Made by a program: the position numbers and the translations under genes. A stretch of 31,227 nt of DNA from the NCBI GenBank assembly GCA_020348445.1, contig CP070751.1:4288527-4319753 (forward strand), written 5' to 3'. Source of the stretch: Thermoplasmata archaeon (GTDB lineage Archaea > Thermoplasmatota > Thermoplasmata > GCA-020350865). Within the stretch, counting starts at the first letter, position 1. Each line of letters starts with the position of its first letter. The notes under the pieces were generated by a model. It did no database searches, was not told the origin of the DNA, and saw only the letters and a list, made by a program, of their open reading frames with translations. Of the stretch, positions 1 to 31,227 are shown piece by piece.

Positions 1-3000
1 GATCAGTTGCACCTGCTTCGAATGTTAGTGACGAACCCTCATCCCCAGATGGTGTAATAGCCAATGTTATAGTTGGGGCAACATTGTTGACCACAACATC
101 GGCTGTGATAATTGTTGTTTTTCCATCATCATCTGTAACCGTCAACGTGATCGTATAAACTCCATTATCGCCATAGGTATGCTGGACAGTGTCAGTAACT
201 GTGTATGGATATGTACCCCATGGGCTCTGAGGAGGATCTGGACTTACGCCATTATTGTAGTAGGTTGTGGTAGTCGCAGTGGTTCCATCTCCCCAATCCC
301 ATGTAAAAGTGAGATCGTCGCTGCCAGGATCTGTGGCAATGGAGCTGAAGGTTATTGGTGATCCTTCAATACCCGAAGGTGCTGTTATTGAATTTACAGA
401 GGGGGCAGCGTTGTTTACTGTAATAGTGGTTGTGTAGGTTGATATTCCGTTATCGTCATCGGTTGCTGTCAGTGTGATGGTATAGAAACCGTTGTCTCCG
501 TAAGTGTGGCTCATGGTGTCTGTAACTGAAAATGGGTGGGCTCCCCATGGACTCTTGATTTCATTTGGAACAGGATCGTAATCAGGCTCGGGGCTTAAGC
601 CATTGTTATAATATTTGGTCACATTATCTGATGTTCCATCGCCCCAGTTCCAAGTGAATGTGAGGTCGTCGCTGCCAGGATCTTCAGTAGAGAATGTGAA
701 AGCCATTGATGAGCCCTCATCTGCTGTGAATGGTCCAAATGGTGCGGGCGTTGGAGCAACATTCTGTACAGTCACCTGCATTGTGTCTGTATCAAAAAGC
801 TCCCCCGCAGAATAATTTTCAACGATCTCTGATATTTTTTTATATATCTCCTCTAAATATGAAGCATCAGGCGCTGGGAAGTACTTACCGATTGTTATGT
901 TAGCTATATCTTTAAGAAGTCGTTCTTCATTTGAGTCAGATGTCATGGCTAATCCGATGGTAAATATTTTTATCCCTCTGCCTGCCGCAATATGTGCCTC
1001 TCTTATACAATAGTTATTATCCACAGGGTCGTTGTTTTGTGCATCTGTAAGAAGAATAATAACCGGAATGTTATTGATGGGATCTCCGTAATTCCTATGT
1101 TCCTCATTTGAAAGATTGAGCCCTGTGGAAATCCCTGTACCCCCCATGTTATCGATGTAACCGAGGTTGTTCTTAATTCTTGCATAATCCATACTTAAGT
1201 GCTCATCATAAGGCCCAGGTGGCATGAGATCTGCTTCAGTATCAAAATCTACCACACAAGCCCTATCATCTGGAGTCAGCTTGTCTACATAATATTTTGC
1301 AGCCTCTATTCTTAAGTTAATGGGATCGTTCCAATCCATACTCCCAGAGCTGTCCATTACCAAAACGCAATCCTGGTCATCTTTTCTAACATCCCCGGTT
1401 TCCCATCGAGATGTTACAGTTAAGGTGACAGTGTAAATCCCATCATCACCAAAGACATGGATAGGAGTTGGCCCAGTTGCATCGACATCGTTGGTATAGT
1501 TACCATCTCCATTCGAATCTACATCTGAATCGAAGTCCCACTCGTAGGTAAGTTCGCTTTCCAAGCCGTATTTCTCAGAATTTAATGGATAGCCCGCCAT
1601 CCATCCCCTGTTACCGCCAACGGCATAGATGCAGTTGCCAACTACACCGGAGCCGAACTCCTGTCTAATATCCAACATGGGAGTGATTGTTGTCCAAGTG
1701 TCAGATTCGGGGTCGTACATCTCGGTTGTGTTCATTGCTAAATCACCACCAGACGATCCTCCAAATACGTATATCTTCCCTCCGAGAGTCTCGGCGCACA
1801 AAGCCCATCGATATGTCAGTGAAGGTGTTTTTTCTGTCCATGTATCGGTTTCGGGATCGTACACCTCTATTGGACAAGTCGCTCCCCATGTACGTCCTCC
1901 GATGGCGTAGATTTTTCCATCCAGACTTGTTGCAGCAAGATAACCTCTTGCAGTGGGTAAATCACTTGTCTGAGACCAGGTGTCTGTGGTTGTGTTGTAC
2001 TGATAGACGATGTTGCACCATGTGCAGTTGAGGTAGGTGCTGATGCCACCGATCGTGTAAATACAATCATCCACAACAGCTATTCCATATGCTGCCATTG
2101 CTATGGGCATGGGGGCCTTCTCAGTCCATGAATTCGTGGCTGGGTCGAACACATAAGTTGTATTGCGAGTACTGTAGCCTCCGTCCCCTCCGATTGCGTA
2201 GATCTTACCATTCACAGTAGCTGCACCGATTAAGGTTCTTTTTTGGGGAAGGCTTGGCAGATCAGACCAGGAGTCGATGGCTGGAGTGTACTTTTGAAAG
2301 ACATCAGATATTCCAGTTCCCATGTCGCCGGGGCCGCCACCGACGTAATAGAGCTCGTTGTTTAGAACTGCTGAGCCGCCTCCTGACCTAGGTGATGGTA
2401 TGTTGGCTCTGGGTACCCAACCTCCGGCCCCACTGTTGGGATCGTAGCTTCCTGTGCCGTCGAATTGCACTACATCCCCTTCGTTTACGGTTTGGTCGGG
2501 GCCTGCGTCGGCAACTGGAGGCTGGATTTGGGTTGGTGTGCCGATGGCGTAGAGTTTACAATCCCAAGATCCAAAATAAATTGTGCCGTCTGTGCCGATC
2601 GCAGGTGAAGAGTATATCCAATCACCAGCCGTGAAGTTCCATTTTTGAGTGCCATCTGAATTGATTGCATATAGTTTATCGTCATAAGAGCCCACATAAA
2701 TGGTGCCATCGGACCCGATTGCTGGTGACGACATCACGTTGTATCCGGTAGTGAAATTCCATTTTTGAGTGCCATCTGGGTTGATTGCATATAGTCTCTC
2801 ATCATCAGATCCAACATAAATAGTGCCGTCGGAGCCAATAGCAGGTGATGAACGAACATATCCTCCAGTAGTAAAATTCCATTTTTGAGTGCCATTTGGA
2901 TTGATTGCATATAGTTTATTATCATAAGAGCCCACATAAATAGTGCCATCGGAACCGATTGCTGGTGATGACTGCCCATAGATGGTAGTCGTGAAACTCC

Positions 3001-5035
3001 ATTTTTCAGTGCCATCAGGATTGATTGCATAAAGTTTAATGCCAGAGCTAATATAAACCGTACCATCATAGCCGATTGCAGGTGATGAAATTATCCTCCG
3101 ACTTCCAGTTGAGAAATCCCATTTCTTACTGCCATCTGGATTGAGAGCGTATAATTTTTTATCCCAGGAGCCGATATAGATTGTGCCATCGGACCCGATT
3201 GCTGGTGATGACGTCACAATGTCACCAGTCGTGTAACTCCAATTATGAGGTCCATCAGGGTTAATTGCATACAGTTTATTGTCGTAAGAGCCAATATAAA
3301 TCGTACCGTCGGAACCGATCGCTGGTGATGAAGGTACATAACCACCAGTCGTGAAACTCCACTTTTCAATGCCGTCTGGATTAATTGCATATAGTTTATC
3401 GTCATAAGAGCCGACATAAATCGTACCGTCGGAATCGATCGCGGGTGATGAAGTTACATTGCCACCGGTTGTGAAACTCCATTTCAACTTACCAGGATTT
3501 GCGCTCGTATCATAGGGATTAAGACCTGTATGATTGAGATTATGTCGGAACATCGGCCAAGGTATCGGGTTCACAGTGATATCCACATATCCAGATGCGT
3601 CATTATATCCAGTTTTACCTGCGTGTGCAGTTATTCTGCAAATTGCCTGAGTCGTGGCAGTAGGTGCATTGAATATACTCTCGAATTTGCCGTTGCTGTC
3701 CGTGATTCCGCTTTGCGGGCTGAACAATCCCCCGTTATCTGATGCTAAGTTTACAGCCGCACCTTGGATTGGGTTTGTGCCATCGGTAACATGGACTGTG
3801 ATTTGAGATTGGGCGGCGGAGTTGAGTTCTGTGAAATGGGAGGTGACCTTAATCTCAAGATTTTGACTTGGATTTCCAATGGCATACAATTTACCATCAT
3901 AACATCCAATATAGATCGTACCGTCCGAACCTATTGCTGGTGATGAGCGAATTCCATCACCTGTTATGAAATTCCATTTCTCTGAGCCATCTGGACTGAT
4001 TGCATACAATCTATTTGTATCATACCCGACATAGATTGTACCATCAGAACCGATTGCAGGTGATGAATACCAAAGACGTTTTTCTGCAATCGTGAAACTC
4101 CATTTCTCTGTGCCGTCCGGGTTGAGTGCATAAAGATGTCTATCGTCAGAGCCAAAATAAATCGTGCCGTCTGAACCGATTGCAGGTGATGAATTGACAT
4201 CATCATTAGTTATGAAATCCCATTTTTTCGTACCATCTGGATTGATTGCATACAGTCTATGGTCGTCAGACCCAACATAAATTGTGCCGTCTGGACCGAT
4301 TGCAGGAGATGAGGCAGATAAACTGTCTATAGCAGTGAAACTCCATTTCATGGTGCCATCTGGATTAATCGCATACAATTTATGGTCGTAAGAACCAATA
4401 TAAATCGTACCATCAGAGCCTATTGCAGGTGATGTTCTCAAAGCTCCACCTGTTGTGAACCTCCATTTCTCGATTCCATTGGAGTTAATTGCATATAGAT
4501 TACGGTCAAAAGAACCGATATAAATCGTACCATCAGAGCCTATTGCAGGTGATGAATTCACTTCCCAATCGGTCGTAAAACTCCATTTTTTTGTACCGTC
4601 GGGGTTGATGGCATACAGATTATTATCTTTAGACCCGAAATAGATTGTTCCTTCAGAGCCAATTGCAGGTGATGAATCCACATGACCTCCGGTAATAAAA
4701 TTCCATTCTTCAGTACCATCTGGGTTGATGGCATACAGTTTATTATCACGGGAACCTACATAGATAGTCCCATCGGAGCCGATTGCAGGTGAGGAGCGCA
4801 CATTATCACCAGTCGTGAAGCTCCATTTCAATTGGCCAATATTTCCGCTTGTATCATATTGGCTAAGACCTGTATGTTTGGGATTCCCTCGAAACATCGG
4901 CCACGGCGAATCAGCAAGCCCACCTCCACCACCACTCGAACTTGAATCCGGTTCCCCAACATCTTGAGTAATCGGTGCAGAAACAGAAGCCACCATAACC
5001 ACACACAGAATTATACTTTCAATCTTGGAATTCAT
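1..5035 (-). CDS. Giant secreted/surface protein, 3' end outside window (>1678 aa): signal peptide, 8 PQQ-like repeats, Ig-like domain, 8 PQQ-like repeats, PKD with inserted Kelch and VWA domains, further PKD domains
   Basis: ATG at 5035 preceded by GGGAGAGG; translation begins MNSKIESIILCVVMVASVSAP. The same frame at positions 2-61 reads AITPSGDEGSSLTFEAGATD (PKD-like). No stop-terminated ORF from 5035 appears in the track, consistent with an open frame to the window edge. Motifs: WPMFR...HTG, SSPAIGSDGTIYVGS, Kelch GG/W pattern, VMDSSGS (MIDAS), WDWGDG. Confidence 0.92.
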   Translation of the reverse strand, partial: MNSKIESIILCVVMVASVSAPITQDVGEPDSSSSGGGGGLADSPWPMFRGNPKHTGLSQYDTSGNIGQLKWSFTTGDNVRSSPAIGSDGTIYVGSRDNKLYAINPDGTEEWNFITGGHVDSSPAIGSEGTIYFGSKDNNLYAINPDGTKKWSFTTDWEVNSSPAIGSDGTIYIGSFDRNLYAINSNGIEKWRFTTGGALRTSPAIGSDGTIYIGSYDHKLYAINPDGTMKWSFTAIDSLSASSPAIGPDGTIYVGSDDHRLYAINPDGTKKWDFITNDDVNSSPAIGSDGTIYFGSDDRHLYALNPDGTEKWSFTIAEKRLWYSSPAIGSDGTIYVGYDTNRLYAISPDGSEKWNFITGDGIRSSPAIGSDGTIYIGCYDGKLYAIGNPSQNLEIKVTSHFTELNSAAQSQITVHVTDGTNPIQGAAVNLASDNGGLFSPQSGITDSNGKFESIFNAPTATTQAICRITAHAGKTGYNDASGYVDITVNPIPWPMFRHNLNHTGLNPYDTSANPGKLKWSFTTGGNVTSSPAIDSDGTIYVGSYDDKLYAINPDGIEKWSFTTGGYVPSSPAIGSDGTIYIGSYDNKLYAINPDGPHNWSYTTGDIVTSSPAIGSDGTIYIGSWDKKLYALNPDGSKKWDFSTGSRRIISSPAIGYDGTVYISSGIKLYAINPDGTEKWSFTTTIYGQSSPAIGSDGTIYVGSYDNKLYAINPNGTQKWNFTTGGYVRSSPAIGSDGTIYVGSDDERLYAINPDGTQKWNFTTGYNVMSSPAIGSDGTIYVGSYDDKLYAINSDGTQKWNFTAGDWIYSSPAIGTDGTIYFGSWDCKLYAIGTPTQIQPPVADAGPDQTVNEGDVVQFDGTGSYDPNSGAGGWVPRANIPSPRSGGGSAVLNNELYYVGGGPGDMGTGISDVFQKYTPAIDSWSDLPSLPQKRTLIGAATVNGKIYAIGGDGGYSTRNTTYVFDPATNSWTEKAPMPIAMAAYGIAVVDDCIYTIGGISTYLNCTWCNIVYQYNTTTDTWSQTSDLPTARGYLAATSLDGKIYAIGGRTWGATCPIEVYDPETDTWTEKTPSLTYRWALCAETLGGKIYVFGGSSGGDLAMNTTEMYDPESDTWTTITPMLDIRQEFGSGVVGNCIYAVGGNRGWMAGYPLNSEKYGLESELTYEWDFDSDVDSNGDGNYTNDVDATGPTPIHVFGDDGIYTVTLTVTSRWETGDVRKDDQDCVLVMDSSGSMDWNDPINLRIEAAKYYVDKLTPDDRACVVDFDTEADLMPPGPYDEHLSMDYARIKNNLGYIDNMGGTGISTGLNLSNEEHRNYGDPINNIPVIILLTDAQNNDPVDNNYCIREAHIAAGRGIKIFTIGLAMTSDSNEERLLKDIANITIGKYFPAPDASYLEEIYKKISEIVENYSAGELFDTDTMQVTVQNVAPTPAPFGPFTADEGSSMAFTFSTEDPGSDDLTFTWNWGDGTSDNVTKYYNNGLSPEPDYDPVPNEIKSPWGAHPFSVTDTMSHTYGDNGFYTITLTATDDDNGISTYTTTITVNNAAPSVNSITAPSGIEGSPITFSSIATDPGSDDLTFTWDWGDGTTATTTTYYNNGVSPDPPQSPWGTYPYTVTDTVQHTYGDNGVYTITLTVTDDDGKTTIITADVVVNNVAPTITLAITPSGDEGSSLTFEAGATD
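1568..2425 (-). repeat. Six Kelch repeats (coding) within the giant surface protein
   Basis: Six units with hydrophobic-hydrophobic-GG ...Y(D/N)P...W pattern: YVGG, AIGG, TIGG, AIGG, VFGG, AVGG. Confidence 0.85.
2550..3565 (-). repeat. Second PQQ-like propeller module: WPMFR leader plus 8 x ~120-nt coding repeats
   Basis: Ser-Pro-Ala codon block (gc[at/g]ggtga on + strand) recurs near 3441, 3321, 3201, 3078, 2961, 2841, 2721 and 2601. Confidence 0.88.
3880..4905 (-). repeat. First PQQ-like propeller module: WPMFR leader plus 8 x ~120-nt coding repeats
   Basis: The same block recurs near 4786, 4666, 4546, 4426, 4301, 4181, 4055 and 3935; unit resembles WxFxTxxxVxSSPAIGSDGTIYVGSxDxKLYAINPDG. 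Confidence 0.88.
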
Positions 5036-5243
5036 TCTAACCTCTCCCTATCGCAAGCTTTATAAGAAACGCCCTTCCAAGCGTTCCCTTCGAGGCTTCG
5101 TAGGTAATAATTGTCTTTTAGGATATTTATAATTTCGGCTATTCTCCCCATTCTCTCTCCCTATACTAAAACTATTAATCCCAAAAGGCATTTACCATGG
5201 CTACAGTAACCACTGAATATAAAAGTCTTAAACGGTGATGATC

Positions 5244-5843
5244 ATGAAAGCCTTCAGGGTCAAAGGAAAATTCTTTATGGGAGACCGCTGGCAGGAGTTT
5301 ACAAAAGAGCTTGCAAGCCAAGACGATGCTGCCGTGAGAGAGGCTGTATACTCCCGACTTGGAAGCAAACACAGGGTAAAGCGGTTTAGGATTCAGATTT
5401 CCCAGGTCACCGAAATTCCCCTCGAGGAGGTCACCGACCCAATAACATCCTACATAATAAAAAACGAAGATGTGATCAAGTCCTTAAAAAAAGAGAGGGT
5501 TGCCAAACCTATGATAAAAAAGGAAAAACCCAAACCCTTAAAAAAGAAAAAATTGACCAAACCCATAAAAGAAATGAAGAAAGCCAAAATCAAAAGAAGG
5601 CCAAAATTGCGTAAACCTGTAATGAAAGGAAAAGAGACCAAGACCGACAAAAAAGAGAAGGTGACCAAACCCAAAAAAGAAGGGGAAAAACCTAAACCAG
5701 TAAAAAAAGAAAAAGAGACCAAACCAGTTAAAAAAGAGAAGGAACCCGCAGAAGGTGATGAGGAGTCTAAAACTTTAAAAAAAGAGGTAACTACCAAACC
5801 CAAAAAGAAAAAATTGGTGAAAAAAGGTGAGAAAAATGAATGA
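5244..5843 (+). CDS. rpl18a: 50S ribosomal protein L18Ae/LX (eL20) with ~125-aa Lys-rich C-terminal extension
   Basis: N-terminal ~74 aa MKAFRVKGKF...FTKEL...VYSRLGSKHRVKR match the LX family; GGTGA RBS at 5234-5238 favours ATG 5244; conserved position upstream of pfdA and ftsY. Confidence 0.9.
   Translation: MKAFRVKGKFFMGDRWQEFTKELASQDDAAVREAVYSRLGSKHRVKRFRIQISQVTEIPLEEVTDPITSYIIKNEDVIKSLKKERVAKPMIKKEKPKPLKKKKLTKPIKEMKKAKIKRRPKLRKPVMKGKETKTDKKEKVTKPKKEGEKPKPVKKEKETKPVKKEKEPAEGDEESKTLKKEVTTKPKKKKLVKKGEKNE
5694..5747 (+). repeat. 27-nt tandem duplication encoding KPVKKEKET / KPVKKEKEP
   Basis: aaaccagtaaaaaaagaaaaagagacc followed by aaaccagttaaaaaagagaaggaaccc. Confidence 0.8.
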
Positions 5844-6243
5844 GGAGGAGCTTGCGCAGGCAATAAGAACCTTGGAATTCTACAGGACACAGCTTGAGAG
5901 CTTTGATCAGCAGTACGAATTCATGACCATGTCCCTAAGAGAGCATACCCGCGCCAAGGAAACCATGGAAGGCTACAAGGCCGTTTCCGAGGGTACGGAG
6001 ACATTGATACCCATTGGTGCAGGATCGTACCTGTTCACCAAGGCAGCCAATCCAGAAAAAGCGGTAGTTGGGATAGGCGCGGATGTGGTAATCGAAACCA
6101 ACATGGACGATGCTATATCAAAAATTGATGATAGAATAAAAGAAATCGAAGGGGCAATGAAAGCCCTTGGCGAGAAGTATCAAGAGGTGGCAAATTCCGC
6201 CCAAGAGCTTTCTGCAAAGATTCAATCTGCCTATCAAAGATAA
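5836..6243 (+). CDS. pfdA: Prefoldin subunit alpha
   Basis: Coiled coil - beta hairpin (ETLIPIGAGSYL...VVGIGADVVIE) - coiled coil; GGTGA RBS at 5826-5830; overlaps the rpl18a stop. Confidence 0.93.
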   Translation: MNEEELAQAIRTLEFYRTQLESFDQQYEFMTMSLREHTRAKETMEGYKAVSEGTETLIPIGAGSYLFTKAANPEKAVVGIGADVVIETNMDDAISKIDDRIKEIEGAMKALGEKYQEVANSAQELSAKIQSAYQR

Positions 6244-6264
6244 TGAGATCGAGAGGCAGGATGC

Positions 6265-7335
6265 ATGTTTAAAAAATTGAGGGATAAACTCAAATCATTT
6301 ACAGACAAGGCCTCAAAGGAACTGGAGGAGATCGAGGAGGAAATTCCAAAAAAACCAAAACAAAAAAAAATAGAGCCAAAAAAAGAGGCCAAGAAAAAGA
6401 AGAAAGAGAAAAAGGAAAAACCCAGGAAAAAAGAGGCTAGGACTCCCTCAGAAAAGGAAGAATTATTTGCTGAAGGAAGGATTGGGAAGAAACTTCGGGA
6501 GGGCAGGCTTGAGGACCTGCTTTGGGATCTGGAAATGGCGCTTTTGGAATCAGATGTGGCCCTGCCCGTTGTAGAGAGGATCAAAACCAGTGTAAAATCA
6601 GACCTTCTGGGGAGAAAGGTCAGGCGTGGAGTGGATATTGAAAGCGCGGTAGAGGCATCACTTAAAAAGGCGATTACAGAAGTTCTTGCACAAAATCCCG
6701 TGAACTTTGATGCATACGTTAAATCACACGAGAAGCCAGTCGTAGTTATGTTCGTTGGAGTCAACGGTACAGGAAAGACCACGGCAATAGCGAGAATCGC
6801 CCACAGACTGAAGAAAAATAGGCTCTCATGCGTGATAGCAGCAGCCGACACTTTCAGGGCCGGGGCAATCGAACAGCTCGAAAAACATTCCGAAAGACTG
6901 GGTGTTAAGCTCATCAAGCATCAGGCTGGAGCAGATCCTGCGGCTGTTGCCTTCGATGCCATAGAACATGCCAAGGCAAGGCACAAGGATGTGGTCCTGG
7001 TGGACACCGCTGGCAGAATGCATTCCAATATCAACCTAATGGACGAGATGGCCAAGATAAAAAGGGTGGCGCCACCGCACATGATCATATTTGTGGGGGA
7101 CGCCCTATCTGGAAACGATACCATAATTCAGGCCAAGAAGTTCGACGAGACAGTGGGTATAGACTGCGCCATATTAACAAAAATAGATGCCGATGCAAAG
7201 GGGGGAGCGGCATTGTCCATAGCACATGCCGTGGGAAAACCCATTGTATTCATAGGCGTGGGCCAGGAATACGACGACCTCATAATGTTCGATCCCAGGT
7301 GGATGGTGGAGAGGCTGTTTGGTGAGGATACGTAG
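6265..7335 (+). CDS. ftsY: Signal recognition particle receptor FtsY
   Basis: GVNGTGKTT, DTFRAGAIEQL, DTAGR, TKID and GVGQ motifs; N-domain LLESDVA. Confidence 0.97.
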   Translation: MFKKLRDKLKSFTDKASKELEEIEEEIPKKPKQKKIEPKKEAKKKKKEKKEKPRKKEARTPSEKEELFAEGRIGKKLREGRLEDLLWDLEMALLESDVALPVVERIKTSVKSDLLGRKVRRGVDIESAVEASLKKAITEVLAQNPVNFDAYVKSHEKPVVVMFVGVNGTGKTTAIARIAHRLKKNRLSCVIAAADTFRAGAIEQLEKHSERLGVKLIKHQAGADPAAVAFDAIEHAKARHKDVVLVDTAGRMHSNINLMDEMAKIKRVAPPHMIIFVGDALSGNDTIIQAKKFDETVGIDCAILTKIDADAKGGAALSIAHAVGKPIVFIGVGQEYDDLIMFDPRWMVERLFGEDT

Positions 7336-7389
7336 AGGTTACTTACTTATATAGATTTAATAAATGGATCTTTTTAAAAACATTATAAT

Positions 7390-8340
7390 CTATAGATCAT
7401 CGTCTAAGAGGCCCGCTGCTTTCAATCCCATATCAAAGCATCCGATGGCTGCAAGTGCCCCAATTTTTCCTCTGGAGCCTGTTATCTCGATCATCCTGAC
7501 ACCGTGATCCTTTGCTATTCTCTCGGTTTCTTTTGGGGAGATGATGCGTCTTTTTGCTTCAAGTCCATAGGCTACAACCTCTTTTGGTATTGAAAGCCCA
7601 GTGAACACGGCCATTGCAGTGTGCTTGGATAGGGTGCGCTCTTTTACGAAATCAACTGCAAAATCCACGGCAGCTTCTATGTTCCTCTCCTCAATAGCAA
7701 AGGATGTGCCTATGGAAACGCAGCTTGTGGTTTTATGGGGTACAAGCGGAGAAAGCTGGATGATCTTATGCAAAAGTGGATATGCATGGGGCATGGCATT
7801 CATAAGTTCCAGTGCCAGAACCCATGAGGCGCCTTTTTCCTTTGAGTCGGTATCATCCAGTCCCAAAATCAGCCGTTTCATTTTCCTTGAAACTATGGTG
7901 ATTTCAACCTGGTTAGCACCGCCTATTCCTTTCAAGTCGGAATAGATGGCACGGATCACACCAGGGGCCTGGGGAAGGCAGGCACCCACCCCGACGCTGG
8001 CTCCAGCCAAGCCCAGCCAGGTCGTGTGAACTTCCTCTCCTACAACCAAAAGCGACTTCAGTGCCTGACCCCCCAAATCCCTGGATGCTGGCCCGAATTT
8101 CACATCACCTTCACCTATTTTCGTGTTCATGATAAGGGTATTTCCATCCACAAAAACCTCTTTGACTGGACCGCCTGCCCTCAGCCTGTTTTCTGCATCC
8201 CATTCCACAGGACCCTTTGCAGTGCAGTGCTCGATTATCTGAGCTATATCATTTTCCTCGTCAACTAGTGTGTAAAAACCTTTGGAGAATTTCTTGCCAA
8301 AACGCTGTCGCACCTCCTCAGGGGACAGGGTAATTGTCAT
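7390..8340 (-). CDS. Methanogenesis marker protein 11 family (TiaS-like DDTD domain at C-terminus)
   Basis: GLAGASVGVGACL, LGLDDTDSKEKGASW, IIQLSPLVPHKTTSCVS and terminal GKIGALAAIG resemble the marker-11/DUF1743 family as recalled; not HMM-verified. Confidence 0.7.
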   Translation of the reverse strand: MTITLSPEEVRQRFGKKFSKGFYTLVDEENDIAQIIEHCTAKGPVEWDAENRLRAGGPVKEVFVDGNTLIMNTKIGEGDVKFGPASRDLGGQALKSLLVVGEEVHTTWLGLAGASVGVGACLPQAPGVIRAIYSDLKGIGGANQVEITIVSRKMKRLILGLDDTDSKEKGASWVLALELMNAMPHAYPLLHKIIQLSPLVPHKTTSCVSIGTSFAIEERNIEAAVDFAVDFVKERTLSKHTAMAVFTGLSIPKEVVAYGLEAKRRIISPKETERIAKDHGVRMIEITGSRGKIGALAAIGCFDMGLKAAGLLDDDL

Positions 8341-8347
8341 GGTAATT

Positions 8348-9028
8348 CTACACCTCGACGGCTTTGCCGACTTCGCATATCACGACCTCTGAGTCGCAGA
8401 GCGATTCTACAAGGCTCTTGAATTCCGAAGGATTCTGTGCAACAGGTGGGAAAGTATTATAATGCATGGGAATGACTATATCTGACTTGATCCAGGACGC
8501 GGCCTTTGCAGCATGCTCAGGATTCATTGTGAATCTATCTCCAATGGGAAGAAACGAAATCTGAGGTTTGTAAAGCTCTCCGATGAGCTTCATATCTGAG
8601 AAAATGCAGGTATCGCCAGCATGATACAGTACCTTTTGGGTCGAAATAATAAAACCTGCTGGATCCCCGCCTGAGAATCCAAATCCCGAGGCATCGATGC
8701 CCGAGGAATGCCAGGCTTGGACCATGGTGAACCTTATACCTTTTAGTTCCACACTACCTCCGAGATTTGCGCCGATGCCCTCAACACCATGTTTTACGGC
8801 GTACCTGGCTATCTCATGAATTGCTATTATTGGGGCGGAATTCTTTTTTGCAATGGGAATCGCATCTCCGAGGTGATCGCCGTGACCGTGTGTCACACAA
8901 ATGATATCACATTCTATTTCCTCTGCTTTGCATGGCGCCATTGGATTTCCCGAGATGAACGGATCTATCAAGATTCTGCTTTCGCCCTCTATAAGAAAGG
9001 CTGCATGTCCCAACCATGTTATTTTCAT
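8348..9028 (-). CDS. Metal-dependent hydrolase, metallo-beta-lactamase fold (UPF0173-like)
   Basis: MKITWLGHAAF, IDPF, THGHGDH, HAGDT, LPIGDRFTM and IPMHY motifs; AGGTGA RBS 5 nt before ATG 9028. Confidence 0.92.
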   Translation of the reverse strand: MKITWLGHAAFLIEGESRILIDPFISGNPMAPCKAEEIECDIICVTHGHGDHLGDAIPIAKKNSAPIIAIHEIARYAVKHGVEGIGANLGGSVELKGIRFTMVQAWHSSGIDASGFGFSGGDPAGFIISTQKVLYHAGDTCIFSDMKLIGELYKPQISFLPIGDRFTMNPEHAAKAASWIKSDIVIPMHYNTFPPVAQNPSEFKSLVESLCDSEVVICEVGKAVEV

Positions 9029-9248
9029 GAATTTCACCTAAATAAGAGAATGGTATGGGGCTTTATTAGAGTTACCCCAAGGGATTTTGGTTGCCATCCC
9101 CAGCCCTGCCTTTCTCCATACCCCTAAATTTTCGATATTGATGTGAAAAAATCCCTATTCATCGAGAGAAAACTTGATATAAGAGGTATGATTTGTGAAC
9201 ATCAAAAATTAAATACCCCATTGACACTATGGGGAAAAAAGGGATTCC

Positions 9249-12062
9249 ATGTCAAAAAAGGTGCTTTCACTAGGTGCATGTTTCCTACTCATAGGAAGCA
9301 CCCTATTTACTTTGATGCTCATTTTGAACTTTTCGAGCGTCGTGAGCGGTGAGACGGTGCGTTATGTGGGGGGAGGAAGTGTTGGGAATTACTCCACCAT
9401 TCAAGAGGGAATCGAGGCTGCAGAGGATGGGGACACAGTTTACGTTTTCAGCAAGACATATTATGAGAACATATTTATTGACAAGAGAATAACACTAAAA
9501 GGAGAGGACAGAGACACCACAATAATCGACGGCTCAGCCGGTGGAAATGTGGTGCGAATCGATTCCACGGGTTCCGTGGTTATTAAATCCCTCACTCTAA
9601 CCAATGCCGATAAAGGTGTTCATGTATCTGGTTCCGGATACTTTGAAATTGAGGACGTCAACATAACACAGTGTAAGTTTGAAGGAATATTTGCGCTCAG
9701 CTCCGAGTATGTACAAATCAAGGACTGCAAGTTTTTGGGTCCAAACTCTGGTGTTGGGATATATGCGGACAATTCGAATCACATGGAGATCAGTGGCTGT
9801 ACCATCGAAAGGTACTTGGATGGTATAAATTGTTATGAATCGTCCGATTTATGGGTGGCTGATAACACAATATTATCGAATTCCAATGGAATCAATATTA
9901 ATAACGAGAGCAATGCAAAGATAGAGGGAAATTACCTGATGAACAACTCAATATCCGGCATCAGCGTGATAGATCTTTCCCAAATCGATGTTGAATCAAC
10001 AGATATAGACCTTTCAGGAATCGGTGTATATTCATCGATTACATCCACTGTAAATGTGTTCAACTCCACGATTGTGCGCTCCACAGGTTACGATTTTTTT
10101 GTGAGTACAAGCAATATCGTTCTTGTGAATGTCGACTTCGATTATGATAGCGTCAAAATCGAGGATGCATATTCTGACTTAAAGGTCAAGAACTACCTTG
10201 AGGTTTACACAGAAGATTCATATGGTAATCCTGTTGAAAATGCTGATGTGATAGTTGAGACAGACGGCGATGAAATCTACGACTCCACAGGGGGGTATCC
10301 AAAAACCGATGAGAACGGGAAAATAGGGCCGATAGAGGCTAAATATCGCGAATATCAGTTTAATGATACATCGGATTACCAGATCAAGGACAGCATAACA
10401 AGTATCGAGGCCTATTACGGGGAGTATGAACTCTTGTATCTAGGTACCGATCAAAATGACATAAATATGTCCACCTCACATGCAGAAACGTTTCAACTGG
10501 ATACCGCACCCCCCACTATATCAGGGGTGACCTGCCGCGGTAAAAATTCCAATTTAATAAATACATTGGATAGAAGCCAGGATGATTCCCTGATCATTTC
10601 CTTTACCGCAAGCGAGCCTGGTATCTATTCGATAATCATTAACACGAGCGGGGATAACAAATTCAGCGAGTTCAATGACACAGTTCTTTCTGACACTGCA
10701 TCGGGTTCTTTGCAAACCGTGTCTTGGGACGGACATTTTACAAATGAAAGTATTTCACATGGCGAGAAGTTCCCTGACGGTATTTATTATGTCAAAATCA
10801 CGCTGATCGATTCCTATGACAATGAAATCCAAAATCCGTATTTTGGATTGGTCGTGAGGATAATAAACACGGATTCTGATGGTGATGGAGTAATAGATAC
10901 CCTTGATGTGTATCCTGACGATAGAACCCAATGGAGCGATAATGATGGGGATGGATATGGTGACAATCCATCTGGAAAAAATGCCGATGCGTTCCCAAGT
11001 GATCCCACACAATGGGAGGATTCAGACGGCGATGGCTACGGGGACAATCCCTTGGGCTCCAATGCCGATGCATTCCCAAATGAAAAGACCCAATGGCTTG
11101 ACACCGACGGTGATGGGAAGGGCGACAACCCGACTGGTGTAAATCCTGACTTCTTTCCGTATGACCCAACTCAGTTCATTGACGATGATGGCGACGGTTA
11201 CGGAGACAACAAATCAGGCAATAATCCCGATGCATACCCCGATGACCCAGATGAATGGCTTGATAGCGATGGGGATGGGGTTGGGGATAACAGCGATGAA
11301 TTTCCCGATGATCCAAATGAATGGAAGGACTCAGATGGGGACGGTGTGGGAGACAACAGCGATTTGTTACCCTGGATGAACGAACTGTTCCTGTTTTTAA
11401 TTATCGGGATAATCGTAGTTGTTGTTATCGCAGGAGTTATGGCCTACAGGAAAAGAAGGATTGCAGCAAGGCCATTTGAATCCCGACCGGGCGCTGCTGC
11501 GGCTCCAGCTGTAAGGCCTATTCCACCGCCCAGAGCAAGGAAGCTACCACCGCCTCCCAGAAGACCCTCTCCAGAGCCGGAGGCCATGGAGTTTGAACTA
11601 GAGGAGGAACCCGAAAAGCCTCCAGAACCTGAAGAAGTTCCAGAGCCACCGCCTCCTGCACCACCTGCACCTCCCGAGGCACCCCCTGAGCCTCCAGCTC
11701 CACCAGAAGCACCTCCCAAAGAACCATCCGAAGAATCCAAGGCGCCACCTCCCCCGCCTGAGGCACCCCTTGCAGCACCACCTGCACCTACAAAGGAGCC
11801 ACCAGAAGAGCCCGAGGCACCACCACCTGCACCACCCAAGAAACCTCAAGAGGAGCCATCAAAAGAGCCCGAGGCGCCACCAGAACCTGAGAAGGATGCC
11901 AAAACGCAACCTCCAAAAGAAGAGGCACAACCCCCTTCAGAAGAAGAACTGCGGCCTCCCAAGAAAGAAGGAGCACCACCCCCAAAGCCTAAAAAGAAGA
12001 CCGCACCTCCGAAGAAGAAAGGGAAGAAAAAGGGCAAAAAGAAGCTCAGGGTGAAGAAGTAA
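9249..12062 (+). CDS. Membrane-anchored surface protein: right-handed beta-helix, Ig/FlgD-like domain, TSP3-like Ca-binding repeats, TM helix, Pro/Glu-rich then Lys-rich cytoplasmic tail
   Basis: TIQEGIEAAEDGDTVYV beta-helix start; VSWDG...PDGIYYV; DxDGDGxGDN repeats; TM LFLFLIIGIIVVVVIAGVMAY followed by RKRR. Confidence 0.88.
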   Translation: MSKKVLSLGACFLLIGSTLFTLMLILNFSSVVSGETVRYVGGGSVGNYSTIQEGIEAAEDGDTVYVFSKTYYENIFIDKRITLKGEDRDTTIIDGSAGGNVVRIDSTGSVVIKSLTLTNADKGVHVSGSGYFEIEDVNITQCKFEGIFALSSEYVQIKDCKFLGPNSGVGIYADNSNHMEISGCTIERYLDGINCYESSDLWVADNTILSNSNGININNESNAKIEGNYLMNNSISGISVIDLSQIDVESTDIDLSGIGVYSSITSTVNVFNSTIVRSTGYDFFVSTSNIVLVNVDFDYDSVKIEDAYSDLKVKNYLEVYTEDSYGNPVENADVIVETDGDEIYDSTGGYPKTDENGKIGPIEAKYREYQFNDTSDYQIKDSITSIEAYYGEYELLYLGTDQNDINMSTSHAETFQLDTAPPTISGVTCRGKNSNLINTLDRSQDDSLIISFTASEPGIYSIIINTSGDNKFSEFNDTVLSDTASGSLQTVSWDGHFTNESISHGEKFPDGIYYVKITLIDSYDNEIQNPYFGLVVRIINTDSDGDGVIDTLDVYPDDRTQWSDNDGDGYGDNPSGKNADAFPSDPTQWEDSDGDGYGDNPLGSNADAFPNEKTQWLDTDGDGKGDNPTGVNPDFFPYDPTQFIDDDGDGYGDNKSGNNPDAYPDDPDEWLDSDGDGVGDNSDEFPDDPNEWKDSDGDGVGDNSDLLPWMNELFLFLIIGIIVVVVIAGVMAYRKRRIAARPFESRPGAAAAPAVRPIPPPRARKLPPPPRRPSPEPEAMEFELEEEPEKPPEPEEVPEPPPPAPPAPPEAPPEPPAPPEAPPKEPSEESKAPPPPPEAPLAAPPAPTKEPPEEPEAPPPAPPKKPQEEPSKEPEAPPEPEKDAKTQPPKEEAQPPSEEELRPPKKEGAPPPKPKKKTAPPKKKGKKKGKKKLRVKK
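10872..11370 (+). repeat. Seven thrombospondin type-3-like coding repeats
   Basis: Repeated D(S/N/T/D)DGDG(Y/V/K)GDN...D(A/F/E)(F/Y)P...(Q/E)W units. Confidence 0.85.
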
Positions 12063-12177
12063 TTGGGCCTGTTAAATGCATGGTGATCGATTTTTTTTCT
12101 TTATGACGAGATCGTGGGTCCCCTCACCCAATAAGCTAGATGGTTGGGGATTGTTCAAACACATCCTATCTCAACTC

Positions 12178-12185
12178 TTTTATAT
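12178..12185 (+). promoter_or_regulatory. Putative TATA box for the tRNA locus
   Basis: TTTTATAT about 30 nt upstream of the upstream GGGCTTA copy at 12215. Confidence 0.55.
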
Positions 12186-12212
12186 CAATAGCTCAATACA
12201 CATTTCCCTTAC

Positions 12213-12230
12213 GTGGGCTTATGGTCTAGT
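12213..12230 (+). repeat. Exact 18-nt direct repeat of the tRNA-Val 5' end (second copy 12378-12395)
   Basis: gtgggcttatggtctagt at both positions, 165 nt apart. Confidence 0.95.
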
Positions 12231-12379
12231 CTGCGGGTAGTCGTTGACACTCCTACACTGGCACCCAAATTTCCAAAAAAGGTAAATTTGTGCACATCGT
12301 GGTGCCGCTTCGCTTCCACCCATTTCGCCCAACTTTCCTTTGTAAACTCGGTCACTGTTACTTGCATAATAGATCAGGT

Positions 12380-12523
12380 GGGCTTATGGTCTAGTTGGTT
12401 TCATAGGGGGGTAGAACCCCTTTATGCCACAAATGACGTCGCTCTCACACAGCGGAGGTCGCCGGTTCGAATACCTCTTGAGGACAAGAAACCTCGGGTG
12501 CGAAATTCCGGCTAAGCCCACCA
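12380..12523 (+). tRNA. tRNA-Val(CAC) with two non-canonical introns (about 12401-12432 at 20a/21; 12472-12506 at 59/60) and encoded CCA
   Basis: Removing both introns gives a 77-nt cloverleaf: acceptor GGGCTTA/TAAGCCC, D arm GTCT..TGAC, anticodon stem TCGCT/AGCGG with loop CTCACAC, T arm GCCGG-TTCGAAT-CCGGC, then A-CCA. Both introns form bulge-helix-bulge-like motifs. Confidence 0.9.
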
Positions 12524-12588
12524 CCCTTTTTATGAACCTTTAAACAACATTTTATATATCTATAATCCATTTAGAAATGGTGTGAGTC

Positions 12589-12849
12589 ATGATAGGCGCA
12601 TTGATATTTATTATGGCTATCGCATTGGTCTTTTTTTATTTCTTCTTACTCTTTACAATAGATTTTTTCACGGAGCTTAATTACAAATTCCATGGGTATA
12701 TCCCTCCACCGCCACCTAAATATCGACTTCACTGCCCCCCGCCCCCTCCGCAGTATTATCTCCAAAAGGAATTTTTACATTCTATGGAGAAAAATAACGA
12801 GGTGAAACTCCCGAACAAACTACCAAATAAAAATTTGATTAATCGTTAA
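12589..12849 (+). CDS. Small hypothetical membrane protein with polyproline tracts
   Basis: N-terminal hydrophobic segment, then PPPPPKY and PPPPPQYY; GGTG RBS-like and TATA-like sequence upstream. Confidence 0.5.
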   Translation: MIGALIFIMAIALVFFYFFLLFTIDFFTELNYKFHGYIPPPPPKYRLHCPPPPPQYYLQKEFLHSMEKNNEVKLPNKLPNKNLINR

Positions 12850-12862
12850 TTGTTATTTCTTC

Positions 12863-13951
12863 TTACTCATCATTTAATATTGGCAATACAATTTGTTCAT
12901 AATTAATATCAGATTGATTTGCTAGTTTTGAAATTGAAATTCCCACCAATCTCACCTTCCTTTTGCCCATCTTTGTTTTGGGGATCAACCTTTTTATGTT
13001 AGACATGATGATTACTGGATCTTGGACTGCCGATTTGCATGTGATGCTTCTACTGATACGTCTAAAATTATGATACTTTACCTTGAGAGTGATGGTCCTG
13101 CCTCGAATGTTGTACCTCTTCATCCTGTCCGTGAGCCTTTGGGCAATATGTTCGAGCACTTCAATTATGTCTTCGACATCATCCAAATCCTCATGTAAAG
13201 TCTTCTCTTTTCCAATTGACTTCCTCGAATGAAATAGATGAACCTCCCGGTTGTCGATTCCGTGGGCCATGCTGTAGAAATAGGATCCTGATTTGCCAAA
13301 GTGCTTCTTCAATTCATCTCTAGAATATCTCTTAAGATCGGCTCCTGTTTCAATTCCCAGGTCTTTCATCCTCTTTTCAGTGGCCTTTCCTACACCTATA
13401 AATTTTCTAATTGGAAGGTTGTCAATGAACTCTGATGCTCCTTCCCTTGTTATGATAGTTATGCCAAATGGTTTGTGAAAATCAGAGCCCACCTTGGCAA
13501 GGAACTTATTAAAGGACACACCAGCCGAGGCGGTAAGCCCGGTTTCCTCGTTTATCTGGTTCAATATATCCCTAGCTATCATCTCCGAAGATTCTATCCC
13601 CTTCTTGTTCTCAGTGACATCTAAATAGGCCTCGTCCCAAGATACAGGTTCTACAAGGTCAGTGTATTCATGGAATATTTTTCGGATTTGATCAGTTACC
13701 TCCTTATAGGCATCGAATCGAGGAGGGACAAATATGGCTTGAGGACATAACCTGTTGGCTTTGGAGGAGGACATGGCTGAATGAATCCCGTACTTTCTTG
13801 CCTCATATGAGCAGGTTTGAACAACTCCCCTACCGTGAGGGCCTCCTCCGACGATAACAGGCTTACCTTGAAGCTCTGGATTATCCCGCTGTTCAACTGC
13901 GGCGTAGAAGGCGTCCATGTCCACATGGATTATTATTCTGTCCTTTTTCAT
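12863..13951 (-). CDS. dinB: DNA polymerase IV (Y family, DinB)
   Basis: IIHVDMDAFYAAVEQ, SYEARKYGIHSAM, SWDEAYLD, NKFLAK and VRLVGI motifs. Start placed at ATG 13951 (MKKDRIIIHVD) rather than the track's 14155. Confidence 0.95.
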   Translation of the reverse strand: MKKDRIIIHVDMDAFYAAVEQRDNPELQGKPVIVGGGPHGRGVVQTCSYEARKYGIHSAMSSSKANRLCPQAIFVPPRFDAYKEVTDQIRKIFHEYTDLVEPVSWDEAYLDVTENKKGIESSEMIARDILNQINEETGLTASAGVSFNKFLAKVGSDFHKPFGITIITREGASEFIDNLPIRKFIGVGKATEKRMKDLGIETGADLKRYSRDELKKHFGKSGSYFYSMAHGIDNREVHLFHSRKSIGKEKTLHEDLDDVEDIIEVLEHIAQRLTDRMKRYNIRGRTITLKVKYHNFRRISRSITCKSAVQDPVIIMSNIKRLIPKTKMGKRKVRLVGISISKLANQSDINYEQIVLPILNDE

Positions 13952-14044
13952 TATGAATACCATTTGTTGTAATATCCAAATAATACACTTAAAGAATTTT
14001 TTTTGGGAGTTCAATGAAAGTAAAATCAAAGTACAAATTCGGGT

Positions 14045-14127
14045 GTCCCCAATCCCCTCAGGAGGAAAAAATTTTCGGGTCAGATAGCCGCGATAATTTT
14101 TGCGAGGAAGGGTAGAGGATCGGGGAC
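14045..14127 (-). other. 83-nt imperfect RNA hairpin upstream of dinB
   Basis: On the minus strand, a 14-bp outer helix with two G-U pairs, a pyrimidine-rich internal loop, then 7-bp and 5-bp inner helices closing an 8-nt loop. Confidence 0.5.
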
Positions 14128-14332
14128 GTTTATTAATTAGTATTTCATGGTTCATATGTCTTTCGATTGAATATAAGCACCTCTTTTACCCTCTTTACCG
14201 TTGAAATAACAACTTAAAAGGGTATTTTCTGGAGCATATGAGTGGATTTTCCAGGAGTTGTTCCAAATCTGTTATTTTATCAAATACAAAAATGAAATAA
14301 TATATATATTCGAAGGTTCATAATATGCCGAT

Positions 14333-14686
14333 ATGACCATTCTTGACCTGATTTGCGTTATTATAATTCTACTGATAATCATAGGTGTCATAGTGATAGC
14401 CGTAAGATTCCTTTTCCCGGGGCCTGAAAAACATTACCCTCCCCCGCAGTCCTATCAGCAGCCCTACCAGTATACAGATAGGGAATATCCTGAGAGGTCA
14501 TATCCTCCAAGCCAACGAACTCAAAGGCAGTATCCTCCACCAACCCGAACACAAGATGTTCCCAAAAAACAGGAATCAAAGACCCAGATCACGTACTGCA
14601 AGGGTTGCGGAAAGCAGATCCCTTCAGACGCCAGACTATGTCCGTACTGCGGAAAGGGTATTGATTCTGGAAGCTCTCGATTCTAA
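14333..14686 (+). CDS. Membrane protein with Pro/Gln/Tyr-rich linker and C-terminal zinc ribbon
   Basis: N-terminal TM helix; YCKGCG...LCPYCG double CxxC motif. Confidence 0.85.
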   Translation: MTILDLICVIIILLIIIGVIVIAVRFLFPGPEKHYPPPQSYQQPYQYTDREYPERSYPPSQRTQRQYPPPTRTQDVPKKQESKTQITYCKGCGKQIPSDARLCPYCGKGIDSGSSRF

Positions 14687-14789
14687 GCCCTTTTAATTTA
14701 TTTTAATGTAAAATAACATAACTAATTCGAAAAAAATTGGAAGAGTAGGCCTATTGCAGGGGGAAAAAACCTCCCGAATTCCGGGCAAA

Positions 14790-15482
14790 TCAGATTTTTT
14801 CCTTAAATAATCTGGTTGCAATGGACAATCCATGTTTCATAGAACTGAGTTTAGAGGGTGCAATTCTTTTTCTGTAATCTATGGGTACTTCCCCTATCTT
14901 ACACCCCATTTTCACGCATTTGGCGTACATTTCCGCTTCAACGTCGAAATGTCTTGCATCCAAATCGAGCCTCTTCACAACATCGCTTCTGAATCCCCAC
15001 ATGCCTGTACACAAATCAGTGACCTTGTGGCCGTTGGGAAACAGAAGATTGGCAGTTCTCGTCAAAGCCTTGTTGCCCATCATGTTCAATTGCGACATTG
15101 CGCCCGGCAGTATATTACCATTCAGCCTCGAACCCAGGACAACATCAAATTTCCCGGATTCTAGTAGAGGCAGCATCTCAAGGATATGGTACCCTGGATA
15201 TGTGTCATCAGAATCCATCATAAACAGGTATTTTCCTTTAGATGCTTTGAATGCAGCCTTCATTCCTAGCCCTTTCCCCCTTCCCTGCTGTAGAATCAGT
15301 CTCGCTCCCTTTTTTTGAGCGATTTGCCTTGTATTGTCTGTGCTGTGTCCATCCACAACCATGATGTCTATGTCATACCCCTTTTCTTTGAGTTGCTCAA
15401 CAGGTATTCCGTCAATTACCCTGCCTATTGTCAATTCTTCGTCTAATGCAGGTAAAATCACGGAAATTTGGTTTTTAGGCAT
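14790..15482 (-). CDS. Glycosyltransferase family 2 (Dol-P-sugar synthase-like)
   Basis: ISVILPALDEE, VVDGHSTD, GKG, MMDSDDTY (DxD) and EVPIDYRKR motifs; start set at MPKNQ. Confidence 0.9.
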   Translation of the reverse strand: MPKNQISVILPALDEELTIGRVIDGIPVEQLKEKGYDIDIMVVDGHSTDNTRQIAQKKGARLILQQGRGKGLGMKAAFKASKGKYLFMMDSDDTYPGYHILEMLPLLESGKFDVVLGSRLNGNILPGAMSQLNMMGNKALTRTANLLFPNGHKVTDLCTGMWGFRSDVVKRLDLDARHFDVEAEMYAKCVKMGCKIGEVPIDYRKRIAPSKLSSMKHGLSIATRLFKEKI

Positions 15483-15587
15483 ATTTTCCCAACCCAAGTG
15501 CCAATACAATTACTTATATTTAAGTTTTAGGAATGTGTTATTCGCCGAATTTTCCTCGAAAAACGCTTATTTTATGTGCCTTTAGGG

Positions 15588-15767
15588 TTATTTAATATTT
15601 TTGGGTAGCAGATTAGGTATCCCTTCCTCAATTGGGTAGTCCACATCACATTTACCGCATTTTAAGGTCCCTGTTATAATCTCCTTTTCATCCTCTTTTA
15701 CCACGGATAGGGCCAAGTCTCCCTTGCAAGTGGGGCAGCATATGATTTCCATAAGATCTTTTTTCAT
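15588..15767 (-). CDS. trm112: Trm112-family methyltransferase activator (59 aa; below the ORF-track cut-off)
   Basis: Manual translation MKKDLMEIICCPTCKGDLALSVVKEDEKEIITGTLKCGKCDVDYPIEEGIPNLLPKNIK; CPxCK...CxxC...YPIEEGIPNLL signature. Confidence 0.88.
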   Translation of the reverse strand: MKKDLMEIICCPTCKGDLALSVVKEDEKEIITGTLKCGKCDVDYPIEEGIPNLLPKNIK

Positions 15768-15816
15768 ACTATCGCCCTGTGCAAATACCTCATTTCATAT
15801 AAATATTCCCCATTAT

Positions 15817-17145
15817 CTAGCGATTTTTCCATCCTATACCGAAGTAAGTTACACCTTCTTCTATGATCTTTTTAGGATCAAAGGACCGCCTGCCGTCGAT
15901 TATAACGGGATTTCTCATCAATTCCTTGAAATCCTGGGGTTTTAAGCCCTTAAATTCGGACCAGTCACTTTGGATTATGCACATGTCGGCATCCTTTAGG
16001 GCCTCTTTTGCAGAGGAAACGTAGGTTATGGGTTTGTCTGTCAATTTTTTGAAATTCTCCATTGCCTGTGGGTCATAGGCCACAACTTCGGCACCGGATT
16101 CCACAAGTGCATTGGCAATGGGAAGGGCTCTCGTGTACCTCACATCATCTGTGTCAGGCTTGAAGGAGAGTCCTAATAGGGCCACTTTCTTGTTATTCAC
16201 ACCATTTGCCTTTTGTTCTGCAATTTCAATGATCCTAAGTGGCTGTGTCTCGTTTACGGCAAGAACTGCGGTGAGTATCCTGGGTGTGTAGCCATTTTTC
16301 TTGGAAACAGCGGTTATGGCATTGACATCCTTGGGGAAACACGAGCCCCCGTACCCCACACCTGCATTCAGAAAAGCCGGATTTATCCTGAAATCCATAC
16401 CCACACCCTTCATCATCTCGTACACATCCACGCCAAAGAATTCACAGATATTGGCAAACTCGTTTGCGAATGTGATCTTGGTTGCAAGGAGGCAGTTCGC
16501 CCCGTACTTAACCATCTCGGCAGTTCTTAAATCGCATTCGAACTTGGGGCAGTCGAATCCTTCGTAGACCTTCATAACAAAATCTATGCTTTTTTGGTCA
16601 TAGCCCCCCACAACGATCCTATCAGGATGTAAACTATCATGTAAGGCGGCTCCCTCTCTGAGAAATTCGGGATTCATGCACAGGCCAAAATCTTTGCCCA
16701 CTTTCTTCCCAGATTTCTCCTCTAAGATGGGAAGAATCAAGGAGTCTGTTGTGGATGGAGTTATCGTGCTTTTAGCCACCACCACATGGTACTTATCCAT
16801 ATCGGCCAGTGCCGTCCCTATATCCCCAGAAACTTTCTCTACATGACCAAGGTCTATGGAACCATCAGGTAAAGAGGGAGTGCCCACACAAATGAATGTG
16901 ATATCGCTTTTTTTTATGCACTTGATGTTGTCTGTAGATCCGTGAAATAGACCTTTTTCCACAACCTCCGAAACCAGTTCATCCAAACCTGGCTCATAAA
17001 AGGGAGTCAAACCTTTATTTAAATTCTCGGCCTTTTGGGGTGTTGTGGTTGTGCAGGTGGTGTCAAAACCGTGCTTTGCAAAGGCCGCCCCGGTAACGAG
17101 GCCTACATATCCCATTCCTATCATTGTGAGTTTGAAATCTTTCAT
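15817..17145 (-). CDS. UDP-glucose/GDP-mannose dehydrogenase family (AglM-like)
   Basis: GMGYVG Rossmann motif, ICVGTP, KST, NPEFLREG, GYGGSCFPKD catalytic Cys, LSFKPDTDDVR and DGRR. Confidence 0.95.
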   Translation of the reverse strand: MKDFKLTMIGMGYVGLVTGAAFAKHGFDTTCTTTTPQKAENLNKGLTPFYEPGLDELVSEVVEKGLFHGSTDNIKCIKKSDITFICVGTPSLPDGSIDLGHVEKVSGDIGTALADMDKYHVVVAKSTITPSTTDSLILPILEEKSGKKVGKDFGLCMNPEFLREGAALHDSLHPDRIVVGGYDQKSIDFVMKVYEGFDCPKFECDLRTAEMVKYGANCLLATKITFANEFANICEFFGVDVYEMMKGVGMDFRINPAFLNAGVGYGGSCFPKDVNAITAVSKKNGYTPRILTAVLAVNETQPLRIIEIAEQKANGVNNKKVALLGLSFKPDTDDVRYTRALPIANALVESGAEVVAYDPQAMENFKKLTDKPITYVSSAKEALKDADMCIIQSDWSEFKGLKPQDFKELMRNPVIIDGRRSFDPKKIIEEGVTYFGIGWKNR

Positions 17146-17255
17146 GTGAAATCCCCGCATAAACTCGCTTTGATTATTTAATAATTTTCTCGGATTTTGA
17201 GCAAAAATCAGCGCAATATATTTCTATTATCAGTTCCATATTAGCACGATTCGAT

Positions 17256-18545
17256 ATGAAACCAATTGGACTGGAAAACAGGAAAAAATCTATATTAATC
17301 GCATTATTGCTGCTTCTACCCATCATTTTAATCATACTCTGGAATGCCCCCGCTTTATTAAAGGAGGAAGACAAAATCGACCTGAGCCCCCTCGAGGTTG
17401 CTGCTGGAGAATCCACGGTATTTACAGTGAAGACAAGTTCCGGTAATGGAATTGTGCGTCTTCCCAACAATACTATACCTTTGTTCGAAGAGGGTGCAAG
17501 CACCATAAGAAATCTAACGTTTTCTGAAAATGAGTTCGTGTTTGAGATCCTGATTCCCCCGAACGCGGGCATCATCGATATAACAGTCGAGGCCGGAGAC
17601 TCATCTAAAACATTTGCTATTAATGTAATTACAGCAAATGATCCCTTGATTTCTGGAAAGAAGATATACGAGAGGATGGATTATGTAACCACAGAATCGA
17701 ACAGGATATTCCATCGGGTGACAGGGCATCCTCAACTTGGTAACGGGGCACTTTATTTTAGAGATGTTTTTAGGGATTTTGGATTGGAGGCCGAGGTGGT
17801 TGCGTACGAGGTTCCCCTCTCAGGGGACACACTCCGAGATAAGGCAAGAGGAGTATTGGTATGGAATGTGGTGGCCTATCGCTGGGGAAGAAATACCAAG
17901 GAATGGATAGTTCTGGGTGGCCACTACGATATGAGCCCTGCCACCATAGAAGGAGCATATGATAATACGGCAGGTACCAACACGGTGGTGGAAATAGCCC
18001 GGGGTCTCTCTCAGATTAAAACCAATAAGACCATAGTGTTTGGTCTGTGGTCTGGTGAGGAGGAGGGACTGTTGGGGGCACAGGAGTTCGTTGAGTCAAT
18101 ACCAGATGACGTTGAGGTAAAGACCTATCTCAATTTTGATATGGTGGGCATCAACTATCCTGCACCCTACTCACTCAGGGCCATAGTAGGACCTGATGAA
18201 GATCCCGAGGTAATAGAAAATCAACACCTGGTCAACCTAACCAACAGAACAGCACAGGAAATACTTGGATATCCCTATCCAGAAGGTGTAGATGTATATG
18301 AGGAATCCCACAGAGGAAGCGATCATTATCGCTTCGAGCAAATAGGCGTTCCCATTGTATTTTTCTATGGTCAAAGTGCCAATGATTACGATGCCTACCA
18401 TACACGAGACGATACACTACAGGAGATGGAATCTGTGGCTGGGGGAAAAGAGAATCTCGAAGCGGGTTTCGATACTGTTGCTTGGATGGGTTTTTATTTA
18501 ACTTTATTACTGGATGATGATAATATCGTACATCAACAGATCTGA
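17256..18545 (+). CDS. Membrane-anchored M28-family metallopeptidase
   Basis: N-terminal signal anchor; GGHYD, GAYDNTAG, GEEEGLLG, LNFDMVG, SDHY and YHT motifs. Confidence 0.9.
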   Translation: MKPIGLENRKKSILIALLLLLPIILIILWNAPALLKEEDKIDLSPLEVAAGESTVFTVKTSSGNGIVRLPNNTIPLFEEGASTIRNLTFSENEFVFEILIPPNAGIIDITVEAGDSSKTFAINVITANDPLISGKKIYERMDYVTTESNRIFHRVTGHPQLGNGALYFRDVFRDFGLEAEVVAYEVPLSGDTLRDKARGVLVWNVVAYRWGRNTKEWIVLGGHYDMSPATIEGAYDNTAGTNTVVEIARGLSQIKTNKTIVFGLWSGEEEGLLGAQEFVESIPDDVEVKTYLNFDMVGINYPAPYSLRAIVGPDEDPEVIENQHLVNLTNRTAQEILGYPYPEGVDVYEESHRGSDHYRFEQIGVPIVFFYGQSANDYDAYHTRDDTLQEMESVAGGKENLEAGFDTVAWMGFYLTLLLDDDNIVHQQI

Positions 18546-18589
18546 TTTTAATATAATTTTAATACCTTTTTGGCGGGCTCCTTTACATT

Positions 18590-21500
18590 TCACAGTCGAA
18601 TATACGGGGAACGCCTTCTCCTACCTAAAAGCAGTAAATAAAGTATTATTGCCGCAACGATTAGGATAATTATCACTATAAGAGAAATAAAGAACACATT
18701 ATCCCCGGCAAAATAAGTCTCCTCTTCTTCCTTTAGATCCACCCGAATAATTACGAATTCCTCCTTCGAATATTCCTCTCCATCAAATGCCCTGGTATAG
18801 ATCACGTGCTCGCCATCAGATAGCTCAGTGATTTCTATTGTATAGGTTCCAGATGCTGAGTCCGAAATTTTGATCCATTCGTTGTCGTCCACCCTTATCT
18901 CGATTGCCATCACAATGCCATCCTCGTCAAATGCCTCCACTTCTATTTGTATCTCATCGGTAAAAACCTCGTAATTGGAAGGGGAGTTTAAAATAACTGT
19001 TGGAACCAAATTCGTTCTCTCCGAAATTACCAGTGAAGAGATGGATTCCTGGGACCAAACACCGTCATTGTCTCTGACCTTGAAGGAGATATCATGGTTT
19101 CCTGCAGAGAGTTCTGTTAGGCCAATGGAACTCTCTGTCCCTATTACACCGTTTATACTTGAGGTCCACTGATAGGCGGCTATTGTCCCGTCATCATCTC
19201 CGTGCCCTGAGAGAATTACCATTTCCTCCTCCACGGCCGGGTTTGGTGATATGGAATCGATTACAGCCACTGGGATTGCATTCACTTGCATGGTTATTGC
19301 GGTCTCCCTTGACCATACTCCCCAGTTGTCCTTTACAGAAAGAGTTATTATGTGAGTTCCTGGGGAAAGGTAGGTCGTGAATTCATCCTTGATATCCAGA
19401 AGGTTATCGATATTTGAGGTCCAATTGTATTCCACTATGATGCCATCATCGACGCCCTCTCCAACAAACGAGACTGGATCACCCTCGTTGGGCGACTCCG
19501 GTGTGAATGCGATTATCCTAGCTATTGGTCTTATATGAACAACAAGCCCGTAATAGTAGATTTCTTGGGACCAGACGTCGTCATCGTCTCTGACCTTGAA
19601 TGTGATGTCGTGATAGCCTTGCGACAGCCCCATCCAATCAAATGAATCTGATCCGCTAATAAAGCCGTCCCTACTGGAGCTCCAATAGTAATCTGTTATA
19701 TCCCCGTCATCTACACCATGCCCTTCAAAATGGATACGTAAATCTGTCAATGCCGGATTAGGTGAGATGTTATCGATTATTGCCAGGGGAATACCATTAA
19801 TACTCACAGTCCTTTTGATCTCGTTTGACCAAACGTTGTCATCGTCCATCACTGAAAACGTGATGATGTGGTCTCCAACAGAAAGGCCTTGTGAAGAGAA
19901 ATCATTCTGGTTGCTAAGCAGGCCGTCTATCGAGGAAACCCATCTATATGCCACTATATTCCCATCATCGCTTCCTCGGCCCTCAAATGTTATAATTTCC
20001 CCTTCATTTGAACGACTTGGAGATATGGAATCGATGTACGCGGATGGGATTTGATTGATTCTGAGGTTGATTGTCAATTCCTCTGACCACATATCATCAT
20101 CGTCTTTTACCTTGAATGTGATGACATGTTGTCCAGTTGAAAGCTGGTACGTGCTGAACATTGATTGCAAGCTCAGAAAACCGTCAATTGATGAGTGCCA
20201 ACTGAAGCCTGTAATCTCCCTGTCATCGGTTCCGCTTCCTGAAAACGTAACAGTCTCTAGTTGGTTCGCAGGATTGGGTGATACGAATTCTATAATGCCC
20301 ACTGGGATTTGATTGATGCGTAAAGAGTAAGTTGTGAAATCTGACCAAACACCATCATTATCCATCACCCGAAATGATATCTCGTGTTCACCAACCACAA
20401 GCGCCGTGGACCAAAATGAAGGTGTATCGCCAAGGGTGCCGTTGATGCTCGAAATCCATTCATAGGCCACGATCGTACCATCATCACTGCCGTGCCCAAT
20501 AAATGTTACTTCTTCCCCTTCATTGGCAGGATTCGGAGAGATGCTATCAATATGCGCAACGGGCATTCTGTGAACCCTCAGATAGAATGCAACCTCGGTA
20601 GACCAGAGGAAATCGCTGTCCTGAACCGAGAACAAAATGGTATGGTCACCAGAGGATAATTGACTATAGTAAAACTGTGGTGAGCTGCTCAGAAAGCCAT
20701 CAATTGATGAATACCAGTTGTAGTCGATAATCTCGTTGTCATCGGTACCGTGGCCCTCGAAAACCACTTCTTCGCCTGAAAGTGCCGGATTTGGGGAAAT
20801 GGAGTCAATGAAGGCAGCAGGTGCCCCGTTTATCCTCAACTGTCTGGTTACCTCCTCAGACCAGGTGTGATTATCGTTTTCAACTGAAAAGTAAATATTG
20901 TGAATACCCGTGACAAGGCTTGATGTGGTGAATGAAGCTTCGCTTGAGAGAAATCCGTGGATATCGGAATGCCAGCTGTAATTGATAATCTCCCCAACAT
21001 CGGTTCCATGCCCTGTGAAAGTAATGCTCTCGCTTTCATTTGCAGGATTCGGAGAGATAGAGTCAATAAAAGCTGTGGGTACAGGTACAATTTTAAGGTC
21101 GTGTGAGGCGTAATCTGACCACACTCCGTAATCGTCCATTACCCTAAAGGATATGATATGATCTCCAAGAGACAGATTAATTAAGCTGAAGGACGGGATT
21201 TCAGAAATAGTACCGTTTAGGCTCGAGGTCCATTGGTACGCTACAATCATGCCGTCGTCGCTTCCATGCCCTTCGAAGCTCACGGACTCTCCTTCCTCTG
21301 CTGGATTTGGAGAGATGCTGTCTATGTAGGCCTCGGGAATGCGGTTGACAAAGATGGACTGCGCAACCTCCGGGGACCATTCACCGTCATCGTCCTGAAC
21401 TCGAAAGTATATATCGTGTGCTCCAGGAGTGAGTATTTTGGTAAACGACGATAGGCCCGATAAGAATCCATCCAAACTGGATCGCCAGTTGTAGGCCATA

Positions 21501-23986
21501 ATAGCCCGATCATCGGTTCCGTGCCCAATGAATGTAACGGTATCGCCTTCAGTTGCGGGATTGGGAGATATGAAGTCAATGTGGGCTATAGGTATCTGGT
21601 TGATCCGCAGATTCAGTTTTGCCATTTGGGACCAGACCCCGTCGTTGTCCTTTACCCGAAACGAAATCTCGTGGGTTCCAACTGCCAATGCCGATGAAGA
21701 AAAAGTTTGTGTGTCGCTTAGAACGCCCTGGATATTTGATTTCCATTCATATTCGGTAATGTATCCATCATCATCAGATCCGTGCCCGGTGAAGGACACC
21801 TCCACCTGCTCGTTTGCAGGATTTGGTGAAATTGAGTCGATATATGCTTGGGGTTGAATGTTAAAGTTATCCAGTTCAACAGAAATAGTGATTATAGAGG
21901 AGTTATCCTCCCCGTCAAAGGCCATGGCATATATGGAGTACCAGCCATTGTTAAAATCAGTGGTGTTCCATTCGTATTCCCAGTTCGTGGTGCCCACTGC
22001 CGTATCCCAGTCATCGTCGTTGATTTTGATATCGACCCTCTCAACATCATCGAAAACATCTGGATCCAATGCTGTGCCAGCTATGGGGACTATCCCAGAG
22101 ACCTTATCGCCGTGAATCGGCGTTTCGATCCATATAAGGGGTGGATCCTGGTTATCAACTGTGATGTTTCTTGCAAACTTGGAGTTGTTGATCTGATTTA
22201 AGGTATAATTAAAAAACATACTATACGTCGTGTCAAATTCCACATCTGGTGTAAAACATTGGAAGAGCAATTTGGGTGTCGCCTCTGTTGGTATAACCAC
22301 GTCCTCTTCGTAATGGAACTCCGCCTCGATTATCCACATGCCACTTTCGAATCTGGGCATGGAAAAGTACGCGTCGTACTGCATCAAACCGTCGGAAGTC
22401 ACTGAGATATTAAATGGAAATCCCCAAGTTGCAGGAATCGCAACCACGAACAGAAGCTCGTCATCGCCCCTCAGTCTGATACCGTCCTGGCCCTTATTTG
22501 TATAAAATGTGCGGGTGTAAGTCGTGTTGACGATGAAGCTTATCAGATCGCCTTCATGTACCTTGGGCGGAGCTTGGATAGAGTTCATTGCCAAATCCCT
22601 TGCCCTCTTCACGGCCCCGTACGCCTCCACAACACCCCATCCATATCCATTGTTGGGGGAGACAGGGAATCTTGCGTCCGTGTTGTGCTCTGATGTTTCA
22701 TGCATAATCTGTTTCACAAAATCAGGTTCAAGAGAGGGATTGGCATCGAGCATTAATCCCGCAAGACCTGCGGCCATTGGACAGGCCATACTCGTTCCGC
22801 TCATGCTCACATAACCATTCCCCGTATTCCTGTTTGGAGCCCTGACATCCTCGCCCACTGCACACACATCTGGCTTTATCCTGCCGTCTGCTGTTGGACC
22901 TTGGCTTGAGAAAAGGGAAAGTACATGCTCATCGTTTACACTGCCCACTGTAATGGCCTTCTCGGAGTCTGCAGGGGAGTAAACAGTGAGTGAAATTGCG
23001 GTGTTGCCTGCAGCGCAGAACACGGCCAGCCCGGCATTCACGGCCTCGTCCATGAGCCTTGAAAGCTGGCTGTTTCCGTTCTGATTTGCGGGTCCTCCAA
23101 TGTACAGGCCCCAGCTGTTGCTTAGAATGTCGATACCGAACTTGTCCTTGTTCGCGATTGCCCATTCAACGCCCCTAACGGCAGCATCGTAAGGGATGCT
23201 ACCGCCGCCGATCTTAATCCCCACGAGATTGGCCTTTGGCGAAACACCTATGTGAGTGTACTGGGGGGCCCCTGTTCCAGCTGCAATACCTGCGCAGTGG
23301 GTACCATGGCCGTGGTTGTCGTAAGGTTCGTAGGTTCCGTCATCCTGGTTTGGATGGCTTTGCGCATCGTAGAATGCAATCACCTTGGGATCGTCGGTTT
23401 CAGGATCGTCGTCCAGGTCGTCCAGACCCTGATGCTCATCATCTATTCCAGTGTCTATTATCGCGATAGTCACATCCTCACCGTCGTAACCCAGTTTTTG
23501 CCAAACATCGGGCACGCCAATTGAGGGCAGTGCCGAGCTTAGGGCCAAATGGCCGTCGGGTGCGAATTCAATCATTACGACCTCTTTCCAGGATGCAATA
23601 TGTACGATTTCCCCCACTGTCACGTTCACTATGATGGAGTTCGTGTATTTTGAGACGTATTTAATCTCCCATCCAAATGAGGCGAGCTTCTGCTCATCGG
23701 CATATGCAGGTTTGTGGTCATAGTCAACAACGACGCGAACCAGATCTTGTTCCTCGAGATTTTCCTCCCTTATGAACCATTCCAGATTGTCGTCTATCCT
23801 GTTTTTATTTGTATCTGCCGACCAATCCTCCCACCAGGATTTTTCCTCGGGCTCGGATTTACCAAGGTTGTTCGACGCCGGGTGGGCCATCACCTGACCA
23901 AATGGGAGTGCAACCAAACAAAGAATCGTAGTAAATAATACCATATATTTGATATTAAAGAAGCTGTTTTCCGTTATTATCACCAT
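18590..23986 (-). CDS. Secreted S8 (subtilisin-like) protease with 11 PKD-like repeats, two flanking Ig-like domains and C-terminal TM anchor
   Basis: Catalytic triad IIDTG / HGTHCAG / GTSMACP; propeptide region; C-terminal hydrophobic helix followed by RRRR. Confidence 0.95.
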   Translation of the reverse strand: MVIITENSFFNIKYMVLFTTILCLVALPFGQVMAHPASNNLGKSEPEEKSWWEDWSADTNKNRIDDNLEWFIREENLEEQDLVRVVVDYDHKPAYADEQKLASFGWEIKYVSKYTNSIIVNVTVGEIVHIASWKEVVMIEFAPDGHLALSSALPSIGVPDVWQKLGYDGEDVTIAIIDTGIDDEHQGLDDLDDDPETDDPKVIAFYDAQSHPNQDDGTYEPYDNHGHGTHCAGIAAGTGAPQYTHIGVSPKANLVGIKIGGGSIPYDAAVRGVEWAIANKDKFGIDILSNSWGLYIGGPANQNGNSQLSRLMDEAVNAGLAVFCAAGNTAISLTVYSPADSEKAITVGSVNDEHVLSLFSSQGPTADGRIKPDVCAVGEDVRAPNRNTGNGYVSMSGTSMACPMAAGLAGLMLDANPSLEPDFVKQIMHETSEHNTDARFPVSPNNGYGWGVVEAYGAVKRARDLAMNSIQAPPKVHEGDLISFIVNTTYTRTFYTNKGQDGIRLRGDDELLFVVAIPATWGFPFNISVTSDGLMQYDAYFSMPRFESGMWIIEAEFHYEEDVVIPTEATPKLLFQCFTPDVEFDTTYSMFFNYTLNQINNSKFARNITVDNQDPPLIWIETPIHGDKVSGIVPIAGTALDPDVFDDVERVDIKINDDDWDTAVGTTNWEYEWNTTDFNNGWYSIYAMAFDGEDNSSIITISVELDNFNIQPQAYIDSISPNPANEQVEVSFTGHGSDDDGYITEYEWKSNIQGVLSDTQTFSSSALAVGTHEISFRVKDNDGVWSQMAKLNLRINQIPIAHIDFISPNPATEGDTVTFIGHGTDDRAIMAYNWRSSLDGFLSGLSSFTKILTPGAHDIYFRVQDDDGEWSPEVAQSIFVNRIPEAYIDSISPNPAEEGESVSFEGHGSDDGMIVAYQWTSSLNGTISEIPSFSLINLSLGDHIISFRVMDDYGVWSDYASHDLKIVPVPTAFIDSISPNPANESESITFTGHGTDVGEIINYSWHSDIHGFLSSEASFTTSSLVTGIHNIYFSVENDNHTWSEEVTRQLRINGAPAAFIDSISPNPALSGEEVVFEGHGTDDNEIIDYNWYSSIDGFLSSSPQFYYSQLSSGDHTILFSVQDSDFLWSTEVAFYLRVHRMPVAHIDSISPNPANEGEEVTFIGHGSDDGTIVAYEWISSINGTLGDTPSFWSTALVVGEHEISFRVMDNDGVWSDFTTYSLRINQIPVGIIEFVSPNPANQLETVTFSGSGTDDREITGFSWHSSIDGFLSLQSMFSTYQLSTGQHVITFKVKDDDDMWSEELTINLRINQIPSAYIDSISPSRSNEGEIITFEGRGSDDGNIVAYRWVSSIDGLLSNQNDFSSQGLSVGDHIITFSVMDDDNVWSNEIKRTVSINGIPLAIIDNISPNPALTDLRIHFEGHGVDDGDITDYYWSSSRDGFISGSDSFDWMGLSQGYHDITFKVRDDDDVWSQEIYYYGLVVHIRPIARIIAFTPESPNEGDPVSFVGEGVDDGIIVEYNWTSNIDNLLDIKDEFTTYLSPGTHIITLSVKDNWGVWSRETAITMQVNAIPVAVIDSISPNPAVEEEMVILSGHGDDDGTIAAYQWTSSINGVIGTESSIGLTELSAGNHDISFKVRDNDGVWSQESISSLVISERTNLVPTVILNSPSNYEVFTDEIQIEVEAFDEDGIVMAIEIRVDDNEWIKISDSASGTYTIEITELSDGEHVIYTRAFDGEEYSKEEFVIIRVDLKEEEETYFAGDNVFFISLIVIIILIVAAIILYLLLLGRRRRSPYIRL
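19025..21858 (-). repeat. Eleven tandem ~86-aa PKD-like coding repeats
   Basis: Unit PxAxIDSISPNPAxEGExVxFxGHGxDDGxIxxYxWxSSIDG...GxHxIxFxVxDxDGVWS counted 11 times in the translation. Confidence 0.9.
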
Positions 23987-24096
23987 TTAAATTTCTAATT
24001 CTGCTCTATCCCCTTATGTATGTTGTAATATTAGTGAGGGTATATAAAATCTACTAGGTACATACCATCCAAACACCATAAATCGGGATTTAATCC

Positions 24097-24858
24097 TCAA
24101 ATACCTTTAAGCACCCCCTCCAAAATCGCCTTGCTTCTGATTCCCTCCTCTAAATTTGTAGATTCGATGACATAAAGGCCCGAATATCCTGATAACTCCT
24201 TTAGAATATCGGGATAACCGATGTTCCCCTGGCCCAGGACCAGGTGCCAGTCCTTTTCACCGTCGTTGTCGTGAAGGTGGAGGTTTACGAAGTCTTTTTT
24301 CAGTTCTAAAATGTCATCTATGGTGTTGGATATATTGGCATGACCAACATCAAAACATATCTTGATTTCCGTTCCTTCAATGGATTCTTTTATCTGCTCT
24401 GCATCGTGGCATAACGAAATCCACATCCTGGGCATGTTCTCCAGGGCCAGTGTGATGCCGTATTCCCCTCTTGCCCTGTCCAATTCCTTCATGCTATTTT
24501 TATTGGTAGCAATGAACTTATCCATAAAATAGGCACCCAGTGGGGATTTATGCCCTGGATGGATGGTGACCATTTCGATTTCTAATTCTGAAGAGATCCT
24601 AATGGCCTCCATGACCTGTTCTAATGAGCTTTTTCTGATTTTGGGATTCAAGCTGGCCAAGTTCAGGTCTGAAAATGGTGCATGCACAGAAAATTGGATG
24701 TCGTAAGAATCCTGCGCCCTTTTAATATCATCCTTTATATTTGCCATGGTATGCTGCCCCTCTGCTATGATCTCCCATGCGCGAAAATGGGGAATGATAT
24801 TCTTTAGCATCTCCCAAAAGGGTGTCATGCAGAATCCAGGGCAGGAGAGGGAAATCAT
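24097..24858 (-). CDS. Sugar phosphate isomerase/epimerase or AP-endonuclease-2-like TIM-barrel protein
   Basis: SVHAPFSDLNLAS, TIHPG, LALENMP, CFDVGHA, LHLHDNDG...HLVLGQG and VIE metal-binding motifs; GAGGT RBS. Confidence 0.88.
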   Translation of the reverse strand: MISLSCPGFCMTPFWEMLKNIIPHFRAWEIIAEGQHTMANIKDDIKRAQDSYDIQFSVHAPFSDLNLASLNPKIRKSSLEQVMEAIRISSELEIEMVTIHPGHKSPLGAYFMDKFIATNKNSMKELDRARGEYGITLALENMPRMWISLCHDAEQIKESIEGTEIKICFDVGHANISNTIDDILELKKDFVNLHLHDNDGEKDWHLVLGQGNIGYPDILKELSGYSGLYVIESTNLEEGIRSKAILEGVLKGI

Positions 24859-25092
24859 ACAGCTTACCTCAGGTGAATTACTTTAATTGTTGGGGTGAAT
24901 TGTGACAGGCCCTATAATATGGTTCCCCAGTTTTTGCTTCCTTTGCTGCCAGCGGTCTTTTGGCATTTAATGCGGTCTTCAGCCCAACGTTTGTGACACA
25001 CCTTATCACATAATCTTTTTACCCTCCCACACCTATTAAGGTTAGCTTTTATTGTGCCTCAAATCCTGGGGTCCATTTGAGGACAAGAACGA

Positions 25093-25100
25093 TTATTTAA
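25093..25100 (+). promoter_or_regulatory. Putative TATA box of polC
   Basis: TTATTTAA about 40 nt upstream of the GTG at 25141, preceded by a purine-rich BRE-like stretch. Confidence 0.45.
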
Positions 25101-25140
25101 GAGGAGTTTTCATCATCTGCCAGTCACCCCTTTATTTCCT

Positions 25141-28100
25141 GTGGAGAACGATATCGTGGAACAGAACAACAAGGTAGCCCAAACAGAGGAGATGAAGGCC
25201 TATTTCGACATGTTGGAAACCATGGCCAACGAATGCTACACAATCAGCGAGAAGGCAAGGAGCCAGGGGAAGGATCCCGAGAAGACGGTGGAGATACCCA
25301 AGGCCGAAGACCTGGCTATGAGGGTGGAAAAGCTCCTCGATTTTGAGGGGATAGCCCCCAGAATCAGGGCTCTTTGTGCCAAGTACAACAGGGAGGAAGC
25401 ATCCATAAGAATAGCAAAGGAAATAGCCAAAAGCCAAAATATGAGCCAGGAAAAGGCCCTGGATTTGGCGATCCGTGTTGGTTTGGCGGTGCTCACCGAA
25501 GGCATCCTCGTGGCTCCTTTGGAGGGAGTGGCGGATGTGAAGATTCGAGGTGGCTCTTCACAGTATGTGACTGTTTATTATGCAGGTCCCATCCGCTCGG
25601 CAGGTGGAACAGGACAGGCCATGAGTGTTCTCATCGCTGATGTTGTGAGAAGGGAGCTTGGTATTGGCAGGTACAAGCCCACAAAATCGGAAATCGAGCG
25701 TTATAAGGAGGAGATGGCGCTTTACAAAACTTCACAGTACACCCCGACGAAAGAGGAAATCGAGCTCATAGTGAAAAACTGCCCAATTTGCATAGATGGA
25801 GAGGGTACCGAAGAGGATGAGGTGGCAGGCAACCGTGACTTAAAGCGTGTGGCAACGAACAGGGTAAGAGGCGGTGCATGTCTTGTTCTAGCCGAGGGAC
25901 TTTGTCTTAAGGCCCATAAGATCCAGAAGCATGTTAAGAAACTCAAAATCGACGGCTGGGAGTTCATCGACGAGCTCTCAGGAGTAAAGGTCAGATCAGG
26001 TGAGAACAATGAGAACCAGCGTAAAAAGATCGAGGCCAACTACAAGTTCATCAAGGATATCGTGGCTGGAAGGCCAGTTTTGTGTCACCCCAGCAGGATA
26101 GGCGGCTTTCGGCTCAGGTACGGAAGGAGCAGGGCTGGAGGACTTGCAGCAATTTCCATTCACCCTGCGGCCATGACCATATTGGATGATTTCATCTCAG
26201 TGGGGACACAGATTAAGATAGAAAGGCCAGGGAAGGCAGGGGCAGTTACTCCCTGCGATTCCATCGAGGGGCCCATTGTGCTTTTGGATTCAGGGGAACT
26301 CATCGAGGTAAATGACGTCGAAACAGCGTTGAATGTCAGGGGAAACGTGAGTAAGATAATAGATTTAGGAGAGGTGCTGATTCCCTTTGGCGAATTCATA
26401 GAAAACAACCACGTTCTCGTCCCTGGGGCTTACTCCAGGGAATGGTGGCTGGCTGAGTTTGCGGAAAGTGGAGGAAATGTAAAGGACCTTCCCGAAAGGC
26501 TCGAAGCCAAGGGGGCCTTCGAACTCTCAGAAAAGTATTCGATTCCCCTTCATCCGGATTTCAACCTCCTGTGGCACGATATCTCCCCAGATGATGTGTG
26601 GTTCCTGAGGGAATTCATACTGAAAAACGGTACGCACGATAATGGGAACTTGGTCTTACCGTTGAATGACAGGCTCAAGGAAGTGCTGGAGAGCCTAGGG
26701 TCACTTCATACTCAGGAAGGCCAGAATCTTATCTTAAATAGATATGTCTATCCAATAATCAGATGTCTGGGTTTGAGAACTAATGGAAAAAAAATCGAGG
26801 ATAGGGCGAACATAACAGGCCGAACCAACGAGCCTCCTTCCGAGGTCCTCCTTTTGGTCTCAAGACTCGCAGGTGTTCTGATCAGAGCCCGGGCCCCCAC
26901 CAGAATCGGTGCGAGAATGGCAAGGCCCGAAAAGGCCAAGGAGCGCAAGATGAGGCCTCCTCCCCATGTGCTGTTTCCACTGGGGGAAAATGGAGGCCCG
27001 CAGAGGCTGGTCTCAGAGGCATTAAAGAAGAGGAACATCACTATAGAGGTTGGATTAAGGCGTTGCCAGAAATGCAAAAAAAGGAACTTTCTTTCCATAT
27101 GTGAGTGTGGTGGTCACACAGTTGCCGTGGACTCTCCAGTAACTCAAAAAATCGATTTTGCCAGGGAGTTAAAAAAGGCGCAGGCAGCCCTTGGCGAGGG
27201 CAACAACCTTGAGATCAAGGGTGTTAGGGGCATGATATCAAAAAACAAGACACCCGAGCCCCTGGAGAAGGGAATATTGAGGTCAAAACATGAAGTCTTT
27301 GTTTTCAAGGACGGCACCATACGTTTTGATATGACGGATGTACCTGTTACGCATGTGAGACTGTCCGAGATCGGGCTGGATGTTACGAAGGCAAGGGAAT
27401 TGGGCTATTTTAAGGACTTCAAAGGTGAGACTCTTGAGAATGAAGAGCAGTTGATAGAGTTAAAGCCTCAGGACATCATTCCATCTATCAAATGCGGGGA
27501 ATATCTTGTTAGGGTATCTAGATTCTTGGACGACCTTTTAACGAAATTCTACGATCAGACGCCCTTTTACAACGCGTATGTTCCAGAGGATCTTATAGGG
27601 CATCTCGTGGTTGGTCTGGCACCCCACACCTCAGGGGGGGTTCTCGCCCGTATAATAGGCTACACAAAGGCCCAGGTGGGATATGCACATCCGTTCTTTC
27701 ATGCAGCTAAGAGGCGGAACTGTGATGGTGACGAGGACTGCGTGATGCTGCTTTTGGATGGTCTTATCGACTTTTCCCGTGCATATCTTCCTGAGTCCAG
27801 GGGCGGCATGATGGATGCCCCCTTGGTTCTGACCACGAGGCTGGATCCGGATGAGATCGATAAAGAGGCGCACAACCTGGATGTATTGTTCAAGTATCCC
27901 CTCGAGTTCTACGAGGCCACCATGCGTTACTCCAACCCAAAGGATGTGGAGGGCCTCATGGATCTTGTGGGTGGGAGAATAGGAAACAAGAACCAGTACG
28001 AGGGCTTTGGGTTCACCCACGACACAAAGAACATAGGTGAAGGGCCACCCCAGTCAGCGTACAAGACCCTCAAGACCATGATGGACAAGATGGAGGGGCA

Positions 28101-28473
28101 GCTTTCCCTTGCCGCGAAGATCCGGGCCGTGGACACTGATGATGTTGTAGCCAGGGTGATCAACAATCACTTTTTGCCTGATATGATTGGTAATCTGAGG
28201 AGATTCTCAACACAGCAGGTGAGATGTACGAAGTGCAACAGGAAATTCAGGCGCCTGCCTTTATCTGGCAAGTGCACAGGTTGCGGTGGAAATCTTACTC
28301 TCACTGTGCATGAGGGCAGTGTCAAGAAGTACCTCAAGGTGAGCAAGGAGATAGTGGAGAGCTACGATATTTCCAATTACACGAGGCAGAGGATACGGTT
28401 GATGGACGGGGCCATATGCTCTCTTTTTGAGAACGAGAAGGTAAAGGAGTGCACTTTGGAGGATTTTTTATAG
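25141..28473 (+). CDS. polC: DNA polymerase D large subunit (DP2), intein-free
   Basis: AVRxGLAxLTEGILVAPLEG, YYAGPIRSAGGT, GFRLRYGRSR, HAAKRRNCDGDED catalytic motif, two C-terminal Zn sites and terminal TLEDFL. The start could be a downstream ATG (25189). Confidence 0.98.
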   Translation: MENDIVEQNNKVAQTEEMKAYFDMLETMANECYTISEKARSQGKDPEKTVEIPKAEDLAMRVEKLLDFEGIAPRIRALCAKYNREEASIRIAKEIAKSQNMSQEKALDLAIRVGLAVLTEGILVAPLEGVADVKIRGGSSQYVTVYYAGPIRSAGGTGQAMSVLIADVVRRELGIGRYKPTKSEIERYKEEMALYKTSQYTPTKEEIELIVKNCPICIDGEGTEEDEVAGNRDLKRVATNRVRGGACLVLAEGLCLKAHKIQKHVKKLKIDGWEFIDELSGVKVRSGENNENQRKKIEANYKFIKDIVAGRPVLCHPSRIGGFRLRYGRSRAGGLAAISIHPAAMTILDDFISVGTQIKIERPGKAGAVTPCDSIEGPIVLLDSGELIEVNDVETALNVRGNVSKIIDLGEVLIPFGEFIENNHVLVPGAYSREWWLAEFAESGGNVKDLPERLEAKGAFELSEKYSIPLHPDFNLLWHDISPDDVWFLREFILKNGTHDNGNLVLPLNDRLKEVLESLGSLHTQEGQNLILNRYVYPIIRCLGLRTNGKKIEDRANITGRTNEPPSEVLLLVSRLAGVLIRARAPTRIGARMARPEKAKERKMRPPPHVLFPLGENGGPQRLVSEALKKRNITIEVGLRRCQKCKKRNFLSICECGGHTVAVDSPVTQKIDFARELKKAQAALGEGNNLEIKGVRGMISKNKTPEPLEKGILRSKHEVFVFKDGTIRFDMTDVPVTHVRLSEIGLDVTKARELGYFKDFKGETLENEEQLIELKPQDIIPSIKCGEYLVRVSRFLDDLLTKFYDQTPFYNAYVPEDLIGHLVVGLAPHTSGGVLARIIGYTKAQVGYAHPFFHAAKRRNCDGDEDCVMLLLDGLIDFSRAYLPESRGGMMDAPLVLTTRLDPDEIDKEAHNLDVLFKYPLEFYEATMRYSNPKDVEGLMDLVGGRIGNKNQYEGFGFTHDTKNIGEGPPQSAYKTLKTMMDKMEGQLSLAAKIRAVDTDDVVARVINNHFLPDMIGNLRRFSTQQVRCTKCNRKFRRLPLSGKCTGCGGNLTLTVHEGSVKKYLKVSKEIVESYDISNYTRQRIRLMDGAICSLFENEKVKECTLEDFL
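28381..28473 (+). repeat. polC 3' end, first copy of a 93-nt direct repeat (second copy 29809-29901)
   Basis: 79/93 nt identical by manual codon alignment, including an identical 20-nt core ATGGACGGGGCCATATGCTC (28402-28421 / 29830-29849). Confidence 0.95.
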
Positions 28474-28519
28474 AGAAACTCACCCTCCCTTTGATTTTTA
28501 ATGATACAATTTCAGTTTT

Positions 28520-29692
28520 TTAAATGTTTTTATAACCTTTTGACAGCCATGCTCTAAAAACACCGTCTACCAGCTCATATCTTCCTCTTTCTATTCGATT
28601 TAAGGTCAGGGAGTCGCGCAGTAATTTTATGTCTTTGCCGAGTTCGTTTACAGAAAGATCCATTGCATATGCGATCTCAGAAACCCTCATACTTTCCTTT
28701 GTTGAAAGAGCTTTTAGGATCCGCTGCTGTTTATTAGAAAAGCTGTGCTCGAATCTCATCTCAAATTCGGAGTCGAATTCTGCGAGCATTTCGTTGAAAC
28801 CTAAAATAACATCTTTGTTTTTGATCGTTTTCTTCTTGTTCATAATCGCATTGCGATAGCAGATATCTCCAAGCTTCTGGAAATAAAATGGAATTCCCGA
28901 GGTCAGTTCGCATATGCTGTTTATTGCTTCTTCCTCGATTTTCATGTTAAACTCTGCAAGTCTTTTTGATATGAATTTTTTAATATCCGTAACCTCAAGA
29001 GGACCGATATTGATTCTCGTGGCCATAAGGTAAAGTGGTGAGTTTGGCTGAAGAAAAACTTTTTGAAGAATGGAAAGGGATGAGCCCGAGAAAATGTATC
29101 TCACCGCCTTAGCTCTATCTGTTTTGCTTTTCAGGAGGTTGAAAAGATAACCGTCGAAATCGGCAGTTCTTTGAAATTCATCGAAAATAACCACAATCTT
29201 GACGTTCTTCTCCATGGCAAATTCCGTTATAAAATCGAATGTTTTTCTCGCCAGTTCATGTTCATCTATTTGCCTCTCTCTAAAGGATATGTATCCCTCC
29301 ACCACATTCTGCACAGAGCCCCCGATTTTTTCTATTCTATGCATCACATTAATGATACTATCGGTAAGGCTCTTTTTAAAAACCTCCACAAATCCTTTAG
29401 CCTTATGCCTTCTTTCGTAGGATGATAATAAGTTCTCGGTCACGAGTTTGAGCAGCTCAAGATATGTTGTGACCTCCATACAATTGATGTTTATTACAAG
29501 AATATCCTTGCGCTTAACTAAGCGCATTTCGACGTTTTTCAAAAGAGAGGATTTTCCTGTTCTCCTTGGGCCAACAATCAAATAATTTTGAGATAGGGAA
29601 CTTATGCCCCTTAAGACCTCACTCAGGACATCATCCCTTCCTATGAAGTAGGGGGGCTCCACTTCTCCGCCAACCTGAAACGGTGCTGACAT
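28520..29692 (-). CDS. Archaeal P-loop ATPase (ATPase_2/STAND-like) with C-terminal winged helix
   Basis: FIGR, Walker A GPRRTGKSS, Walker B VVIFDEFQ, FSGSS, GIPFY, and wHTH-like RVSEIAYAM...GRYELVDGVFRAWL. Confidence 0.9.
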   Translation of the reverse strand: MSAPFQVGGEVEPPYFIGRDDVLSEVLRGISSLSQNYLIVGPRRTGKSSLLKNVEMRLVKRKDILVININCMEVTTYLELLKLVTENLLSSYERRHKAKGFVEVFKKSLTDSIINVMHRIEKIGGSVQNVVEGYISFRERQIDEHELARKTFDFITEFAMEKNVKIVVIFDEFQRTADFDGYLFNLLKSKTDRAKAVRYIFSGSSLSILQKVFLQPNSPLYLMATRINIGPLEVTDIKKFISKRLAEFNMKIEEEAINSICELTSGIPFYFQKLGDICYRNAIMNKKKTIKNKDVILGFNEMLAEFDSEFEMRFEHSFSNKQQRILKALSTKESMRVSEIAYAMDLSVNELGKDIKLLRDSLTLNRIERGRYELVDGVFRAWLSKGYKNI

Positions 29693-29713
29693 GAACCTAA
29701 AATAAACTTTTTA

Positions 29714-29775
29714 GTTTATAAACTTTTTCTCTTAGTTTTTTTGTAAGAGAATTCGTTTATAAACCTTTTTTCTTA
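29714..29775 (-). promoter_or_regulatory. Two tandem BRE-TATA-like 21-nt repeats upstream of the ATPase
   Basis: gtttataaactttttctctta (29714-29734) and gtttataaaccttttttctta (29755-29775), 19/21 identical; on the minus strand each reads purine run + TTTATAAA. The proximal TATA is about 30 nt from ATG 29692. Confidence 0.7.
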
Positions 29776-29808
29776 TAAATTCCTAGGGACGGGGATGTTT
29801 ACGATCAA

Positions 29809-29901
29809 ACCAAACAGAGGACACGCCTTATGGACGGGGCCATATGCTCCCTTTTCGAGAACGAGAAGGTGAGGGAGTGCACTCTGGAGGATTTTCTTTA
29901 G
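29809..29901 (+). pseudogene. Orphan polC 3' fragment (TKQRTRLMDGAICSLFENEKVRECTLEDFL*)
   Basis: 27/30 aa identical to the DP2 C-terminus, own TAG stop, followed by a T-tract. Confidence 0.85.
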
Positions 29902-29981
29902 ATGTTTTTTTTCATTTCGATATTTATTTAAGCCTGTAACTTGATTCGGGCCACAGATCAACTGATTTGGGGGAGGTAATC

Positions 29982-31227
29982 ATGGATAAGAAAAGAATGA
30001 GAATATCATCTATTTTTTTTGTGTGGATACTAATATGTGCGGTTTTTATGGGAATGTTGAGTGTAGTAGAGAATGTGGAGGCATCGCCTAATGAGGTGAG
30101 GATAACTTGGGATGATGCTGATCAGCGTGATCCAGATATTTGGGGGGATATAATTGTGTGGACTGACTTTAAAACAGGCAATGGTGATATTTACATGTAT
30201 GATTTAAACAAGAAAACGAAAACAAGGGTCACCTCAAATTTATTTATCCAAGATTTTCCTGCGATATATGGCGATAGAATTGTTTGGGCAGATGATAGAA
30301 ATGCAAACTTAGACATCTACCTATATAACATAAGCGAAGGGACAGAGATGCAAATAACTAATAATAGTAGTAGCCAGAACTACCCCTCAATATATTATGA
30401 TAAGATCGTTTGGGAGGACGAGAGAAACGGTAATTGTGATATATATTTATATAATCTGAGCAATAGAACAGAGATCCCGATTTGTACTGCCATGTCTGAT
30501 CAGAGATTACCAGATATCTACGGAAATACAATTGTATGGATGGATTTTAGAAATAGCAGTTCCAATTGGGACGTTTATATGTACGATTTGATCTCAAATA
30601 CAGAAAAAAGAATAACTAATAAAACATTATTACAAATGGCGCCTGCTATCTATGATGATAAGATTGTATGGATGGACACAAGAGACCTTCACTGGGCTGT
30701 CTATATGTATGAATTGAATGATGGCACGATTAGGAAGATTAGTACGAACTCATCAGAAAGTTGGTTTCCAAAAATATATGAGGACAAGATTGTATGGTAT
30801 GATGAGAGAAACCTCAATTGGGACATCTACTTATTTGATTTGAGCACAAATACTGAGACGCAGATCACTACAGATACAAAAGCACAGCAGTTCCCAGCTA
30901 TCCACGATGACAAGATTGTATGGCAAGACGAAAGAAACGGTAACCCTGATATCTATTTGACATATATAGATCAAGATAATGATGGAGTTTATGGTTGGAA
31001 TGATGAGTTTCCTAACAATCCATATGAGTACGTAGACACAGATTCCGATGGCATGGGTGACAATCTAGATCCAGATGCAGATAACGACGGTTGGGGCGAT
31101 GAAACAGAGGTTGTATGTGGAAGCAATCCATTAGATAATTCCTCAGTTCCGATAGATTGGGACAATGATCTCAATCCCGATGTTCTTGACACAGATGATG
31201 ATAACGATGGTTATCCAGACATAAATG
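29982..31227 (+). CDS. Secreted beta-propeller protein (Methanosarcina surface-protein-type repeats) plus TSP3-like repeats; 3' end outside window
   Basis: GGAGGT RBS; signal peptide MDKKRMRISSIFFVWILICAVFMGML; seven QxxPxIxxDxIVWxDxRNxNxDIYxYxL-like repeats; then DQDNDG/DTDSDG/DADNDG repeats; no in-frame stop seen before the edge. Confidence 0.9.
   Translation, partial: MDKKRMRISSIFFVWILICAVFMGMLSVVENVEASPNEVRITWDDADQRDPDIWGDIIVWTDFKTGNGDIYMYDLNKKTKTRVTSNLFIQDFPAIYGDRIVWADDRNANLDIYLYNISEGTEMQITNNSSSQNYPSIYYDKIVWEDERNGNCDIYLYNLSNRTEIPICTAMSDQRLPDIYGNTIVWMDFRNSSSNWDVYMYDLISNTEKRITNKTLLQMAPAIYDDKIVWMDTRDLHWAVYMYELNDGTIRKISTNSSESWFPKIYEDKIVWYDERNLNWDIYLFDLSTNTETQITTDTKAQQFPAIHDDKIVWQDERNGNPDIYLTYIDQDNDGVYGWNDEFPNNPYEYVDTDSDGMGDNLDPDADNDGWGDETEVVCGSNPLDNSSVPIDWDNDLNPDVLDTDDDNDGYPDIN

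What the first reader, a model, noticed from the sequence alone, without database searches (positions are those of the whole stretch)
28381..29901. ATPase islet inserted at the polC 3' end, with gene-end replacement
The last 31 codons of polC recur 1428 nt downstream: 14 nucleotide differences, with 8 codons changed synonymously and only 3 amino-acid changes (R/K, I/T, K/R). Both copies therefore appear to have evolved under coding constraint, i.e. as separate alleles rather than a decaying duplicate. At the 10 synonymous-codon differences the downstream copy has G/C at 8 and the in-frame copy at 3, suggesting the downstream copy is the displaced host end (with its T-tract) and the current end was supplied by incoming DNA. 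This is the signature of elements that integrate into and restore an essential gene, here the replicative polymerase rather than a tRNA. The only cargo is an ATPase-wHTH with its own promoter and no recombinase, so it was mobilised in trans, is a remnant, or arose by homology-facilitated recombination.
Basis: partly seen in the sequence, partly recalled or inferred. Interest (0 to 1): 0.72.

Follow-up and report, generated by a model that had tools for sequence, protein, structure and literature searches.

The report
Swapped gene end at archaeal polymerase
In an uncultured archaeon, a 1.4-kb piece of related DNA carrying one ATPase gene and a substitute end for the replicative polymerase gene was spliced into that gene; the original end sits just downstream as a relic, and this looks like ordinary enzyme-free recombination between relatives, not a dedicated mobile element.

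Summary
The last 31 codons of the PolD large-subunit gene ("polC") recur 1428 nt downstream with 14 differences (8 synonymous, 3 conservative codon changes).

In two genomes of the same genus, polC is followed directly by the orthologue of the beta-propeller gene that follows the downstream copy here. So the downstream copy is the displaced native end. The ATPase gene plus the present end are the insert.

The "integrative element" reading is not supported:
- No integrase lies in the islet or within about 10 kb, and the whole 5.16-Mb genome has only 1-2 tyrosine-recombinase hits.
- Displaced polC ends start at different positions: two layers here and three in a congener.
- One congener's cargo is a homologue of the gene natively next to polC in another lineage.
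- I verified the same scar, with empty sites in congeners, at two other genes of this genome (a prepilin peptidase gene and a HerA-like gene).

Best reading: integrase-free, homology-anchored recombination with DNA from related lineages. This resembles homology-facilitated illegitimate recombination and the C-terminal displacement seen at Rhs/CDI/T6SS loci, and it recurs at this locus.

Earlier unchecked notes of this scan report similar scars at purB, ilvA and a Tsr3-like gene in this same genome. Interest is moderate.

The parts
25141..28473 (+). polC: archaeal family-D DNA polymerase large subunit (DP2), 1110 aa, intact
   Evidence: Pfam PolC_DP2_N, PolC_DP2_central and PolC_DP2_cat at E 5e-109 to 6e-150, plus zf-DPOE. 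Orthologues are 88-94% identical in protein over the C-terminal 199 residues in the genus.
28387..28473 (+). Present (incoming) polC end: the last 28 codons plus stop, encoding the C-terminal PIP-like motif CTLEDFL
   Evidence: 87% identical to the displaced end, with 7 synonymous and 2 conservative codon differences. It resembles the P. abyssi DP2 cPIP peptide KKRVISLEEFFS, which binds PCNA and primase (PMC7101311); the resemblance is by eye.
28402..28421 (+). 20-nt stretch identical in both copies (ATGGACGGGGCCATATGCTC)
   Evidence: It is also identical in G003 polC, so it is simply the most conserved patch, not a demonstrated crossover core.
28474..28519 (.). 46-nt spacer between the polC stop and the ATPase stop (convergent genes)
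   Evidence: no other copy in the genome.
28520..29692 (-). Cargo: 390-aa P-loop ATPase (ATPase_2, PF01637) with a weak C-terminal winged-HTH
   Evidence: PF01637 at 51 bits against a cut-off of 33.2; HTH_20 at 22.5 bits, below its cut-off. GC is 39.6% against 49.9% for polC. No orthologue in the 5 other genomes of the order. Paralogues in this genome are 27% identical or less. Metagenome proteins are 70-80% identical. Only weak PADLOC hits.
29704..29735 (+). M: relic of the sequence that lies directly behind the polC stop in other lineages of the genus
   Evidence: Aligns with L048 6280-6330 and G002 L034 918-960. The 20-mer has only 3 near matches in the 5.16-Mb genome, two of them here.
29736..29776 (+). 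Second, very short displaced polC end (TTTTTTTGTAA = last codons plus stop) with its post-stop sequence M'
   Evidence: About 87% identical (by eye) to the G002 polC end plus 30 nt downstream. G002 has an analogous relic at about L034 10375-10425.
29714..29764 (.). 18-bp interrupted hairpin formed by M and M'. It contains two palindromic GTTTATAAAC boxes (TATA-like) 22-31 and 63-72 nt upstream of the ATPase start
   Evidence: Inverted repeat I2. Fold of -17.7/-18.6 kcal/mol, z -4.7/-5.3. A promoter role is inferred only.
29794..29814 (+). Degraded left part of the downstream copy
   Evidence: 13/21 identical to polC (P=5e-4 against chance; control blocks further left 7-11/30). 5 of 7 codons are changed, in a stretch invariant in all polC of the genus.
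29815..29901 (+). Displaced native polC end (last 28 codons plus stop), no longer part of a gene
   Evidence: Colinear with G003 (polC tail, spacer, PD40 gene) from 29815 onward. By eye it differs at about 3 of 66 positions (roughly 95% identity) from G003 polC downstream of the Met codon. The 7-nt CAGAGGA at 29815-29821 also occurs at 28387-28393.
29902..29981 (+). Native polC-PD40 intergenic region: T8 run (29905-29912) and box CGATATTTATTTAAGCCT (29918-29935)
   Evidence: The same box lies behind the polC stop in G003 and, with one mismatch, in G004. It is also at the third locus, L002.
29982..31226 (+). PD40/beta-propeller-repeat secreted protein gene (runs off the window), the ancestral downstream neighbour of polC
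   Evidence: PF07676. 60% identical without gaps to the gene that directly follows polC in G003.

Best explanation
The islet is a scar of integrase-free, homology-anchored recombination with DNA from a related archaeon.

The ancestral order was polC then the PD40 gene. Incoming DNA paired with the recipient's polC on its left side. It brought a complete, species-level-diverged polC end and the ATPase gene that lay behind polC in the donor. On its right side it was joined back into the recipient inside the recipient's own polC tail, at about -87 from the stop. That joint formed either at a short microhomology (CAGAGGA) or by pairing with an older, decayed polC-end fragment carried by the donor.

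Because the joint lies upstream of the recipient's stop codon, the native last 28 codons were kept as a non-coding relic in front of the PD40 gene. Only events that rebuild the essential polC tail (which carries a PIP-like PCNA/primase-binding motif) survive.

The process has happened repeatedly at this gene in the genus. G000 carries a second, 11-nt relic of a polC end plus its post-stop sequence. G002 carries three displaced ends separating three cargo blocks. It has also happened at other genes of this genome.

Shown: the repeat, the empty sites, the direction, the layering, the lack of a recombinase, and recurrence at other genes.
Inferred: the recombination pathway (one-ended homologous invasion plus end-joining or template switch) and the donor's gene order.
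For: - Empty sites in G003 and G004, and colinearity from window 29815 onward.
- The new end is a bona fide polC end: same protein sequence, mostly synonymous differences, and divergence equal to that between species.
- In G002 the present end and fragment 1 differ by 13 synonymous and 0 non-synonymous codons over the last 36 codons, so both evolved as coding sequence.
- Displaced ends start at different positions: about -11 and -87/-108 in G000; about -17, -150 and -186 in G002.
- The G002 island-1 cargo is a 1948-aa beta-helix/PKD protein. It is a full-length homologue (34% identity, same signal peptide, same spacing) of the gene natively adjacent to polC in metagenome contig L048, which has no polC-end fragment.
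- No integrase or transposase lies in any island or within about 10 kb, apart from a weak Tc3-type HTH (transposase-like) hit about 3.9 kb downstream of the displaced end. There are only 1-2 PF00589 hits in 5.16 Mb.
- The same scar, with empty sites in congeners, occurs at a prepilin peptidase gene (2.3-kb PMT glycosyltransferase insert) and at a HerA-like gene (7.7 kb of SBBP propeller genes).
- The ATPase is absent from the other genomes of the order and has no close paralogue here.
- A comparable mechanism has been proposed for T6SS/Rhs arrays (PMC5361080).
Against: - The donor arrangement (polC convergent with this ATPase) was not found.
- The left 21 nt of the downstream copy is weakly but significantly polC-like. 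A purely illegitimate joint does not predict this; it fits a donor that already carried flanking polC-end repeats, or an att arm.
- No recombination breakpoint is visible inside polC, because all congeners are about equally distant (73-77% nt).
- Genome-wide, truncated gene-end copies lie downstream of their gene only 15:9, which is not a significant bias.
- No reads were available to confirm the assembly.
Confidence: 0.6

Rival explanations
1. A homologous-recombination-driven cassette. The unit (new polC end, cargo, left part of an old polC end) moves between genomes because it is flanked by two polC-tail homologies. It could enter as a looped-out circle by a single crossover (Campbell type) or as linear DNA by a double crossover, in which the donor's old fragment pairs with the recipient's real tail.
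For: - The downstream copy is two-part: a decayed left arm (13/21 nt; 5 of 7 codons changed) and a well-kept right arm that is closest to G003 polC. This model predicts exactly that.
- Similarity between the copies ends at the stop codon.
- The fragment plus PD40 gene start also occurs at a third locus, 96% identical.
Against: - The first layer in G000 (polC-stop relic plus M') would need a circle of under 200 bp.
- The arms are only 83% identical over 109 nt, which is poor for homologous recombination.
- No circle or second instance of this cassette was found.
- The other scars (peptidase, HerA, G002 fragment 2) have sharp left edges with no decayed arm.
Confidence: 0.15
2. A remnant or satellite of a site-specific integrative element whose attP mimics the polC 3' end. 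It would cross over at the 20-nt identical core, with its integrase lost or supplied in trans.
For: - Direct repeats of a gene 3' end flank foreign cargo, and the gene is restored.
- A 20-nt identical core is present.
- The fragment's two-part structure fits an untranslated att arm plus a displaced host end.
- This is the classic pattern of prophages e14 and 21 at icd in E. coli (own knowledge).
Against: - No integrase lies in the islet, in the two fragment-bounded G002 islands, or nearby.
- There are only 1-2 PF00589 hits genome-wide.
- Fragment starts differ between events.
- The 20-nt core is merely the most conserved patch of polC; it is identical in G003 too.
- G002 cargo equals another lineage's native polC neighbour.
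- At least three different genes in this genome carry such scars, which would need several integrases.
- Nothing related was found in IMG/VR.
Confidence: 0.12
3. An in-situ event with no foreign polC end. A replication or repair error (template switching) duplicated the polC tail while inserting the ATPase gene, and the two copies then diverged in place.
For: Distances are star-like: the present end, the fragment and G003 are about equally far apart (10-11 differences in 84 nt). An old duplication just after the G000/G003 split therefore cannot be excluded from distances alone.
Against: - A neutrally decaying copy should have accumulated amino-acid changes evenly along its length. It has 2 in 29 codons on the right and 5 in 7 on the left.
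- By eye the fragment is closer to G003 polC than the working end is, over the 66 nt downstream of the Met codon (about 3 vs 6 differences).
- In G002 the copies differ by 13 synonymous and 0 non-synonymous changes.
- Most scars in this genome, including the three verified ones, have copies 8-18% diverged, although two unverified pairs are 87-97% identical.
Confidence: 0.08
4. An assembly artefact: a chimeric join or mis-placed repeat.
For: No reads were available. The genome is a single 5.16-Mb contig of an uncultured organism, with 82% estimated completeness and 3.8% contamination.
Against: - The copies differ by 17%, so they cannot have been collapsed or mis-joined as repeats.
- polC is intact.
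- Analogous structures exist in an independent assembly (G002).
- The flanks are colinear with G003 and G004.
Confidence: 0.03

Closest known systems
Homology-facilitated illegitimate recombination (HFIR) in transformable bacteria (Acinetobacter, Pseudomonas stutzeri, Streptococcus pneumoniae), as cited in PMC5361080
   Same: A conserved gene serves as a one-sided homologous anchor, foreign DNA is attached at the other side without homology or with microhomology, and no dedicated recombinase is needed.
   Different: This case is in an archaeon. The right-hand joint lies inside the anchor gene, so the native gene end is duplicated rather than deleted. The events are recurrent and stacked. Part of the right joint shows degraded homology.
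C-terminal displacement arrays of Rhs, CDI and T6SS effector loci, with orphan toxin ends and immunity genes (Kirchberger et al. 2017, PMC5361080, and references there)
   Same: A new 3' end plus linked cargo enters through homology with the conserved upstream part of the gene and pushes the old 3' end downstream. Successive events build a string of orphan ends.
   Different: The anchor is an essential housekeeping gene whose end is conserved, not a polymorphic toxin whose end is the variable payload. The cargo here is unrelated genes (ATPase, surface proteins, AbiE toxin-antitoxin).
Prophages and integrative elements that insert into a gene's 3' end and carry a substitute end (phage 21 and e14 in E. 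coli icd; tRNA-targeting archaeal and bacterial elements). Cited from own knowledge.
   Same: Direct repeats of the gene end flank the insert, the substitute end differs mostly at synonymous sites, and the gene stays functional.
   Different: There is no integrase, the insert is tiny (one gene), the crossover position varies between events, and the same pattern occurs at several unrelated genes in one genome that has almost no tyrosine recombinases.
Earlier notes of this scan on the same genome: scars at purB (e1-5722210), ilvA (e1-5775474) and a Tsr3-like gene (e1-5775877)
   Same: Cassettes without an integrase, bracketed by two diverged alleles of a gene end. One follow-up also concluded integrase-free recombination with a related lineage.
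   Different: Those are AI notes that I did not re-test. They concern other genes, some at 5' ends. The polC locus adds verified empty sites, stacked layers and a parallel in a second species.

Membership tests
Site-specific integrative element restoring its target gene | Direct repeats (attL/attR) of the target's 3' end flank the insert, and the gene is restored | tested here: met
   109-nt repeat, intact polC.
Site-specific integrative element restoring its target gene | An integrase or recombinase encoded in or next to the element | tested here: not met
   Islet cargo is one ATPase. G002 island cargo is a surface protein, DUF5678 and AbiE, with an MNT gene beyond the second fragment. There is none within about 10 kb. 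PF00589 gives 1-2 hits in the whole genome, both far away. Highly divergent SSV-type integrases could have been missed.
Site-specific integrative element restoring its target gene | The same crossover site in independent insertions | tested here: not met
   Displaced ends start at about -11 and -87/-108 in G000, and at about -17, -150 and -186 in G002.
Site-specific integrative element restoring its target gene | A free (viral, plasmid or circular) form carrying attP | tested here: inconclusive
   No relative of the polC tail or the ATPase in IMG/VR viral contigs. Reads and circles could not be examined.
Homology-anchored illegitimate recombination / gene-end displacement | The incoming end is a genuine allele of the anchor gene from a related lineage | tested here: met
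   The protein sequence is kept, differences are mainly synonymous, and divergence equals that between species.
Homology-anchored illegitimate recombination / gene-end displacement | An empty site in relatives, with the displaced end in the native context | tested here: met
   G003 and G004 have polC directly followed by the PD40 orthologue.
Homology-anchored illegitimate recombination / gene-end displacement | The cargo is what lies next to the anchor gene in a donor lineage | tested here: inconclusive
   Met for G002 island 1 against L048.
Homology-anchored illegitimate recombination / gene-end displacement | A non-homologous or microhomology joint on the far side | tested here: inconclusive
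   The 7-nt CAGAGGA is shared at the switch point, but the 21 nt to its left are 62% polC-like, P=5e-4. Other scars have sharp edges. The donor sequence is unknown.
Homology-anchored illegitimate recombination / gene-end displacement | Not tied to one target: the same scar at other conserved genes | tested here: met
   Prepilin peptidase with a PMT insert, and HerA with SBBP inserts, both with empty sites in congeners.
Archaeal PolD large subunit (DP2) | N-terminal, central and catalytic DP2 domains plus a C-terminal Zn finger | tested here: met
   PF03833, PF24844, PF24846 and PF22912.
ATPase_2 (PF01637) archaeal P-loop ATPase with wHTH | A Pfam match over the gathering score, with a Walker A motif | tested here: met
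   51 bits against 33.2; GPRRTGKS is present. The C-terminal HTH is sub-threshold only (HTH_20, 22.5 bits against 27).

The most novel reading that the evidence does not exclude
The 3' end of polC, and other gene ends in this genus of sediment Thermoplasmata, is a dedicated gene-capture site. Displaced gene-end fragments and the hairpin modules built on the stop-codon region (M/M') would act as portable recombination arms or folded recombination sites. Cassettes of one to a few genes would then be stacked behind an essential gene without any classical integrase. This would be an integron- or Rhs-like capture system anchored on a replicative polymerase, possibly linked to the genus-specific 'fold-back repeats that copy gene ends' reported in earlier notes of this scan.
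Probability: 0.15. Interest if true: 0.75.

Novelty: new member of a known kind. Interest (0 to 1): 0.42.

Why it matters
It documents, with empty sites and stacked relics, that an archaeon repeatedly gained accessory genes by recombining with diverged relatives at the end of its essential replicative polymerase gene. Each time, the tail carrying the PIP-like PCNA/primase-binding motif was swapped for another allele. Together with the other scars in this 5.16-Mb genome (congeners are 2.3-3.7 Mb), it points to integrase-free, homology-anchored capture as a frequent route of gene gain in an uncultured archaeal lineage. Such events have rarely been described in archaea. It also warns that "gene end duplicated around cargo" is not by itself evidence of an integrative element.

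Tried and rejected
- **Compositional evidence for direction.** GC3 of the two ends is 0.66 vs 0.69, both within the polC range. Rejected; synteny decides instead.
- **Recombination breakpoint inside polC.** Sliding-window identity to G001, G002, L048, G003 and G004 is flat, and all congeners are about equally distant. Uninformative.
- **Phylogeny of the tails.** 84-108 nt give star-like distances, so there is no resolution.
- **polC-end duplicates at polC loci of other genera and of metagenome contigs.** None found in 83 loci.
- **Viral contigs.** Nothing for the polC tail or the ATPase.
- **M as a dispersed repeat family in G000.** Only the two local copies exist, and there is no sequence match in earlier notes.
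- **Genome-wide orientation bias of truncated gene-end copies.** 15 downstream vs 9 upstream, not significant, and many hits are paralogue noise.
- **Known RNA families and sigma-70 promoter / intrinsic-terminator consensus scans in 28300-30100.** Nothing meaningful.
- **Known defence systems for the ATPase.** Only weak PADLOC hits.
- **Hemerythrin/PIN scar.** Congener contigs were too short or differed downstream, so no empty site could be shown.
- **HFIR primary papers.** PMC122324 and PMC122325 are not held.
Full report
**What is there**

The window is G000:C1:4288527-4319753 of a single-contig 5.16-Mb archaeal genome. The genome has 41.8% GC and no mcrA. Earlier notes of this scan call it an uncultured Thermoplasmata archaeon. 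A 56%-identical ATPase relative carries the source name "Thermoplasmata archaeon". I did not verify the taxon.

The ORF at 25141-28473 is the large subunit DP2 of the family-D replicative polymerase, usually annotated polC in archaea. Its last 109 nt (28366-28474) recur at 29794-29902 with 83% identity, BLAST E 6e-27.

- 14 differences over the last 31 codons
- 8 synonymous codon changes
- 3 conservative replacements
- a 20-nt identical run

Between the copies lies one gene on the minus strand (28520-29692). It encodes a 390-aa ATPase_2/PF01637 P-loop protein with a sub-threshold C-terminal HTH. A PD40 beta-propeller-repeat secreted protein gene starts at 29982.

**Direction: empty sites**

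The order holds six species genomes including this one: four same-genus genomes (G001-G004) and one from another family (G005).

In G003 and G004, the polC stop is followed after about 110 and 220 nt by the orthologue of the PD40 gene. The intervening spacer holds the same box, CGATATTTATTTAAGCC (one mismatch in G004), that follows the downstream copy here at 29918-29935. BLAST aligns G000 colinearly with G003 (polC tail, spacer, PD40 gene) from window 29815 onward. The two PD40 proteins are 60% identical over 413 residues without a gap.

So polC then PD40 is the ancestral order. Positions 29815-29901 are the displaced native end. The 1428-nt insert consists of a substitute polC end plus the ATPase gene.

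The ATPase looks foreign:
- It has no orthologue in the five other genomes of the order.
- Its paralogues in G000 are 27% identical or less.
- Its GC is 39.6% against 49.9% for polC.
- Metagenome proteins 70-80% identical to it exist.

GC3 is 0.66 vs 0.69 for the two ends.

**The locus is layered, and a congener has the same thing**

G002 is a different species of the genus, from an independent assembly. Its locus reads as follows:
1. polC
2. a 1948-aa beta-helix/PKD surface protein
3. a 150-nt polC-end fragment
4. DUF5678 plus an AbiEii/AbiEi pair
5. a 186-nt polC-end fragment
6. an MNT nucleotidyltransferase
7. a roughly 17-nt polC-end relic with its post-stop sequence
8. a second beta-helix gene

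The present G002 end and fragment 1 differ at 13 codons, all synonymous, over 36 codons. Both therefore evolved as working polC ends.

In G000 the stretch between the ATPase start and the downstream copy is not anonymous. Positions 29704-29735 (M) and 29736-29776 (TTTTTTTGTAA plus M') are homologous to the sequence that directly follows the polC stop in G002 and in metagenome contig L048. The 20-mer has only three near matches in the whole genome, two of them here. G000 therefore carries at least two displaced polC ends.

M and M' together fold into an 18-bp hairpin (z about -5). The hairpin holds two palindromic TATA-like GTTTATAAAC boxes. A promoter role for the ATPase gene is only inferred.

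No polC-end duplicate was seen at 83 polC loci of other genera or metagenome contigs.

**Why not an integrative element**

- No recombinase is encoded in the islet, in the G002 islands, or within about 10 kb. The nearest transposase-like hit is a weak Tc3-type HTH about 3.9 kb downstream of the displaced end.
- PF00589 finds only 1-2 fragments in 5.16 Mb, neither anywhere near this locus.
- The displaced ends begin at five different positions.
- The 20-nt "core" is simply the most conserved patch of the gene; it is identical in G003 too.
- IMG/VR holds no relative of the polC tail or the ATPase.
- The G002 island-1 cargo is a full-length homologue of the gene that natively follows polC in L048, which has no polC-end fragment in 10 kb. 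The two share 34% identity, the same signal peptide, and a 148 vs 159 nt spacer. The "insert" therefore looks like a piece of a relative's chromosome, not an element.

**The same scar at other genes**

I ran a self-comparison of the genome for truncated gene-3'-end copies. It found several further cases with coding-type conservation and integrase-free cargo.

| Gene whose end is duplicated | Insert | Codon differences between copies (syn / non-syn) | Empty site in congeners |
|---|---|---|---|
| Prepilin peptidase (A24) | 2.3 kb, PMT_2 glycosyltransferase | 9 / 5 | G001, G002, G003: peptidase gene directly followed by the gene that in G000 lies behind the fragment |
| HerA-like ATPase | 7.7 kb, SBBP propeller genes | 3 / 1 | G004 |
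| DUF438/hemerythrin/PAS gene | PIN toxin | 4 / 2 | could not be shown |

The genome-wide orientation bias (15 downstream vs 9 upstream) is not significant.

Earlier notes of this scan describe similar scars at purB, ilvA and a Tsr3-like gene in this genome. I did not re-test those.

**Mechanism**

The best fit is integrase-free, homology-anchored recombination with DNA from a related lineage. The left side is homologous pairing in polC. The right side joins inside the recipient's polC tail.

One natural route is repair of a break in the polC tail:
1. The left end invades diverged donor DNA.
2. It copies the donor's polC end and whatever lies behind it.
3. It is rejoined to the right end, which still carries the native tail.

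This leaves exactly the observed duplication. Selection for an intact tail filters the outcomes. That tail ends in CTLEDFL, which resembles the DP2 C-terminal PIP peptide KKRVISLEEFFS that binds PCNA and primase (PMC7101311).

The known analogues are HFIR in bacteria and the displacement arrays of Rhs/CDI/T6SS loci (PMC5361080).

One feature needs more than a blunt illegitimate joint. The 21 nt left of the switch point are weakly polC-like (13/21, P=5e-4) but heavily changed at the protein level (5 of 7 codons changed, against 2 of 29 to the right). This fits a donor that already carried an old, decayed polC fragment, which paired with the recipient's tail. In that case the cassette would spread by homologous recombination on both sides. 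It also fits an att arm. I therefore keep an HR-cassette model (0.15) and an integrase-in-trans or remnant model (0.12) as rivals. An in-situ duplication (0.08) and an assembly artefact (0.03) are less likely.

**Limits**

- No reads were available.
- The 100 nt left of the third copy are masked.
- Congeners are too diverged (73-77% nt in polC) to locate a left breakpoint.

**Verdict**

The integrative-element reading is not supported. This is a further, well-documented instance of a known kind of recombination scar. It is notable for its target (the replicative polymerase), its stacking, and its frequency in this archaeal genome.

Noticed in passing
G000:C1:3063479-3064034 (L002 about 1219-1613; L037 5480-6035): A third copy of the displaced polC end (at least 84 nt) is 96% identical to the downstream copy over 113 nt, counting the spacer that follows the stop. 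It is followed by the same spacer and a PD40 paralogue whose coding region is only about 75% identical. On its left, after 100 masked bases, lies the 3' fragment of an FtsX-like permease gene whose closest match is 1.28 Mb away (81.5% identical, at 1784613-1784796). This looks like a patchwork of displaced gene ends.
   Followed up: partly
window 23990-24090 (minus strand); L034 970-1040 and 10660-10740; L048 6340-6420; L110 (reverse complement) about 2960-3040: The giant beta-helix/PKD surface-protein genes of the genus share a conserved upstream motif. It reads roughly TTGGTGTA, then ATGGTAAT, then GGTAATTACC, then TTTATATA, just before the start codon. It is probably a family-specific regulator site plus TATA box.
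   Followed up: no
G000:C1:264440-267724, 2677313-2686346, 26661-29512, 5073501-5079293, 4633220-4653902: Further gene 3' ends are duplicated around integrase-free cargo. The genes and cargo are: prepilin peptidase with a PMT glycosyltransferase; HerA with SBBP propeller genes; hemerythrin/PAS with a PIN toxin; a Ras-family GTPase with an S8 peptidase and a NosD-like protein; and an FG-GAP protein with a 19-kb block. The first two were verified with empty sites in congeners.
   Followed up: partly
window 29830-29901: The displaced end keeps an ATG-initiated 23-codon frame (MDGAICSLFENEKVRECTLEDFL) that holds the PIP-like motif. The third copy keeps it too, with one change. There is no evidence that it is expressed.
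   Followed up: no
L036 5187-5990 (G000:C1:4321186-4321989): A 267-aa ORF has weak HTH_32/HTH_21/Tc3-transposase N-terminal matches and is interrupted by a masked block. It lies about 3.9 kb downstream of the displaced end. It is the only transposase-like sequence near the locus.
   Followed up: no
whole genome G000 compared with G001-G004: G000 is 5.16 Mb against 2.3-3.7 Mb for its congeners. Its estimated completeness is only 82% although it is a single contig. It has tandem Ras-family GTPase genes (5073501-5075465) and many giant surface-protein genes.
   Followed up: no
L048 6280-6315; L034 924-958: In other lineages of the genus, the polC stop codon is the first part of a hairpin whose 3' arm is a flipped copy of the last bases of the gene (L048: 13 bp, z -5.0). 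This resembles the 'fold-back modules copying gene ends' that earlier notes of this scan describe behind tRNA genes of this genus. It may equally be a plain terminator.
   Followed up: partly
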